Of a DNA stretch of 64,000 nt, positions 1-64,000 are shown one piece after another. This DNA comes from a bacterium (GTDB lineage Bacteria; UBA8248), in the NCBI GenBank assembly GCA_965199855.1, contig OZ241326.1:1504001-1568000 (forward strand), written 5' to 3'. Made by a program: the position numbers and the translations under genes. The first letter of the stretch is position 1. Every line of letters starts with the position of its first letter. The notes under the pieces are model-generated. The model was not told the DNA's origin and ran no database searches. It worked only from the letters and a program-made list of their open reading frames with translations.

Positions 1-609
1 CGCCTCCTCGTAGGCGGCGGGATCGAGGTAGTAGTTGTCGATCACGAACGCCTGGCCGTCGTCGTTGGTCAGGCTGTAGCGGACGACCTCGCCCTCGCGC
101 GGGGGCCAGGCGCAGGTGCGCTCGATTCCGTATTTCGAGAGGTCCGCGCCCGGACGGGGCGGACGGCGAACGTTGTCGTTGAAGCCGACGAGCCTGCCCC
201 CCGGCCGCAGCGCGCGGAAGCAGGCGCGGGCGAAGCGCGCCAGCTCCTCCCGGGTGCGGGCGTAGTTGAGCAGATAGATGGCGGTCACGACGTCAACCGG
301 CTCATCCGGCGCGAACGCGCCCGCGTCCTCGTGAACGTAGCGGCAGCCCAGCGGCTCCTTCTCCTCCTGGGCGCTCGCCAGCGCGACCATCGCCGCCGAG
401 ATGTCCACGCCGGTCACCCGCGCCGCTCCGGCCCGCTTGAACGCCCGCGCGTAGATGCCCTCGCCGCAGGCCAGGTCCAGCACTGCCCGTCCCTGCAGAT
501 CGCCCAGCGCTTCGAGGACGGTGTGACGCTCGACGAAATGGCGGAATCCGAGCTGCTTGGAGTCGCGGTAGAGATCGGCGATGTCGTCGTAGGGCTGCTT
601 CTCGCTCAT
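1..609 (-). CDS. Class I SAM-dependent methyltransferase, ToxA-like (3' end runs off the window)
   Basis: Not in the ORF track because it has no stop in the window. Manual translation from the ATG at 609 gives MSEKQPYDDIADLYRDSK...VLDLACGEG...VTGVDIS...LLNYA...LRPGG, i.e. SAM-binding motif I and post-I. Confidence 0.85.
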   Translation of the reverse strand, partial: MSEKQPYDDIADLYRDSKQLGFRHFVERHTVLEALGDLQGRAVLDLACGEGIYARAFKRAGAARVTGVDISAAMVALASAQEEKEPLGCRYVHEDAGAFAPDEPVDVVTAIYLLNYARTREELARFARACFRALRPGGRLVGFNDNVRRPPRPGADLSKYGIERTCAWPPREGEVVRYSLTNDDGQAFVIDNYYLDPAAYEEA

Positions 610-682
610 GCTGCGCTCCCCACCTCGGCGCGCGGCGTCCCGCGCGGATGTCCCGGGCTCTGGCGGCGCGTCCGCTTTCGCG

Positions 683-967
683 TCAGCCGCCCTTTCTTTC
701 GCCGGAGCGCCGCGCCCTGCGCCACAGGCGCGCGAGGAGGCCGACGGCGGCCCCGTAGAAAAAGGCGTTCATCACGGTGATGACCGCGATCGCCCACCAT
801 GGGCGCTCGACGAGATTGTGAAGCGGCAGCGAGAGAACGACGCCGGGCGCGGAGAGCATTTCCAGCCCCGCGCCCAGGCTCGGAAAGCCCTCCGGCCGGG
901 AGCCCGTTTTCAGAAGAGGGGGGACGGCGCCCGCCGCGAACCCCAGCCAGAAATCGCCCGGCTTCAT
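683..967 (-). CDS. Small hypothetical membrane protein
   Basis: 94 aa with a hydrophobic stretch (WWAIAVITVMNAFFYGAAVGLLA); co-oriented between the VOC and methyltransferase genes. Confidence 0.5.
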   Translation of the reverse strand: MKPGDFWLGFAAGAVPPLLKTGSRPEGFPSLGAGLEMLSAPGVVLSLPLHNLVERPWWAIAVITVMNAFFYGAAVGLLARLWRRARRSGERKGG

Positions 968-1001
968 CCCGCCCGAACGCCCCGGAGGATGACGCCGCGC
1001 C

Positions 1002-1397
1002 TCATTCCGTCTCGAACATCGCCGTGGAGGCGACCTCGATGAGGTTGTTCTCCGGGTCCCGGAAAAAAATCTGCGGATACCCGTAAGGCTCGTCGTGGAA
1101 GGCGACGCCGCGCGCCCTGAGCCGCTCCTTCATCCCGTCCAGATCCTCGGTCACCATCCCGAAGTGGTGATCCATGTAGCCGTCCTCGTTGTCGCTGATG
1201 GAGTGGGAGACGTGCGTGTCGCTCACCTTGGCGAGGTGTATCTGGTGATCCGCTCCCGCCTCGAACCAGTAGCCCGGAAAGGGGAAATGCGGGCGGGGCA
1301 TTTCGGGCAGTCCGAGCGCCTCGCCGTAGAACCTGCGCATGGCGTCCAGGTCGCGGCAATAGATGCTGAAATGCTGAAGGAACTTGATCTTGGACAT
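1002..1397 (-). CDS. VOC/glyoxalase family protein
   Basis: Motifs QHFSIYCRDL..MRRFYGEALGL, QIHL, HHFGM and FFRDPENNLIE; GGAGG RBS upstream. Confidence 0.9.
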   Translation of the reverse strand: MSKIKFLQHFSIYCRDLDAMRRFYGEALGLPEMPRPHFPFPGYWFEAGADHQIHLAKVSDTHVSHSISDNEDGYMDHHFGMVTEDLDGMKERLRARGVAFHDEPYGYPQIFFRDPENNLIEVASTAMFETE

Positions 1398-1651
1398 CGG
1401 CCTCCCTCCCCGGGTGTCGGTTTCGCCTCAAGCCTAATTCTCTTTTCTCTCCCTTGCAAGGCGGGGTTTGCCGAAAACCGGAAAGCGAGGAGCGCGAAAC
1501 GCCGCCGGGGAGAATCGCCGGGAAAGAGCGCGCCGCGCGCCCGGTTCCCCGGTCCGGAGGCGCTTCGTGAAGCCTTCGCCGGAGCTCCGCGGGATATTCA
1601 AACGCCCGCGATTGTCGTATTCTGGCCGAAAAGCGAAAAGGAGGATTCGCC

Positions 1652-3055
1652 GTGCCGCGCCGGTTCGTGGTCGAGAACGCCAGCATTCTCACGCAGAACG
1701 AGAGGCGCGAGGTCGTCAGGCGCGGCTCCGTTCTGGTCGAGGACGGCCGCATCGTCCGCGTTTCGGCGTCGAGAATCGACGCGGCCGGCGCGGAAGTCGT
1801 GAACGGCGAGGGCATGGCGCTCATGCCGGGGCTGGTGAACGCCCACGCCCACGTCATGTGCATTCTGTTGCGGGGCGGCCTGGGGGCGGACAGGCGGCTG
1901 ATGGACTGGCGGCTGAACGTCATGGCGCCGGGCCAGACGGCATACGCGCCTGGGGACGCGGCGCTCGCCGCGCGGCTCTTCGCGTGCGAGGCGATTCGCT
2001 CGGGCGCGACCACGGTGGCGACGAACGAGCGGGTGCCGATTCCCTTGGCCGAGGCGATGATAGAGGCCATGGAGGATTCGGGGCTGAGGAGCGTATTCGC
2101 CCTGAGCTTCAACGAAATCCCGCCGGAGGGGAAGCTGGCGGCGCGGGCGCGCTCCCACCTCGCCGCCTGGGGCAAGACGTTTCCGCCCGGCCTCAAGAGC
2201 AGGGAGGAGATATTCGGGGAAATCTCCCACCTGGCGGAGAAATACCACGGCCGCGCGGGGGGGCGCGTTCTCGTCTGGCCGGGGCCGAACATTCCCGTCT
2301 ACGTGAAGCCCGAAACCTTCCGGGAGGTGGACGAGTGGGCCGCGGCGCGGGGGCTTGGCGTCTCCACGCACGTGGCGGAGGACCCGATGGAGTCCGAGGT
2401 GGGCGGCCTGCCCGTGGTGCGGCATCTGGCGGCCTGGGGGCTGCTCTCGCCCCGTCTGCTGGCGGCCCACTGCGTCCACGTGAGCGAGGAGGACATTCGT
2501 CTCCTCCGGGAGTCCGGCGCCCGGGTGGCGCACCTGCCCTCGAGCAACATGTATCTCGGCTCGGGCGTCTCCCCCGTGCCCCGGATGCTGGGCTACGGGA
2601 TTCCGGTGGCCCTGGGCGCGGACAACGCGAACTGCAACGACCTCGCCAACATGTTCTGGGAGATGCGGCTGGCCTGCCTGCTCCACAAGGGCGTGAACCA
2701 GGACCCGGCCGCCATCACCGCCCAGGACGCCCTCGACATGGCGACGCGCAACGGAGCGCGCGCGCTCGGCCTGGAGGAAGACATAGGTACCATCGAAGAG
2801 GGCAGGCGGGCGGACATGATTCTGCTCGACATGCGCGCCGCCCACACGCGCCCGAACCATCACTTGCCCTCCGTGCTCGTCTATCAGACGCACGGGACGG
2901 AGACGCGGTGGTCGTGGGTGGACGGCGAGCCGCTCATGGAGGCGGGGCGTCTGACGGGCGCGCTGGGAGAGGGGGAGCGCTCGATTCTGGAGGAGGCGCA
3001 GGCGGCCTCGGCCGCCATCGTCGAGCGGTCGGGGCTGGCGGTTCCGGGGGCGTGA
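1652..3055 (+). CDS. Metal-dependent amidohydrolase (AtzA/TrzA/MTA-SAH deaminase-like)
   Basis: Motifs PGLVNAHAH, THVAE, AHCVH and ALGAD; GGAGG RBS before a GTG start. Confidence 0.9.
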   Translation: MPRRFVVENASILTQNERREVVRRGSVLVEDGRIVRVSASRIDAAGAEVVNGEGMALMPGLVNAHAHVMCILLRGGLGADRRLMDWRLNVMAPGQTAYAPGDAALAARLFACEAIRSGATTVATNERVPIPLAEAMIEAMEDSGLRSVFALSFNEIPPEGKLAARARSHLAAWGKTFPPGLKSREEIFGEISHLAEKYHGRAGGRVLVWPGPNIPVYVKPETFREVDEWAAARGLGVSTHVAEDPMESEVGGLPVVRHLAAWGLLSPRLLAAHCVHVSEEDIRLLRESGARVAHLPSSNMYLGSGVSPVPRMLGYGIPVALGADNANCNDLANMFWEMRLACLLHKGVNQDPAAITAQDALDMATRNGARALGLEEDIGTIEEGRRADMILLDMRAAHTRPNHHLPSVLVYQTHGTETRWSWVDGEPLMEAGRLTGALGEGERSILEEAQAASAAIVERSGLAVPGA

Positions 3056-3136
3056 GGCGGCGCCTTCGCGCGTCCGCCCCCGGGCGCGACCGCGGTTTGG
3101 GCGAGGTTTGGCGAAGGCGGACGGGGAGGCGGAAAA

Positions 3137-4243
3137 GTGTTTGACGTTCAGATGGCGAAGTTCCAGATGGCGGGGCCCGAGGACGTATCGGGCCTGGCGC
3201 GGGCGGTGGCGGAAAAGCGGATTCGCGCGGAGGACATTCAGGCCGTCATCGCCAAGACGGAGGGCAACGGCCGGGTGAACGACTACTCGAGGCCCTACGC
3301 GCTTCATTCGTTCGAGGACTACATGATGGAGACCCTGGGCGCCTCGCGCGAACGGGTGCAGGGCATGTGCGCGATGGTGATGTCGGGCGGGTGCGAGGGG
3401 GTGATGAGTCCCCACGCGGTCGCTTTCTCCAAAACGGACACGGGCGCGGCCCAAAGCCCGGGGGAGAAGCGCCTCTCCATGGGCGTCGCCTTCACCCGGG
3501 AGCTGCTGCCCGAGGAGCTGGGCACGATGGCCCAGGTCGATCTCGTGGCCGAGGCGGCGGCCGAGGCCCTCGCCGGGGCCGGCGTCGATTCGCTCGACGA
3601 CGTGGGCTACGTGCAGGTGAAGTGTCCGCTGCTGACGTCGGACCGCATCAACGAGGCCGCCGCGCGCGGCAAGAAGGTGGCGAGCGCGGACACCACGCGC
3701 TCCATGAGCCTCTCGAACGGATGCTCCGCCCTGGGCGCGGCGGTGGGGCTGGGGGAGATCGACCGCGCCTCGTTCGCGCTGGAGGACGTGTGCGCCCGGG
3801 GCGATCTGTATTCGGAGATGGTCTCCTGCTCGGCGGGCGTGGAGCTCATGCGCTCGGAGGTCGTGGTGTTCGGAAACTCCTCGCAGTCGGTGAGCCGCTA
3901 CCGGATCGGCCGGGCGGTGATGCGCCACCTGATCGACGCCGACGCCGTCCGGGAGGCGCTCAGGAGCGCGGGTCTGTCTTTCGAGGGCCTGCCCGGGCCG
4001 GAGGACCTGGAAAGAGTCGCGCACGTGTTCGCCAAGGCGGGCGCGCCGTGGGACGGCAGACTCCTGGGCAAGCGCGTCACCCTGCTCACGGATTCGGTTC
4101 TGGGCACGAGGCCCGTACGCGCCGTGGCGAACGCCGTCATCGCCTCCGTGGTGCAGGACCCGGCGATCTACGTCTCGGCGGGGCTGGTGTTTCACCAGGG
4201 CCCGGTGGGCGGCGGCGTGGTCTCCGCCATCGTCGAGGCTTGA
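3137..4243 (+). CDS. Ring-opening amidohydrolase, cyanuric acid hydrolase (AtzD)/barbiturase family
   Basis: Family signatures KTEGNG, MSGG.EG..SPH, VQVKCPLLT, SAGVEL and HQGP.GGG. Confidence 0.92.
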   Translation: MFDVQMAKFQMAGPEDVSGLARAVAEKRIRAEDIQAVIAKTEGNGRVNDYSRPYALHSFEDYMMETLGASRERVQGMCAMVMSGGCEGVMSPHAVAFSKTDTGAAQSPGEKRLSMGVAFTRELLPEELGTMAQVDLVAEAAAEALAGAGVDSLDDVGYVQVKCPLLTSDRINEAAARGKKVASADTTRSMSLSNGCSALGAAVGLGEIDRASFALEDVCARGDLYSEMVSCSAGVELMRSEVVVFGNSSQSVSRYRIGRAVMRHLIDADAVREALRSAGLSFEGLPGPEDLERVAHVFAKAGAPWDGRLLGKRVTLLTDSVLGTRPVRAVANAVIASVVQDPAIYVSAGLVFHQGPVGGGVVSAIVEA

Positions 4244-4323
4244 AGGAAGGGCGGCGGGGACGCTTCGGGGCGCTCGTTTGCCCCAGGAATTTCACGCGGC
4301 AAGCGTCTGAAAGGATTGGCGTT

Positions 4324-4386
4324 GTCATTTTCATGACCCTTTCGGGCGTAAAAACGCTTGACACCGCCCCGGCCCGCCGCTAGACT
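4324..4386 (+). promoter_or_regulatory. Sigma70-type promoter with an upstream palindromic operator
   Basis: TTGACA (4358-4363), 17 nt, TAGACT (4381-4386); inverted repeat GTCAT-N4-ATGAC at 4324-4337. Confidence 0.7.
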
Positions 4387-4416
4387 GCGAGGCGCACACC
4401 ATAGAGGAGGGTTGTC

Positions 4417-4512
4417 ATGGCAAGAAGCGTGATGCTTTCCGCCCGTGAAACTCCTCGACGGAGGGTCCTGAAAACGGCCCATTCCCGAAAGAGGGTTCTC
4501 AAAAAACCCTGA
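4417..4512 (+). CDS. 31-aa highly basic small protein (alternatively part of an sRNA)
   Basis: AGAGGAGG RBS (4403-4410), ATG at 4417, MARSVMLSARETPRRRVLKTAHSRKRVLKKP*; lies between a promoter and a terminator. Confidence 0.55.
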   Translation: MARSVMLSARETPRRRVLKTAHSRKRVLKKP

Positions 4513-4565
4513 GCCGGCCCTTGATGCCGCCTGACACGGCGCATTGAGGGAATTCCGAAAAGCGG

Positions 4566-4601
4566 CAGGCGGCGTCCTCGGACGCCGCCTGTTTTTTTTT
4601 T
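4566..4601 (+). terminator. Rho-independent terminator
   Basis: CAGGCGGCGTCC-TC-GGACGCCGCCTG inverted repeat followed by T10. Confidence 0.9.
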
Positions 4602-4736
4602 GCGAGAGGGCCGAAAGGCGATGACGCGCCCGGCGCGCGCCATTCCGGCGTCAACCACGAAGGGCGGATCGGCGGAACCGGCGGATTTCGCATTCTCCCG
4701 CGCCGAAGCCCCGCGCAGGCGTCCCGGCCCGCCCGT

Positions 4737-5171
4737 TCAGCTCCCGTGAGGGGGGCGGGCCCGGTTCATCTCATCGGGCTCCTCGGCGAATTCCATGCGG
4801 TTCTTGATGGCGTCTATCGTGAAGTCCGCCATGTTCCCGGCGAGCTCGGGGTTCCACGGCGGATGGAACACCTCGAGCGCCATGCCCGGCTCCTCGCTCA
4901 CGAGCCGGAGCGTGTGCATGACGCCCGCCCGCACGTGCACCACGTCGCCCGGCCCGATTCGCCGCACCTCGTCGGCCAGCGTGAACTCCCACTCGCCCGC
5001 CTGGATGTAGAAGAACTCCTCGTGGTCGGGGTGGCTGTGGAGCTTCGAGGGCGTCCCCCCCGGTTCGGTGATGAGGTGCTGCATCTGGATGCGGTCGCCG
5101 AAAATCCTCCGGTGCGCGACTCCCGGCCGGTCGTGGGTGAGCGGGAGCATGTCCCAGTTGTAGAAGCTCAT
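4737..5171 (-). CDS. Cupin domain protein
   Basis: Cupin motifs LHSHPDHEEFFYIQAGE and GDVVHVRAGVMH. Confidence 0.9.
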   Translation of the reverse strand: MSFYNWDMLPLTHDRPGVAHRRIFGDRIQMQHLITEPGGTPSKLHSHPDHEEFFYIQAGEWEFTLADEVRRIGPGDVVHVRAGVMHTLRLVSEEPGMALEVFHPPWNPELAGNMADFTIDAIKNRMEFAEEPDEMNRARPPHGS

Positions 5172-5263
5172 GGCGCGTTCCTTCGGGTGAGGCGGGAAAT
5201 CGTCGGTGCCGAACGTCGGGGACGCCCGAAGCGGCCTGCGTCGCGCGCGGCGCCCCGGCGCGG

Positions 5264-5500
5264 CTATTCGCCCCGGGCGGGCGGCGCCTCCTCCATCGCC
5301 TCGTCATAGACTTGGCGCGCCTTCGTTCCGGGGAGGAGCGCGGAGGTGGTCTCGATCTGGTCGTCGATCTTGTCCTGAAGGCTCCTCTCGACGGGGACGA
5401 GATCCCCCCGCCGCTCCATCTCCTCGTATTCCTCCATGTAGCGCCGGGCGGAATCGATGCCGGCCTGCTGCTCCGGCGTCGGGTTCGGGATGGTCGGCAT
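5264..5500 (-). CDS. Small acidic hypothetical protein (78 aa)
   Basis: Start re-assigned to the ATG at 5500 (MPTIPNPTPEQQ...) after a GGAG RBS; composition looks like a real protein rather than an Arg/Pro-rich shadow frame. Confidence 0.6.
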   Translation of the reverse strand: MPTIPNPTPEQQAGIDSARRYMEEYEEMERRGDLVPVERSLQDKIDDQIETTSALLPGTKARQVYDEAMEEAPPARGE

Positions 5501-5700
5501 CAGTCGATCTCCTCCATGTTGGTCTGAATTGTATTGCCCTTCGGCTCGATGTTCAAGAAGCGGAGCCTCGTCCCCGCCCCGAAGAGCGCCGCGCCGGGAT
5601 TCGCGTTCGCCCGCCCGGCGGCTGGTCGTCCGCGCCGGGCTGGGATACACTTCGGCGATGGCGCTCTTTCATGACTTGTTCCCCCCGAGAGGAGGCAGAC

Positions 5701-7227
5701 ATGCGATTTTCCGTCGTCGCCGGCGAAGGCTTCGACCAGCGGGCGGACGCCCTGATTCGCCTGATCCCGCAGGACGGGAAGGACGGGCGGCTCGATGAGG
5801 CGCTGGGCGGCGCGCTGGCCTCCCTGCGCGCGCGCAAGGTTTTCGCGGGGAAAAAGGGCGAGGTCTCCTTCGCGCCGATGCCGGAGAAAAGCGGAGGGCC
5901 CGCCTTCGCCATTCTCGCGGGGCTGGGGGAGGAGACCTCGCCCGAGTCGGTGCGGCGCGCCTGCGGCCTGGCGGCGAAGCGCGCGCGCGAGGAGGGGCTG
6001 AGGAGCGCGGCGGTCTCGGCCGCCTCCGTCGTGGGAGAGAGTCTGGACGCGCGGGCGGCGGGTCAGGCGATTGTCGAGGGCGCCGCCCTGGCGCTCTACC
6101 GCATGGACAAATACAAGACCTCGAAGAAGGACGCGCCGGGCGGCCTCTCGCGGGCGATCCTGTGCGGGGGGGCGGACGCGAACCTGGGCGCGATGCGGAG
6201 CGGGGCGCGCCGCGCCGAGATTCTCTGCGCGGGAACGAACTACGCCCGCGACCTCGTCAACACCCCCAGCAACGAGAAGCGCCCGCCCGAGCTGGCGGCC
6301 GCCGCGCGCGCCATGGCGCGCCGGGAGGGCTTGAAGTGCCGGATCCTGGACGAGAAGGAGATGCGGCGGATGCGGATGGGCGCGATTCTGGCGGTGGGCC
6401 GGGGCAGCGCGCAGCCTCCCCGCATGGTCGTCCTCGAATACCGGCCCGAAGGCGCGAAGGCGCAAAAGCCCATCGCCTTCGTGGGCAAGGGCATTACCTT
6501 CGACACCGGCGGCGTCTCCATCAAGCCGAGCGGAGGGCTCGAGCTCATGACGACCGACATGAGCGGCGCCGCCGCCGCGCTGGGCGCCATGCTCGCCGTC
6601 GCCCGCCTGAAGCCCCGGACGCCCGTCGTCGGCGTGGCGGCGCTGGCGGAGAACATGGTGGACGGCGACGCCGCGCGCCCCGGCGACATCGTGCGCTCCA
6701 TGAAGGGGACCACCATCGAAATCCACAACACCGACGCCGAGGGCCGCCTCGTCCTCGCCGACGCCCTGCACTTCGCGCGCTCGCGCTACGCCCCGCAGTG
6801 CATGATCGACCTCGCCACCCTCACCGGCGCCTGCATGGTCGCGCTGGGCGGGAGAATCGCCGGCCTGTATGGAACGCACGACGAACTCATCGAGCGGGTG
6901 CGGGCGCTGGGCGAGCGCACGGGGGATCGCGTCTGGCACATGCCGCTCTTCCCCGAATTCGGCGAGGCGATGAAGGGCAGGATCGCCGACATGTGCAACA
7001 TCTCGGGAACGCGCTACGGGGGAGCGAACACGGCGGCCGCCTTCCTCCGGCACTTCGCGGGCGACACGCCCTGGGCGCATCTGGACATCGCCGGGCCCGC
7101 CCACACCGCGTCGGAGGAGGCATACAGGCCCAAGGGCGGCACCGGCGTGGGGACGCGGCTTCTCGCCGAGCTGGCGATGGAGTGGAGGCGCCTGCCCCGC
7201 CAGAAGGGAAAAGCCTACGGCTGCTAG
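5701..7227 (+). CDS. pepA: Leucyl aminopeptidase (M17)
   Basis: Motifs VGKGITFDTGG, NTDAEGRLVLAD and WAHLDIAG; GGAGG RBS before the ATG at 5701. Confidence 0.95.
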   Translation: MRFSVVAGEGFDQRADALIRLIPQDGKDGRLDEALGGALASLRARKVFAGKKGEVSFAPMPEKSGGPAFAILAGLGEETSPESVRRACGLAAKRAREEGLRSAAVSAASVVGESLDARAAGQAIVEGAALALYRMDKYKTSKKDAPGGLSRAILCGGADANLGAMRSGARRAEILCAGTNYARDLVNTPSNEKRPPELAAAARAMARREGLKCRILDEKEMRRMRMGAILAVGRGSAQPPRMVVLEYRPEGAKAQKPIAFVGKGITFDTGGVSIKPSGGLELMTTDMSGAAAALGAMLAVARLKPRTPVVGVAALAENMVDGDAARPGDIVRSMKGTTIEIHNTDAEGRLVLADALHFARSRYAPQCMIDLATLTGACMVALGGRIAGLYGTHDELIERVRALGERTGDRVWHMPLFPEFGEAMKGRIADMCNISGTRYGGANTAAAFLRHFAGDTPWAHLDIAGPAHTASEEAYRPKGGTGVGTRLLAELAMEWRRLPRQKGKAYGC

Positions 7228-7293
7228 GGTTTTTATACCGGTTTTCCGGCGCGGGGTCTCTCGTCTCCCGCCGCCGCGCTCCGCGTCCGCCGC

Positions 7294-8208
7294 CTACGCC
7301 CTCTCGGCGATGGCGCGCGCATGGGCGAGGACGTTCTCCGCGCGCTTGACCATGGCGACGTCGATCATCTTCCCCCGGAAGGAGACGGCGCCCAGCCCCC
7401 GCGCCTCGCCCTCCCGGTAGGCTTCCACCATCTCGCCGTAGTAGGCGACCTCCTCCGCCCCCGGCGAATAGACCTCGTTGAAGATGGGCACCTGCCGGGG
7501 GTGGATGGCCGCCTTGCCGGTGTAGCCGAGTTTTCTGGCGAACTCCGCGTCCGCCCGGCAGCCCGCGTCGTCCCGGAGGCGCATATAGACGCCGTCGGTG
7601 GGGTGCGGGAGGCCCGCGGCGCGCGCCTCGACCAGCACCTTGCTCCGCGCGTAGAGGAGGGTCGCGCCGTCCTCCGTCCAGGTCGCGCCCAGGCTGCGGC
7701 AGAGGTCGGCGTCCTCGGCGCTTCCCAGGTTCACCCCCACGACGCGGGGCGCGGCCGAGCAGATGTCGTAGCAGTGAACCACGCCCGCCGCGCTCTCTAT
7801 CTGCGCGATAACGCCGATGCCGCCCTCCTCAAGCCCGCGCTCGCGCTCGTATTTCGCCAGAAGCGCGTCGGCGGCGCGCGCGTCCGCCGCCGTCTCCGGC
7901 TTGGGGAGGAGAATGCCGTCCAGCCCTTCGGCGACGATGGCGTCGACGTCCTCCTCCAGCATTCCCGACTCCGCGTCGTTCACGCGGACGAGAATGGTGG
8001 CGGGGCCGCCCGGGGCGGCTCTCGTCTCGGCGATGCCCGCGCGCACGAGCTCCCGCGCCGCCTCCTTCATCTGCGGGGCTACGGAATCCTCCAGGTCGAA
8101 GAGCGCGGCGTCCGCCTCGATGCCGGGCGCCTTGCCCACCATCTTCTCGCTCGAGCCGGGGATGAAGAGCATGGAGCGCAGGGGGGTGTCGATGTCGGGT
8201 CTGGCCAT
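7294..8208 (-). CDS. CitE-like CoA-ester lyase (HpcH/HpaI aldolase/citrate lyase family)
   Basis: Motifs RSMLFIPG, DLEDSV, VRVN, IESA.GV and GKAAIHPRQ; start re-assigned to the ATG at 8208. Confidence 0.9.
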   Translation of the reverse strand: MARPDIDTPLRSMLFIPGSSEKMVGKAPGIEADAALFDLEDSVAPQMKEAARELVRAGIAETRAAPGGPATILVRVNDAESGMLEEDVDAIVAEGLDGILLPKPETAADARAADALLAKYERERGLEEGGIGVIAQIESAAGVVHCYDICSAAPRVVGVNLGSAEDADLCRSLGATWTEDGATLLYARSKVLVEARAAGLPHPTDGVYMRLRDDAGCRADAEFARKLGYTGKAAIHPRQVPIFNEVYSPGAEEVAYYGEMVEAYREGEARGLGAVSFRGKMIDVAMVKRAENVLAHARAIAERA

Positions 8209-8261
8209 GGTCGTTCGCAGCTCCTTGTGGCTTTCGGGGCCGGCGCGCGCCGGGCCGCCGC

Positions 8262-9569
8262 CTAATGCGGGAGGGAGGAGAGGTTCATGTTCTCGAGCGC
8301 CGTGCGGACGTCGGAGGCGAAGCGGCCCGCCGCCATGCCGTCGTTGGCGCGGTGATCGAAGGTGATGGCGAGCGTCATGACGGGCCGGACGGCTATCGCC
8401 CCGCCCGGAAGCGCCGCGACGCGGGGGGCGACCGCCCCCGTTCCTATGATGGCCGTCTCGGGCGGGTTGATGAGGGGGTTGCCGCCCAGCGCGCCTGACG
8501 CGCCGAAATTCGTGAGGGTGATCGTCCCGCCCCGGAGCTCCTCGGGCGCGAGCGTCCCCTCGCGCGCGCGCGCGGCGAGGTCGTCCAGCTTCAGGCAGAG
8601 CTCCACGAACCCGAGCGAATCCGCCGATTCGAGCACGGGAACCATGAGGCCGCCCGGCGCGTCCACGGCGACGCCCAGGTTCACGAACCGCTTGACGACC
8701 AAGGCGTCGTCCTCGAAGGCGGCGTTGAAGCGCGCGTTCTCCGGGCTTCTGAGGGCGTGGACGATGGCCATGGCGAAGAAGGGCGCGAAGGTGAGGCGGC
8801 AGCCGTGTCTGGCGAGAAACGCCTCCTTGCGCGCCTCCCGAAAGGCGGAGACGGCGCTCATGTCCACGTCGAGCCAGCTGGTGACCTGGGGAATCTCCCG
8901 CGCGGAGCGGGCGAGGTTGCGGGCGATGCGCTTGCGGATTGCGCCGAGCGGCTCCACGCGCTCCTCGCGGTCGGGGCTGAGGGGCGCGGCCGACATGGTG
9001 ATGGGCGCCGATGGCTGGATGTATGCCGGAGCGGCCGTGGGCTGCGCCGCCGCCCCGCCCGCGGCCAGGAACGCCTCCACGTCGCGCGCGCGGACGCGCC
9101 CGCCCGCCCCCGTGCCCCGGATGCGCCCCAGGGCGTCCGGGGCGATGCCGTGCGCGGCGGCCAGCGCCTGAACGCGCGGGGAGAGCCACGTCTTTTTCCC
9201 GCCCGCGGGGGCGGGCGCCTCCCGCTTTCGCGCCGCGGGGACCGCGGGCTTCTCCCTCGGCTTGAGGGGAGCGACCGGCGCCGCCCAGTCGTCCGCGCCC
9301 TCGTCCGGGGCGTCGTCCGCTATTTCCTCCTCGGTCTCCAGGGTCGCCAGCGCCGCGCCCACGGGCACCGTCTCGTCCGCGCTCACGAGAATTTCCCTGA
9401 GCGTCCCGTCCGCCGGTGCCTCCACCTCGAACTCCACCTTGTCGCTCTCGGCGGAGAGGAGCGCCTCGCCCTTCGAGACGCGCTCCCCGGCGGATTTGCG
9501 CCACGCCACCACCGTGCTCTCGTGCACGCTGGTTCCCATGCGGGGCATCCGGATGCGGGCGATGGGCAT
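8262..9569 (-). CDS. 2-oxoacid dehydrogenase E2 (dihydrolipoamide acyltransferase)
   Basis: Lipoyl domain (ESDKVEFEV), peripheral subunit-binding motif (GTGAGGRV) and catalytic FDHRANDG. Confidence 0.93.
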   Translation of the reverse strand: MPIARIRMPRMGTSVHESTVVAWRKSAGERVSKGEALLSAESDKVEFEVEAPADGTLREILVSADETVPVGAALATLETEEEIADDAPDEGADDWAAPVAPLKPREKPAVPAARKREAPAPAGGKKTWLSPRVQALAAAHGIAPDALGRIRGTGAGGRVRARDVEAFLAAGGAAAQPTAAPAYIQPSAPITMSAAPLSPDREERVEPLGAIRKRIARNLARSAREIPQVTSWLDVDMSAVSAFREARKEAFLARHGCRLTFAPFFAMAIVHALRSPENARFNAAFEDDALVVKRFVNLGVAVDAPGGLMVPVLESADSLGFVELCLKLDDLAARAREGTLAPEELRGGTITLTNFGASGALGGNPLINPPETAIIGTGAVAPRVAALPGGAIAVRPVMTLAITFDHRANDGMAAGRFASDVRTALENMNLSSLPH

Positions 9570-9658
9570 GTCGGCTCCCTCGGCTCGGGGGGACCGCGGC
9601 GGAAAATCCTTTTATTGCTTACGCGAAAATCGCGGGCGCCGCCAGACGGACGCGCGCG

Positions 9659-10651
9659 CTAGAAGGCGGCCAGGTCGCGCAGGGCGTCCACCACCTTCTC
9701 CACGCCGGGCAGATAGGCGCGCTCGAGCGGGGGGCTGAGCGGCACGTGGACGTCCGGCGCGCCGACGCGGCGGATGGGAGCGTCGAGGTGCTCGAAGGCT
9801 TCCTCCCCCACGATGGCGGCCAGCTCGCCCCCCACGCCGCCGCGCTTTCTCGCCTCGTGCAGGAAGAGGATTTTCCCCGTCTTCCGCACGCTTTCGAGTA
9901 TCGCCTCGCGGTCGAGCGGAACCAGGGTTCTGAGGTCGATGACCTCGATCGACGCCCCCTCCGCCGCGAGAACCTCCGCCGCCTCGAGCGCCTCGAGCGC
10001 GGACGCGCCGAAGGTGATGAGCGAGACGTCCTCGCCCTCCCGCAGGGTTCGCGCCTCGCCGAAGGGCGCGACGTAGTCGCCCTCGGGAATTTCGGGCCGC
10101 AGTGCCTCGGGCAGCTCCTCGACCGGGTAGTTGTAGAATTTTTTGTATTCCATGAATATGACGGGGTTCGGGTCCCGAATCGCCTGCTTGAGCATCCCCT
10201 TGGCGTCGCGGGCGGTGACAGGGGCTACGATCTTGAGGCCCGGCGTCCCGAAGAACCAGATTTCGGGGTTCTGGCTGTGGAAGGGCCCCGCGCTCACCAG
10301 CGCGGCGGAGGGGAGGCGAAACACGACGGGCACGGGGCCCATCCGGCGGTAATGGTTGCCGGCCGCGAAGTCCACGATCATCTTGAAGGCTTCGGTCACG
10401 AAGTCGGCGAACTGGAACTCCACCACCGGCCGCATCCCGCAGAGCGCGGCGCCGATGGCCGCGCCCGTGAAGCCCGCCTCGCTCAGGGGGGTATCGACCA
10501 CGCGGTCGCGCCCGAATTTCTCCAGGAAGCCCCGGGTGACGTAGAAGGCGCCGCCGCCCAGGCCGATGTCCTCGCCCAGGAGGAACACGTCCGGGTCGCG
10601 CTCCATCTCCTCCCACAGCGCCTCGCTCAGCGCCTCGCGGTAGGTGATCAT
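9659..10651 (-). CDS. 2-oxoacid dehydrogenase E1 beta subunit
   Basis: MITYREAL, LGEDIG, DTPLSE, EFQFADF and HSQ; ATGA overlap with the E1 alpha stop. Confidence 0.93.
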   Translation of the reverse strand: MITYREALSEALWEEMERDPDVFLLGEDIGLGGGAFYVTRGFLEKFGRDRVVDTPLSEAGFTGAAIGAALCGMRPVVEFQFADFVTEAFKMIVDFAAGNHYRRMGPVPVVFRLPSAALVSAGPFHSQNPEIWFFGTPGLKIVAPVTARDAKGMLKQAIRDPNPVIFMEYKKFYNYPVEELPEALRPEIPEGDYVAPFGEARTLREGEDVSLITFGASALEALEAAEVLAAEGASIEVIDLRTLVPLDREAILESVRKTGKILFLHEARKRGGVGGELAAIVGEEAFEHLDAPIRRVGAPDVHVPLSPPLERAYLPGVEKVVDALRDLAAF

Positions 10652-11766
10652 TCGGCGAACACCCCCTCGGTGAGGCTCTCCGGGTCGGGCATCGGGCTTT
10701 CGAGCGCCTCGTCCCGCGCCGTCTCCGCGTCCGCCCGCGCCCTGGCGTGGGAGGCGGCGACCTCCCCGGGCGTCATCACGCCGAACTCGATGAGCGTCTC
10801 GTCGAGGCGCTTCACGGGGTCGCGCTCGGCCGTCCATTTCTCGAAATCCGCCATGTCCATGTAGTCTGAGAACTTGTCATAGACCGAATGGCCGACGGCG
10901 CGCATGGTGACGCTCTCGATGAGGGTGGGGCCGCCCCCCGCCCGCGCCCGCGCGAGCGCCTCCCCGCACGCGCGATGGACCAGGGGCGCGTTCGTCCCGT
11001 CGATGAGAAAGCCGGGAATCCCGTAGCCGGGCGCCTTGAGGACGAGGGCGTCGCAGGCGTATTGGTCGCCGGGCGGGGTTTTGTAGGCGTATTGGTTGTT
11101 GTCGATGACGACGACGAGGGGCAGCCTCCGCGCGGCGGCGAAGTTCAGCCCTTCGTGAAAGTCGCCCGCGCTCGTGCCGCCGTCGCCGATGTAGGTGAGC
11201 GTCGCCTGCCCCTGGCCGCGCGCCTTCGCCGCCCACGCCACGCCCGCGGCGATGGCCGTCATCGTCCCGATGTGGCTGATGAGCTGGGTGATGCGCCCGG
11301 GCCGGTAGCCCATGTGAAAGTTGCCGTCCCGCCCGCCGGAGGGGCCCTCCGCGCGTCCGAAGAAGTGCGCCATGATGCTCCGGGGCGGATGCCCCTTGGC
11401 GAGGTGCGCCCCGCAGTTTCTGTGCATGGGCACGAGCCATTCATGATCTTCGAGGCGCATGGCGCTCGCCACGCTCGCCCCCTCGTTTCCCCTGCCGAAG
11501 AAGGCGGTGCCGGGGACGTGGCCCGCGCGGAAGGCGGAGTCCAGCGTCTCCTCCACCGCCCGCGCCAGCGAGACGAGGTAGTGCATCCGCCCGGCGGTCT
11601 CCCGGTCGGGGAGAATCTCCTTTTTGGAAAAGGACACCCAGCGCGCCTCCAGCCCGTCGACGGCGAGGTAGCGGCCCTCCAGATCGCGGAAGAAATCGAG
11701 ATTCGCCAGCTCCTCGCGCGCGGCGAGGGGGTGCTCCCGGGCTTTCGCTTCCATGCGGAACTCCAT
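10648..11766 (-). CDS. 2-oxoacid dehydrogenase E1 alpha subunit (TPP-dependent)
   Basis: TPP motif GDGGTSAGDFHEGLNFA...NNQYA and RAVGHS. Confidence 0.93.
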   Translation of the reverse strand: MEFRMEAKAREHPLAAREELANLDFFRDLEGRYLAVDGLEARWVSFSKKEILPDRETAGRMHYLVSLARAVEETLDSAFRAGHVPGTAFFGRGNEGASVASAMRLEDHEWLVPMHRNCGAHLAKGHPPRSIMAHFFGRAEGPSGGRDGNFHMGYRPGRITQLISHIGTMTAIAAGVAWAAKARGQGQATLTYIGDGGTSAGDFHEGLNFAAARRLPLVVVIDNNQYAYKTPPGDQYACDALVLKAPGYGIPGFLIDGTNAPLVHRACGEALARARAGGGPTLIESVTMRAVGHSVYDKFSDYMDMADFEKWTAERDPVKRLDETLIEFGVMTPGEVAASHARARADAETARDEALESPMPDPESLTEGVFAE

Positions 11767-11887
11767 GGGCCTGTGGAGGGAAGAGCGCGCCGCCCATTAA
11801 AGCACATTTTCACGGGGGAGCAACAGATGCGGCGCGCTCCGGCGTCGTTTTTGGGTGGAGAAGAGGGATTGCCGGAATTCAAGAGGT

Positions 11888-11912
11888 GGGGAACAACCAC
11901 GGGGCGTCCCCT
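11888..11912. repeat. Degenerate REP-like palindrome (GGGACAACCAC family)
   Basis: GGGGAACAACCACGGGGCGTCCCCT; related copies at 19840, 35061 and 35337. Confidence 0.55.
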
Positions 11913-11942
11913 TGAGGCGAAGGCGCCGGCGTCTCCCTCGCG

Positions 11943-13379
11943 TCACATTCGGTAGGGAAGTTCCGGGAGTTTCCCCGCCAGCACGGCGTCCAAGGTGAGG
12001 ATTTGTAGCCTCGGGAAAGGCTTGACGGCGAACAGTTCGGCCTTTTCGGGCGCGTGAAGCCCCGCCCTGTTGGCGAAGTTCGTCATGGGTCTGGTCGGCG
12101 GGCGCCGGGTGATGAAAACCCCCGCCACATGCTTCTTGTCCAGCAATCCCTTCAGCTCCCGCACGTGCTTTACGTCCGGCTTTCCGCTTTTCACCGACAC
12201 GATGGCCTGCTCTCCGGTGCGGAGGAGGATGCGCCCGTCGATGCCGCCGTCCGCGCCCATCTTCTCGTTCGGCAGTCCGCCGATGGTGGCGACGCAGAAC
12301 TTCTCGAACTCCTTGCGGGGATAGAGCGGCGAGGCTTCGTCCAGCAGCTTCGCCTCCACCTCCGCCCGCGTCTTCGGAACCTCCCTGACGTCGATTCGCT
12401 TCCAGATATCAACCCGTTTTCGTCTGAGCCGCTCCTGAATCGCGCCGATGGCGGCATACGTGACGTCGATGCCGATCCATTCCCGCCCGAGGTTCTCCGC
12501 CGCCTCGATGGTGGTGCCGCACCCGCAGAAGGGATCGAGGACGACGTCCCCCCGATTCGAGGACGCCTCGATGACGCGATTCAGCAGGGCGAGGGGTTTC
12601 TGGGTGGGGTAGCCGAGGCGTTCTTTGGCAGTGGAATGTTGCTGAAATGACATAACATCTGACCATACATCTGTCAGTGCGACGCCCTTCGTTTCATCAA
12701 GATACTGGATACGCTTGCCTGGCCGATCATCACGATACTTGCGGCCTTCCGGATCGGTTTTTTTGAAGCGAGCCACGTATTCAAGTTTGTGGGGTAGAAA
12801 TTCCTTTATGAAAGTAAATCTTTCGCCGCGGGTGTAATAGAGAATCGTATCATGGCCCCGGACATAGCCGTTTATCTGGCTCTTATATCCCGAAGAAGTT
12901 TGCAAGTTCCAGATAATTTCTCGTCGGAAATTCTCTCTCCCGAAAATTCCGTCCAGGACGATTTTGAGGTAATGGGAGGCGGTCGGGTCGCAATGGAGAT
13001 ACAGGCTGCCGGTGGGCTTCAGGATGCGATGCAGCTCGACGAGCCGCGCCGCCATGTTGACGAGATAGGCGGACATCTGAACCTTGCCCATCCCGTCCAC
13101 GAGGGCGCGCAGGATTTCGACCTGACCCTGACTTGGCTTGCTTGCTTGCTTGCTTGCTTGCGAAACAAGTTGATTCAGCAACTTATCACAATTCGGCGTC
13201 CACGCCCAGGTGTCCTCGAACGCCGTTATCTGGCCGAGGTCGTCCGGGTAGATGATGTTGTAGGCCCTGTTCGAGTTGAAGGGCGGGTCGAGATAGACCA
13301 GATCGACGGACGCATCCGCCATCTCCCGCAGGATGGGGAGATTGTCTCCGTAATACAGGCGGCGAAGGCGCTGGCTCAT
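11943..13379 (-). CDS. Site-specific DNA N6A/N4C methyltransferase (beta order) fused to a C-terminal Mrr-like endonuclease-fold domain
   Basis: Motif IV YLDPPF precedes GYPTQKP and motif I VLDPFCGCGTT; C-terminus EFEKF...GADGGIDG...SVKSG...GVFIT. Confidence 0.9.
   Translation of the reverse strand: MSQRLRRLYYGDNLPILREMADASVDLVYLDPPFNSNRAYNIIYPDDLGQITAFEDTWAWTPNCDKLLNQLVSQASKQASKPSQGQVEILRALVDGMGKVQMSAYLVNMAARLVELHRILKPTGSLYLHCDPTASHYLKIVLDGIFGRENFRREIIWNLQTSSGYKSQINGYVRGHDTILYYTRGERFTFIKEFLPHKLEYVARFKKTDPEGRKYRDDRPGKRIQYLDETKGVALTDVWSDVMSFQQHSTAKERLGYPTQKPLALLNRVIEASSNRGDVVLDPFCGCGTTIEAAENLGREWIGIDVTYAAIGAIQERLRRKRVDIWKRIDVREVPKTRAEVEAKLLDEASPLYPRKEFEKFCVATIGGLPNEKMGADGGIDGRILLRTGEQAIVSVKSGKPDVKHVRELKGLLDKKHVAGVFITRRPPTRPMTNFANRAGLHAPEKAELFAVKPFPRLQILTLDAVLAGKLPELPYRM
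13136..13161 (-). repeat. Tetranucleotide simple sequence repeat (GCAA)6 inside the MTase 5' coding region
   Basis: The + strand reads GCTT x6 plus GC; it encodes the SQASKQASK stretch. Confidence 0.95.
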
Positions 13380-13523
13380 TTCCCGGCTCCCTGAATTGGC
13401 GCGGCGAGAAGAGTCGTCCGCGCGGCGATATGCGGCCGACCTTCAACCAACGGGTTGAGTATGCGCGACCCCTGCGGAGCGGCGGCGTCCATCCCCGGCG
13501 GAGAAGCCTGCCCTTCTCGTCCG

Positions 13524-13545
13524 CTCCGGGTGGCCGGAATCCAGG
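13524..13545. repeat. REP-like palindrome (CCGGAATCCAG family)
   Basis: CTCCGGGTGGCCGGAATCCAGG resembles the reverse complement of the element at 35124-35151. Confidence 0.45.
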
Positions 13546-13713
13546 ATTCCCCCGCCGTCACAGATTCCCCATTACAGCATATTCGGGCGGAAAGGGAAGC
13601 GCGCCCTTTGAAACGCGCCCTCTTTAGAAGTATAGAGGTTCATGCTCCGGGCGGCCGGGCGCGTCGAGCGCGTCCGCGAGCGTTCGCCCGTATGAAAATG
13701 CGGCGGGGGGAAG

Positions 13714-14628
13714 ATGAGCCTCCTGGTGTTCGGCACGATGGCGATTGATTCGGTGAAGACGCCCTTCGGCGCGCGGGAGGAGGCGGTGGGCGGCTCGGCC
13801 ACCTATTTCTCGGTCGCGGCGAGCTACTTTACCGAGGTGCGGCTCGTGGCGGTGGTGGGGGATGACTTTCCCGACGAGACGCTCGCCTTTCTCGGGGAGC
13901 GCGGGGTGGACGCCTCCGGCCTCGACGTCCGGCCGGGGAAAAAGACGTTTCGCTGGAAGGGGGAATACGGCTTCGACCTGAACACCGCCCACACCCTCGA
14001 CACGCGGCTGAACGTGGTGGCGGACGCGCCGCCCGGGGTGCCGGAGGGCTTCAGGGATTCGGATTTCGTGTTTCTGGCGAACATCGACCCGACGCTTCAG
14101 GCCGAGGCGCTCGCCCAGACGGACGCGCCCCGGCTCTCGGCGTGCGACACGATGGACTTCTGGATCAACGGCAAGCGCGAGGAGCTGCTGAAGACCCTCT
14201 CGATGGTCGATATGGTCGTCGTCAACGACGCGGAGGCGCGCGCCCTCTCCGGCGAGCCGAACATCGCCCGCGCCGCGCGGCGCATACGCGAGATAGGGCC
14301 CGGGACTCTCGTGGTGAAGCGGGGCGAATACGGCGCGCTGCTCTTTCACGGAGAAGAGGACGCCTTCTCGGCGCCGGGGCTTCCGATGGAGGACGCGCGC
14401 GATCCCACGGGGGCGGGCGACAGCTTCGCCGGCGGCTTCATGGGGCATCTCGCCGCGACGGGCGACTTGAGCGGGGAGGGGATGCGCCGCGCGGTCGTCT
14501 TCGGGAGCGTCATGGCCTCCTTCAACGTGGAGGCGTTCAGCTACGACCGCATGAAGACGCTCACGCGGGCGGATATCGAGGCGCGCTACCGGGCGTTCGC
14601 CGAGCTGGCGCGCTTCGAGAGGCTCTGA
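13714..14628 (+). CDS. PfkB family carbohydrate kinase
   Basis: Motifs GGSATY, VNDAEA, VKRGEYGA and DPTGAGDSFAGG. Confidence 0.93.
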   Translation: MSLLVFGTMAIDSVKTPFGAREEAVGGSATYFSVAASYFTEVRLVAVVGDDFPDETLAFLGERGVDASGLDVRPGKKTFRWKGEYGFDLNTAHTLDTRLNVVADAPPGVPEGFRDSDFVFLANIDPTLQAEALAQTDAPRLSACDTMDFWINGKREELLKTLSMVDMVVVNDAEARALSGEPNIARAARRIREIGPGTLVVKRGEYGALLFHGEEDAFSAPGLPMEDARDPTGAGDSFAGGFMGHLAATGDLSGEGMRRAVVFGSVMASFNVEAFSYDRMKTLTRADIEARYRAFAELARFERL

Positions 14629-14636
14629 GGACGGCC

Positions 14637-15293
14637 TTGCCGCTTCGCGTCATCGGAGGCGTGGCGGGGAGCCGCCGGATTCCCTCGCCTCCGGGCCGCG
14701 CCGCGCGGCCCACGGGCGAGCGCGTCCGCGAGGCGCTGTTCAGCGTCTGGGGGGAGAGGGTTGAGGGCGCGCGCGTGCTGGATTTGTGCGCGGGCTCGGG
14801 CGCCGTGTCCCTCGAGGCGCTGAGCCGGGGGGCGGCGCGCGCGATAGCGGTGGAGCGCGACCCGCGCCTTTGCCGGGCGATTCGGAAGAGCGCGGAAGCC
14901 CTCGGGCTGGCCGCCGGCCTCGACGCGCGCCGCGCGGACGCGGTTTCGGAAGTCGGGCGAATCCGCGCGGCCTCGGGATGCGGCATCGACCTGGCCTTCG
15001 CCGATCCCCCCTGGCGGGACGCCGCCCTGCGCGCGAGGCTGCTGGAGGCCGTCTTCGCCGCGGATCCCTTGTGCCCCTCGCTGGTGATGGAGGCGCCCGC
15101 CGGCGCGGGCGCGCGCGAGGCGGCGGGAGCGGGCTGGAGGCTCGCGCGGGAGAGGCGCTACGGCGGAACGGCGTTGCTGTTCTACGAGCCCTCCGGGCGG
15201 GCGGAGACGGGACGAAATGAAAATTCGGCAAGCCCGGCGGGAGGGGCGGCGCAGGCTTCGGCGATAAAACCTGTGCAAAAACAACGCCCATGA
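14637..15293 (+). CDS. rsmD: 16S rRNA (guanine(966)-N2)-methyltransferase
   Basis: LRVIGG, RPTGERVREALF, LDLCAGSGA..LEALSRGA, DPPW and RYG; TTG start inferred. Confidence 0.85.
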   Translation: MPLRVIGGVAGSRRIPSPPGRAARPTGERVREALFSVWGERVEGARVLDLCAGSGAVSLEALSRGAARAIAVERDPRLCRAIRKSAEALGLAAGLDARRADAVSEVGRIRAASGCGIDLAFADPPWRDAALRARLLEAVFAADPLCPSLVMEAPAGAGAREAAGAGWRLARERRYGGTALLFYEPSGRAETGRNENSASPAGGAAQASAIKPVQKQRP

Positions 15294-15463
15294 CGAAAGA
15301 ACAAGCCTCCGAGAGGCGAAATTTTTGTTTATCTTGTTGATTTCATTGAGGTTAAATGGTATGCTCAAATGCGCGTCAAATCGCTTTAAGTGAATGAAAA
15401 TACGGGGTTTAGAGGCTCTCCACACGGACTTATCCACAGCTTTTGCACGGATTTCGTGGGTAA
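15272..15463. other. Putative replication origin (DnaA-box cluster, IHF-like site, AT-rich segment)
   Basis: Perfect TTATCCACA at 15430-15438; TTTTGCACA on the minus strand at 15272-15280; degenerate boxes at 15416, 15441 and 15455; AT-rich ~15318-15402. Confidence 0.55.
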
Positions 15464-15484
15464 AAACGGAGGCGGGAAACCGAA

Positions 15485-16246
15485 GTGGCGCAACTGTTTG
15501 ATTTGGGCGGAAAGAGGGCGCTGGTCACCGGAGGCGGCACCGGCCTGGGCCGCGCCATGGCCCACGCCCTGGCCGAGGCGGGGGCGGCGGTCGCGCTGGC
15601 GGCGCGCCGAGAGGAGAAGCTCGAGGGGTGCGCGGAGGAGATTCGCGCCCTGGGCGGGAGCGCCCACGCCCTCTCGTGCGACCTGACCCGGCCCGACTCC
15701 GTCCGGGACGCCGCGCGCGAGGCGGAGGAGAGGCTGGGCGGCGTCGATATTCTGGTGAACAACGGCGGGGTGAGCGGCGAGGGCTGGGCGGCGGAGCTTC
15801 CCCTCGAGCGGTGGAGCCGGGTGATCGAGACGAACCTGCGCGGCGCCTTCCTGATGTGCCAGGCGATAGCCCCCGGCATGATCGAGCGCGGCGGCGGCTC
15901 GATAGTGAACGTGGCCTCCGTCGCCGGCCTCATCGGGGTGAAGATGCTCTCCGCCTATTCGGCGAGCAAGGGCGGCCTCGTCCAGCTCACGAAGACCCTC
16001 GCGCTCGAATGGGCCGGAACGGGCGTGCGGGTGAACGCCCTGGCGCCGGGATACTTCCTCACCGACATCAACAGGGAGTTCTTCGGCTCGGAGGCGGGCG
16101 AGCGGCTCATCCGCGCCCACATCCCCATGGGGCGCGTCGGGCGGCCCGAGGAGCTCAAGGGGGCCGCGCTCTTTCTGGCGAGCGACGCCTCGAGCTTCAT
16201 GACGGGCGCGGTCCTTGTGGTGGACGGCGGGCAATACGCGCAGTAG
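15485..16246 (+). CDS. SDR family NAD(P)-dependent oxidoreductase
   Basis: Motifs TGGGTGLG, NNGG, YSASKGG and VDGG. Confidence 0.93.
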   Translation: MAQLFDLGGKRALVTGGGTGLGRAMAHALAEAGAAVALAARREEKLEGCAEEIRALGGSAHALSCDLTRPDSVRDAAREAEERLGGVDILVNNGGVSGEGWAAELPLERWSRVIETNLRGAFLMCQAIAPGMIERGGGSIVNVASVAGLIGVKMLSAYSASKGGLVQLTKTLALEWAGTGVRVNALAPGYFLTDINREFFGSEAGERLIRAHIPMGRVGRPEELKGAALFLASDASSFMTGAVLVVDGGQYAQ

Positions 16247-16664
16247 TTCCCTCGCGCGCGCCTGCGGGGCTCGCGTCGCGCGGAGGGCGGGAAATCCCGA
16301 AGCCGGGAAAAAACGAAAAAAGGGCTTGACCTCGCGCCGCGCTTCGCCGATAAGAGGGAAATCGCCTCCCGCGCTTTCGGGGACTCGCCCCGGCGGGGGC
16401 TGGATGATTCGCGCGGGCGCATTCGGGACGCCGCCCGCCGCTTCGCGCCGATCGGGGTCTCCGCCCCCGCCGGCGCGGCATGGAGTTTCGATGACACGTC
16501 AGGATGGCAGGAGGTCCTGGGGCGCGTTCAAGGCGCCCCGCCACCCGCTGGCTCCCTAGGAAACCGGCGCGTTCACCCGCCCCCCGCGCGTCCGCCCCTC
16601 GAAGGAGACGGAAGCGCGCCCCGGGGCGCGAAGCCACCCGAATTTCCCGAGGAGCTTTCAGCCC

Positions 16665-18305
16665 ATGGCCGCGAAAGCCGCGACAGAGAAGAGGAGGCCC
16701 GCGCGAGGCAGGGCCTCGAACCGAATCCGCATATTCGACACCACGCTCCGGGACGGCGAGCAGTCGCCCGGATGCAGCATGGATCGCTTCCAGAAGGCGC
16801 AGATGGCGATCCAGCTCGAGAAGCTGGGCGTGGACGCCATCGAGGCGGGCTTTCCCATCGCCTCGAACGACGAGTTCGAGTCGGTGCGCGACGTGGCGAA
16901 GGCGGTGAAGAAGACCGTCGTCGCCGGCCTCTCGCGCTCGGCGCGCGAGGACATCGACCGCTGCTGGGAGGCGGTGCGCCACGCGAAGAAGCCCCGGATC
17001 CACACCTTCATCGCCACCTCCGACATCCACCTCAAGCACAAGCTCAAGATGACGCGCCCGGCGCTTCTGAAGGAAATCGCCGCCTCGGTGCGCCGCGCGA
17101 GAAAACTCTGCGGCGACGTGGAGTGGAGCGCCGAGGACGCCACGCGCTCGGACTGGGACTTCCTCGCCGAGGCGGTGAAGATCGCGATCGAGGAGGGGGC
17201 GACCACCATCAACCTGCCCGACACGGTGGGCTACATCATCCCCAGCGAGTTCCGCCGCTTCTGGGAGCATATTTTCGAGAAGGTTCCCTCCTACGACGGG
17301 GTGGTCTTCAGCGCGCACTGCCACGACGACCTGGGCCTCGCCGTGGCGAACAGCATCGTTGCGGTGGAGTCCGGCGTGCGGCAGGTGGAGTGCACCATCA
17401 ACGGCATCGGCGAGCGGGCGGGCAACGCCTCGCTCGAGGAGTTCGTGATGGCGCTCGCCACGCGCCGGGACGAGCTGGGCTTCAGGTCGGGCGTCAGGAC
17501 GCGGGAGATCTACCCCTCCAGCAGGCTCCTCACCTCCATGACGGGCGTGCCCGTGCAGCCGAACAAGGCGGTGGTGGGCAAGAACGCCTTCGCCCACGAG
17601 GCGGGCATTCACCAGCACGGGGTGATCTCCAGGGCGATCACCTACGAGATCATGACGCCCAGGTCGGTCGGCAGGCCCTCGAACACCCTCGTGCTCGGCA
17701 AGCACTCCGGGCGCGCGGGCCTCAGGAAGCGCTACGAGCAGCTGGGCTTCAAAATGACGCGCGGGGACATCACGAGCATCTACCCGCGCTTCATCGACCT
17801 CGCCGACAAGAAGAAGGAGGTCTATGACGAGGACTTGCTCGCCCTCCTCCAGGAGAACCGCGCGGCGGGCGGCGAGAGCTACTACCACCTCGAGTTCCTC
17901 CAGGTTACCTCCTCCACCGGCACGCACCCCGCCTCGACGGCCACGGTGAAGCTCCGGGAGGGCGAGAGCGTGCGCTCCGAGGTGGGGCAGGGGAGCGGCC
18001 CCGTGGGGGCGTCCATCAACGCCGTCTGCCGCGCCGCGGGGGTCGAGTGCCGGCTGGTCGATTTTTTCGTGAACGCCGTCACCCGCGGCCGAGACGCCCT
18101 CGCCGAGGTGAACATGACCATCGAGTTCGAGGGCGGCCTCCAGATGGCGGGCCACAGCACGAGCCCCGACACGGTCGAGGCGGCCGCCAAGGCGTTCGTG
18201 AACGCCGTCAACAAGTTCAGGCTGACCGAGAACATGAGAAAGCCCGCGAAGAAGGGGCGCGGGGCGAAGAGCGCCCCCACAGGCGAGCGTCCGCGCGGAA
18301 TCTGA
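16665..18305 (+). CDS. leuA: 2-isopropylmalate synthase
   Basis: DTTLRDGEQSPG, HCHDDLG, GERAGNA, HEAGIHQHG and a C-terminal regulatory domain. Confidence 0.95.
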   Translation: MAAKAATEKRRPARGRASNRIRIFDTTLRDGEQSPGCSMDRFQKAQMAIQLEKLGVDAIEAGFPIASNDEFESVRDVAKAVKKTVVAGLSRSAREDIDRCWEAVRHAKKPRIHTFIATSDIHLKHKLKMTRPALLKEIAASVRRARKLCGDVEWSAEDATRSDWDFLAEAVKIAIEEGATTINLPDTVGYIIPSEFRRFWEHIFEKVPSYDGVVFSAHCHDDLGLAVANSIVAVESGVRQVECTINGIGERAGNASLEEFVMALATRRDELGFRSGVRTREIYPSSRLLTSMTGVPVQPNKAVVGKNAFAHEAGIHQHGVISRAITYEIMTPRSVGRPSNTLVLGKHSGRAGLRKRYEQLGFKMTRGDITSIYPRFIDLADKKKEVYDEDLLALLQENRAAGGESYYHLEFLQVTSSTGTHPASTATVKLREGESVRSEVGQGSGPVGASINAVCRAAGVECRLVDFFVNAVTRGRDALAEVNMTIEFEGGLQMAGHSTSPDTVEAAAKAFVNAVNKFRLTENMRKPAKKGRGAKSAPTGERPRGI

Positions 18306-18422
18306 CGCGGCGCGCCTTCCCCCGGGCGTCCGGCGGGAGGGGCGAGAGGGGGGACCCGGGCGATAGACCGGAAGGCGCTTGGTTCGACATGCGATGAACG
18401 AAGACGGGAGAGGGTTTTCCGA

Positions 18423-19796
18423 ATGACGTATCCGGCCACGCGGGAGCTGGCGGGGAGAATCGCGGCGGCGCGCCCCTCCGACTTCGGCGCGTCCGCGCGG
18501 GCGCGGGCGCGGGACGCCTGCCTCGACACGCTGGGCGTCATTCTGGCGGGCCGGGGCGAGGAATGCGCGCGCCTCGCGCGCGGGCTGGCGGCTTCGGAGG
18601 GCGGCGTCCCGGCCGCGCGCATCATCGGGGAGCGGGAGCGGACGAGCGCCTCCTGGGCCGCCTTCGTGAACGGGGTGGCGGGCCACGCGCTCGACTTCGA
18701 CGACGTGGACTTCGTCATGCTCGGCCACCCGAGCGTAACCCTGGTTCCCGCGCTCATCGCGCTGGCGGAGGAGCGAGGAATCCCCGGCCGGGCGGTTCTC
18801 GAGGCCTACGCGGTGGGCTTCGAGCTTCTCCACGCGCTGGGCCGCGCGCTGAACCCCCCGCACTACCGCCGGGGCTTCCACGCCACGGCCACCCTGGGCG
18901 CGGTGGGCGCCGCGGGCGCCTGCGCGCGCCTGCTCGAACTGGACGAGGAAAGAACCCTGAGCGCCCTGAGCCTGGGGGCGAGCGGGGCGGCGGGGCTGGT
19001 CGCCAACTTCGGCACGATGGCGAAGCCCTTTCACGCCGGCCAGGCCGCGCGCGCGGGGCTCGTCGCCGCGAAGCTCGCCGGGGAGGGCTTCACCGCGGTG
19101 GCCGACGCGCTGGAGACGGGCTTCACGGCGGCCATGGCGGCCGACGGCGCGGGAGCCGGCGCGCATGAATTCGCGGACTGGGCGGGGGCGATCGCGCCCT
19201 GGGGCCCGCCCTGGGACATCGAGGAGGGCGTCTGCGTCAAGGCGCATCCCTGCTGCGCCCTGACGCATCCGGGGATAGACGCCATGCTCGCCCTCGTGGA
19301 GGAGGAGGACGTGCGCGCGGCGGACGTGGAGTCGCTGGGGGCGCGCGCCTCCACCATGACGCTCAAGGTGCTGCGCTACCGGGAGGCGGCCACCCCCCTC
19401 GAGGGGAAATTCTCCATGCCGTTCTGTCTGGCCTCCGCCCTGCTGGATCGCCGGGTGGGGATTCGCCAGTTCGAGGAGGCGAGCGCGCGGCGCCCCGAAA
19501 TCGCCGCGCTTCAGAAGAAGGTCGCCTTCGAGCTGGACGAGACCCTGGCGCGCGAGGACCCCGAAGCGGAGGCGACCGAGGTCTGGCTCAGGCTCAGGGA
19601 CGGGCGCGAGCTCAGCCGCTCCTTCGTCCGCGCGCGCGGCCACGTGGAAAATCCCCTCACGGCGATCGAGCTCGAAGAGAAGTTCCTCGAATGCGCCGCC
19701 CTGCCCGAAGACAGGGGCCGCGCCGCCTGGGACGCCTGGCGCGGGCTGAACGAGGCGACCGACGTCTCCGCCCTCACCGCCACCCTCGCCGCGTAA
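18423..19796 (+). CDS. MmgE/PrpD family protein
   Basis: GHALDFDD..HPS, GFHAT, KPFHAG, KAHPCC and KFS. Confidence 0.9.
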   Translation: MTYPATRELAGRIAAARPSDFGASARARARDACLDTLGVILAGRGEECARLARGLAASEGGVPAARIIGERERTSASWAAFVNGVAGHALDFDDVDFVMLGHPSVTLVPALIALAEERGIPGRAVLEAYAVGFELLHALGRALNPPHYRRGFHATATLGAVGAAGACARLLELDEERTLSALSLGASGAAGLVANFGTMAKPFHAGQAARAGLVAAKLAGEGFTAVADALETGFTAAMAADGAGAGAHEFADWAGAIAPWGPPWDIEEGVCVKAHPCCALTHPGIDAMLALVEEEDVRAADVESLGARASTMTLKVLRYREAATPLEGKFSMPFCLASALLDRRVGIRQFEEASARRPEIAALQKKVAFELDETLAREDPEAEATEVWLRLRDGRELSRSFVRARGHVENPLTAIELEEKFLECAALPEDRGRAAWDAWRGLNEATDVSALTATLAA

Positions 19797-19839
19797 TGCC
19801 CGGGAAGCCGCCGCTTCCCGCGCCGTTCCTTCATTTTTC

Positions 19840-19869
19840 GCAGGGACAACCACAGGGGGTTGTCCCTGC
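19840..19869. repeat. REP-like palindrome (GGGACAACCAC family)
   Basis: GCAGGGACAACC-ACAGGG-GGTTGTCCCTGC, a perfect 12-bp stem. Confidence 0.7.
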
Positions 19870-19897
19870 CGCCGCTCCCCCCCGCAATTCCCCGCGC

Positions 19898-19926
19898 TTG
19901 ACGGGGGAACAGGCGGCCGCTAGCGT
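19898..19926 (+). promoter_or_regulatory. Putative sigma70 promoter of the Dam-family MTase
   Basis: TTGACG, 17 nt, TAGCGT. Confidence 0.5.
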
Positions 19927-19969
19927 GACGCTGCGAGAGACTTCCCCTGCGCCCTGACGGGACTCCCGA

Positions 19970-20932
19970 ATGACGATGAAGCCTCGCAGAGCCTCCGCCG
20001 CCGCGCCGGAGGGGGCGAACCTCCCCGAAGGGGGCGAAATGCGGGCGTCCATCAACGGCAGGCGGATCGTGAGGAACGCGGGCCGCAGACGGAAGAAGAT
20101 GATCGCCTTCGGCTGGTATGGGGGCAAATTCTCGCACCTCGACTTCATCCTGCCGCATCTGCCGGAAGACGCCCTGCACTTTTGCGACGTGTTCGGAGGC
20201 TCGGCGGCGATTCTGATCAACCGCAAGCCCTCTCCGGTGGAAACATACAATGACCTCGATTCGGAACTGGTCAATTTCTTCGAGACGCTGAGGAGCCAGG
20301 GATCGAAGCTCATCAAGGCGATCAGCCTCACGCCGTTCTCGCGCGAGGAACTCGTCCGGGCGTGCCGTTCCGAGCCGGGACTGGGCAGGCTGGAAAGAGC
20401 CCGAAGGTTCTACGTCCGCGCCAGGCAAACGCGCACCGGCCTTGCGCAGACGAGCAGCGAGGGCCGCTGGGCCCATTGCGTGCTGACCTCCCGCGCCGGC
20501 ATGGCGGGCGCCGTTTCGCGCTGGCTGGGCGCCATCGACGGGCTCCCCGAAATCGTGCAGCGTCTTCAGCGGGTGCAGATAGAGAACGTCCCCGCCCTGG
20601 AGCTCATCGAGCGCTACGACACGGAAGACACCCTGTTCTATCTCGACCCCCCGTATGTCCACGAAAGCCGGGGCGATTCCCATGCGTATGGATACGAGAT
20701 GAGCGACGCCGAACACGCCGAGCTCGCCCGGATGCTTCATTCCATTCGGGGCCGCGCCGTCGTGTCGGGATACGGGACGGCGCTTTACGACGGGCTGTTC
20801 GCCGGATGGACGAGAATCGACGCGCCGGCCAAGGCCTGCAACTCGTCGAAGGGGCAGAGGCGCGAATCGCTGTGGCTGAACTTTCAGCCGGGGGAGAGCG
20901 GTGGCGGAAAAGAGAATTTCTCCGGACGCTGA
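19970..20932 (+). CDS. Dam/D12-family DNA adenine methyltransferase (start may be further downstream)
   Basis: FGWYGGK, DVFGGS (motif I), YND and FYLDPPY (motif IV), in alpha order. Confidence 0.92.
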   Translation: MTMKPRRASAAAPEGANLPEGGEMRASINGRRIVRNAGRRRKKMIAFGWYGGKFSHLDFILPHLPEDALHFCDVFGGSAAILINRKPSPVETYNDLDSELVNFFETLRSQGSKLIKAISLTPFSREELVRACRSEPGLGRLERARRFYVRARQTRTGLAQTSSEGRWAHCVLTSRAGMAGAVSRWLGAIDGLPEIVQRLQRVQIENVPALELIERYDTEDTLFYLDPPYVHESRGDSHAYGYEMSDAEHAELARMLHSIRGRAVVSGYGTALYDGLFAGWTRIDAPAKACNSSKGQRRESLWLNFQPGESGGGKENFSGR

Positions 20933-21069
20933 ATCGGCGCGCGAGCGGCTGATTTTCCAGTCCGCCGGTCTTCCGCGTTGTCGTTCTCTTTTCTCATAAC
21001 AGGATGTGTGATAATCTACCCGGAATTGTCTCACCCATCTTAAAAACAGCGAACTTGTCGGGAGCGTAT

Positions 21070-22347
21070 ATGAGTGCTGAGCTAACTATCACATGTCCGC
21101 ACTGCTTCAAAGAAATCAAACTCACGGAGTCTTTGGCGGCGCCTCTCGTTCAAACAGTTCGCGAGGAATCAGAGGCCAAAATCGCCGAGAAAGAAGCGGA
21201 AGTTTCAAAGAGAGAGGACGAAATCCGAGCCCAGAGAAAAGAGATTGAGCGGGAACGGAGCGCGATTGATGAGCAGGTTGAGGAACAGCTGAAAATAGAA
21301 CGAACTGCGATTGCGGAGGCGGAGGCTAAAAAAGCGAAACTCGCAGCCTCGTCTGACTTGGAAGCAAAGACGAAGGAGGTGGAAGCGCTCGAAGAAGTCC
21401 TCAAACAGCGCGACCAAAAATTGGAGCAAGCGCAAAAAGCTGAAGCTGATTTTCTCCGCAAACAGCGCGAGCTCGATGACGCCAAGCGTGAAGTAGACCT
21501 TGAGGTGGAAAAGCGCACCCAAGCCTCTGTTGAGGAGAAGCGGCAGGAAATACAAGAGAAATTCAAGCTCGAGGACATAAAAAAAGAGGAACTGATTGCC
21601 TCGATGAAGCGCCAAATTGAGGAATTGCGGGAAAAAGCAGAACAGGGTTCCCAACAGGCGCAAGGGGAAGCTCTTGAGTTGCTGCTTGAAAAAAGTTTGG
21701 GCGAGAGTTTTCCCATAGATGGCATTGAGCCTGTTCCGAAAGGTGAGTCGGGCGCTGATGTGCTCCAGAAGATATTTGGCCCGATGGGGCAGACTTGCGG
21801 TCATATCCTCTGGGAATCAAAAGATACAAAGCACTGGAACGATGACTGGCTCGCAAAGCTCAAGAGTGATCAGCGCGCGGTCCACGCGGAGATTGCTGTC
21901 ATCGTATCGACCGCATTGCCCAAGGACATGGAGACGTGTGGAAAGAGAGACGGCGTATGGATAACGCAACCGCGCTTCGCCATGCCGCTGGCGGGTTGTC
22001 TTCGCCAAACTCTCATCGAGGTGTCCCATACCCGAAAAGCGCAACAGGGTCAGGAAACGAAAAAGGAGATGGTCTATCGGTATTTGACAGGAACAGGATT
22101 CAAACACCGCGTAGAGGCAATTGTTGAGAAATTTGAAGCTATGCGAGAAGACCTTGATAGAGAACGAAAGACCATGACGCGCCTATGGGCGAAGCGGGAA
22201 AAACAAATACAAGGGGTCATAGAATCAACGGCTGGCATGTATGGGGATCTGCAAGGCATTGCCGGCCGCGAACTTCAAGAAATTGAAAGTTTGGATATTC
22301 CTTTGCTTGAGTCCGGTTCGCCCGATAACGATGATGAGCAAGACTAG
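21070..22347 (+). CDS. DUF2130-like coiled-coil protein with a PD-(D/E)xK-like C-terminal domain
   Basis: N-terminal ITCPHC, a long coiled coil, then GSQQAQGEALE...FP.D.IEPVPKG..GAD...ILWESK.TK.W...W..KLK.DQR; GGAG RBS at 21061; visibly AT-richer than the host genes. Confidence 0.8.
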   Translation: MSAELTITCPHCFKEIKLTESLAAPLVQTVREESEAKIAEKEAEVSKREDEIRAQRKEIERERSAIDEQVEEQLKIERTAIAEAEAKKAKLAASSDLEAKTKEVEALEEVLKQRDQKLEQAQKAEADFLRKQRELDDAKREVDLEVEKRTQASVEEKRQEIQEKFKLEDIKKEELIASMKRQIEELREKAEQGSQQAQGEALELLLEKSLGESFPIDGIEPVPKGESGADVLQKIFGPMGQTCGHILWESKDTKHWNDDWLAKLKSDQRAVHAEIAVIVSTALPKDMETCGKRDGVWITQPRFAMPLAGCLRQTLIEVSHTRKAQQGQETKKEMVYRYLTGTGFKHRVEAIVEKFEAMREDLDRERKTMTRLWAKREKQIQGVIESTAGMYGDLQGIAGRELQEIESLDIPLLESGSPDNDDEQD

Positions 22348-22671
22348 AAAACCCATAATACGATAGCCATGTGTAGAAACATCCCGAATCGGAGGATATT
22401 TATTCGCAAGTGACGAAGAAAATAAAATAAGCAACGCCTTTGTTTTCAACTCTTTTTTTCTGAAATACCCCTAGTCGTTGCGCAGTGAATTTTCCGTATT
22501 TCACACCAATTCAGATTCCCCGCGCGAGCGGGTTCGGCCACCTTTGAGCGAGGCCGCTCCGTCCGCGCCGCCCTCGCTCCCGCCGCCGCATCCCCCTGTG
22601 GCGTCGGGCGAGGGGGCGGCGTATAATGCGAGCCGGTTGCGGCGGGCGGATGGCTCCCTTGCGAGGCGGCG

Positions 22672-23733
22672 ATGGGCGAGCGCGCGGTGGTGGCGATGAG
22701 CGGCGGGGTGGACAGCTCCGTGGCCGCCGCCCTGATGGTGGAGCGGGGCTACGAGACCATCGGGGTGGGGCTGCGCCTCGCCGACAAGCCCGCGCGGGAG
22801 TCGTCCCACCGGGGTTGCTGCGCCCCGCGCGACCTGGCCGACGCGCGCGCGGTGGCCGCCCGGCTGGACATTCCCTTCTACGCCCTGGACGCGCGCGAGG
22901 CCTTCCGCGCGGGCGTGATCGAGAATTTCATCTCCGAATACGGGCGCGGCAGAACGCCCGCGCCGTGCGTGGCGTGCAACCAGACGGTGAAGTTCGACTA
23001 TCTCGCCGGGCGCGCCCGCGCCTTCGGCGCCGGCCTGCTCGCCACCGGCCACTACGCCAGGCGCGTCGAGGCGGAGGGCCGCCTCACCCTCGCCAGAAGC
23101 CGGGACGCGGAGAAGGATCAGACCTACTTCCTCTTCGGCATGACGCAGGCGCAGCTCGCCGGGGCGATTTTCCCCCTGGGTGAGTTCACCAAGGAGGAGA
23201 CGCGCGAATGCGCCCGGAGGCTGGGCCTCCCCACCGCCGAGAAGCCCGAGAGCCAGGAGATATGCTTCGTCCCGGAGGGCGGCTACCGCGCCTTTCTGAG
23301 AGCCGAGCGGCCCGGCATCGACAGGCCGGGAGACATCGTGGACGGCGAGGGCCGCGCGGTGGGCAGGCACGAGGGGGTGGCGGGCTTCACGGTGGGGCAG
23401 AGGCGGGGGCTCGGCCTGGGAGGCGCCGCGCCGCGCTACGTGACGGCCATCCGGGCGGACTCGGCCACCCTCGTGGTGGGCGGGCGCGAGGAGCTCTCGC
23501 GCGAGACCTTCATCGTCAAGGACGCGCGCTGGTCGATTCCCCCCGGCTCGGCGCCCCTGCAGGTGCAGGTGCGGCACCGCGGCCGCGCGGTCGCCTGCGA
23601 GGTGATCCCGCAAGATGGCGGCGCCTTCGAGGTGCGCCCCGAGGCTCCCGCCCGCCTGGGCGCGGTGGCGCCGGGCCAGGCCGCCGTTTTCTACTCTGGC
23701 GACGTCCTGCACGGCGGCGGCTGGGTGGCCTGA
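22672..23733 (+). CDS. mnmA: tRNA 2-thiouridine(34) synthase
   Basis: AMSGGVDSS, PCVACN, ATGHYA, KDQTYFL, SQEICF and GQRRGLG. Confidence 0.95.
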   Translation: MGERAVVAMSGGVDSSVAAALMVERGYETIGVGLRLADKPARESSHRGCCAPRDLADARAVAARLDIPFYALDAREAFRAGVIENFISEYGRGRTPAPCVACNQTVKFDYLAGRARAFGAGLLATGHYARRVEAEGRLTLARSRDAEKDQTYFLFGMTQAQLAGAIFPLGEFTKEETRECARRLGLPTAEKPESQEICFVPEGGYRAFLRAERPGIDRPGDIVDGEGRAVGRHEGVAGFTVGQRRGLGLGGAAPRYVTAIRADSATLVVGGREELSRETFIVKDARWSIPPGSAPLQVQVRHRGRAVACEVIPQDGGAFEVRPEAPARLGAVAPGQAAVFYSGDVLHGGGWVA

Positions 23734-23804
23734 CGCGAGGCGGGCGCATCCGCTCGCGGCGGCGCTCTCCTCCGCGCCTGAAAGTCGGCCCGGTCTCCGC
23801 GCCC

Positions 23805-24149
23805 CTAGCCCGGCGGCCATTCCATGCGGCGGCCGCCCAGCAGGTGAAAGTGAAGATGGAAGACGGTCTGCCCCCCGTTCTCTCCGCAGTTGACGACCAT
23901 GCGGAAGCCTTCTTCCGCCACCCCCTTCTCGCGGGCGATCCCGTTCGCCGCCGTGAAGATGGAGCCGATGAGCTCCCCCTCCGCCTCCCCGACGTCGCGG
24001 AGCGTCGCCACGTGCTTTTTCGGGATGATGAGAACGTGGACGGGCGCCGCCGGGTTCAGGTCCTCGAACGCGAGCAGGTCCGCGTCCTCATAGACTTTTC
24101 GGGCGGGAATCTCGCCCGCTACGATTTTGCAGAAAACGCAGGACTCCAT
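23805..24149 (-). CDS. hinT: Histidine triad (HIT/HinT) nucleotide-binding protein
   Basis: CVFCKI and QTVFHLHFHLLGGR. Confidence 0.92.
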   Translation of the reverse strand: MESCVFCKIVAGEIPARKVYEDADLLAFEDLNPAAPVHVLIIPKKHVATLRDVGEAEGELIGSIFTAANGIAREKGVAEEGFRMVVNCGENGGQTVFHLHFHLLGGRRMEWPPG

Positions 24150-24376
24150 GTCGCCTCCGGGGTAAGGGGAACGAGCGAAGCGCGGGGCGATTCTACGCGC
24201 GGGCGGCGCGCCCTGGCAATCGCGCCCGACTGACGCGCCGCGCGGCCGCGGCCCTTGCGCCGGGGCGGGATGCGCGCTAGTTTTTCGTATGCCCCGAGTC
24301 TGAAGAACGCCCCGCGCCGCCGGGGTTCGAGAACGCGGCGGCCGCGTCCCGACTTTCCGCCCGAGGAGGATGTCGA

Positions 24377-25768
24377 ATGAACATCAGCCGAATGCTCGTC
24401 GAGCACGCGCGCGCCGTCTCGCATGACGCCCTGCCCGAGGAGGCGCGGGATCGCGCCAGGTATTTTCTGCTCGACCACCTGGGCGTCGCGCTGCGGGCGG
24501 TGGAGGCGGCGAGCTCCCGCGTGCTGCACAATTTCGCCAGAAAGCGCGCGCCGAAGGAGGGACCCTGCACCATCATCGGCTCGGACATGCGGACGGACGC
24601 TCCCCACGCGGCGCTCGTGAACGGCGGCGTGAGCCACGCCACGGAAATGGACGACGTGACCACGCGCTCCAGCCTGCATCCGGGCGTCAGCGTCATGCCC
24701 ACCGCGCTCGCGGTCGCCGAGATGCGCCGCTCCGGCCCGAAAGAGGTGATCGCCGCCATCGTGGCGGGCTACGAGACGGCCAACCGCATCGGAAACGCCC
24801 TCAACCCGACGAGCCACTACGAGCGCGGGTTCCACCCCACCGGCACGTGCGGGGCGTTCGCCGCCGCGATCGTAGCCTCGAAGCTTCTGGGGCTCTCGGT
24901 CGAGGCCACGGCCAACGCGATGGGCATCGCGGGCAGCCAGGCGGCGGGCTCGATGCAGTATCTCGACAACGGCGCGTGGACGAAGCGGTTTCACCCGGGG
25001 TGGGCGGCGCACAGCGGCGTCATGGCCGCCTGTCTCGCCCAGGAGGGCTACACGGGGCCGGAGGACATTCTGGGCGGGAAGACGGGGTTTCTGCGCGGCC
25101 ACAGCGACGACTGCGCGCCCGAATGCGTGGTGGAGCGCCTCGGCGAGTATTGGGAGATCTGCGAGACGGCGATAAAGCCCTACGCCTGCTGCCGCTACAA
25201 CCACGCCGCGATTGACGCGGCGATTTCCGTCTGCCGGGCCCACGACATCCAGCCGGAGGAAGTCGAGCGGGTGGAGGTGCGGGTTCCCGAGACGAGCGTG
25301 ATGGTCGTCATCGAACCCTGCGGCGTCAAGACGAACCCCCAGAACATCGTCGACGCGCAGTTCAGCCTGCAATACGCCGTGGCCGTGGCGATTCTCAGGC
25401 GCGCGGCGGGGCTGGACGAGTATGCCGACGATTTTCTCCGCGCCCGGGCGTATTCCTCCCTCATCGGGAAGATCGAGTGCCGGGGCGACGCCGAGATGGA
25501 GAAGGAGTTTCCGGACAAATGGCAGGCGCGCGTGAGAATCGAGACCGCGCGCGGCGCTTTCGAGGCGCATCAGGATCATCCGAAGGGAGACGCGCGGAAT
25601 CCGCTGACGTGGGAGGAGCTGATCGAGCGCTTCCGCGTGATGACGGCCCCCGTGCTGGAGAGGGAGGCCGGCGAGCTGCTCATCGAGCGGGTGCGGAATC
25701 TGGAGAGTCTGGACGGCGTCTCCGGGGTGATGGAGCTCGTCGCCGGGGCGGAGGGGGTCGCCGCCTGA
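24377..25768 (+). CDS. MmgE/PrpD family protein (second paralog)
   Basis: SHATEMDD..HPG, GFHPT, KRFHPG, KPYACCR and QFS. Confidence 0.9.
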   Translation: MNISRMLVEHARAVSHDALPEEARDRARYFLLDHLGVALRAVEAASSRVLHNFARKRAPKEGPCTIIGSDMRTDAPHAALVNGGVSHATEMDDVTTRSSLHPGVSVMPTALAVAEMRRSGPKEVIAAIVAGYETANRIGNALNPTSHYERGFHPTGTCGAFAAAIVASKLLGLSVEATANAMGIAGSQAAGSMQYLDNGAWTKRFHPGWAAHSGVMAACLAQEGYTGPEDILGGKTGFLRGHSDDCAPECVVERLGEYWEICETAIKPYACCRYNHAAIDAAISVCRAHDIQPEEVERVEVRVPETSVMVVIEPCGVKTNPQNIVDAQFSLQYAVAVAILRRAAGLDEYADDFLRARAYSSLIGKIECRGDAEMEKEFPDKWQARVRIETARGAFEAHQDHPKGDARNPLTWEELIERFRVMTAPVLEREAGELLIERVRNLESLDGVSGVMELVAGAEGVAA

Positions 25769-25799
25769 AGGCTTCGTTCGGGAGGAGGGGAGTTTGCGC

Positions 25800-26522
25800 T
25801 CAGGGGGCCGCCTCCGCCGCCTCCCGGTTGAACCGCTGGAAGAGGGAGAGTCCCAAAGCCAGGCGCATCGCCAGACGCTTGAGGAGGTGGGTCGCCATGC
25901 CCTCCTGATACCGCGCGGGATCGCTCGACCCCAGGAGGAGGAAGCCGATTTTCTCCTCCCGGAACTCCAGGGGAACGACGGCGGTCGATTGGATGGCCGC
26001 GCTCGCCGCCTCGGGGAACAGGGGGCCGCCGCCCCCTTCCAGCTTGCCCTTGAGCGCGACGCCCCCCTCCATGGGAACGAGCTCCCGCTCGAGCTTGCCG
26101 AGCGCGCGAATGCGGGAGGATTCCTCCGGCTTCGCCGCCAGCACGGGAACGCCGTCGATGGGTTCGACGAGGAGGAAGCCCGCGTATTCGATTCCGAAGT
26201 TCGCCTCGATGCTCCTGGCGATTTCCGCGAGGCTCGCCGGCGAGGGCGCCCGCTCGAACAGAAGCTGCTCGATTTCGATGAAGTGCTTCTCGATCCGCTC
26301 GTTGCGGCGGACGGTCTCTATCGTTTCGTCGAGGAGGCGCATCAGGCTCTCGCGTTCGCCCTTGAGCCGCTCGAAGAGCTTGTCCCGCAGGCTGAGCACC
26401 TTGGACGAGGCGCTGTCCTGGGCGAGCAGACCGCTCTGGCGAAGCGAGTCCGGATGTTCGATGAAGAAGCCGGGGTTGTCTTCCAGGTAGCGGACGACGT
26501 CCTCCGCCGAAATCGGCGCCAT
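25800..26522 (-). CDS. DUF484 (YigA-like) GAF-fold protein
   Basis: V.RYLEDNPGFF.EHP, VLSL and LLLGS.DP.RY..GMAT..L; start re-assigned to 26522. Confidence 0.8.
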   Translation of the reverse strand: MAPISAEDVVRYLEDNPGFFIEHPDSLRQSGLLAQDSASSKVLSLRDKLFERLKGERESLMRLLDETIETVRRNERIEKHFIEIEQLLFERAPSPASLAEIARSIEANFGIEYAGFLLVEPIDGVPVLAAKPEESSRIRALGKLERELVPMEGGVALKGKLEGGGGPLFPEAASAAIQSTAVVPLEFREEKIGFLLLGSSDPARYQEGMATHLLKRLAMRLALGLSLFQRFNREAAEAAP

Positions 26523-26694
26523 CGCGGGTCTCCTCGGGCGGTGTCGCGGCGGGGCGGGTGGGCGAAAGCGTGCGGCGCGGAGGAGCGTATCACGCCGGGC
26601 GGGGATTGACAAAAACCTTCGGGCGGATGAAAAACATCTCGAAGATTTGGGCGGCGTCTATCGCGCCGGGTCCGGTCCACACAGCGAGGGAATC

Positions 26695-27624
26695 ATGGAA
26701 CCCCTAAAGCCGGGAAGCGCGACGATCGGTTTCGTCGGAATCGGAAAGATGGGAACGCCCATGTCGAAGAACCTGCGGCGCGGCGACTACGCCGTGGTGG
26801 CCTACGACGCGAGGCCGGAGAACGTCCGGGCGCTGGCGGGCGAGGGCGTGCAGGAGGCCGAAAGCCTGGCCGATCTGGCGCGCCGCGCGGACGCGGTCAT
26901 CACCATGCTGCCCGACAGCGACGTGGTGGACGCGGTCGTGGACGGCGCGGACGGCCTGGCGGCGCACCTGGGGAAGGGGAAGCTGATCATCGACATGAGC
27001 TCCTCCTACCCCACGCGGACGAGCGCCCTGGCCGCGCGCGTGGAGGAGAAGGGGCTGCATCTCATCGGGGCGCCGGTGTCGGGCGGCGTCGTGGGCGCGG
27101 AGGCGGCCACCCTCGCCGTCATGCCGGGCGGCCCCGGGGAGATCGTGGAAGCCGCGATGCCCGTTTTCGAGACGCTGGGAAAAACCATCGTCCACATCGA
27201 CGAGTCGCCCGAATCGGGCCACGCGATGAAGTGCGTGAACAATTTTCTCTCGGCCACGAACCTGCTCGCCTCGATGGAGGCCATGGTGCTGGCCGCAAGG
27301 CTGGGTCTCGACCCCGAAAAGGCGCTTCAGGTCTTCAACGGAGGCTCGGGCGTGAACAGCGCCACGCGGGACAAGTGGCCCCGCTTTCTCCTGCCGCGCG
27401 ACTTCACCTGCGGCTTCTCCACCGGACTGATGCACAAGGACCTCTCGATGGGCAGCGATCTGGCGCGCGAAAACGGGGTGGCGGCGTTCTACCTGAACCA
27501 GTCCCGGCAGATATACGGCCTGGGCGTGCGGAAATACGGGCCGGATTCGGATCAGACGGAACTGCTGCGGATGTTCGAGGAATGGTCGGGGCAGCGGGTG
27601 GGAGAGCCGCCGGCGCGGCCGTAG
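26695..27624 (+). CDS. NAD(P)-dependent beta-hydroxyacid dehydrogenase (3-hydroxyisobutyrate dehydrogenase family)
   Basis: GFVGIGKMGTPM, APVSGG, K..NN and KDL. Confidence 0.9.
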   Translation: MEPLKPGSATIGFVGIGKMGTPMSKNLRRGDYAVVAYDARPENVRALAGEGVQEAESLADLARRADAVITMLPDSDVVDAVVDGADGLAAHLGKGKLIIDMSSSYPTRTSALAARVEEKGLHLIGAPVSGGVVGAEAATLAVMPGGPGEIVEAAMPVFETLGKTIVHIDESPESGHAMKCVNNFLSATNLLASMEAMVLAARLGLDPEKALQVFNGGSGVNSATRDKWPRFLLPRDFTCGFSTGLMHKDLSMGSDLARENGVAAFYLNQSRQIYGLGVRKYGPDSDQTELLRMFEEWSGQRVGEPPARP

Positions 27625-27651
27625 CGCCTTCATTTTCCCGGGGTTCGGCTC

Positions 27652-28056
27652 ATGTCTCGAAAAGCGCGTCAAAGACCCGCGGGCGGGCGTCCGGGGCGGC
27701 TCGCTCTCGCGCTCGGCGTTCTTCTCCTGCTTCTTCCGGGGATGGCCGGGTGCGGCAAATCCGGGAAGCGGATGGGAAAGTGGTGGGAGCAGAACGTTGC
27801 GGAAACGATCAAGGGGTGGAACGAGCGCCAGCTGGTCATCACCTCGCATCCGCCGCGAGCCGACGTTTTCGTCAACGACGTCTATCAGGGCAAGACGCCG
27901 CTTCGCCTGAGCTTCAAGGCGCACGTCAGGGATATGTTCAAGGGCTTCACCGTGTCGGTGCGGAAGGAGGGATACCTGCCCCTCACGCGCGCCGTCTCGT
28001 TTCGCGCCGGGCGGGTGGCGTTCCGCCTGATCAAGAAGCAGGGGAGGAGAAAATGA
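27652..28056 (+). CDS. PEGA-domain putative lipoprotein
   Basis: Lipobox-like MAGC; ITSHPPRADVFVN...GKTP...VRKEGY. Confidence 0.75.
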   Translation: MSRKARQRPAGGRPGRLALALGVLLLLLPGMAGCGKSGKRMGKWWEQNVAETIKGWNERQLVITSHPPRADVFVNDVYQGKTPLRLSFKAHVRDMFKGFTVSVRKEGYLPLTRAVSFRAGRVAFRLIKKQGRRK

Positions 28057-28210
28057 GGGAGCCGGAGGGGATCGCCCGTTTTTTCCGGAGCCTGAATTGA
28101 CTTTTTCGTCCCGGGTTGGTAGATAGCCCCTCTTTGCGGGCGCGAGCCGGCGGCGCAACGGCGGATTTCCGGCGCGAGGCGCCGCCCGGGACGCGAAGGA
28201 GATTTCTGGA

Positions 28211-28528
28211 ATGTATGCCGTAGTGGAAACCGGAGGCAAGCAGGTGCGCGTCGAGGCGGGGGATCGCGTCCTGGTCGAGCGGCTGGCGGGCGAGGTCGGC
28301 GAAAGCGTCGAGTTCGACGACGTCCGTCTCATCGTGGACGGCGAGGAGGTCGTCGCGGACAGGGAAGCGCTCGGCAGGGCCAGCGTCAAGGGGGTGATTC
28401 TCGACCACGGACGCGGGAAGAAGGTCGTCTCCTTCCGCTTCAAGCGCCGCAAGAAGGTTCGCGTCAAGCGGGGCCACAGGCAACCCTACACGCGGGTAGA
28501 GGTTACGGACATCCTCGCTTCAGGATAG
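28211..28528 (+). CDS. rplU: 50S ribosomal protein L21
   Basis: MYAVVETGGKQ...GHRQPYT. Confidence 0.98.
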   Translation: MYAVVETGGKQVRVEAGDRVLVERLAGEVGESVEFDDVRLIVDGEEVVADREALGRASVKGVILDHGRGKKVVSFRFKRRKKVRVKRGHRQPYTRVEVTDILASG

Positions 28529-28540
28529 AGGAATCGGAAA

Positions 28541-28798
28541 ATGGCGCACAAGAAAGCCGGCGGAAGCTCCTCGAACGGGCGCGACAGCGCGGGGCGCCGC
28601 CTGGGCGTGAAGCGCTTCGCGGGCGAGCGCGTGAGTCCGGGCGCCATCATCGTCCGGCAGCGCGGCACCGTCTTTCATCCGGGCGAGAACGTAGGTCTCG
28701 GCAACGACCACACGCTCTTCGCCAAGGCGAACGGAACCTTGAAGTTCGAGCGCAAGGCCAGGGGCCGCCGAATCGTCAGCGTCATTCCGGCGGAGTAG
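28541..28798 (+). CDS. rpmA: 50S ribosomal protein L27
   Basis: [16 protein letters not shown]...RQRG. Confidence 0.98.
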
Positions 28799-28827
28799 CC
28801 CCCGCATGGGCAGGCTCCGCCCCCGCC

Positions 28828-29871
28828 ATGTTCGTCGATACCGCTAAAGTCCGCGCGCGCGCCGGCCGTGGAGGAGACGGCTGCCTCAGCTTCCGGCGGG
28901 AGAAGTTCGCGCCCAGGGGCGGCCCCGACGGGGGCGACGGCGGCCGGGGCGGACACGTGGTTTTTCGCGCCTCCTCCTCCCTGAACACGCTGGCGGGCTT
29001 CCGCTACCAGCCGCTTTTGCGCGCGGGCGGGGGCCAGGCGGGCATGGGGAGCAGAAAGCGCGGCGCCGACGGGGAGGATTTGCTGCTGGAAGCCCCGCTC
29101 GGAACCATCGCGCGCGACTCCGAAACGGGGGAGGTCGTCGCCGACCTCTCCGAGGAGGGGCGCGAGGTCGTCGTCGCGCGCGGCGGCCGGGGCGGACGCG
29201 GCAACGAGCGCTTCAAGAGCTCGACGAACCGCGCCCCGCGGAAGACGACGAAGGGAAGGGCGGGGGAGGAGCGCGTCCTCGAGCTGGAGCTCAAGCTGCT
29301 CGCCGACGTGGGCCTCATCGGGATGCCCAACGCCGGAAAATCCACCCTCATATCGAGAATCTCCGAGAGCAGGCCGAAGATCGCCGACTACCCCTTCACC
29401 ACCCTCCAGCCCAGCCTGGGGGTGGTCGCGCTGGGCGATTACGATTCCTGCGTGGCGGCCGACGTTCCGGGGCTGATACCGGGGGCGAGCGAGGGCAGGG
29501 GGCTGGGGCTTCGGTTCCTGCGGCACGTGGAGCGCTGCGGGCTGCTGCTCCATCTGGTGGACGCCTCCTCGCCGCCCGCGCGGGGACTCGCGGACTTCGA
29601 CGCCGTGTCGCGCGAGCTGTCCGCCTTCTCGCCCCTGCTGGCGGAAAAGCCGAGGATGGCCGTTTTGACGAAGATGGACGCCGTGGAACCCGGAGAACCC
29701 CTGACGGCGCTGTGCGAGGGACTGAAGGCGCGGGGGGTGGAGGCGCTCTGCGTCTCGGCGGTTTCGGGCTTCGGTCTGAAGGAGCTGCTGGGGGTGGTGG
29801 CCCGAATGCTCGAGGAGGCGCGGGCGCGGCGGGAGGACGCCGTTCCTCTCGCGCGGATGGAGAACGCATGA
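28828..29871 (+). CDS. obgE: GTPase Obg
   Basis: FRREK..PRGGPDGGDGG, GMPNAGKST and DYPFTT. Confidence 0.97.
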   Translation: MFVDTAKVRARAGRGGDGCLSFRREKFAPRGGPDGGDGGRGGHVVFRASSSLNTLAGFRYQPLLRAGGGQAGMGSRKRGADGEDLLLEAPLGTIARDSETGEVVADLSEEGREVVVARGGRGGRGNERFKSSTNRAPRKTTKGRAGEERVLELELKLLADVGLIGMPNAGKSTLISRISESRPKIADYPFTTLQPSLGVVALGDYDSCVAADVPGLIPGASEGRGLGLRFLRHVERCGLLLHLVDASSPPARGLADFDAVSRELSAFSPLLAEKPRMAVLTKMDAVEPGEPLTALCEGLKARGVEALCVSAVSGFGLKELLGVVARMLEEARARREDAVPLARMENA

Positions 29872-31016
29872 GCGAAGAGATGGCGAGGAGGAGCGACGCC
29901 GCCCTCGGCAGCCGGCGCGTCGTCGTCAAGGTGGGGAGCTCCGTCCTGACGGCCTCGCATGAGCTGGGCGTGAACCGGCGGGTGCTGGGGCGCATCGCCG
30001 CGCAGGTGGCGAAGCTCCGGGAGGAGGGCAGGCAGGTCGTCGTGGTCTCCTCGGGCGCCATCGCGGCGGGCGTCAAGCGGCTGGGCCTCGCGGGAATCCC
30101 CAGGGCGGTTCCCGAGCGCCAGGCCGCCGCCGCCGTCGGCCAGCCGATTCTGATGGAGGCTTACGGCCGCGCCTTCCGGCGCAGGGGCATCGAGACGGCC
30201 CAGGTGCTGCTCATCCACTCTGACCTCGACGAGCGGAGCCGCTTTCTGAACGCCTGCAACACCTTCGAGACGCTCATGGGCCGGGGCGTGCTCCCGATCG
30301 TGAACGAGAACGACACCGTCTCGGTGCGGGAGATACGCTTCGGCGACAACGACACGCTCGCCGCCCAGGCGGCGCGGATGGTGCAGGCGGGCCTCCTGGT
30401 CATCCTCTCCGACGTGGAGGGGCTCTACGACGCCGACCCCAGGGCGTCGGACGCGGCGCGCCTGATTCCCCGCGTGGAGGGCCTGCCGAGGGAGATTTCC
30501 GCGGTCGCCGGCGTCAGCGCGAACCCCCTCGCCCACGGGGGAATGCGGACGAAGGTCGAGGCGGTGCGGATTCTCGACAAGGTGGGCATCGGCGTCCTCA
30601 TCGTGAAGGGGCGCGAGCCCGGCGTCATCGAGCGCGCCCTGGGAGGCGAGCCGCTGGGGACGCTTTTCGTGCCCAACGGTGCGCGCCTCAAGGGAAGAAA
30701 GGGCTGGATAGGCATCACGGCGAAGCCGCGCGGCTGGCTCCAGCTCGACGGCGGCGCGGTGAACGCCATGGTGAAGCGGGGCAAGAGCCTTCTGCCCAGC
30801 GGGGTCGTCTCCGTCGGGGGAAACTTCCGCTTCGGCGACGTGGTGGAGCTGCGAGACGCCGGGGGGGCGGCGCTCGGCCGGGGCCTGGCGAACTACTCGA
30901 GCGAGGACGCGGCGCGAATCGCCGGCCGGCAGACGAGGGAGATCGCCTCCATCCTCGGCGGCAAGGACTACGACGAGATCGTCCACCGCAACAACTTCGT
31001 CCTCATCGAGCGCTGA
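29868..31016 (+). CDS. proB: Glutamate 5-kinase
   Basis: VVKVGSS, VSSGAIAAG, NENDTV, FGDND and a C-terminal PUA domain. Confidence 0.96.
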   Translation: MSEEMARRSDAALGSRRVVVKVGSSVLTASHELGVNRRVLGRIAAQVAKLREEGRQVVVVSSGAIAAGVKRLGLAGIPRAVPERQAAAAVGQPILMEAYGRAFRRRGIETAQVLLIHSDLDERSRFLNACNTFETLMGRGVLPIVNENDTVSVREIRFGDNDTLAAQAARMVQAGLLVILSDVEGLYDADPRASDAARLIPRVEGLPREISAVAGVSANPLAHGGMRTKVEAVRILDKVGIGVLIVKGREPGVIERALGGEPLGTLFVPNGARLKGRKGWIGITAKPRGWLQLDGGAVNAMVKRGKSLLPSGVVSVGGNFRFGDVVELRDAGGAALGRGLANYSSEDAARIAGRQTREIASILGGKDYDEIVHRNNFVLIER

Positions 31017-31699
31017 TGGGCGAGGGACGGCCGCGCGTCGGCGTTCTGGGAGGGACGTTCAACCCGGTTCACTACGGGCATCTGCGCTCCGCCGAGGAGG
31101 CGCGCCGCGCCCTCGCCCTCGATGAGGTGCGCTTCGTTCCCTCCGCCTCGCCGCCCCACAAGCCCGAAGGGGAGGTCGCGCCCGCGGCGGACAGGCTGGA
31201 GATGGTGCGCATCGCCCTGAAAAAATATCCGGCGCTCGTCTGCGACCCCCTCGAGGTGGAGCGGGGCGGCGTCTCCTACACGCTCGACACCCTGAGGGAG
31301 ATGGCGGGGCGCGCCCCCGAAGGCGCCGGGCTGTTCTTCATCATCGGCGCGGACGCTTTCGCCGAGCTGCGCGAGTGGCACAGGCCGCGAGAGGCGCTGG
31401 GCGCGGCGAATTTCGCCGTCACCCTGCGGGGCGGCCAGAATTCCCCGGAGAATCTCGAAGCGCTTCTTCGCCTCATCCGGGAGGTCGAGCCGGGCTATCG
31501 CGCGGAGGCGGGGGAGGCGCGCTTCGACGCGAAGGGGCGCGTCGTCAGGTTCGTTCCGATCCCCGAGATCGATGTTTCGGCCACGCGGATCAGGCGGCGC
31601 GTGAGGGAGGGCGCCCCCGTCCGGCGCTTGTTGCCGCGCGAGGTCGAACTCTATATAATCCGCCGCCGATTGTATGGACATCCGGGAGTCGTTTCCTGA
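31016..31699 (+). CDS. nadD: Nicotinate-nucleotide adenylyltransferase
   Basis: GGTFNPVHYGH, PPHK, SYT.DT and IIGAD. Confidence 0.95.
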   Translation: MGEGRPRVGVLGGTFNPVHYGHLRSAEEARRALALDEVRFVPSASPPHKPEGEVAPAADRLEMVRIALKKYPALVCDPLEVERGGVSYTLDTLREMAGRAPEGAGLFFIIGADAFAELREWHRPREALGAANFAVTLRGGQNSPENLEALLRLIREVEPGYRAEAGEARFDAKGRVVRFVPIPEIDVSATRIRRRVREGAPVRRLLPREVELYIIRRRLYGHPGVVS

Positions 31700-32111
31700 C
31701 GAGCAGGGGGGATGCGGACCCATCGAGACGCTGGAAAGCCGCCTTTGCGCCGTTCGGGAGGCGCTGGAAGCGAAAAAGGCGATGGAGGTCGCGCTTCTCG
31801 ACCTTCGGCCGCTCTCGCTGGAGGTGGACGCCTTCCTGATATGCCACGGAACGAGCCCCCGCCACGTGAAGGCGCTCTGCGAGGCGGCGGGGGAGGAAAT
31901 CCGGGAGAGCGGAGAGAGTCTGCTGTCCGTCGAAGGGCTGGAGGAGGCGGGCTGGGTGCTGATGGACTGCGGCGACTTTCTCATCCACATCTTCAGCGAG
32001 AAGAACAGGGAGTTCTACCGGCTGGAGGATTTGTGGTCGAGCGCGCCCCTCATCGCGCCGGCGGCGCCGGGCGGCCTGCGCCATCAAAAGGAAAATCGAG
32101 GTTCAGCGTGA
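31674..32111 (+). CDS. rsfS: Ribosome silencing factor
   Basis: KKA..V..LD, W.LMD.GD..IH.F and FYRLEDLW. Confidence 0.93.
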   Translation: MDIRESFPDEQGGCGPIETLESRLCAVREALEAKKAMEVALLDLRPLSLEVDAFLICHGTSPRHVKALCEAAGEEIRESGESLLSVEGLEEAGWVLMDCGDFLIHIFSEKNREFYRLEDLWSSAPLIAPAAPGGLRHQKENRGSA

Positions 32112-32470
32112 AGCATTTGACGAAAAAGCAGTTGAAGACCCTGGAGGCGAGACTGCTCGAGGTGCGCCGCGAGATTCTCGGCGACGTGGAGAAGAGCAAG
32201 GCGCACACGCAGGAAATCGGAGACGACGGAACCCAGGACATCGCGGACATGGCCGCCGACTCCTACTCGCGCCAGGTGCTGATGGACCTGGGCGAGCGCG
32301 AGCGCGGGCGTCTGCGCGAGGTGGAGGCGGCGTTCCAGAGGATGGAAGACGGGATCTACGGCGTCTGCGAGGAGTCGGACGAGCCGATTCCCTACTCCCG
32401 CCTGGAAGCGATTCCCTATGCGCGCTACACGGTGGCGGCCCAGAACGAGATCGAAAGGCGCGGCGGCTAG
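32108..32470 (+). CDS. DksA/TraR family transcription factor
   Basis: GTG start at 32108; coiled-coil tip D.AD.A; YGVCEESDEPI...RLEAIPYARY (only one Cys of the Zn finger). Confidence 0.88.
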   Translation: MKHLTKKQLKTLEARLLEVRREILGDVEKSKAHTQEIGDDGTQDIADMAADSYSRQVLMDLGERERGRLREVEAAFQRMEDGIYGVCEESDEPIPYSRLEAIPYARYTVAAQNEIERRGG

Positions 32471-32491
32471 GGCGCGGGCGGCGCGCCGCCC

Positions 32492-33763
32492 ATGAGGATT
32501 CGCGTTCTCCTCGCGCTCGCGGCGCCGCTGGCGGCCGCCGTCTATTTTCTCCACCACAACCGGGACTTCATCTCCCTGCGCCTCGCGGACGACTGGGCCG
32601 TGCGGGCGCCCTTGGCGCTGGTCGTGCTGGGAGCGGCGCTCGCGGGCTCCTTCGCGGCCGCCGTTCTGGGCTGGGGCGAGGCCGCCCTCGGCGGGCTTTC
32701 GCGCAGGAATGTCGCCAGAAGGCAAAAGCGCCTGAACCGCGCCCGGGAGCGCTTCGCGCGGGCGCAGGGCCTGAGCGCGCGGGGCGGGAGGAGGCGCGCG
32801 CGCCGGGAGCTCGCCCGCGCGCTCAAGGACGACCCCGGCTTCGTCCCCGCCCTGCGGCTGGCCGCGGATCTGGCCATGGAGGCGGGCGACGCGGACGGCG
32901 CCGTCCGGTGGAGCGAGCGGCTTCGCGCCGTCACGAACAACGCGCCCGACGCCGTGGTCCGCCTCTCGGAGAGCCTCGATCATTCCGGCAGGGCGCGGGA
33001 GGCGCAGGCGCTTCTCGCGCGGAACAGCGCGGGCGGCGCGGCGAGTCCCCTCGTGCTGCGCAAGCTCCGCGACGTGTATCTCGAAAGCGGCCGCGCCGAG
33101 GCCGCCGTCGGGGTCTGCGAAAAGCTCTCGCGGCTGGGGGCGTCCGACGCGGACAGGCGCACGGACGACGAGGCCGCGGGCCGGGCGTATCTGGCGGCGG
33201 GAGAGGCGAAGCTGCGCGCCTCCCGCCCCGGGGCGGCCGTTCCTCTGCTGGAGGGGGCCGTCCGCCGCCTCGCCGGGGAGAAGAAGGCGCATCTGCTGCT
33301 GGGTGACGCGCACCTGGCGGCGGGCCGCGAGAGGCGCGCCCTGCGCGCCTGGGAAAGCGGATACCAGGCCCTGGGCGGGCTGGAGTTCCTGCAAAGGCTG
33401 GCTTCGGCGTCGGGCGATCTGGAGTCGGAGGACGCGCTGCGCAAGGCCGCCGCCAGCGTGCAGTCCGCCGGAAAGCGCCGGGAGGGGGACGTTCGCCATC
33501 ACGCCCTGCGCGCGGCGCTCATGCTCGAAGCCGGGCAGATCGACAAGGTGGACAGGAGCGTGGCGCAGGCGTCCGCCCTCGCCGCCTCCGGGGAGGGCGA
33601 GGATTCCTGGGTGCGGCTGGCGCTTCACCTCATAGAGGCGCGCTGCCTTCAGGAAAAAGGGGAGAGGCTGGCCGCCGAGAACGAGTTCAGAAAGACGGCG
33701 CAGGAGGCGTCGAGAATTCTGTTGGGCAAGCCGGTTTCGGGAACGGAGCTCAAGCCCTATTGA
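32492..33763 (+). CDS. LapA/LapB-like membrane-anchored TPR protein
   Basis: Two N-terminal TM segments followed by helical TPR-like repeats. Confidence 0.65.
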   Translation: MRIRVLLALAAPLAAAVYFLHHNRDFISLRLADDWAVRAPLALVVLGAALAGSFAAAVLGWGEAALGGLSRRNVARRQKRLNRARERFARAQGLSARGGRRRARRELARALKDDPGFVPALRLAADLAMEAGDADGAVRWSERLRAVTNNAPDAVVRLSESLDHSGRAREAQALLARNSAGGAASPLVLRKLRDVYLESGRAEAAVGVCEKLSRLGASDADRRTDDEAAGRAYLAAGEAKLRASRPGAAVPLLEGAVRRLAGEKKAHLLLGDAHLAAGRERRALRAWESGYQALGGLEFLQRLASASGDLESEDALRKAAASVQSAGKRREGDVRHHALRAALMLEAGQIDKVDRSVAQASALAASGEGEDSWVRLALHLIEARCLQEKGERLAAENEFRKTAQEASRILLGKPVSGTELKPY

Positions 33764-33838
33764 GGGGGCCGCTCCGCTTCCTCCCCCGCCCGCGAGCGCC
33801 CGAAGGCCCGCGCGCCGCGGAGAGGGGACAACGCTCCC

Positions 33839-33867
33839 TTGACTTGCGCCTTCCCGCGCCCTAGGCT
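33839..33867 (+). promoter_or_regulatory. Putative sigma70 promoter for rpiB-nrdR
   Basis: TTGACT, 17 nt, TAGGCT. Confidence 0.5.
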
Positions 33868-33913
33868 TCAAAGAGTTCCTCCCCGCCTGTGGAAGCCGCC
33901 CGGAGAATCCCCG

Positions 33914-34372
33914 ATGAAGCGCATCGCCCTCGCGGCCGATCATGGAGGATACGCGCTCAAGGAGGCGGTGAAGCGGCTGCTCGAGGAGAGGGCGATTCCC
34001 TGCCATGACTTCGGAACGGATTCGGACGCGCCCTGCGACTATCCGGATTACGCCGTCCCCGCCGCCCGTTCGGTGAGCGAGGGGGCGTCCGCGCGGGGAA
34101 TCTTCTGCTGCGGCTCGGCGGCGGGCATGGCCATCGCGGCGAACAAGTTTCCGGGCGTCCGCGCCGTCGCCTGCCATGACGAATGGACGGCGCGCATGAG
34201 CCGCCTGCACAACGACGCCAACGTTCTCGCCCTCGGAGGCCGGGTGGTGAGCGAGGAGGCGGCGGGGAGAATCGTCTCCGCCTGGCTCGACGCGGAGTTC
34301 GAGGGCGGCCGCCACGCCCGCCGCCTCGGCAAGATCGCCGATATCGAGGATGCGCCCCGCCCCACGTCCTGA
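33914..34372 (+). CDS. rpiB: Ribose 5-phosphate isomerase B
   Basis: ADHGG..LK, DYPD, ANK.PGVRA, HNDAN and FEGGRH.RR. Confidence 0.95.
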   Translation: MKRIALAADHGGYALKEAVKRLLEERAIPCHDFGTDSDAPCDYPDYAVPAARSVSEGASARGIFCCGSAAGMAIAANKFPGVRAVACHDEWTARMSRLHNDANVLALGGRVVSEEAAGRIVSAWLDAEFEGGRHARRLGKIADIEDAPRPTS

Positions 34373-34399
34373 CGCCCCCATCGCCCGGGACGGGTTCTT

Positions 34400-34864
34400 A
34401 TGAAATGTCCGATTTGCAGTCACTCCGAAAGCAGGGTGGTCGATAGCCGGACGACCAAGGAGGGCAGCGCGATTCGCAGAAGGCGCGAGTGCGAGGCGTG
34501 CGCCCACCGCTTCACGACCTACGAGCGGGCGGAGGTCTCCTGGCCGCTCATCGAGAAGAAGGACGGCACGCGCGTGGGCTACGATCGCGCCAAGATCAGC
34601 GCGGGCATCAAGAAGGCGTTGGAGAAGCGGCCGGTTTCCGCCGAGGATCAGGAGGCGATAGCGGATCGGGTGGAGCGCTACGTTCTCGACATCGGCGAGA
34701 AGGAGATATCCACCAAGGCCATCGGCGAGAAGCTCATGGAGGAGCTGCGGGAGGTGGACGAGGTGGCCTACGTGCGCTTCGCCTCGGTCTATCGCTCCTT
34801 CGGAACCCTCAAGGATTTCGAGGCGGAACTGGAGAAGCTCGAAGAGCGCGGCCAGGGCGAGTGA
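34400..34864 (+). CDS. nrdR: Transcriptional repressor NrdR
   Basis: MKCPIC..VVDSR, RRRREC..C..RFTTYE and AYVRFASVY. Confidence 0.97.
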
Positions 34865-34895
34865 AGGACGCGCGGAAGGCGATAACGCCGGAAAG

Positions 34896-35472
34896 CGCGG
34901 CGCATATATGCGTGGGAAGCCCCCCGAGGCGCTTCCCTTGCGGCGATGTCGCCGACGGTTTCGTAGGGGCGGTTCCCGAACCGCCCCTACGGGGTGTTTT
35001 CTCGCGGATTATGAGGGGGGCCTGCGGAAGGGCCCCTCGCGCCTTTCCAACCGCGATTATGGGGACAACCACAGGGGCGTCCCCACCCTCCGCTCGCCAT
35101 AATGACGGGCGACAACAAATGCCCTGGATTCCGGCCTTCGCCGGAATGACGGCGAAAAACCGCGGCGCAAATATGCGTGGGAAGCCCACCGATGCGCTTC
35201 CCTTGCGGCGATGTCGCCCGACGGTTTCGTAGGGGCGGCTCCCGAACCGCCCGTTTTGATGACCGCCCGCCGCGCGCGCCCTCGCCGACGGTTTCGTAGG
35301 GGACGCATATATGCGTCCCGCGCCGCATCCGCTCGCGGGGACAACCATAGGGAGTTGTCCCTACGGCCTCGCCTCGCGCCCGGCCGCGGCCGCTTCTGGC
35401 GGCGCCCGTTCGATCAGAAAATGGGGACGGCTCCCGAACCGCCCCTACGGGGTGTTTTCTCGCGGATTATGA
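34896..35472. repeat. Mosaic cluster of REP-like palindromes with ~90-bp and ~50-bp direct duplications
   Basis: GTAGGGGCGGTTCCCGAACCGCCCCTAC (34963), CTGGATTCCGGCCTTCGCCGGAATGACG (35124), GTAGGGGACGCATATATGCGTCCC (35296) and GGGGACAACCATAGGGAGTTGTCCCTAC (35337). Duplications: 34896-34986 ~ 35161-35252 and 34966-35014 ~ 35423-35472. Confidence 0.85.
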
Positions 35473-35518
35473 CGAGATGCAGGCGTCCCGATTTTGAAGC
35501 CGATTTTCCCGGCCGCGC

Positions 35519-36739
35519 CTATTCGCTGATGGTCTCGCCCGCCGGCTCGGCGCCCCGGTGGGAGGCGCCGGACGCCATGAGGCTTTCGATTTCCTCATCC
35601 TGAAACCCGTATTCCCTCAGCACCTCGCCTGAATGCTCGCCCAGGCGGGGGGGAGGCAGGGCGTCTCTCGGCGGGAGCGCCGAGAACCTGGGCGGGAGGC
35701 GCGCGCCGGGGTAGGTCCCCTCGACGGGATGGCGGTATTCCCGCACCAGCCCGCTCGCGCGCGCCTGGGGGTGCGCGAAGCTCTCGCGCATGGTCAGCGC
35801 CGGACTCACGCATACGTCCGCGCCCTCGAAAAGCGCCGTCCACTCCGCAAGCGCCTTCGTCCTGAAAACCTCCTCGAGCGCGCGAATCACCTCCGCGCGG
35901 CGCGCGCCCCGGGCGGCGTAGTCTTCGGAAAAATCCTCGCGCCCGATGAGCCTGCACAGGTTCACCCAGAATTTCGGCTCCGAGCAGGCGACGGAGAGCA
36001 TTCGCCCGTCCTTCGTGGGATAGAGGCGGTAGCAGGGCCTTCTGCCGTTGTGCCGCGCCTCCTCGCGCCCGGGGGAGAAGCCCGTCGAGAGGCAGGTCTG
36101 CCCGTGAATGGACAGAAACCCCATCGCGGCGTCGAGCATCGACACGTCGATGAACTGCCCGCGGCCCGTCCGCTCGGCGAGGCGGACGGCGGCGAGAATG
36201 GCGAAGGCCGCCCACATCCCCGCGCCCACGTCTGCGATGAGGACGCCCGGAGCCGGGGGCGACTCCCCGGCGGCGCCCGTGAGCTCCACCACGCCGCCCA
36301 GCGCCTGGAAGTTCAGGTCGTGCCCCGGCGTCCGGGCGAGGGGGCCGTCCCTCCCGTATCCGGTGATGGCGCAATGGACGAGGGCGGGGTTCTCCTCCCT
36401 GAGCCTTTCGTAGCCCAGACCCAGGCGCTCCATCACCCCGGGGCGGAAGCCGTCCACGAGCGCGTCCGCCTCTTTCGCCATTCGCAGGAGCGCGGCCGCG
36501 CCGGCGCCGGTCTTGAGGTCGAGCGCCAGCGAGCGCTTGTTGCGGTTGTAGCAGAGGTGGAGGGGGGAGACGCCGCGCGCGTCGAAGGGCGAGGCGAGGC
36601 GGATGTAGTCGCCGCGCCCCGGCTCCTCCACCTTCACGACGTCCGCCCCCATGTCGGCGAGCATGAGGGTGCACTGCCCGCCGGGGAGCAGGCGGCTGAG
36701 GTCGAGGACGCGCAGTCCCGTGAGCGGCATCGGCTCCAT
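35519..36739 (-). CDS. CaiB/BaiF family (class III) CoA-transferase
   Basis: VLDLSRLLPG, LADMGADVVKVE, NRNKRS, FRPGV and GHD. Confidence 0.93.
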   Translation of the reverse strand: MEPMPLTGLRVLDLSRLLPGGQCTLMLADMGADVVKVEEPGRGDYIRLASPFDARGVSPLHLCYNRNKRSLALDLKTGAGAAALLRMAKEADALVDGFRPGVMERLGLGYERLREENPALVHCAITGYGRDGPLARTPGHDLNFQALGGVVELTGAAGESPPAPGVLIADVGAGMWAAFAILAAVRLAERTGRGQFIDVSMLDAAMGFLSIHGQTCLSTGFSPGREEARHNGRRPCYRLYPTKDGRMLSVACSEPKFWVNLCRLIGREDFSEDYAARGARRAEVIRALEEVFRTKALAEWTALFEGADVCVSPALTMRESFAHPQARASGLVREYRHPVEGTYPGARLPPRFSALPPRDALPPPRLGEHSGEVLREYGFQDEEIESLMASGASHRGAEPAGETISE

Positions 36740-36776
36740 CCCTTCGGGAAGCGGGCGGGGCTTGTTTCCGCGATAG

Positions 36777-38255
<1,479 letters not shown>

Positions 38256-38339
38256 GGGCCGGGCGCGGGCCCTCGCGGAATCTCCCCCGCGCCGCCTCGC
38301 GCGCCGGGAGGCGATGGACACGGGCGGAAGCGCGGCCCC

Positions 38340-39746
38340 TCATTTCGAGAGATAGACGTGCGCGACGCCCGCTTGATCGACGAAGGCGAGGTCGTCCTTC
38401 GCGTCCGCGTTGAAGTCCGCCGCGAGAAGGTTCGAGCGGGGGGGCGCGGGCAGGGGCCGCGACCAGCGGAGACGCCAGCGGCTCCCGAACAGGGCGAGCG
38501 CCCCCAGCCTCCGCCCGTCCGTCCGCGGCAGGGCGACTTCCACGATGCCGCGCCGCCTCAGCAGGGCGAACCTCCCGACGTTCCGCGCGCCCGCCGCGTG
38601 GGCGGAGAAGCCCGCCGCGCGCGCGCGCTCGCGCAGCCGCCCGCCGCTCGGCCGCAGCGCCACGAGAAAGCCCGCCGGGGGCGGCTCCTCGACGGCGAGA
38701 ACCTTCGGCGCGCCGCCGTCGATTCGGAACGCGCCCAGAAGCCGTGCCCCCGCCCCCGCCTCGCCCCACGCCCTGAGGGCCAGGCGTCCGCCCCCGAGCG
38801 CCAGAACGAGGTGGGCCGCTCCCCCGCCGGGGGCGTTGCGGGTGAGAAGAATCTCCTCCTTCCCGTCTCCGTCCAGGTCTGCGGCGAGAGCGCCCGGGAA
38901 GGCGAAGAAGCCGCCTCCGCCCGCCTCGTATGCGGCGATGCGCGCGAGGGATTTCCCGTCGAAGCGGTAGGCGCGGATTTCGGTGGGCTTGCGGCCGCCG
39001 CCGGGCGCGGAGAGGACGAGGAGCTCCTTCCGCCCGTCTCCGTCCAGGTCGGCCGCCGTCAGGTCGGCGTCGGGCCGCGCCCGCGCCGCTTTCGCCCCGA
39101 CGCGCCGGGTTTCCGCCCATTCGCCCCCCCGCCTCCGGAACAGGAGGAGGGAGCCGTCCGCGCCCGTCATCGCCGCGGCGTCCTCGCCCAGGACGGCCGG
39201 CCTGGACAGCGCGGAGGGGGGGACGCTCGGCCAGACGAACAGCCAGCGCCGCTCGATGGCGTCCACGTTGATGAACATTCCGCTGCGGCCCGCGCCGACG
39301 AAGCTGCCGTCCGGCAGCCGGGCGGGAGGAACCTCGGCGGCGAGATCGGAGGGGGCGGGATGATCCCGCATGCGCGCGCGAAGCGCGCCCTCCTTCCTCT
39401 CGAAGGCGACGGGATGAAAATCGCCGTCCATCGTGAAGGCGAGCAGGGTGAGGTGCCCCGCTCCGGCTTCTTTTCCCGCCGGCGCGGTGAGGAGCCACTT
39501 CGTCCGGCCCGGGGCGCGGACGGAAAGCGCCTGATGGGTGTCGAGAGGGTTTTCCGCGCCGCGGGCGGCGCGTTCGCCCGGGACGAGGAGGAGCAGGCCG
39601 CACGCGAGGGCGATGAGGAGGCGCCGCCCGTTCCCCGGAGCCCGCGCCCGCATCCCGCCCGGCGTCCTTCTACCCCGCGCCCGCGGCGCCGGCGCCCGCC
39701 GACGCCCCCGTGGTGACGGCGCGCTTGCCCGCCGGCGGCTTCTCAT
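38340..39746 (-). CDS. Secreted FG-GAP/VCBS repeat protein (true start probably near 39653)
   Basis: Repeats ADLDGDGRKE, ADLDGDGKEE and ADFNADAKDD; signal-like LLIALACGLLLL. Confidence 0.7.
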   Translation of the reverse strand: MRSRRRASAPSPRGRRRAPAPRARGRRTPGGMRARAPGNGRRLLIALACGLLLLVPGERAARGAENPLDTHQALSVRAPGRTKWLLTAPAGKEAGAGHLTLLAFTMDGDFHPVAFERKEGALRARMRDHPAPSDLAAEVPPARLPDGSFVGAGRSGMFINVDAIERRWLFVWPSVPPSALSRPAVLGEDAAAMTGADGSLLLFRRRGGEWAETRRVGAKAARARPDADLTAADLDGDGRKELLVLSAPGGGRKPTEIRAYRFDGKSLARIAAYEAGGGGFFAFPGALAADLDGDGKEEILLTRNAPGGGAAHLVLALGGGRLALRAWGEAGAGARLLGAFRIDGGAPKVLAVEEPPPAGFLVALRPSGGRLRERARAAGFSAHAAGARNVGRFALLRRRGIVEVALPRTDGRRLGALALFGSRWRLRWSRPLPAPPRSNLLAADFNADAKDDLAFVDQAGVAHVYLSK

Positions 39747-39901
39747 ACACGGCGCGTCCCCCGCGCGAGGGAAAAGAAAGGCTGCGCGCGATTATCGAAC
39801 AAATCGCAATCGTGGTAAACAGTTCCTGCGGAAGCGGGCGCGCCGGACGCGCCGGACGGCGCGAGGAGGTTGCGCCCCTTGTTCCGGCGAAGGGAGACCG
39901 C

Positions 39902-40333
39902 GTGGGCAAAAAGGTGGAGCATATCCATTGGCCGGGCGCCCCTGACTTGTGGATGCCCTACGCTCCGGCCATCCGGGTGACGGGCGGGAGCCTCGTGTTT
40001 CTGGCCGGGGTGACGGCGGCGCCCGTCTATCACCATCACCCGCACCGGCCGGAGGAATTCGACGCCATGCCCCGCGACATGGAGGGGCAGGCGCGGGCGA
40101 CGCTGGAGAACCTGAAGAGGGGCCTCGAGGCGGCGGGCGGCGACTTCGGGGACGTCGTGACGGCCACCCGGTTCGTGACCGACCTCTCGGAGCAGGACGC
40201 CCTGAACCGCGTATGGGCCGGGTATTTCGGAGAGCGCAGGCCGACCACCACGACCGTCCAGGTCGCGCGGCTGGCGACGGATCCGCGCTGCCTCCTGGAG
40301 GTGAGCGCCCTGGCCGTCGTCGATTCGGAATGA
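39902..40333 (+). CDS. RidA/YjgF family protein
   Basis: PYAPA, FLAG, QA...LENL, LN.VW..YF..RP..T.VQV..L and LLEV; GTG start after a GGGAG RBS. Confidence 0.88.
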   Translation: MGKKVEHIHWPGAPDLWMPYAPAIRVTGGSLVFLAGVTAAPVYHHHPHRPEEFDAMPRDMEGQARATLENLKRGLEAAGGDFGDVVTATRFVTDLSEQDALNRVWAGYFGERRPTTTTVQVARLATDPRCLLEVSALAVVDSE

Positions 40334-40384
40334 CGGACGGGGCGCCGCGCTCCGCTTCCGGCCGGACGCCGGGAGCCTCCGACC

Positions 40385-40413
40385 TTGCCAGGGCGGGGGG
40401 GCTTTGCTAGCAT
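40385..40413 (+). promoter_or_regulatory. Putative sigma70 promoter of the TPR gene
   Basis: TTGCCA, 17 nt, TAGCAT with an extended TG. Confidence 0.45.
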
Positions 40414-40464
40414 CCGCCCTCGCGTGAGCGTTCGTCCCCGCCCCTCCACCGGGAATCAGAGGCC

Positions 40465-41532
40465 ATGGCGCGTCGGCCGCGCGATCCGGAAGCCCGCATC
40501 GAAGCGCTGGAGGAGCGTCTGGAGCGATGCCCCTCCTCGGCCGCCTTTTTCCCCCTGGCGTCCCTTTTGTGGGAGAAGGGAGAGGCGGAGCGGGCGGAAG
40601 ACCTCCTGAGAAAGGGGTTGCTCGCCCATCCCGACTACGCGGCGGCGGGCGTCCTTCTGGGAGAGATCCTTCTGGCCGGGGACGCGCATGAGGAGGCGGC
40701 CCGCCACCTCGAAAAGGCGCTGGAGCTCACCCCGTGGAACGTATCGGGGCGGCGTCTGCTGGCGACGTGCCATCAGATGAGCGGCGACGCGGTGGCGGCC
40801 CTGGCCGCGCTGGAGGTGGTCGATATGTTCGAGAGCGACGAGGAGGCCGCCCGGAAGGCGATGGGAGATTCCGGGGACGACGCCGCTCCGGCGGAGGCGT
40901 CTGATGAGGGCGTCGAGGCCGTGGCCACGCCCTCCCTCGCCGAGCTGTATCTGGCGCAGGGCCACCCCGACCGGGCGGCGGCCGTCTATGAGCGGCTTCT
41001 CGACGCCGATCCGCAAAACGCGGAATGGAAGGCGAAGCTGGCCGTCATTCGGGAGCGCGTGGCCCGGGGGGAGGAGCGCGCCGCGCCCACGGGCTATCCC
41101 GGGATGGACGGGGAGCTCGACCTGATCGCGGGAGAGACGGAGGACGCGGCGGAGGCGAGCGCGGAGCCGCGAGACGCCGCCCCTCTCCACGCGGGCGCGG
41201 AGGATACGCGCGGGGCGCTCCCGGAGGCCCTCCCGGTTCGCGCTGCGGACGCGGCGCGGGAGGAAGAGGAGGCCGGCGCTCCTCCCGGCGAGGAGAGCGC
41301 CGATTCCATCCTGATGAGGCTGATCGAGCTCTACGTCGAGGAAGGCGACGGCGCCCGGGCGCTGGATGTTGGCCGAAAGGCGCGCGCCCTGGGGCTGGAC
41401 TCCCTCCGGCTTCAGGGGCGAATCTCGGCGCTCGAGGAAGAGCAGGCGCGGTCCGCCCGCGAGACCGTGGAAGCCTTGGAGAGGTGGCTCGCCGCGCTCA
41501 GGCGGCGCAAGGCGGGCGTCCGGGCGCGTTGA
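40465..41532 (+). CDS. Tetratricopeptide repeat protein
   Basis: F.PLA, GL..HPDY and [12 protein letters not shown]...A..VY..LL...P repeats; C-terminal LERWL. Confidence 0.8.
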
Positions 41533-41672
41533 GGGGCGTCCGGCGAGCTTGCCGCATCGTTGCGGAACGGCCGGATGACGCGCGGGGATTCCGGCGTTTG
41601 GGTGTCTCCATCCAGCAGGCGAGCGTATCCGGCATGACGCGGTTATCGAGAGAGCGGGAGCCGTTCTCCGGC

Positions 41673-43676
41673 ATGAGCGCGGCGGAAGTCTCCATCCACG
41701 CCATCCGGACGCTGGCGATGGACGCGGTGCAGAAGGCGAACAGCGGCCACCCGGGCGCGCCGATGGCCCTGGCGCCGCTCGCCTATGAATTGTGGAAGAA
41801 CCACCTTCGCTACAATCCCAAAAATCCGGACTGGTTCGACCGAGACCGCTTCGTGCTCTCGTGCGGCCACGCCTCGATGCTCCTCTACGCCGCGCTGCAC
41901 CTCACCGGCTACGACCTTCCGCTGGCGGAGATCGTCCGCTTCCGCCAGTGGGGGAGCAGGACGCCGGGGCATCCCGAATACGGGCTGACGCCGGGGGTGG
42001 AGACCACCACGGGCCCCCTGGGGCAGGGGTTCATGAACGCCGTGGGCATGGCGATGGCCGAGGCGCATCTGGCGAGCGTCTTCAACCGGCCGGGCCGCGC
42101 GATAGTGGATCACCGCACCTACGCGCTCCTGAGCGACGGCGACGTCATGGAGGGGGCGTCCCACGAGGCGGCCTCCCTGGCGGGGCATCTGGGGCTGGGC
42201 AAGCTGATATGCGTCTATGACGACAACCGCATCACCATCGACGGAGAAACCGCGCTGACCTGCTCCGACGACGCGGCGAAGCGCTTCGAGAGCTGCGGCT
42301 GGCACGTCCTGAACCTGGGCGACAGCGCGGAGGATTTGCCGAGAATCTCGGAAGCCCTCGCCCGGGCGAAGGCCGAGGCCGCGCGGCCCTCCCTCCTCAT
42401 CCTGCGCTCGCGCATCGGCTACGGCTCGCCCCGCTACCAGGACACCGCGCGGGCGCACGGCGCGCCCCTGGGGGAGGAGGAGGTGGCGGCCGCCAAGCGC
42501 GCCTACGGCTGGCCGGAAGACGCGGCGTTTCTCGTGCCCGAGGCCGCGGCCGCCCACATGGGCGAGGCGATAGCCCGCGGCGCCGCGCTCGAGGCGGACT
42601 GGCGCCGCGGGTTCGCGGAATACGAGGCGGAGCATCCCGAGGCGGCCGCGCGGTTCAGCGCCGCGCTTGCGGGCGAGCCGCCCGCCGGCTGGGAGGCGCG
42701 CGTCCCCCGCTTCGAGGCGGACGAGGGCGCCCTCGCCACGCGCGCCGCCTCGGGCAGGACGCTGAACGCCATCGCCTCCGCCGTCCCCTGGCTCATGGGC
42801 GGCAGCGCGGACCTGGCCTCCTCCAACAACTCGCGCATCGAGGGGTCGGGAAACTTCGCCCGGGGAGACTACGCGGGCCGCAACGTCCACTGGGGAGTCA
42901 GGGAGCACGTCATGGCGGCGGCCAGCTCCGGCATGGCGCTGCACGGGGGCGTTCGCCCCTACGCGGCGACCTTCTTCACCTTCACGGACTACGCCCGCCC
43001 GGCCATACGCCTCGCCGCGCTGATGCGGCTGCCCGTCATCTACGTGATGACGCACGACTCCATCGGTCTGGGCGAGGACGGCCCGACGCATCAGCCGATA
43101 GAGCATCTGGCGTCGCTGCGCGCCATGCCGGGCCTCGTCCTCATCCGCCCCTGCGACGCGAACGAGACCGCGGCCGCCTGGCGGGCGGCGATCGAGCGGC
43201 GCGAGGGCCCGACCATGCTCGTCCTCACCCGGCAGGCGCTGCCCGTTCTGGCGCGCGCGGGCGACGCCGGCGCGGAGGGGGTGGCGCGGGGCGCCTACGT
43301 CCTCTCGCCCGAGCGGGGAGATTCCCCCGATGCGGCGCTGCTCGCCACGGGATCGGAGGTTCACGTCGCTCTGGCGGCGCAGGAGGCGCTGGCGGCGGAG
43401 GGAATCGACGCCCGGGTCGTGAGCATGCCGAGCTGGGAGCTTTTCAGGGAGCAGCCCCGCGCCTGGCGGGATTCGGTTCTTCCGCCCGAGGTGCGGGCGC
43501 GGGTGGCCGTCGAGGCGGGCGCGACCATGGGCTGGCGCGAGTGGGTGGGCGACGCCGGCGCCGTCATCGGGCTGGATCGCTTCGGCGCCAGCGCGCCCCA
43601 TCGGGAGATATACGAGCGTCTGGGTCTCACGCCCGCCAACGTCGCCGAGCAGACGAAGCGCGTCCTCGGCGCGTGA
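41673..43676 (+). CDS. tkt: Transketolase
   Basis: [29 protein letters not shown] and GEDGPTHQP. Confidence 0.97.
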
Positions 43677-43740
43677 TTTTCATATTCTCGCCTTCCGTTG
43701 CCGACCTCGCCGCGCGGCTCCGCCCGCGGCGAAGCCTCCG

Positions 43741-44047
43741 GTCATTCCGGCTTTCGCCGCCATGACGATGAGGCGCGGCGAATCCGTCAGCGCGCGTCGA
43801 GTATGTTGCCACATTTCCCCCGGCCGCGCGCATTTGCCCGCATTTGCGCGGCCCGCCCGTTTTCGGAGTTCGGTATATGCTCTGGCTTCGCGCGGGGAGG
43901 GACGCCGCGCGGAGGGTTCGCCGAGGGGTTTTCCCGGAAGCGGCGGCGGAGACGGGAGGAGAAACGCGGGGGATGGGGATTCGGACACGCGCGCCGGGAC
44001 GGGGACGGGTTTGCCGGGCGTCACTCCGGCGGAGGCCGGAACCCGGT
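43741..44047. repeat. Two degenerate REP-like palindromes (CGTCATTCCGGC family)
   Basis: GTCATTCCGGCTTTCGCCGCCATGAC at 43741 and CGTCACTCCGGCGGAGGCCGGAACCC at 44019. Confidence 0.5.
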
Positions 44048-44210
44048 GTTTTTTTCGCCGGCTCCGCCTTGCGGCGATTCCTCCTCGTCGGGACAATTCC
44101 TCCTCCCCGTCGGGATTGACGCCGGGGTGCCGACGCGGGGCGGAGAATCCCTCGACGCGCGTCCGGTATTTCGCCGCCCGCGCGGGAGAACGCGAATATA
44201 TGCGAAATCA

Positions 44211-44264
44211 GACAAATTCACGACTTTTTCCGACAAATTTACAGCTTTTTTCGACAAATTCACG
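44211..44264. repeat. 21-bp tandem repeat (~2.6 copies)
   Basis: GACAAATTCACGACTTTTTCC / GACAAATTTACAGCTTTTTTC / GACAAATTCACG. Confidence 0.85.
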
Positions 44265-44552
44265 CCCCTTAAAGGCACGACAGAGACCGCATTTAGCGCG
44301 ATGGTGAAAAGAAAAATCGTTTTTTTTCAGTATGTTATTGTGAATACATGAAGTCATGCCGAAAGAAATCCCCCCCGTTTTTCCGATGAAGTTCCGGCGC
44401 GGCGCATTTGCCCGCACCTGCCCGCATTCGCGGCTCCCCGCGCGTGCTTCGCCTTGGGCGGCTCCCGTCTGAAAAGCGTCTCCGCATGGTGGCATTTTCC
44501 GAGGCGGTGGAGTAGAATCCCCGCGTCCAGCCGCACTGACGAGGAGGGAGAG

Positions 44553-45869
44553 ATGCCGCGAAAAATCAGGCTGTCCGGGTGGCCGGCGTGGGCGGGCGTC
44601 CTCGCCCTGCTCGTCCTGGGGCTGGCCATGGGCCCCGCCGGGAACCCCTCCGCCAGCGAGACGAGCGCGTATTCGGAGCTGCGCGCCTTCAGCGAGGTGC
44701 TCAGCCTCGTGGAGGAGAACTACGTCAACAAGACGGACGCCAGGAAGCTGATTCGGGGCGCCATCCGGGGAATGCTCCGCACGCTCGACCCCCATACGAG
44801 CTATCTGAGCCCCGAGTATTTCAAGGAGATGCAGGTGGAGACCTCGGGCCGCTTCGGCGGCCTGGGCGTGGAGATTTCGATTCGCGGCGGCGTGCTGACC
44901 GTCGTGACGCCCATCGAGGACACCCCGGCTTACAGGGTCGGCGTGCAGGCGGGCGATCGGATCGTCCGCATCGAGAAGGCCTCGACGAAGGACATGACCC
45001 TCCAGGAGGTCGTCAAGCGGCTTCGGGGCAAGCCCGGCACGAAGGTGAAGATCACGGTGACGCGCAAGGGGGAGAGCGAGCCGATCGAGTTCGAGATCAC
45101 GCGCGAGATCATCCGCGTCAGGAGCGTGCGAAGCCGGATGCTGCCGGATGAGATCGCCTACATCCGCGTTCGCAGCTTCCAGAACTCCACGGGCGGGGAG
45201 GTGGGGAGCGCCCTGTCCTCCCTCCGGGAGCGGGGGGCGAAGGCGCTGGTGCTGGACCTTCGCAACAACCCGGGCGGGCTTCTCGCCCAGGCGGTTTCGG
45301 TCTCCGACATCTTCCTGGAAGGCGGGAGCCTCATCGTGGAGACGAAGGGACGCATGACGAACCAGGCGCATCGCTTCACCTCCACGACCGGGGCGCCGGG
45401 CGGGAAGATTCCCATGGCGATTCTCGTGAACGCGGGGAGCGCCAGCGCCTCGGAAATCGTGGCGGGCGCGCTTCAGGACCTCAAAAGGGCGAAAATCATC
45501 GGGGTCAAGACGTTCGGAAAAGGCTCGGTGCAGACCGTCGTCCCGCTCTCGGACGGCTCCGGGCTGAGGCTGACGACCGCCCTCTACTACACGCCGAAGG
45601 GGAGGCTCATCCAGGGCGAGGGCATCGAGCCCGACATCGTGAGCGAGATGGAGAGAACCCCCGCCGCCGGCGCGCGCGCGCTGCGGGAGAAGGATCTGCC
45701 CGGCCACCTGCCCGGCGCCTCCGGGGAGAAGGGGAAGCCGGAGGAGGAAGGCGCGGGCGAGGCGCATGGCCCGCCCCGCGCTCCCGCCGACGAGAGGAAG
45801 GACGCCCAGCTCGAGCGCGCCGTGAAGTATCTGAAAGACTCGTTCCTCAACAAGAAGATGGGCGCCTGA
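44553..45869 (+). CDS. ctpA: Carboxyl-terminal processing protease (S41 with PDZ domain)
   Basis: LDPHT, GGLG, DLRNNPGG, SASASEI and FGKGSVQ; strong RBS before the ATG at 44553. Confidence 0.95.
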   Translation: MPRKIRLSGWPAWAGVLALLVLGLAMGPAGNPSASETSAYSELRAFSEVLSLVEENYVNKTDARKLIRGAIRGMLRTLDPHTSYLSPEYFKEMQVETSGRFGGLGVEISIRGGVLTVVTPIEDTPAYRVGVQAGDRIVRIEKASTKDMTLQEVVKRLRGKPGTKVKITVTRKGESEPIEFEITREIIRVRSVRSRMLPDEIAYIRVRSFQNSTGGEVGSALSSLRERGAKALVLDLRNNPGGLLAQAVSVSDIFLEGGSLIVETKGRMTNQAHRFTSTTGAPGGKIPMAILVNAGSASASEIVAGALQDLKRAKIIGVKTFGKGSVQTVVPLSDGSGLRLTTALYYTPKGRLIQGEGIEPDIVSEMERTPAAGARALREKDLPGHLPGASGEKGKPEEEGAGEAHGPPRAPADERKDAQLERAVKYLKDSFLNKKMGA

Positions 45870-46023
45870 CCCCGCCGGAGAACGGATGGGGGAGAGGCGG
45901 CGCCCGGCTCTTTTTCCCCCTGAAAACCGGGGCGGCCGCCGCCGGATCGTCCCGAATCCCGGACTCGCCGGCTTTTCCCGAATCCCGGCCGTGGCGCGCG
46001 GGGCGAACGCGGAGAGGGCTGAA

Positions 46024-47142
46024 TTGCGCATCCTGGGCGTCGAGACGAGCTGCGACGAGACGGCGGCGGCCGTTCTCGAATTCTCCGGGGACGCCGCCCC
46101 CCGGGTGCTCTCCAACGTCGTGGCCTCGCAGCATGAAATTCACGCGCGGTTCGGCGGCGTGGTTCCCGAACTGGCGGCGCGCCGCCACGTGGAGATGATC
46201 GCCCCCGTCCTGGAGGCGGCCTTCGCCGAGGCGTCGGTCGCCGGGGAGGAGGTCGATGCCGTGGCGGTTACGCGGGGGCCCGGCCTGGTGGTGGCCCTGC
46301 TGGTGGGCCTCTCCGCCGCCAAGGGGCTGGCGTGGAGCCTGGGGGTTCCGCTCATCGGCGTTCACCACCTGGACGGGCACATTCATTCCCTTTTTCTGCC
46401 CACGGAGGACGCAGGCGACGCCCCGCCCCCGTTTCCCCATCTGGGCCTCGTGGTATCGGGCGGGCATACGGACTTCTACCGCGTGGACGGGCACGACGCG
46501 GTGAGGCGGCTGGGCGGCACGCTGGACGACGCTCTGGGCGAGGCGTATGACAAGGTGGCCGCCGTCATGGGGCTGGGCTATCCGGGCGGCCCCATTGTGG
46601 ATCGCCTGCACGCGGAGTTTCTGAAAAGCGGCGGCGAAGGCCGGGCGCCGGTGGAGTTTCCCCGCCCGCTTCTGGCGGACAGGCCCTACGCCTTCAGCTT
46701 CAGCGGGCTCAAGACGGCCGTGCTGAACCACCAGAAGGAGCGGGGGCTGTATTCGGGAGATCGAAGCCTCCCCCCCTGGGCGCGCCCCCGGAAAGTGCCG
46801 GAGGAGACGGCGCGCGCGGTGGCCGCCGGGTTTCAGGAGGCGGCGGCGGAGGTCGTGGTGGAGAAGGTGAGCGCGGCGGCGCGCGAGGAGGAGTTGTCCG
46901 CCGTCTCCGTGAGCGGAGGGGTGGCGGCGAACGCGCATCTGCGCGTGCGGCTGCGCGAAAGAGCCGGAAGGGAGGGCTGGTCGCTCCATTTTCCGGCGCG
47001 CCGGTTCTGCACGGACAACGCCGCGATGATCGCCTGCGCCGGCGGCTTTCGCCTGCGGGAGGGCGGACGCGGGCGCTTCATGGATTTCGCCGATATGGAC
47101 GCCGACCCCTCCTGGGAGCTGGAAGAGGCGTCCGCCGCCTAG
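46024..47142 (+). CDS. tsaD: tRNA N6-adenosine threonylcarbamoyltransferase
   Basis: ILGVETSCDET, GGVVPE, HLDGH, VSGGHT and TDNAAMI; TTG start inferred. Confidence 0.96.
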   Translation: MRILGVETSCDETAAAVLEFSGDAAPRVLSNVVASQHEIHARFGGVVPELAARRHVEMIAPVLEAAFAEASVAGEEVDAVAVTRGPGLVVALLVGLSAAKGLAWSLGVPLIGVHHLDGHIHSLFLPTEDAGDAPPPFPHLGLVVSGGHTDFYRVDGHDAVRRLGGTLDDALGEAYDKVAAVMGLGYPGGPIVDRLHAEFLKSGGEGRAPVEFPRPLLADRPYAFSFSGLKTAVLNHQKERGLYSGDRSLPPWARPRKVPEETARAVAAGFQEAAAEVVVEKVSAAAREEELSAVSVSGGVAANAHLRVRLRERAGREGWSLHFPARRFCTDNAAMIACAGGFRLREGGRGRFMDFADMDADPSWELEEASAA

Positions 47143-47163
47143 CGGCCTGAGGGAGAGCGACCG

Positions 47164-48261
47164 ATGCGTCCGGAAGAAGCGGGCCCCCGCGTGGATGAGG
47201 CGCCTCCGGGCGAGGCGCCGCCTCCGCCTGAGGGCTTCGACCGCCCCCTGCGCATCGGCGGGGTGACCCTGGAGAGCCGCCTCCTGATGGCGCCCATGGC
47301 GGGCTATACGAACCTGCCCTTTCGCTCGCTGGTGAAGGCGCGCGGGGCGGGGATGGTGGCCACCGAGATGGTGAGCAGCCAGGCGCTCGCGCGGCGCCAC
47401 GCGAAAACATATGACCTGATGCGGAGCGAGGCGGCGGAAAAGCCGGTTTCCATCCAGCTCTTCGGCTCCGACCCCGTCCAGATGGGCGAGGCGGCGGCGA
47501 TGGTGGAGGAGGCGGGCGCGGACCTGGTCGATCTCAACTGCGGGTGCCCCGTGAGGAAGATAACGAAAAACCGGGCGGGCTCCGCCCTTCTCAGATACCC
47601 CGGGCGGGCGGCCGCCATCGTCTCGGCGATGGCGCGCGCCGTTCGCGTCCCCGTGACGGTGAAGATGCGCACCGGCTGGGACGCCGTGGAAAAAGATGCG
47701 GCGGAGCGCTTCGCCAGGGCGGTCGAGGACGCCGGCGCGCGCGCCATCACCGTTCACGGCAGAACCCGGCGCGCCATGTTCAGCGGCGCGGTGGACCTGG
47801 AGGCCATCGCGCGGGTGAAGCGCGCCGTTTCGATTCCCGTGATAGGAAACGGCAGCATCCTCAGTCCCCAGGACGCCATGATGATGATTCGCCGCGCGGG
47901 CGTGGACGCGCTGATGATAGGGCGCGGCGCCATCGGGAACCCGTGGATTTTCTCGCGCCTGCTGGCCTGGCTCCGAACGGGGGAGCTGCCCGCGCCGCCG
48001 GGCCTGATGGAGCGGAAGCGAATGGCGCTTCTCCACTTCAGGCGTCTGCGCGAGGCGCTGGGCGAGCGGCTCGCCGCGCTTCACTGCCGGAAGCACCTGC
48101 CGGCCTACACGAAGGGGCTTCGCGGCGGCTCGGCGCTGCGGGAGCGGGTGAACCGAGAGAGCGACGTGGACGCCGTCCTCCGCCAGGTGGAGGCGTTCTT
48201 CGACGCGCTCGCCTCCCGTCCCCGCGCGGTGGAAGACGGGCGGGGCGCCCATGCGGCTTGA
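47164..48261 (+). CDS. dusB: tRNA-dihydrouridine synthase B
   Basis: APMAG, DLNCGCP, VTVKMR.G, VHGRT and GRGA.GNPW. Confidence 0.92.
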   Translation: MRPEEAGPRVDEAPPGEAPPPPEGFDRPLRIGGVTLESRLLMAPMAGYTNLPFRSLVKARGAGMVATEMVSSQALARRHAKTYDLMRSEAAEKPVSIQLFGSDPVQMGEAAAMVEEAGADLVDLNCGCPVRKITKNRAGSALLRYPGRAAAIVSAMARAVRVPVTVKMRTGWDAVEKDAAERFARAVEDAGARAITVHGRTRRAMFSGAVDLEAIARVKRAVSIPVIGNGSILSPQDAMMMIRRAGVDALMIGRGAIGNPWIFSRLLAWLRTGELPAPPGLMERKRMALLHFRRLREALGERLAALHCRKHLPAYTKGLRGGSALRERVNRESDVDAVLRQVEAFFDALASRPRAVEDGRGAHAA

Positions 48262-49033
48262 GGGCAGGCGGGCGTTCATCACCGGCGGGGGGCGGGGCAT
48301 CGGCCGGGCGATCGCCCTCAGGTTCGCGGACGAGGGCGCGGATGTGGCCGTGGCGGCGCGAACCCGCGCGGAAATCGAATCGGCGGCGGCCGAGGCGGAG
48401 CGGAAGGGCGGGCGCGCGCTCGCAATCGTCTGCGACGCGGGCGATCCCCGGGAGGTCGAGGACGCGATCCGGCGCGCGGAGCGGGAGCTGGGGGGCGTGG
48501 ACGTTCTCGTCGCCAACGCGGGCGCGCTCCTCCACGCCCCGATTCAGGAGACCACGAACGCCCTCTGGGAGGAGATGATGCGCGTGAACCTGAACGGCGC
48601 GTTCTACGCCTTTCGCGCGGCGGTTCCGGGGATGATCGCCCGCGGGTGGGGCCGCCTCATCGCCGTCAGCTCGGTGTCGGGCAAGATAGGCGGGGCGAAC
48701 CGGAGCGCCTACCACGCGGCGAAGCACGGCGTGCTGGGGCTGGCGCGCTCGGTCGCCCTGGAGGTCGCGGACAAGGGGGTGACGGTGAACGCGATATGCC
48801 CCGGCTTCGTGGACACGGCGATGATCGCCGGGAGCCGGGAGGAGTTCGCCCGCTACGCCGGCGCGGGCGAGAGCGGGGAGGCGGCGATGCGGCGCGTTCG
48901 GGGCGAGGTGCCGATGCGCCGCTTTCTCGCGTCCGGGGAGGTCGCCGCCATGGCCGCCTATCTCGCCTCCGAGGAGGCGGGCGGCGTAACCGGACAGGCC
49001 TACACCATCTCCTGCGGCGCGGTGCAGGCGTAG
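48251..49033 (+). CDS. SDR family oxidoreductase
   Basis: TGGGRGIG, NAG, YHAAKHG and ICPG. Confidence 0.92.
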   Translation: MRLEGRRAFITGGGRGIGRAIALRFADEGADVAVAARTRAEIESAAAEAERKGGRALAIVCDAGDPREVEDAIRRAERELGGVDVLVANAGALLHAPIQETTNALWEEMMRVNLNGAFYAFRAAVPGMIARGWGRLIAVSSVSGKIGGANRSAYHAAKHGVLGLARSVALEVADKGVTVNAICPGFVDTAMIAGSREEFARYAGAGESGEAAMRRVRGEVPMRRFLASGEVAAMAAYLASEEAGGVTGQAYTISCGAVQA

Positions 49034-49166
49034 GGGGGATGCCCGGCGAGGATTTTTCCGCAAAGGTCGGCGCGCTGACGCGAGGCTTCGACCCGGGGGA
49101 GGGAATGGCCGGAAAGCGGCTGAAGCATGGGGATTTGATCGCCCGAACCGGCCGGAGAGCGGTAGA

Positions 49167-50483
49167 ATGAGCGCAGACCCCGCAAATAAACTGAACGTTG
49201 CGAATCGCTCCCTGTTTCATGGCGATAACCTCCCCTTCCTTCGCGCCATCAACAGCAATTCCATTCATCTCATCGCCACCGACCCGCCCTTCAACAAGGG
49301 GCGCGATTTTCACGCCACGCCCGCGAGTCTGGCGTCCGGCGCGTCCTTTCAGGACAGGTGGTCGTGGGAGGATGACGTCCAGCAGGCATGGGTGGATCAG
49401 ATCACGGACGACCACCCGAAGCTCATGGAGGCGATAGAGAGCGCGAGATACGCCCATTCGGACGGCATGGGGGCGTATATGTGCTTCATGGCCGTCAGGC
49501 TTCTGGAGATGAAGCGGATACTCCGGGAAGACGGAAGCGTCTATCTGCATTGCGACCCTACGGCCTCGCATTACTTGAAGGCAACGATGGACGCGATTTT
49601 CGGATACAAGAATTTCAGGAACGAGATTGTTTGGTGCTATACGGGACCCGGGAACACCAAGCGTTGGTTCCCCCGCAAGCACGACACGATCCTTTCCTAT
49701 TCAAAGGGAAAAGGCGCTGTATTCAACGCGGACGCTGTGCGTGTGCCGTATGTGAAACTCGAAACAGGGAAGACATCGGGCATTTTCAAGACGGCTGCAA
49801 CCCTCTCTAAGCGAGGCAAGGTCGTTGAGGATTGGTGGGCAAACTTTTCAACCGTTGGGCGAATCGCCCGCGAACGCACGGGCTACCCCACCCAAAAGCC
49901 TCTCGCCCTCTACGAGCGCATCATCAAGGCTTCATCCAACGAAGGCGATAGCGTCCTTGATCCATTCTGCGGTTGCGCCACGACGCTGGTCGCCGCCGAG
50001 AGGCTCAATCGTCAATGGATCGGCATTGATATCTGGGACAAGGCCCATGAGACGGTCATCAGGAGACTGCAGGACGAGGGACTGGCGGCTCCCGACGGCG
50101 ACACGGGAGGACGCCTTTTCACGGCCGGGCAGATCGCGTATTCAAAGGAGCCTCCCGTCCGAACCGACGAGGGAGAGGAAGCCGTCCCGTTTCTCAGAAC
50201 GAAACTGCGCGTGGACGAACCGAAGGATCGCCGGATGAGCCGGGCGGAAATGCTGGCGTTCCTGCTGGATCAAAACGGCTCCAGATGCCAGGGGTGCGAC
50301 AGGGAATTCGACGACTCGCGCTACCTGGAGCTCGACCACAACACGCCGCGCTCCGACGGCGGACTGAACCATATCAGCAACAGGATTCTCCTGTGCGGCC
50401 CCTGCAACAAGCTCAAAAGCAACCGGTTCACCCTGTCGGGCCTGCGCCGCGAGAACAAGAAACTCGGCTACATGGCCGGGTAG
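49167..50483 (+). CDS. DNA N6A/N4C methyltransferase fused to a C-terminal HNH endonuclease
   Basis: TDPPF, GYPTQKP and LDPFCGC; C-terminal C..C, LELDH..PRS.GG, N..LLC..CN..K. Confidence 0.92.
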   Translation: MSADPANKLNVANRSLFHGDNLPFLRAINSNSIHLIATDPPFNKGRDFHATPASLASGASFQDRWSWEDDVQQAWVDQITDDHPKLMEAIESARYAHSDGMGAYMCFMAVRLLEMKRILREDGSVYLHCDPTASHYLKATMDAIFGYKNFRNEIVWCYTGPGNTKRWFPRKHDTILSYSKGKGAVFNADAVRVPYVKLETGKTSGIFKTAATLSKRGKVVEDWWANFSTVGRIARERTGYPTQKPLALYERIIKASSNEGDSVLDPFCGCATTLVAAERLNRQWIGIDIWDKAHETVIRRLQDEGLAAPDGDTGGRLFTAGQIAYSKEPPVRTDEGEEAVPFLRTKLRVDEPKDRRMSRAEMLAFLLDQNGSRCQGCDREFDDSRYLELDHNTPRSDGGLNHISNRILLCGPCNKLKSNRFTLSGLRRENKKLGYMAG

Positions 50484-50496
50484 GGGGGAGGACAAC

Positions 50497-51036
50497 ATGG
50501 GGTGCGTCGTGGATTACATCGCGGGCATCGCGGACTTCATCAAGAACTCTTTTGTGATTCTGTCGGTGGGGGCGTTCGTCCTCTATGTTCATTCGCGGGG
50601 ATGGCGTGTCTGCTGGCACAAGTTCGTGAGGGCTGGGATTCTTGGGAAAGACCAGAGGCATAGGGTTGAAATCGGAAATGTTGGCCCCCGTTGGGATGTG
50701 CTTCAGGATGCGATCGAAGGTAAAAATTGGGTTTCGGCTCAAATCAAGCGTGAAAATGGTGAAAATGCCATGCTACTTGAGGAAAGCCTCCAGATGTTCA
50801 TTCTCAATCAAACTACCGTTCAAAATAGCGACTATCTGGATATCCTGACAGATCGGGAAGTTAGTAAAAAAAAACTGTTTCGCAGTGGTGGTGAGGGGTC
50901 CAGAGGGATTTTGAAAGTATATTTTCATCCTACCTTGGACAAATTTGTTTTCACAGTGCGCGGAGAGCATTGCTGGCACTACATCCGCACGCCTTCCCTT
51001 ATCGCCAAGCTGTTTGGAGAGGAGCCGAAGCCATGA
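50497..51036 (+). CDS. Hypothetical protein with an N-terminal TM helix, AT-richer
   Basis: GGAGG RBS; starts 13 nt after the MTase-HNH stop; hydrophobic FVILSVGAFVLYV. Confidence 0.65.
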   Translation: MGCVVDYIAGIADFIKNSFVILSVGAFVLYVHSRGWRVCWHKFVRAGILGKDQRHRVEIGNVGPRWDVLQDAIEGKNWVSAQIKRENGENAMLLEESLQMFILNQTTVQNSDYLDILTDREVSKKKLFRSGGEGSRGILKVYFHPTLDKFVFTVRGEHCWHYIRTPSLIAKLFGEEPKP

Positions 51037-51239
51037 CCCTCACCACCATCTTCACCGTCATCGTTGTATTTTTGCTTTCCGTGTTCGTTCTTTTGACGCT
51101 GGCTGATCTTGTGATGCTGGCGATTGACCATTGGAAGGAGAGGGAAAAACCGATGAAGAAGTTTGCTTTGGCGGTTGCGGTGGTGGTTTCCCTCTGTCTC
51201 GCCGGCCCCGCTTGGGGAAGCGGTGAGACTGTCCAGTAG
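51033..51239 (+). CDS. Small hydrophobic ORF, possibly a remnant with a truncated signal peptide
   Basis: ATGA overlap with the upstream stop; a TM helix, then an internal RBS and ATG at 51153 giving MKKFALAVAVVVSLCLAGPAWG. Confidence 0.4.
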   Translation: MTLTTIFTVIVVFLLSVFVLLTLADLVMLAIDHWKEREKPMKKFALAVAVVVSLCLAGPAWGSGETVQ

Positions 51240-51313
51240 ATGGAGCGGCGGGCGAAGCAGAATGATGGGGCATGACCGCGCCTACCCGGCCGGGCGGCTC
51301 TCCGGGGATTCGT

Positions 51314-53305
51314 CTAGTTTCCCGCTCTTGGGACTCCCCCGCCTTCGAGCGCCTCGTGCGGCGCGACCATCCCGATGCGGCGGATTCTTCCGCCCTGCGC
51401 CGAGAGCGCGAACAGCTCGCGCCGCGCGTCGCCCTCCGCGCCCATGTCCGTCCGCCCCGCTGCGCCCTCGAAGCCCCGGAGGGCGGCGAGATATTCGCGG
51501 ACCTGCTCCCTCGTTCGCGCCCCCTCCGCGATCGCCGAGAAGATGATGCGCGCCGCGTCGTGCCCGAGGGCGGAGAAGAGGTCGGGCTTTCTCCCGAACC
51601 GGCTTTCGTATTCGCCCGCGAAGCGCGCGACTTCCGGCTCTTCCGCGCCGGCGAAGAACCCGGCGACGAATACGGCGCCTTCCACGTAGCGCTCCCCGCG
51701 CTCGAGGAGGCGGGGGCTGTTCCAGCCGCCGCCGCCCAGAAGCCGGACGCCGCGCATGTTGTAGAAGGGCAGCTGCGGCGCGATGAGAACCGCCTTGTCG
51801 TGGCGAACGGGGAGGAAGAGCGCCTCGAAGTCCAGCTCGACCTCGAGCGGGTCCGACTTCCCCGGGCCGGGCGCGAGCTTTCTCCTCGCCAGCTGCCTGT
51901 CGTCCATGCCGCCCAGGGCGCGCATCTGCGCCCCGAAGTCGATCGCGTTCGCGGGAAACGAGACGATTCTGACGACCTCGCCCCCCAGGCTCCCCGCCGC
52001 CCGCGCGAAGGCGTCCGTCAGCTCCCTGCCGTCCCTGTCGTCGGGATGGAGAACGGCGAAGCGCCTCAGCCCCAGACCCCGGACGGCGTAGGCGGCGGCG
52101 CCCCTGCCCTGCATCCGGTTCGTGAGCGAGTTCCGAAACACCCAGGCGAACTCCGGGTTCATGCGCATTCGCGCCGCGAACGGCGTGAGGAGCGGCGTCT
52201 CAAGGCGGTTCGCGACTCGGGCGGCGGATTCCGCCGCCTCGGTCAGGAGCGGGCCGATGAGGGCGACGACCTTTTCCTTCTCGATCAATTCGGCCGCGAG
52301 CCGCGCCGCCTCGCCCGCGGAGCGCGCCGCGCTTCTCGTGTCCCGCACCGCGAGCTGAATCCGCAGGCCGGGGCGCCTCGCCAGGCTGCGCCGGAGCGCC
52401 AGCCGGATGCCCCGATAGACGCGCTCGCCCGCCGAGGCGGCTGCGCCCGATAGCGGCAGCAGGATGCCCACGCGCGCGGAAGGCGGGGGCGCGGGCGCTT
52501 TCGCCCGCTCGGGGGGAGCGGCGCGCGCGGCGCCGGCGGGCTTCGCCCGCCTGGTTCTTTCCGCCAGCGCCGCTCTCAGATACGGCTCGACCGGCGAGTT
52601 CGCGAGACGCCCGACCGCCCGCAGAAGCCGGCGCGGACGGATTTTTTTCGCCAGCGCCCCGACGCGCCGGATGAGCAGGTCTTTCCGGTGGATTTCCGGG
52701 TCGCTCCCGACGGCGCGCCCGTAGGCGAGCAGGGCGGAGAAGGCGTCTCCGCGCTTTTCATAAACCTCGCCCAGAGCGGCTTCGAGCAGGGCGCGCCTTT
52801 TCGGGTCGGTTTCGCGGCGCAGGCTGCCTCTCAGCGGAATGCGCGCCCGCTCGTGCCGGCCGGCGGCCTGGAGCGTCAATCCCAGGTAAAACGCGCTTTC
52901 GGGATACAGGGGCGAGAGGGGGAATCGCTCCTGAAGCCGCTCCAGGCTTGCGGCGGCCGCCCCCAGGTCTCCGCGCCCGAGCTCGCGCTTCGCCATATCC
53001 AGCAGCGCCTGATCCGCTCCGGGAGCGTCCGGCCGCTTCTCCACCCTCTCTTTCAGCGCGGCCAGCGGCGTCTTGGGCTGCGCCGGGACGGGCGCGGACC
53101 ACCTTCCGGGCTCCGCGGCGAGCGCTTTCCGGGGAGCGTCCCCGGCCGTTCGCGCGAGCTTTTCCGGCGTCCTCGCGCCTTCGGCCTTCGGCGCGGGAGC
53201 GGATGGCGTCTTTCGGGCGGGCGGGGCGGCGCAGCCCGAGAGGAGCGCGGCGGCGAGAGAGGCGCTCCATGCGAGTTTCAGGATGAGGGTCGGCATTTTC
53301 GTCAC
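51314..53305 (-). CDS. LpoA/LppC-like lipoprotein (TPR region plus periplasmic binding protein fold)
   Basis: Lipobox LSGC, a TPR region, then VGILLPLSG, IGPL and SALGHDA. Confidence 0.8.
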   Translation of the reverse strand: MTKMPTLILKLAWSASLAAALLSGCAAPPARKTPSAPAPKAEGARTPEKLARTAGDAPRKALAAEPGRWSAPVPAQPKTPLAALKERVEKRPDAPGADQALLDMAKRELGRGDLGAAAASLERLQERFPLSPLYPESAFYLGLTLQAAGRHERARIPLRGSLRRETDPKRRALLEAALGEVYEKRGDAFSALLAYGRAVGSDPEIHRKDLLIRRVGALAKKIRPRRLLRAVGRLANSPVEPYLRAALAERTRRAKPAGAARAAPPERAKAPAPPPSARVGILLPLSGAAASAGERVYRGIRLALRRSLARRPGLRIQLAVRDTRSAARSAGEAARLAAELIEKEKVVALIGPLLTEAAESAARVANRLETPLLTPFAARMRMNPEFAWVFRNSLTNRMQGRGAAAYAVRGLGLRRFAVLHPDDRDGRELTDAFARAAGSLGGEVVRIVSFPANAIDFGAQMRALGGMDDRQLARRKLAPGPGKSDPLEVELDFEALFLPVRHDKAVLIAPQLPFYNMRGVRLLGGGGWNSPRLLERGERYVEGAVFVAGFFAGAEEPEVARFAGEYESRFGRKPDLFSALGHDAARIIFSAIAEGARTREQVREYLAALRGFEGAAGRTDMGAEGDARRELFALSAQGGRIRRIGMVAPHEALEGGGVPRAGN

Positions 53306-53560
53306 GTCTCGCGGGTGAGAGCGTCTGGCGGGAGGGTAAGAGCCGCGCGGCGGAGTGTCAAGGCGCGTGAATCGGGCGGGCGGGAGTAGAATTTTCCCGG
53401 ACGGGTGATATTCTGTCCTCGCCCGCCGCTTGAGGACGCGCGGGCGTCCGTGGCGCCGGGGGGCGCTGTCGGGGATTCGCGCGTATGAGAATGCCGGTTC
53501 CCGACCGCGCCCCGGAGCCGATTCGTTTGCTCACCGCCCTTCTTCTGACAGAGGGCCATC

Positions 53561-54616
53561 GTGCCTGGCGATTCGACGTATCCTTTGGCCATCGACATCG
53601 GGAGCTCCGCCGTCAAGCTCGTCCAGCTCGGCAGGGAGGGGGGGCGTCTTTTTCTCTCCCGCCTGGGGGCGGCTTCCCTGCCTCCGGGCGCCGCGCGAGG
53701 CGGCTTCGCGCGGAACGCCGGCGAAGTCATGCGGGTGGTGGAGGAGTTGATCTCCGCGGAGGGGGCGGAGGACAAAAAGGTCGTCGTGGCGCTGTCCGGC
53801 GCTGCGGCGATTCTGAGGCCGGCGCTTCTGCCCTCGGAGGAGGATTTCCCCGTCGCCGACGCCCTGGAGGCCGAAGCCGCGCAGACGCTGCCCGTCCCCC
53901 TGGATGAGGTGCGCCTGTCCCATCTGCGAATCGGGCGCCTGGAAAGACCGGGCGGGAGCATGGATGAGTATCTGATGATCGCCGCAAGGCGAAGACCGCT
54001 CGAGGCGCTGCTCGATGCGCTCAGGGACGCGGACTGTGAGCCGGTGATAGTGGACGTGAACTTTCTGGCGATGGAGAGCGCTTTCGAGCTCTCGGGCATG
54101 CGCCGGGAGGGAGAGACCGTCGCCCTGGCGGACGTCGGCGCGTCCTCGACCCTGGTGAACGTGGGGCGCGACGCGCATACCTTGATGGCGCGCGCCATTC
54201 CCTCCGGCGGAGCGGGGCTGACGAAATCGCTGGCGAATCGCCTGGGCGTTTCCGAGGAAGAGGCGGAAGCCGTCAAGAGGGGGGAGGCTTCTCCCCCGGA
54301 TCCGCAGGCCGCGGCCGACGTCATCCGGGAGGAGGTGGAGAATCTGGCTCTCGAGCTGGAGCGAACCTTCCGGCTGATGTGGCGGCCGTCCTCCGGGCAA
54401 TACGTGGATCGGGTGGTTTTGTCCGGCGGCGGCGCCTTGCTGGAGGGTCTGCCGGCGCGTCTGGCGGAGGCGCTCGATTTGCCCGTGGAAGTCATCGAGC
54501 CGTTTCGCCGCGTCGAGACGGCCGGCGAGCGGGTCGAGCCGCGCCTTGCGGAGTCGCTCTCGCCCCTCGCCGCCATCGGCGCGGGCCTGGCGTATCGCGC
54601 GGCGGAATCCGCATGA
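53561..54616 (+). CDS. pilM: Type IV pilus assembly protein PilM (actin-like)
   Basis: AIDIGSSAVK.V, VDV..LA, DVGASST and VVLSGGGA.L.GL. Confidence 0.85.
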   Translation: MPGDSTYPLAIDIGSSAVKLVQLGREGGRLFLSRLGAASLPPGAARGGFARNAGEVMRVVEELISAEGAEDKKVVVALSGAAAILRPALLPSEEDFPVADALEAEAAQTLPVPLDEVRLSHLRIGRLERPGGSMDEYLMIAARRRPLEALLDALRDADCEPVIVDVNFLAMESAFELSGMRREGETVALADVGASSTLVNVGRDAHTLMARAIPSGGAGLTKSLANRLGVSEEEAEAVKRGEASPPDPQAAADVIREEVENLALELERTFRLMWRPSSGQYVDRVVLSGGGALLEGLPARLAEALDLPVEVIEPFRRVETAGERVEPRLAESLSPLAAIGAGLAYRAAESA

Positions 54617-55698
54617 AGAGCGTCAGGGTTCGCTTGGGGGATCGATCCTACGCGATTCGCATCGGGGCGGGCGCTCTCGATGATATCGGCGAAATCTCCC
54701 GCCGTCATTTCAAGGGCGAAAGGGCGCTCGTCGTCACGGACGGCAACGTTGCGCCGCTCTACGCCGACAAAACCCTGGGCGCGCTCGAACGCGCGGGCGT
54801 CGGGGCGTCCCTGCTGAGGATTCCGGCGGGGGAGAGAAGCAAATCGCTCCGGCAGCTGTCGAGAATCCTGGACAGGATGGCCTCCCTGAAGCTGGGCAGG
54901 GACTGCGGCGTCGTCGCCCTGGGCGGCGGCGTGGTGGGCGATGTCGCCGGGTTCGCGTCGGCCGTTTTCCTGAGGGGCGTTCCTTGTGTTCAGGCGCCGA
55001 CGACCCTTCTGGCCCAGGTGGACAGCGCGGTGGGCGGCAAGACGGCGATTGATCACGCGCTCGGCAAAAACCTCGTGGGCGCGTTCCATCAGCCCGCAGC
55101 CGTGGTGAGCGATATTTCCGCGCTGGCGACCTTGCCGGAGCGCGAATTCAGGGCGGGGCTGGCCGAGGCGGTGAAGCACGCGGCTATCGCGGACGGGCGT
55201 CTTTTCGCCTTTTTCGAGAAGAGCGCGGAGCGGGTTCTCGACCGGGACCCGGACGTGATGGCAAGGGTCGTCGCCTCGAACTGCCGCATCAAGGCCAGGG
55301 TGGTCGAGCGGGACGAGCGCGAGACCGGGCTGCGGCAGATTCTGAACTACGGCCACACGCTCGGACACGCGATCGAGGCGCTGGCGGGCTATTCCTCCCG
55401 ACTGCTTCACGGGGAAGCCGTCGCCATCGGCATGGCCGCGGCTGGCCGGATATCCCGCGAAATGGGGTTTTGCGCGCCGGGGGAGGCGGAGAGGCTGGCA
55501 GCCCTGCTGGAGCGTTTCGGGCTGCCCGCGCGGATGAAGGAGCCGCCGAAGCTATCGGTCTTGAAGAAGCTGCTCGCCGGCGACAAGAAAACGCGCCGGG
55601 GGAGTCCGCGCTTCGTCCTGATGCGGAAAATCGGCGAGGCGGCGCCCGGCGCCGAAGTCCCGCCCCGCCTGTGGCGCGGCGCTCTCGCCGGCTCCTGA
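54613..55698 (+). CDS. aroB: 3-dehydroquinate synthase
   Basis: GGGVVGD, PTTLLAQVDS.VGGK, LNYGHT and HGEAV. Confidence 0.96.
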   Translation: MKSVRVRLGDRSYAIRIGAGALDDIGEISRRHFKGERALVVTDGNVAPLYADKTLGALERAGVGASLLRIPAGERSKSLRQLSRILDRMASLKLGRDCGVVALGGGVVGDVAGFASAVFLRGVPCVQAPTTLLAQVDSAVGGKTAIDHALGKNLVGAFHQPAAVVSDISALATLPEREFRAGLAEAVKHAAIADGRLFAFFEKSAERVLDRDPDVMARVVASNCRIKARVVERDERETGLRQILNYGHTLGHAIEALAGYSSRLLHGEAVAIGMAAAGRISREMGFCAPGEAERLAALLERFGLPARMKEPPKLSVLKKLLAGDKKTRRGSPRFVLMRKIGEAAPGAEVPPRLWRGALAGS

Positions 55699-55729
55699 CG
55701 CGCCGGACGGCTCCTCCTCCCCGGGTTCG

Positions 55730-55758
55730 TTGACGCCCCCGCCGGCGTTTTCTACCAT
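55730..55758 (+). promoter_or_regulatory. Putative internal sigma70 promoter for aroQ-peptidase-efp
   Basis: TTGACG, 17 nt, TACCAT. Confidence 0.5.
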
Positions 55759-55812
55759 GCCGCACCGGAGCCTGGGCGGAGGCGCCGCGAGCCACTCTTT
55801 TCGAGCGAACCC

Positions 55813-56307
55813 GTGAGAATACTTCTTCTGAACGGCCCGAATCTCAACCTGCTGGGAAAGCGCGAGCCCGAGGTGTATGGCGAGACCACGCTGGCCGAAC
55901 TCGAGGCGGCGCTCACCCGAATGGCGGAGGGGGAGGGCGTGGAGCTGGAGTGCTTTCAGTCCAACGTCGAGGGGGAGCTCATCGACGCCCTCCAGCGCGC
56001 GGGAGGCGCCAGGCCGCCTCGATCGGGGGCGGCGCCCTCCGGGGAATGCGCGGCCTGCGTTTTCAATCCGGGAGGCTATACCCACACCAGCGTCGCGCTC
56101 AGGGACGCCGTAGGCGGGCTGGACGTGCCCGTCTATGAAGTGCACATCTCCAACGTCCTGAAGCGCGAGGACTTCAGGCATCGCTCGATGATTGGCCCGG
56201 TGGCGGCGGGAACCATCATCGGATACGGACTCGAAGGCTACGCCCTGGCTTTGCGGGCGGCGATAGATCGCCACGTCAAGGCGCTGAAATTCCCGCCGGA
56301 GGCGTGA
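55813..56307 (+). CDS. aroQ: Type II 3-dehydroquinate dehydratase
   Basis: LNGPNLNLLGKREPEVYG, QSN.EG, NPGGYTHTS and EVHISN. Confidence 0.96.
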   Translation: MRILLLNGPNLNLLGKREPEVYGETTLAELEAALTRMAEGEGVELECFQSNVEGELIDALQRAGGARPPRSGAAPSGECAACVFNPGGYTHTSVALRDAVGGLDVPVYEVHISNVLKREDFRHRSMIGPVAAGTIIGYGLEGYALALRAAIDRHVKALKFPPEA

Positions 56308-57377
56308 TGAAGCAGCGACTGGGCGCCTTGCGGAAGGCGATGCGGCGGCGCGGCCTGCGCGCCCTCGCCGTGACGGACATGAAGAACGTCCGCTATCTGA
56401 CCGGATTCACCGGTTCGGCGGGCGCCTGTCTGGTCTCCATGGGAAGCGCCGTTTTCATCACGGATTTCAGATACCGCTCACAGGCGGCGAAAGAGGTGTC
56501 GCCCGATTACCGCCGCGCCGAGCATTCATCCCCCATCGAGGGGATCGCGCGGGAGGTTGGGAGAACCAGGGCGGACGCGCTCGCCTTCGAGGAGGCGAGC
56601 CTCACCCACGCCGCTTTCAGGCGACTCAGGAAACTCGCCGGGGGCGTGCGCCTGAAGCCCTCCTCGGGCCTTGTGGAGAGCTTGAGGCGCCGCAAGGATT
56701 CGGGCGAAATTCAGAAATTGAGGCGTGGCGCAAGGCTCAACGCCGAGGCGTTGGACGAGACCCTGAGCGCGATTCGCCCGGGGCGGGCGGAATCGGAGGT
56801 CGCCCTCGATCTCGAGGCCGCGATGAGGAGGCGGGGAGCCTCCGGCGCCGCTTTCGAGACCATCGTCGCCTCCGGTCCGCGCTCGGCGCTTCCGCACGGC
56901 GTCGCCTCGTCGAAGAAACTCAGAAAGGGAGACCTCGTCACCATCGATTTCGGCGCCGTGGCGTCGGGCTACCACGCGGATACGACGCGCGTGTTCTCCC
57001 TCGGCAGGCCTTCGCCCAGGGGCGAGAAGATTCACCGCGTCGTCCTGGAGGCCCAGATGGCGGCGCTCGAGGCCGTGAAGCCGGGCGCGCGCTGCGGGGA
57101 TGTCGATAAGGCCGCCCGCGGCGTCATCAAAAAACACGGCTATGGCGACGCCTTCGGGCATGGAACCGGACACGGGCTGGGACTGGACATCCATGAGGCT
57201 CCCAGGCTGGGCCCGGGGGTGAAGGAGGAGCTGCAGCCGGGCATGGTCGTTACGGTGGAGCCCGGCGTCTATCTCCCCCGCTGGGGCGGCGTCAGAATCG
57301 AGGACATGGTTCTCGTCACCGAACGGGGGAGACAGGTGCTCACCCGTTCGATAACGAAGGAATTGGTCGTTTTATAG
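56304..57377 (+). CDS. Xaa-Pro aminopeptidase/dipeptidase (M24)
   Basis: [30 protein letters not shown] and RIED. Confidence 0.93.
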
Positions 57378-57411
57378 CGGTTTCGCCTTTCCGCAGGAGG
57401 TTTTTGCTTCC

Positions 57412-57978
57412 ATGCCGTCGACGAGCGACTTTCGCAACGGACTGAAAATCGAACTGGAGAACGAGCCTTTCGCTATCGTGGAGTTCCAGCACGTGAAGCC
57501 GGGCAAGGGCGGCGCCTTCGTGCGCACGAAGCTCAAGAACCTGAAAACGGGCCGCGTCCTGGAGAAGACGTTTCGCTCGGGCGAGTCCGTCGGGGATCCG
57601 CGGATCGAACAAAAGCAGATGCAGTATCTCTACCGGGACGGCGGCGTTTTTTACTTCATGGACACGGGAACGTATGATCAGACGGGGCTGGACGCGGAGA
57701 AGCTCGGCGACAGCGTTAAATTCCTGCGCGAGGAGACGGTCGTCGATATTCTCTTCTACAAGGGCGACGCGATTTCCATCGAGATGCCCACGTTCGTGGA
57801 GCTGGCGATAAGGAAGACGGAGCCGGGCCTGCGGGGCGACACTGCGACGGGCGCGACCAAGCAGGCGGAGCTGGAGACGGGCGCCGCCGTCGCCGTGCCC
57901 TTGTTTCTGAACGAGGGAGACGTCCTGAAAATCGACACGAGGACAGGGGAATACATCGAGCGCGTGAGGACGGCGTAG
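57412..57978 (+). CDS. efp: Translation elongation factor P
   Basis: HVKPGKG.AFVR, GDT and VPLF. Confidence 0.98.
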   Translation: MPSTSDFRNGLKIELENEPFAIVEFQHVKPGKGGAFVRTKLKNLKTGRVLEKTFRSGESVGDPRIEQKQMQYLYRDGGVFYFMDTGTYDQTGLDAEKLGDSVKFLREETVVDILFYKGDAISIEMPTFVELAIRKTEPGLRGDTATGATKQAELETGAAVAVPLFLNEGDVLKIDTRTGEYIERVRTA

Positions 57979-58130
57979 CGGCGCGCCTCCCCGCGTAGTG
58001 AAATCTTGCGATGCGCCTTCGCATGTTGTAAAAACGCTGTGCCGCAGAGGATGAGGCTGCGCTTTGACGATGCGGGCCATCGCTCTGCGTCGGGTTTTCA
58101 AATCGCCTGAAAGAGAGAAGGAGGTTCAAG

Positions 58131-59258
58131 ATGTTCAGGAAAATGTCGTGTTTTTTCGCCATTTTCGCGGCCGCCGCGTTTCTGGCTTCCGCCTCGCAGG
58201 CCGCATCGACGATCAAGATCGGGGTGGCCGGTCCGCTCACGGGCGATCAGGCGGCGTTCGGCGAGATGCTGAGGTTCGGCGCGACGCTCGCCGTCGAGGA
58301 GTGGAACGCCAAGGGCGGCGTGAGCCTCGGCGGCAAGAAGATGAAGGTGGACATTCTCTGGGGCGATGATCGCCACGATCCCAAGGAGGGGGTGGCGATC
58401 GCGCACAGGTTCGTGAACTCGGGCGTCGCCGGCGTCGTCGGCCACTTCAACAGCTCGGTCTCCATTCCGACGTCCACCGTGTATGCGGAGGCGGACGTCG
58501 TCCAGATCACGCCCGCGTCCACGAACCCGAAGCTCACGGAGCAGGGCTTCGGGACGGTGTTCCGCGTCTGCGGGCGCGACGATCAGCAGGGGGAGGTGGC
58601 GGCGGACTTTGTCGTGAACGCGCTGAAGGCCAGGCGCGTGGCCATTCTTCACGACAAAACGACGTATGGCCAGGGACTGGCTGACGAAACGAAGCGGTTT
58701 CTCGAGAAAAAAGGCGTCAAGCCCGTTTTCTACAGCGGGGTCGTGCAGGGCGACAAGGACTATACGCCGGTGCTCACGGCCGCGAAGCAGAAGAATCCGG
58801 AGGTGGTCTATTTCGGGGGCATCCACCCCGAGGCCATTCTGCTGGTGAAGCAGATGCGCGAGCGCCTCGGCATGAAGGCGGCCTTCATGAGCGGAGACGG
58901 CATCGTCACGCCGGAGTATTACAAGATTGCCGGCAAGGCCGCCGAGGGCACCTATCTTACCTTTACGCCGGATCAGAAAAAAATCCCGGCGGCGCAGGCG
59001 ATGATCAAGAATCACCGCAAGCGCTTCGGCAAGGACGTGGGCGCCTACACCATCTACAGCTACGTGGCCGCGAACATGATACTGGCCTCCATTCAGGCCA
59101 CGGGCAGCGCGAAGGGCTCCGGGATCGCCGCCCACATTCGCGGCAGGGCCTGGGAGACGGCGCTGGGGAAGATGCAGTTCGACAAGAAGGGCGACGTGCT
59201 GGAAAGCCCTTACGTGCTCTGGCGGGTGAAAGGCGGAAAATTCGTGGAATTGAACTAG
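58131..59258 (+). CDS. livK: Branched-chain amino acid ABC transporter substrate-binding protein
   Basis: Signal peptide, IGVAGPLTG, GHFNS, RDDQQG and HDKTTYGQG. Confidence 0.9.
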   Translation: MFRKMSCFFAIFAAAAFLASASQAASTIKIGVAGPLTGDQAAFGEMLRFGATLAVEEWNAKGGVSLGGKKMKVDILWGDDRHDPKEGVAIAHRFVNSGVAGVVGHFNSSVSIPTSTVYAEADVVQITPASTNPKLTEQGFGTVFRVCGRDDQQGEVAADFVVNALKARRVAILHDKTTYGQGLADETKRFLEKKGVKPVFYSGVVQGDKDYTPVLTAAKQKNPEVVYFGGIHPEAILLVKQMRERLGMKAAFMSGDGIVTPEYYKIAGKAAEGTYLTFTPDQKKIPAAQAMIKNHRKRFGKDVGAYTIYSYVAANMILASIQATGSAKGSGIAAHIRGRAWETALGKMQFDKKGDVLESPYVLWRVKGGKFVELN

Positions 59259-59283
59259 CGAAGCGTCATCATGATGCATGTCG

Positions 59284-59315
59284 GAAAGGGAGGCGAGAGC
59301 CTCCCTTTCTTTTTT
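59284..59315 (+). terminator. Intra-operon terminator/stem-loop after livK
   Basis: GAAAGGGAGGC-GAGA-GCCTCCCTTTC followed by T6. Confidence 0.8.
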
Positions 59316-59343
59316 CGCCCCGCAATGATGTGAAGATTTCGCC

Positions 59344-60243
59344 ATGTTCGCGCAGCAGCTGGTGAATGGTCTCGTCGTGGGCGCCGTATACGCCCTCATC
59401 GCCCTGGGCTATACGCTTGTCTATGGAATCCTGAAGCTGATCAATTTCGCCCATGGCGAAATCTATATGATAGGCGCATACGTGGGCATCGCCGTCCTGG
59501 CGGTGCTGGGGAGTATGGGCCTCACGCAGACGAGCCTTGCGCTGAGCGTTCTTCTCGTTTTCCTCATCCCGATGATTTACTGCGCCGCCTATGGGGTCAC
59601 CCTGGAGCGCGTAGCGTATCGTCCGCTGCGCGGCGCGCCGAGGCTCTCCCCGCTCATCAGCGCGATCGGCATGAGCCTCTTTCTGCAGAACTACGTGCAG
59701 GTCGTCCAGGGGGCGCGCGACAAGGCGTTTCCGGAGCTGCTGTCGCTGGGGAGCTTCCAGCTCTTCGGCGCTCACGTGAACGGCCTTCAGATTTTCATCC
59801 TGCTTCTCTCCCTCGGCCTGATGGCGGCGCTCCAGCTGTTCATCAGGAAGACGAAGCTGGGCAAGGCCATGCGCGCCACGGCCCAGGACAGGACGATGGC
59901 CTCGCTCGTCGGCGTGAACGTGGACAGGGTGATTGCGGCGACCTTCGCCATCGGCTCCGTTCTGGCCGCCGTGGCCGGCGTGATGGTGGGGATGTACTAC
60001 GGGCTGGTGAATCACCACATCGGCTTCGTGGCGGGGCTGAAGGCGTTCACCGCCGCCGTTCTGGGAGGCATCGGCAGCGTGACGGGCGCGGTCCTGGGCG
60101 GCTTTCTGCTGGCGCTTCTCGAGAGCTTCTGGGCGGGCTACGTGTCCGCGGTCTATAAGGACGTCTTCGCGTTCATGATCCTGGTCGTCGTTCTCATTTT
60201 CCGCCCCGAGGGCATTCTGGGCGGCTCGGGAGAGTCGGACTGA
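59344..60243 (+). CDS. livH: Branched-chain amino acid ABC transporter permease
   Basis: QQLVNGL, YALIALGY, INFAHG and AAVLGGIG. Confidence 0.93.
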   Translation: MFAQQLVNGLVVGAVYALIALGYTLVYGILKLINFAHGEIYMIGAYVGIAVLAVLGSMGLTQTSLALSVLLVFLIPMIYCAAYGVTLERVAYRPLRGAPRLSPLISAIGMSLFLQNYVQVVQGARDKAFPELLSLGSFQLFGAHVNGLQIFILLLSLGLMAALQLFIRKTKLGKAMRATAQDRTMASLVGVNVDRVIAATFAIGSVLAAVAGVMVGMYYGLVNHHIGFVAGLKAFTAAVLGGIGSVTGAVLGGFLLALLESFWAGYVSAVYKDVFAFMILVVVLIFRPEGILGGSGESD

Positions 60244-60245
60244 GC

Positions 60246-61430
60246 ATGAGCGCATACGCCAGAGTTCCCCTGATCGGCCTGTGGTTCGCCTTTTTGGCGC
60301 TGCCTCTTGCGGGCTGGCGAAACAGCCTCTGGATAGGCCTGGGCTGCGCCGCCCTCGTCCTGCTGGCGGGGCTGGCGCGGGCGGGGGCGGCGTCCGGCCC
60401 GCTGGCGGGCCCCGCCCGGCGCGCCGGGGAGAAGCTCTCATCGGCCTGGGATTTCGTCGGGGAGAAGTCTCTCGACAAGCGGTATTGGGGCGCTTTCCTG
60501 CTGGCTTTGACGGCGCTTCCCTGGGTTCTGGACCGCTACTCCACCGACGTGCTCGTCCTCACGGGCATCTACGTCATGCTCGCCCTGGGGCTCAACGTGG
60601 TGGTCGGCTTCGCCGGTCTGCTGGATTTGGGCTACGTGGCCTTCTACGCCGTGGGCGCCTATTCCTACGCGCTTCTGAACGCCTGGATCGGGCTTTCCTT
60701 CTGGCTCGCCCTGGGGACGGGCGTCGCATTTTCCGCGCTGTTCGGGATTCTGCTGGGAATTCCCGTTCTGCGCCTCAGGGGCGACTATCTGGCGATAGTC
60801 ACGCTCGGCTTCGGCGAAATCATCCGCCTGGTTCTGAACAACTGGGACAGCGTAACGCAGGGCCCGAACGGCATTCTGGGCATCGACCGCCCCTATCTGG
60901 GCGACATGCGCCTCTACAGGCCCATGCACTTCTTCTATCTCGTTCTCGCGCTGTGCGTCGTCACCATCTTCATCGTGGATCGGCTCGACAAAAGCCGCCT
61001 GGGCCGCGCCTGGGCGGCCATGCGCGAGGACGAGACGGCGGCCGAGTGCATGGGCGTCAACATCATCTACGCGAAGCTCTCCGCTTTCGCCTTCGGGGCG
61101 GCCTGGGCCGGATTCGGCGGCGTCGTTTTCGCCGCCAAGCAGACCTTCATCTCCCCGGAGAGCTTCACCTTCTTTGAATCGGTGATCATCCTGTGCATGG
61201 TGGTGCTGGGCGGCATGGGAAGCGTTCCGGGCGTCATACTCGGCGCGCTGGTTCTCACCGCGCTGCCCGAGGCCCTCAGGGGGTTGACGTTCTTCCGGCC
61301 CATGCTCCTGGGCGGCGCCATGGTGATCATGATGGCGCTCAGACCCCAGGGATTCCTCCAGACTCAAGGCGCCCGCCATTATCGCCGCGCCGGCGATCAG
61401 CCTCGAAGCCGGGCGGGCGGGGGGGAGTGA
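60246..61430 (+). CDS. livM: Branched-chain amino acid ABC transporter permease
   Basis: GLLDLG..AF, RLRGDYLAIVTLGFGEI and VLGGMGS. Confidence 0.93.
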   Translation: MSAYARVPLIGLWFAFLALPLAGWRNSLWIGLGCAALVLLAGLARAGAASGPLAGPARRAGEKLSSAWDFVGEKSLDKRYWGAFLLALTALPWVLDRYSTDVLVLTGIYVMLALGLNVVVGFAGLLDLGYVAFYAVGAYSYALLNAWIGLSFWLALGTGVAFSALFGILLGIPVLRLRGDYLAIVTLGFGEIIRLVLNNWDSVTQGPNGILGIDRPYLGDMRLYRPMHFFYLVLALCVVTIFIVDRLDKSRLGRAWAAMREDETAAECMGVNIIYAKLSAFAFGAAWAGFGGVVFAAKQTFISPESFTFFESVIILCMVVLGGMGSVPGVILGALVLTALPEALRGLTFFRPMLLGGAMVIMMALRPQGFLQTQGARHYRRAGDQPRSRAGGGE

Positions 61431-62203
61431 TGGAGAAGGCGCCTCTTCTGGAATGCCGCGGGCTCACGCGGTGCTTCGGCGGCGTGGTGGCGCTGGATTC
61501 TTTCGACCTGGATGCGCGCAGGGGCGAGGTGCTGGGACTCATCGGCCCGAACGGCGCCGGCAAGACGACGGCCTTCAACGTGGTGACGGGCCTGTTTCCG
61601 CCCACGTCGGGAAGCGTCCTGTTCGAGGGCGAGAGCATCGTCGGGCTGAAGCCGAGCGCGGTCGCGAGCCGGGGCGTCGCGCGCACCTTTCAGAACATCC
61701 GCGTATTCGGCGGCATGACGGCGCTGGAAAACGTTCTGGTCGGGCGGCATTCAAGGATGAGAGCGGGGCCCATCGGGGCGATCCTGCGCCTGCCCGCGAT
61801 GGTGGCGGAGGAGCGCGAGGCGGTTTCGGCGGCCATGGAGCTGCTGAGGTTCACGGGCATCGAAGCCTACGCCTCGGGCCTGGCGGAGACGCTCTCCTAC
61901 GGGGATCAAAGACGCCTGGAGATCGCGCGCGCCCTGGCGAGCGAACCCCGGCTTCTGCTGCTCGACGAGCCGGCGGCCGGCATGAATCCGCGCGAGAAGG
62001 CCGTCCTGAACGAGCTGATATTGTCGATTCGGGAGCGCGGCGTCACCGTTCTGCTGATCGAGCACGACATGAAGGTGGTGATGAGCATCTCCGACCGCGT
62101 GGTCGTGCTGGATCACGGCGAGAAGATAGCCGATGGAACCCCCGCCCGGGTGCGGCGGGACCCGAAGGTGCTCGAAGCCTATCTGGGGGCTTCCCATGCT
62201 TGA
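61430..62203 (+). CDS. livG: Branched-chain amino acid ABC transporter ATPase
   Basis: GPNGAGKT, RTFQ, LSYG, LDEPAAG and IEHDM. Confidence 0.94.
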   Translation: MEKAPLLECRGLTRCFGGVVALDSFDLDARRGEVLGLIGPNGAGKTTAFNVVTGLFPPTSGSVLFEGESIVGLKPSAVASRGVARTFQNIRVFGGMTALENVLVGRHSRMRAGPIGAILRLPAMVAEEREAVSAAMELLRFTGIEAYASGLAETLSYGDQRRLEIARALASEPRLLLLDEPAAGMNPREKAVLNELILSIRERGVTVLLIEHDMKVVMSISDRVVVLDHGEKIADGTPARVRRDPKVLEAYLGASHA

Positions 62204-62900
62204 GTTGCGCGACGTTCATTTCCATTACGGCCGCGTCCACGCGCTTCGGGGCGTATCCCTGGAAGTGCGCGCCGGGCAGGTCGCCTGCCTGATCGGCAGC
62301 AACGGGGCGGGCAAATCCTCCACGCTCATGGCGATCTGCGGCGTCAACGCCGCATCCGGCGGCGAGATACTGCTCGAGGGCGAGCGCATTCACGACCGGA
62401 ACGCGGACGAGATCGTGAGTCGCGGCATCTGCCAGGTCCCCGAGGGCAGGCGCATCTTCCCGCATCTCAGCGCGCTGGAGAATCTGGAGATGGGCGCTTT
62501 TCTGCGAAAAGACGCCGGCGGGGTGAGGGACGACCTCGCCTACGTCTATTCGCTGTTTCCCGTTCTTTATGAACGCCGCGCCCAGAAGGGCGGCACCCTC
62601 TCCGGTGGAGAGCAGCAGATGCTCGCCATCGGCCGCGCCCTGATGGCGCGACCCAGGCTTCTTCTGCTCGACGAACCCTCGCTCGGGCTGGCGCCCAGAA
62701 TCGTCGAAACGATTTTTGAGGTACTGGCGAGCGTTCGGGACGAGGGGACGGGCATTTTTCTCGTCGAGCAGAACGCGCACCTGGCGCTCAATTTCTCGGA
62801 TTGGGCGTATGTGATGGAAACGGGGAGAATCGTCATGGGCGACAGCCCCGACGTCCTGCGGAATTCGCCCGTCGTCCGGGAAGCCTATCTGGGCGAATAG
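62196..62900 (+). CDS. livF: Branched-chain amino acid ABC transporter ATPase
   Basis: GSNGAGKS, VPEGR, LSGGEQQM and DEPSLGLAP. Confidence 0.94.
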   Translation: MLELRDVHFHYGRVHALRGVSLEVRAGQVACLIGSNGAGKSSTLMAICGVNAASGGEILLEGERIHDRNADEIVSRGICQVPEGRRIFPHLSALENLEMGAFLRKDAGGVRDDLAYVYSLFPVLYERRAQKGGTLSGGEQQMLAIGRALMARPRLLLLDEPSLGLAPRIVETIFEVLASVRDEGTGIFLVEQNAHLALNFSDWAYVMETGRIVMGDSPDVLRNSPVVREAYLGE

Positions 62901-63027
62901 GAGGCTCTCGCCGCCGGGCGGACGCGGCGAAGCGCGCGAATCTCTCGCCTCCTTGCCCATCGCTCGGCCAGAGCCTACACTTCCAGGTCAAATCCCGTTC
63001 GCTCGCGCCATTTGGGGAGGAGCTTCG

Positions 63028-63642
63028 ATGCTGTATGAAATGCGCATTTACAGGCTGAAGGTGGGCGGCGTCGCCGAGTTCGAGGAGAATTTTTCCAAGG
63101 TCATCGCCAAGAGAACCGAGATGTCCCCGATGGTGGGGTTCTTTCACGCCGAGGTCGGGGATCTGAATCGCGTCATGCACATCTGGGCGTATGAGAATTC
63201 GGATCACCGCGCGGAGGTGCGGGCGAAGACGACGGCGCTGGACTGGTGGCCGCCCCCCAACGGGCATCTGATTCTGGATCAGGAAAGCAGGATTCTGACG
63301 ACCCCGCCGTTTCGGAAGGAGCCTCGCCAGGGGGCGCTGGGCGGCGTGTATGAATTCAGGACCTACGCCGTCCAGCCCGGGAAGATGAACGAAGTCGTCA
63401 GCCGGTGGAGCGAGCATATCGCGGCGAGAGAGGAACTCTCCCCGCTGGCGGCGTGCTTCATGACGGAGATGGGGCCGCTGAACCAATGGATTCACGTCTG
63501 GGCGTATGAGGACATGAACCACCGCGCCGAGATTCGCAAAAAAGCGCATGAACTGCCGAACTGGCCGCCGGGCTCGCGTCCGTTTCTGTCCAGGCAGAAG
63601 TCGGAGATTTGGGTTCCCGCTTCCTTCTCGCCCATGCGCTAG
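63028..63642 (+). CDS. Two-domain NIPSNAP family protein
   Basis: Duplicated YE.R.Y...G.LN...H.WAYE...HRAE.R units. Confidence 0.9.
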   Translation: MLYEMRIYRLKVGGVAEFEENFSKVIAKRTEMSPMVGFFHAEVGDLNRVMHIWAYENSDHRAEVRAKTTALDWWPPPNGHLILDQESRILTTPPFRKEPRQGALGGVYEFRTYAVQPGKMNEVVSRWSEHIAAREELSPLAACFMTEMGPLNQWIHVWAYEDMNHRAEIRKKAHELPNWPPGSRPFLSRQKSEIWVPASFSPMR

Positions 63643-63656
63643 GCGAGCCGCTCTCG

Positions 63657-64000
63657 CTACCCTTTCGCGAGCAGATAGACGAGGGAGAGCGCCCCCGCCC
63701 CCCAGCAGTAGAAGCGGAAGCGGGCGAGATTGCCGCCTCTCACGAGTTTGATGAGCCAGCCCAGGGCGGCGGCCCCCACGATGGCCGAGGCGGCCGCGCC
63801 GACCGCGTAGGACGGCAGGTTCGCGCCGAGGGCGCCTTCGAGGTCTTTCATCTTCAGCAGGAACGCGCCCGAAATCGCAGGGACGGAGAGCAGGAAGCTG
63901 AAGCGGGCGGCCTGTTCGCGCTCCACCCCGCGCATGAGCGCCGCGGCGATGGTCGCGCCCGAGCGCGAGATGCCCGGAATGACGGCGAACGCCTGGAACG
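63657..64000 (-). CDS. uppP: Undecaprenyl-diphosphate phosphatase (5' part outside the window)
   Basis: [17 protein letters not shown] and [11 protein letters not shown]. Confidence 0.93.

Follow-up and report, generated by a model that had tools for sequence, protein, structure and literature searches.

Does a short tetranucleotide repeat inside a bacterial DNA methyltransferase gene act as a genetic switch, and if it does, what would be switched? The question arises at a minus-strand gene in the window, the whole stretch of 64,000 nucleotides of DNA that we analyzed. [quoted passage not shown] From the sequence comparisons given below, we consider it likely that the gene encodes a phase-variable methyltransferase switched by its GCAA contingency tract. 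The features concerned are the following.

11943-13379, minus strand: gene for a 478-residue protein, a beta-class N6/N4 DNA methyltransferase with a C-terminal Mrr-type nuclease fold (open reading frame and profile matches)
13278-13289, minus strand: catalytic motif IV, DPPF, residues 31-34, upstream of the tract
13136-13161, minus strand: candidate slippage tract and proposed switch, perfect (GCAA)6GC, gene nucleotides 219-244, codons 73-81
13074-13091, minus strand: internal Met97 and Met102, the start residues in the gene calls for the three closest relatives
13019-13021, minus strand: TGA stop in shifted frame 1, 38 codons past the tract
12883-12885, minus strand: TAA stop in shifted frame 2, 83 codons past the tract
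12630-12923, minus strand: target-recognition domain, residues 153-250 (drop in identity relative to the flanks and dip in third-position GC)
12513-12536, minus strand: AdoMet-binding motif I region, DPFCGCGT, residues 282-289, past the tract and absent from both shifted-frame products
12054-12263, minus strand: Mrr_cat-type PD-(D/E)xK fold, residues 373-442 (Pfam and residue conservation)

The protein matched the Pfam profiles N6_N4_Mtase over residues 25-307 (E 1.4e-42) and Mrr_cat (PF04471) over residues 373-442 (E 3e-5; 24.5 bits, above the gathering cut-off of 21), and its best PADLOC models were those of Type II methyltransferases, led by MTase_II (1.9e-62). Its AF2 model (pLDDT 88.4) had EcoP15I Mod (4e-17), M.BceJIV, CcrM and M.RsrI as top Foldseek matches. 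The C-terminal domain searched alone against PDB sequences gave nothing meaningful (best E 0.61). Nuclease fold, methyltransferase and recognition domain are present in one chain, with cleavage activity putative, as judged from sequence. Both the domain order and the invariant residues are shared with the methyltransferase-Mrr family at large, whose members number over 8000 at E<=0.001 in a collection of 5.8 billion proteins. In the model, residues 73-83 close a helix and continue as a loop. Across 56 homologs this loop region ranges from 25 to 41 residues, with a median of 29.5, and in this gene it has 37; because its length varies so across the family, in-frame repeat insertions would be tolerated there.

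On the plus strand, positions 13136-13161 read as 6.5 copies of GCTT (TRF: period 4, 100% matches, 0 indels, score 52); TRF and the ORF coordinates together confirmed the earlier placement of a perfect (GCAA)6 tract at codons 73-81, past DPPF and ahead of the recognition domain and the AdoMet motif. The genome (3,043,534 nt) held 105 tetranucleotide repeats of at least 3 copies, 102 of them with 3 and two with 4, and the GCAA tract at 6.5 was the longest genome-wide, the runner-up having 4.25. The tail of observed period-4 run lengths comprised 98 runs of 12 nt, 47 of 13, 14 of 14, 6 of 15, 2 each of 16 and 17, and then the single run of 26; under an iid expectation a perfect period-4 run of at least 26 nt should occur 2e-6 times per genome. 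Within the window (69 TRF rows), where the sequence-only reading had noticed no other comparable simple repeat, (CG)9.5 at 38616-38634 was the sole other repeat with a non-triplet unit and at least 5 copies. For units of at least 3 nt, a published length criterion asks for at least 3 copies (PMC5909438), well below the 6.5 copies of a non-triplet unit found inside this methyltransferase ORF; the same paper reports a switching rate of about 1e-6 for a three-unit tract. As (GCAA)6 is short, switching here may be slow.

The consequences of a change in length were modelled by script for unit numbers from 2 to 11, and a full-length product was obtained at 3, 6 and 9 only; with six units, the gene is in frame (ON) in the assembly. 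Both shifted-frame stops precede the recognition domain and the AdoMet motif, so that in silico the truncations fall ahead of essential motifs. The earlier estimates that the two frames stop after about 40 and 85 codons, before motif I, were borne out at 38 and 83.

Nineteen sequencing runs were on record, all in the form of contigs and with no RNA runs among them. Metagenome contigs over the locus came from four Logan runs (X1, X5, X6 and X16) of four independent studies of sponge or marine metagenomes, chosen ahead of the likely source runs X14 and X15; positions 13127-13169 were masked when these contigs were placed on the window, and 239 pieces fell outside those listed. Seven contig ends lay 37-39 letters inside the masked tract zone, on both sides of it in X1, X6 and X16 and on one side in X5, and among the contigs listed in the four runs, with depths up to 45, none bridged the tract. 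Logan contigs are built from 31-letter words, and a fixed six-unit tract of 26 nt, being shorter than such a word, should have assembled through. The contig ends are nevertheless indirect evidence of a variable length, and no backbone showed two different tract lengths among these contigs. An artefact of the assembly was rejected as a source of the tract, since its flanks were present in the four other studies, with contigs stopping at the tract.

Relatives of the gene were examined at the tract site. The closest genomic homolog, from a member of the same genus (G015), shares 79% nucleotide identity in the N-terminal part and 74% in the C-terminal part, lacks synteny with this locus, and carries at the tract site an 8-nt repeat, (GGCAAGCG)5. 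By tblastn its frame switches exactly at this site, residues 1-80 being in frame -1 and residues 75-258 in frame -3, and a second frame change occurs near residues 251-258; the copy may be no more than a pseudogene. The three closest proteins in the 5.8-billion-protein collection, P0002, P0003 and P0241, come from contigs of 665, 112 and 54 kb, and their gene calls start just past the tract, at M97 for P0241 and at M102 for P0002 and P0003. These short calls could reflect other lesions or the choice of the gene caller, and no near-identical N-terminal fragments from the same contigs appeared among the best 120 of 1080 short matches. The best fragment among those 120, P0121 (72% identical overall), matched residues 1-72 in frame 0 and then, with shifted frame 2, 25 of the 30 that follow; it lacks the GCAA-encoded peptide, and so its frameshift may have another cause. 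In a sister clade, protein sequences had stretches of Gly in this loop whose lengths differ, with one full-length form (P0008) and truncated, frame-shifted forms (P0127, P0242, and P0128 with P0078), a pattern which suggests a poly-G tract there, as read from the proteins.

Wider scans gave 27 loci in genome contigs (38-71% identity), with a repeat at the site only in the G015 locus (L038), 80 loci in metagenome contigs (best identity 59%), none with a repeat at the loop, and 1 locus in viral contigs (42% identity); the source contigs of P0002, P0003, P0241 and P0121 were absent from the 80 metagenome loci. More distant relatives lacked a repeat at the site in 18 of 19, 26 of 27 and 80 of 80 loci, so that among readable DNA loci of the family a loop repeat occurs in this gene and its G015 homolog only. 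The sequence-only reading had looked to homologs for repeat units; that comparison favored it in G015, with a different 8-nt unit and a frame change, and the lack of a repeat in the remaining genome-contig and metagenome loci speaks against it.

The recognition domain, which in this gene has low third-position GC, proved to be allelic. Relative to P0002 and P0003, respectively, the protein was identical at 50/50 and 49/50 positions over residues 103-152 and at 222/228 and 223/228 over residues 251-478, and at only 28/100 and 20/100 in the recognition domain; among the three proteins (this gene product being P0001) the flanks are thus 97-100% identical and the recognition domains 20-28%. A contig of X5 had positions 12628-12925 swapped for 275 other letters on the same backbone. 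No silent recognition-domain cassettes were found in the genome, the best match to the alternative domains being 39-49% identical. Conserved ends around a variable central recognition domain are described for phase-variable mod genes (PMC5909438), and conserved 5' and 3' ends with an allelic central recognition domain are what this gene shows.

Tracts of (GCAA)5 or longer occurred in 2 of the 51 genomes of the phylum, and G015 holds a second (GCAA)6 tract, in frame inside a Type ISP restriction-modification gene. Of 6 close orthologs of the Type ISP gene with sequence at the site, a repeat is present in 2 ((GCAA)6 in G015 and a 7-nt unit repeated six times in its congener G019) and absent from 4. 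A mobile repeat cassette shared by the methyltransferase and Type ISP tracts was considered and rejected, as their flanks differ by eye. The tally of repeats stands at 4-nt and 8-nt units and probably poly-G at the methyltransferase-Mrr loop, and at 4-nt and 7-nt units at the Type ISP loop, which joins the methyltransferase and recognition domains of that enzyme.

The neighbors of the gene encode the alpha and beta subunits of an E1 dehydrogenase, a PfkB kinase and an RsmD-like methyltransferase, with no res (helicase-nuclease) gene among those beside 11943-13379; the earlier description of a solitary methyltransferase-Mrr gene without res nearby was therefore correct. Membership in a Type III restriction-modification system was rejected on the absence of an adjacent res gene and on the Type II identity of the best PADLOC models. 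The gene at 49167-50483, previously taken for a paralog without the tract, indeed has no such repeat, but it encodes a methyltransferase-HNH fusion and not an Mrr fusion. None of the 13 other family members in the genome has at least 3 copies of a unit of at least 4 nt. A promoter scan of 11700-13750 returned 0 sites and nothing promoter-like upstream of the gene. Elsewhere in the genome, many repeat arrays precede surface-protein genes, and about eleven autotransporter-like genes have long octamer arrays in their leaders.

We propose that slipped-strand mispairing at replication would add or remove 4-nt units in (GCAA)6, at the helix end and surface loop of family-wide variable length that the tract encodes. 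With 3, 6 or 9 units the cell would make the whole protein, from motif IV through the recognition domain and AdoMet site to the Mrr-type fold; at all other unit numbers, translation would end at one of the two stops past the tract and this methylation would be lost, as would the matching restriction, provided that the fused nuclease fold has activity. The reading frames, the broken or differently repeated relatives, the contig ends and the recognition-domain alleles all agree with the slip-prone frameshift switch first proposed from sequence, and bear indirectly on a change in tract length itself. We infer that the tract changes length at an appreciable rate within the lineage and is maintained by selection. 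The fused nuclease fold and the (GCAA)6 tract in the G015 Type ISP gene point to switching of restriction-modification as at least as likely as switching of a methylome regulon. Given a switch, we would lean somewhat toward bet-hedging by a one-protein restriction-modification system (phage defence, DNA uptake), with a regulatory methylome switch a little behind.

A stricter form of the phasevarion idea, which we hold to be possible but doubtful, is that the nuclease fold is inactive and the protein an orphan methyltransferase whose ON and OFF states alter a set of genes through promoter methylation. It would fit a gene that stands alone among housekeeping genes without res or another partner, and the repeat arrays ahead of surface-protein genes, which mark a lifestyle in which phasevarions are known. 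The Mrr-type catalytic motif is D...(E/Q)xK, and Ser395 occupies its E/Q position; many family members also match the 'inactive REase' model PF22722. Against an inactive fold, K397 is invariant and D381 nearly invariant in the 56 homologs, conservation which suggests that the nuclease fold is under selection, and the repeat-bearing counterpart within the genus encodes a true Type ISP restriction enzyme. The allele structure speaks for the stricter form, being that of known phasevarion mod genes (PMC5909438).

The repeat might instead be a mutational liability in a gene that came by horizontal transfer and can be done without, the broken relatives being pseudogenes rather than OFF states. This we regard as distinctly improbable, even though the gene has a GC content of 52-63% against about 70% around it and is non-syntenic between congeners, the G015 copy has two frame changes, P0121 is frame-shifted with the repeat peptide lost, and a Binatia homolog (L040) is frame-shifted near residues 94-99 with no repeat there. 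Flanks that are 97-100% identical over more than 275 residues in the broken relatives would be unexpected for old pseudogenes, and the repeats are perfect and uninterrupted. Moreover, this loop holds different non-triplet units in two lineages, and the same is seen in an unrelated restriction-modification gene, which argues for recurrent gain and not loss alone; that two unrelated restriction-modification families should each have gained differing repeats, time and again at one loop, points cleanly to selection for switchability. Finally, a neutral low-complexity linker, expanded by chance in a permissive loop and stable at six units with no role in switching, is very unlikely, for while the loop varies in length among the homologs and the gene is in frame here, the tract is a genome-wide outlier, contigs end on it in 4 of 4 metagenomes, relatives are broken exactly at the site, and a drifting peptide linker would not keep a perfect 26-nt repeat.

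To our knowledge, phase-variable methyltransferases have been studied almost entirely in host-adapted pathogens. Like the phase-variable mod genes, the gene described here has a beta-class methyltransferase fold of the N6-adenine type, an intragenic non-triplet repeat in its 5' part, and 5' and 3' ends more than 90% conserved around a swapped recognition domain; it differs from them in having no res, a C-terminal nuclease fold and Type II methyltransferase profiles, and in its host, an uncultured sponge-associated bacterium of high GC content in which switching is predicted, as against the small-genome pathogens that carry mod genes. Closer in architecture are JHP1272 and HP1353-1354 of Helicobacter pylori, described as phase-variable Type IIG single-chain restriction-modification enzymes (PMC3936762); there, too, nuclease (putative in our case) and methyltransferase share one polypeptide, and an intragenic repeat toggles the whole enzyme, the scheme proposed here. 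In the H. pylori enzymes the nuclease is N-terminal, the methyltransferase belongs to the gamma class and the tracts are homopolymers, whereas this gene combines a beta-class methyltransferase, a C-terminal Mrr-type fold and a tetranucleotide repeat. Type I hsdM and hsdS genes with repeats (PMC7383803) extend repeat-driven methyltransferase variation beyond Type III, but these are multi-subunit systems and ours is a single gene. A literature search found no paper joining sponge symbionts, phase variation and methyltransferases, and none joining simple sequence repeats, phase variation, symbionts and metagenome-assembled genomes; nor was a phase-variable Mrr fusion among the titles listed, although gene lists of REBASE surveys may hold related entries. 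Repeat-switched methyltransferases are known; what looks new is the methyltransferase-Mrr family and the little-studied organism.

A broader conception would be a lineage-wide 'phasome', in which non-triplet repeats have been recruited repeatedly into loops of single-chain restriction-modification enzymes, octamer arrays stand before the eleven or so autotransporter-like genes, and the methyltransferase switch, as a true phasevarion, diversifies methylome and surface stochastically in the host, the first such system in a non-pathogenic marine symbiont; this we put forward tentatively and think rather unlikely as a whole. As a well-supported candidate, the phase-variable methyltransferase proposed here would bring stochastic switching of the methylome or of restriction into beneficial marine symbioses. 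The methyltransferase-Mrr family is very large and, as far as the literature was searched, has not been described as phase-variable, and recurrent gain of repeats at the same loops may offer a rule by which to find contingency loci among metagenome-assembled genomes.

The genome is a single 3.04-Mb contig of 67% GC, and the gene under study encodes a DNA methyltransferase fused to a putative Mrr-type nuclease fold. Its features and surroundings, in window coordinates, were as follows.

11943..13379, minus strand: methyltransferase-Mrr open reading frame, 478 aa
aa 25-307, minus strand: N6_N4_Mtase DNA methylase domain (Pfam, E 1.4e-42)
aa 31-34: motif IV (DPPF)
13136-13161, minus strand: (GCAA)6GC tract, gene nt 219-244, within codons 73-81
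aa 282-289: AdoMet motif
aa 373-442, minus strand: Mrr_cat restriction-endonuclease domain (Pfam, E 3e-5; 24.5 bits, cut-off 21)
3' of the gene, same strand: E1 dehydrogenase alpha and beta subunits
5' of the gene, divergent: PfkB kinase and RsmD-like methyltransferase
49167-50483, plus strand: second solitary beta-class methyltransferase, fused to an HNH nuclease (HNH 2.2e-10)

The sequence-only reading had described an in-frame tract of six GCAA units at about codons 73-81, between motif IV and the recognition domain and motif I, with early stops in both shifted frames (TGA after about 40 codons, TAA after about 85); all of this was confirmed by repeat finding and by mapping onto the reading frame. 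On the plus strand, TRF reported GCTT x6.5 at 13136-13161 (period 4, 100% matches, 0 indels, score 52), which reads (GCAA)6GC on the minus strand. In the unaltered gene, one of the other frames reached TGA at 13019-13021, 38 codons beyond the tract, and the second reached TAA at 12883-12885, 83 codons beyond. When the tract was set by script to 2-11 units, a full-length product resulted at 3, 6, and 9 units only. Tetranucleotide repeats of at least 3 copies numbered 105 in the whole 3,043,534-nt genome, with 3 copies in 102 of them, 4 in two, and 6.5 in the GCAA tract; the genome-wide tail of period-4 run lengths ended at 17 and was followed only by this tract at 26. Because its 6.5 copies compare with 4.25 at most in the other tetranucleotide repeats, and the iid expectation for a perfect period-4 run of at least 26 nt is 2e-6 in the genome, we concluded that the length of the tract is far beyond chance. 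The window's only other repeat with at least 5 copies and a unit not a multiple of three was a (CG)9.5 dinucleotide run at 38616-38634 (88% matches).

An AlphaFold2 model of the protein, built on 56 homologs (mean pLDDT 88.4), was closest to EcoP15I Mod (4e-17), M.BceJIV, CcrM, and M.RsrI, all beta-class enzymes. In this model the tract codes for the end of helix 62-77 and for loop 78-83, ahead of helix 84-97. The stretch from C64 to V100 is 37 residues long in this protein and varies from 25 to 41 among the 56 homologs (median 29.5), and the repeat therefore behaves like an insertion of about eight residues within a permissive loop. In the putative nuclease fold, K397 was invariant and D381 nearly invariant among the same homologs, and Ser395 occupies the position at which Mrr-type motifs have Q or E.

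The gene had also been described as solitary, and this was borne out: the E1 subunits, the kinase, and the RsmD-like methyltransferase are its neighbors, and neither a res gene, the Type III partner, nor any other restriction partner was found among them. PADLOC ranked Type II methyltransferase models first (1.9e-62) and Type III models next; membership in Type III was rejected because there is no res gene. GC content in the gene is 52-63% versus about 70% in the flanks, and third-position GC drops further across the recognition domain (aa 153-250). Matches to this methyltransferase family numbered 22 in this genome and 28 in a congener. The paralog at 49167 indeed lacks such a repeat, but its partner domain is HNH rather than Mrr. 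A G9 run (G000:C1:2819169-2819177) lies about 100 nt 5' of another family member at 2818008-2819072 on the minus strand. In L023 (2962-2971), from a MAG labelled Deltaproteobacteria, a C10 run precedes by 30 nt the start of a homolog with 53% identity and may represent a homopolymer of its promoter or leader.

Comparison with relatives and metagenome contigs supports the tract site as a hot spot for frameshifts. The closest genomic homolog, from G015 of the same genus (L002/L038), is not syntenic with the window locus. Its N- and C-terminal portions are 79% and 74% identical in nucleotide sequence, the recognition domain being unalignable, and at the exact tract site it carries (GGCAAGCG)5, where the tblastn alignment passes from frame -1 (aa 1-80) to frame -3 (aa 75-258). 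A second frame change occurs near aa 251-258, next to a short A run, and this copy may therefore be a pseudogene or contain a sequencing error. Such a copy is in keeping with a decay hot spot, a site at which copies of the gene break down; we consider that explanation unlikely for the window tract. Of the 5.8 billion proteins searched, P0002 and P0003 alone were both close to the query and similar to it in length (79% and 78% identity across 79% of the query), the latter clustering with P0241. All three gene calls, from contigs of 665, 112, and 54 kb, start at M102 or M97, a short way 3' of the tract. The 107-residue P0121 follows frame 0 across aa 1-72 and thereafter agrees with shifted frame 2 at 25 of 30 residues; it has no GCAA-encoded peptide, and its shift may therefore have arisen in some other way. 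A repeat was present at the loop in one of 19 relatives' loci, the remainder having ordinary sequence; among loci on genome contigs the count was one of 27, again that of G015, and among metagenome loci none of 80.

Part of the gene was present in 19 public runs from six studies, mostly sponge metagenomes. Contigs were aligned from four runs of four studies (X1, X5, X6, and X16) with the letters of zone 13127-13169 masked. In X1, X6, and X16, two different contigs, one per side, ended 37-39 letters inside this zone, as did one contig in X5; no contig bridged the tract among the records listed in these runs, beside which there were 239 further pieces, at depths up to 45. We take these contigs to have been built from 31-letter words, so a fixed-length tract of 26 nt should assemble through. 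The contig ends are thus indirect evidence that the tract is longer or that its length is mixed.

P0001, the protein under study, P0002, and P0003 were identical at 49-50 of 50 positions over aa 103-152 and at 222-223 of 228 over aa 251-478, and at just 20-28 of 100 in the recognition domain. X1 and X16 contain the window's own recognition domain; in X5, 12628-12925 is replaced by 275 different letters on the same backbone. No silent copies of alternative recognition domains were found in this genome (best match 39-49% identical), and exchange therefore occurs between strains. The same allele structure is described for phase-variable mod genes (PMC5909438).

Across 51 genomes of the phylum, (GCAA)5 matched only the window tract and a single tract in G015, and a different repeat stood at the site corresponding to the G015 tract in G019, another genome of the genus:

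G015:C5:26594-26617 (L129/L132), in frame: (GCAA)6 in a Type ISP restriction-modification gene of 1630 codons
L134 2860-2901 (G019), in frame: 7-nt unit x6 at the same Type ISP linker site

Profile matches of the G015 gene were to Type_ISP_C (2e-93) and ISP_coupler (4e-40) and, among PADLOC models, to REase_MTase_IIG (E 0); its tract lies in the linker joining the methyltransferase and specificity domain. Nine loci were compared: six close orthologs covering the site, one ending short, and two distant paralogs. The six comprised the 4-nt repeat of G015, the 7-nt repeat of G019, and four with ordinary sequence; the two paralogs had no repeats. With the methyltransferase-Mrr gene, two unrelated restriction-modification families in the genus thus each carry different repeats of non-triplet unit at one loop. 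That the window tract is a neutral linker, which the permissive loop would accommodate, is improbable for a tract so far beyond chance in length. In a sister clade of the methyltransferase-Mrr family, the same loop contains Gly runs that differ in length between full-length proteins and truncated, frame-shifted ones (P0008 versus P0127, P0242, and P0128 with P0078; also P0130, P0131, P0135, and P0145; longest contig 1605 nt for both P0128 and P0078). These proteins suggest a poly-G tract, or switch, at that loop.

Other repeats occur in this genome outside the window. Octanucleotide arrays with 12-37 copies number eleven (nine CCGACTCA, one CCGCCTCA, and one AACTTCCC) and include L142 551-843 (G000:C1:2194250-2194542), the others being at G000:C1 310217, 1067132, 1185893, 1782368, 1986533, 2441703, 2697195, 2882654, 2945317, and 2475376. 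A -10-like element, CATACT or TATAGT, stands directly 5' of each array, and 3' of it come a ribosome-binding site and the start codon of a long gene (866-1665 codons); an autotransporter beta-domain (2.7e-16) was present in the single such gene checked. At several, a small upstream ATG equipped with a ribosome-binding site reads into the array. Elsewhere among 51 genomes of the phylum, CCGACTCA was found in G001 only. These leader arrays fit an organism relying on contingency loci. Two very long heptanucleotide arrays, (GTCTGCG)58 and (CGCAGAC)34 (G000:C1:1186579-1186985 and 2141818-2142055; L146, L147), lie between genes, each bordered at one end by a REP-like palindrome headed by GTAG and at the opposite end by a TATGAT-like box. 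Flanking sequence is common to three G/C runs of 11-12 nt (G000:C1:955972, 1972309, and 478466), which therefore make up a small family of dispersed repeats around a homopolymer core.

Switching driven by repeats has been established for Type III mod genes (PMC5909438), Type I systems (PMC7383803), and the single-chain Type IIG enzymes of H. pylori (PMC3936762). A REBASE survey reported repeats of at least 3 units in 17.4% of mod genes, some from environmental species (PMC5909438). The candidate gene would work like these systems; unlike Type III systems, it has no res. The literature searched, supplements of the surveys aside, held no account of the methyltransferase-Mrr family as phase-variable.

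We consider it probable that the tract is a real, selected switch. In the mechanism we propose, slipped-strand mispairing would alter the number of GCAA units; multiples of three would give the full enzyme, and other numbers a stump of 114-170 residues lacking the recognition domain, AdoMet site, and nuclease fold. A cell line with the stump would no longer make this methylation mark; should the Mrr-type fold be able to cut DNA, restriction matched to the mark would be lost as well. Given a switch, we lean somewhat toward bet-hedging of a one-protein restriction-modification function over a regulatory phasevarion, on the grounds of the conserved nuclease fold and of the parallel gene in G015, which encodes a true restriction enzyme.
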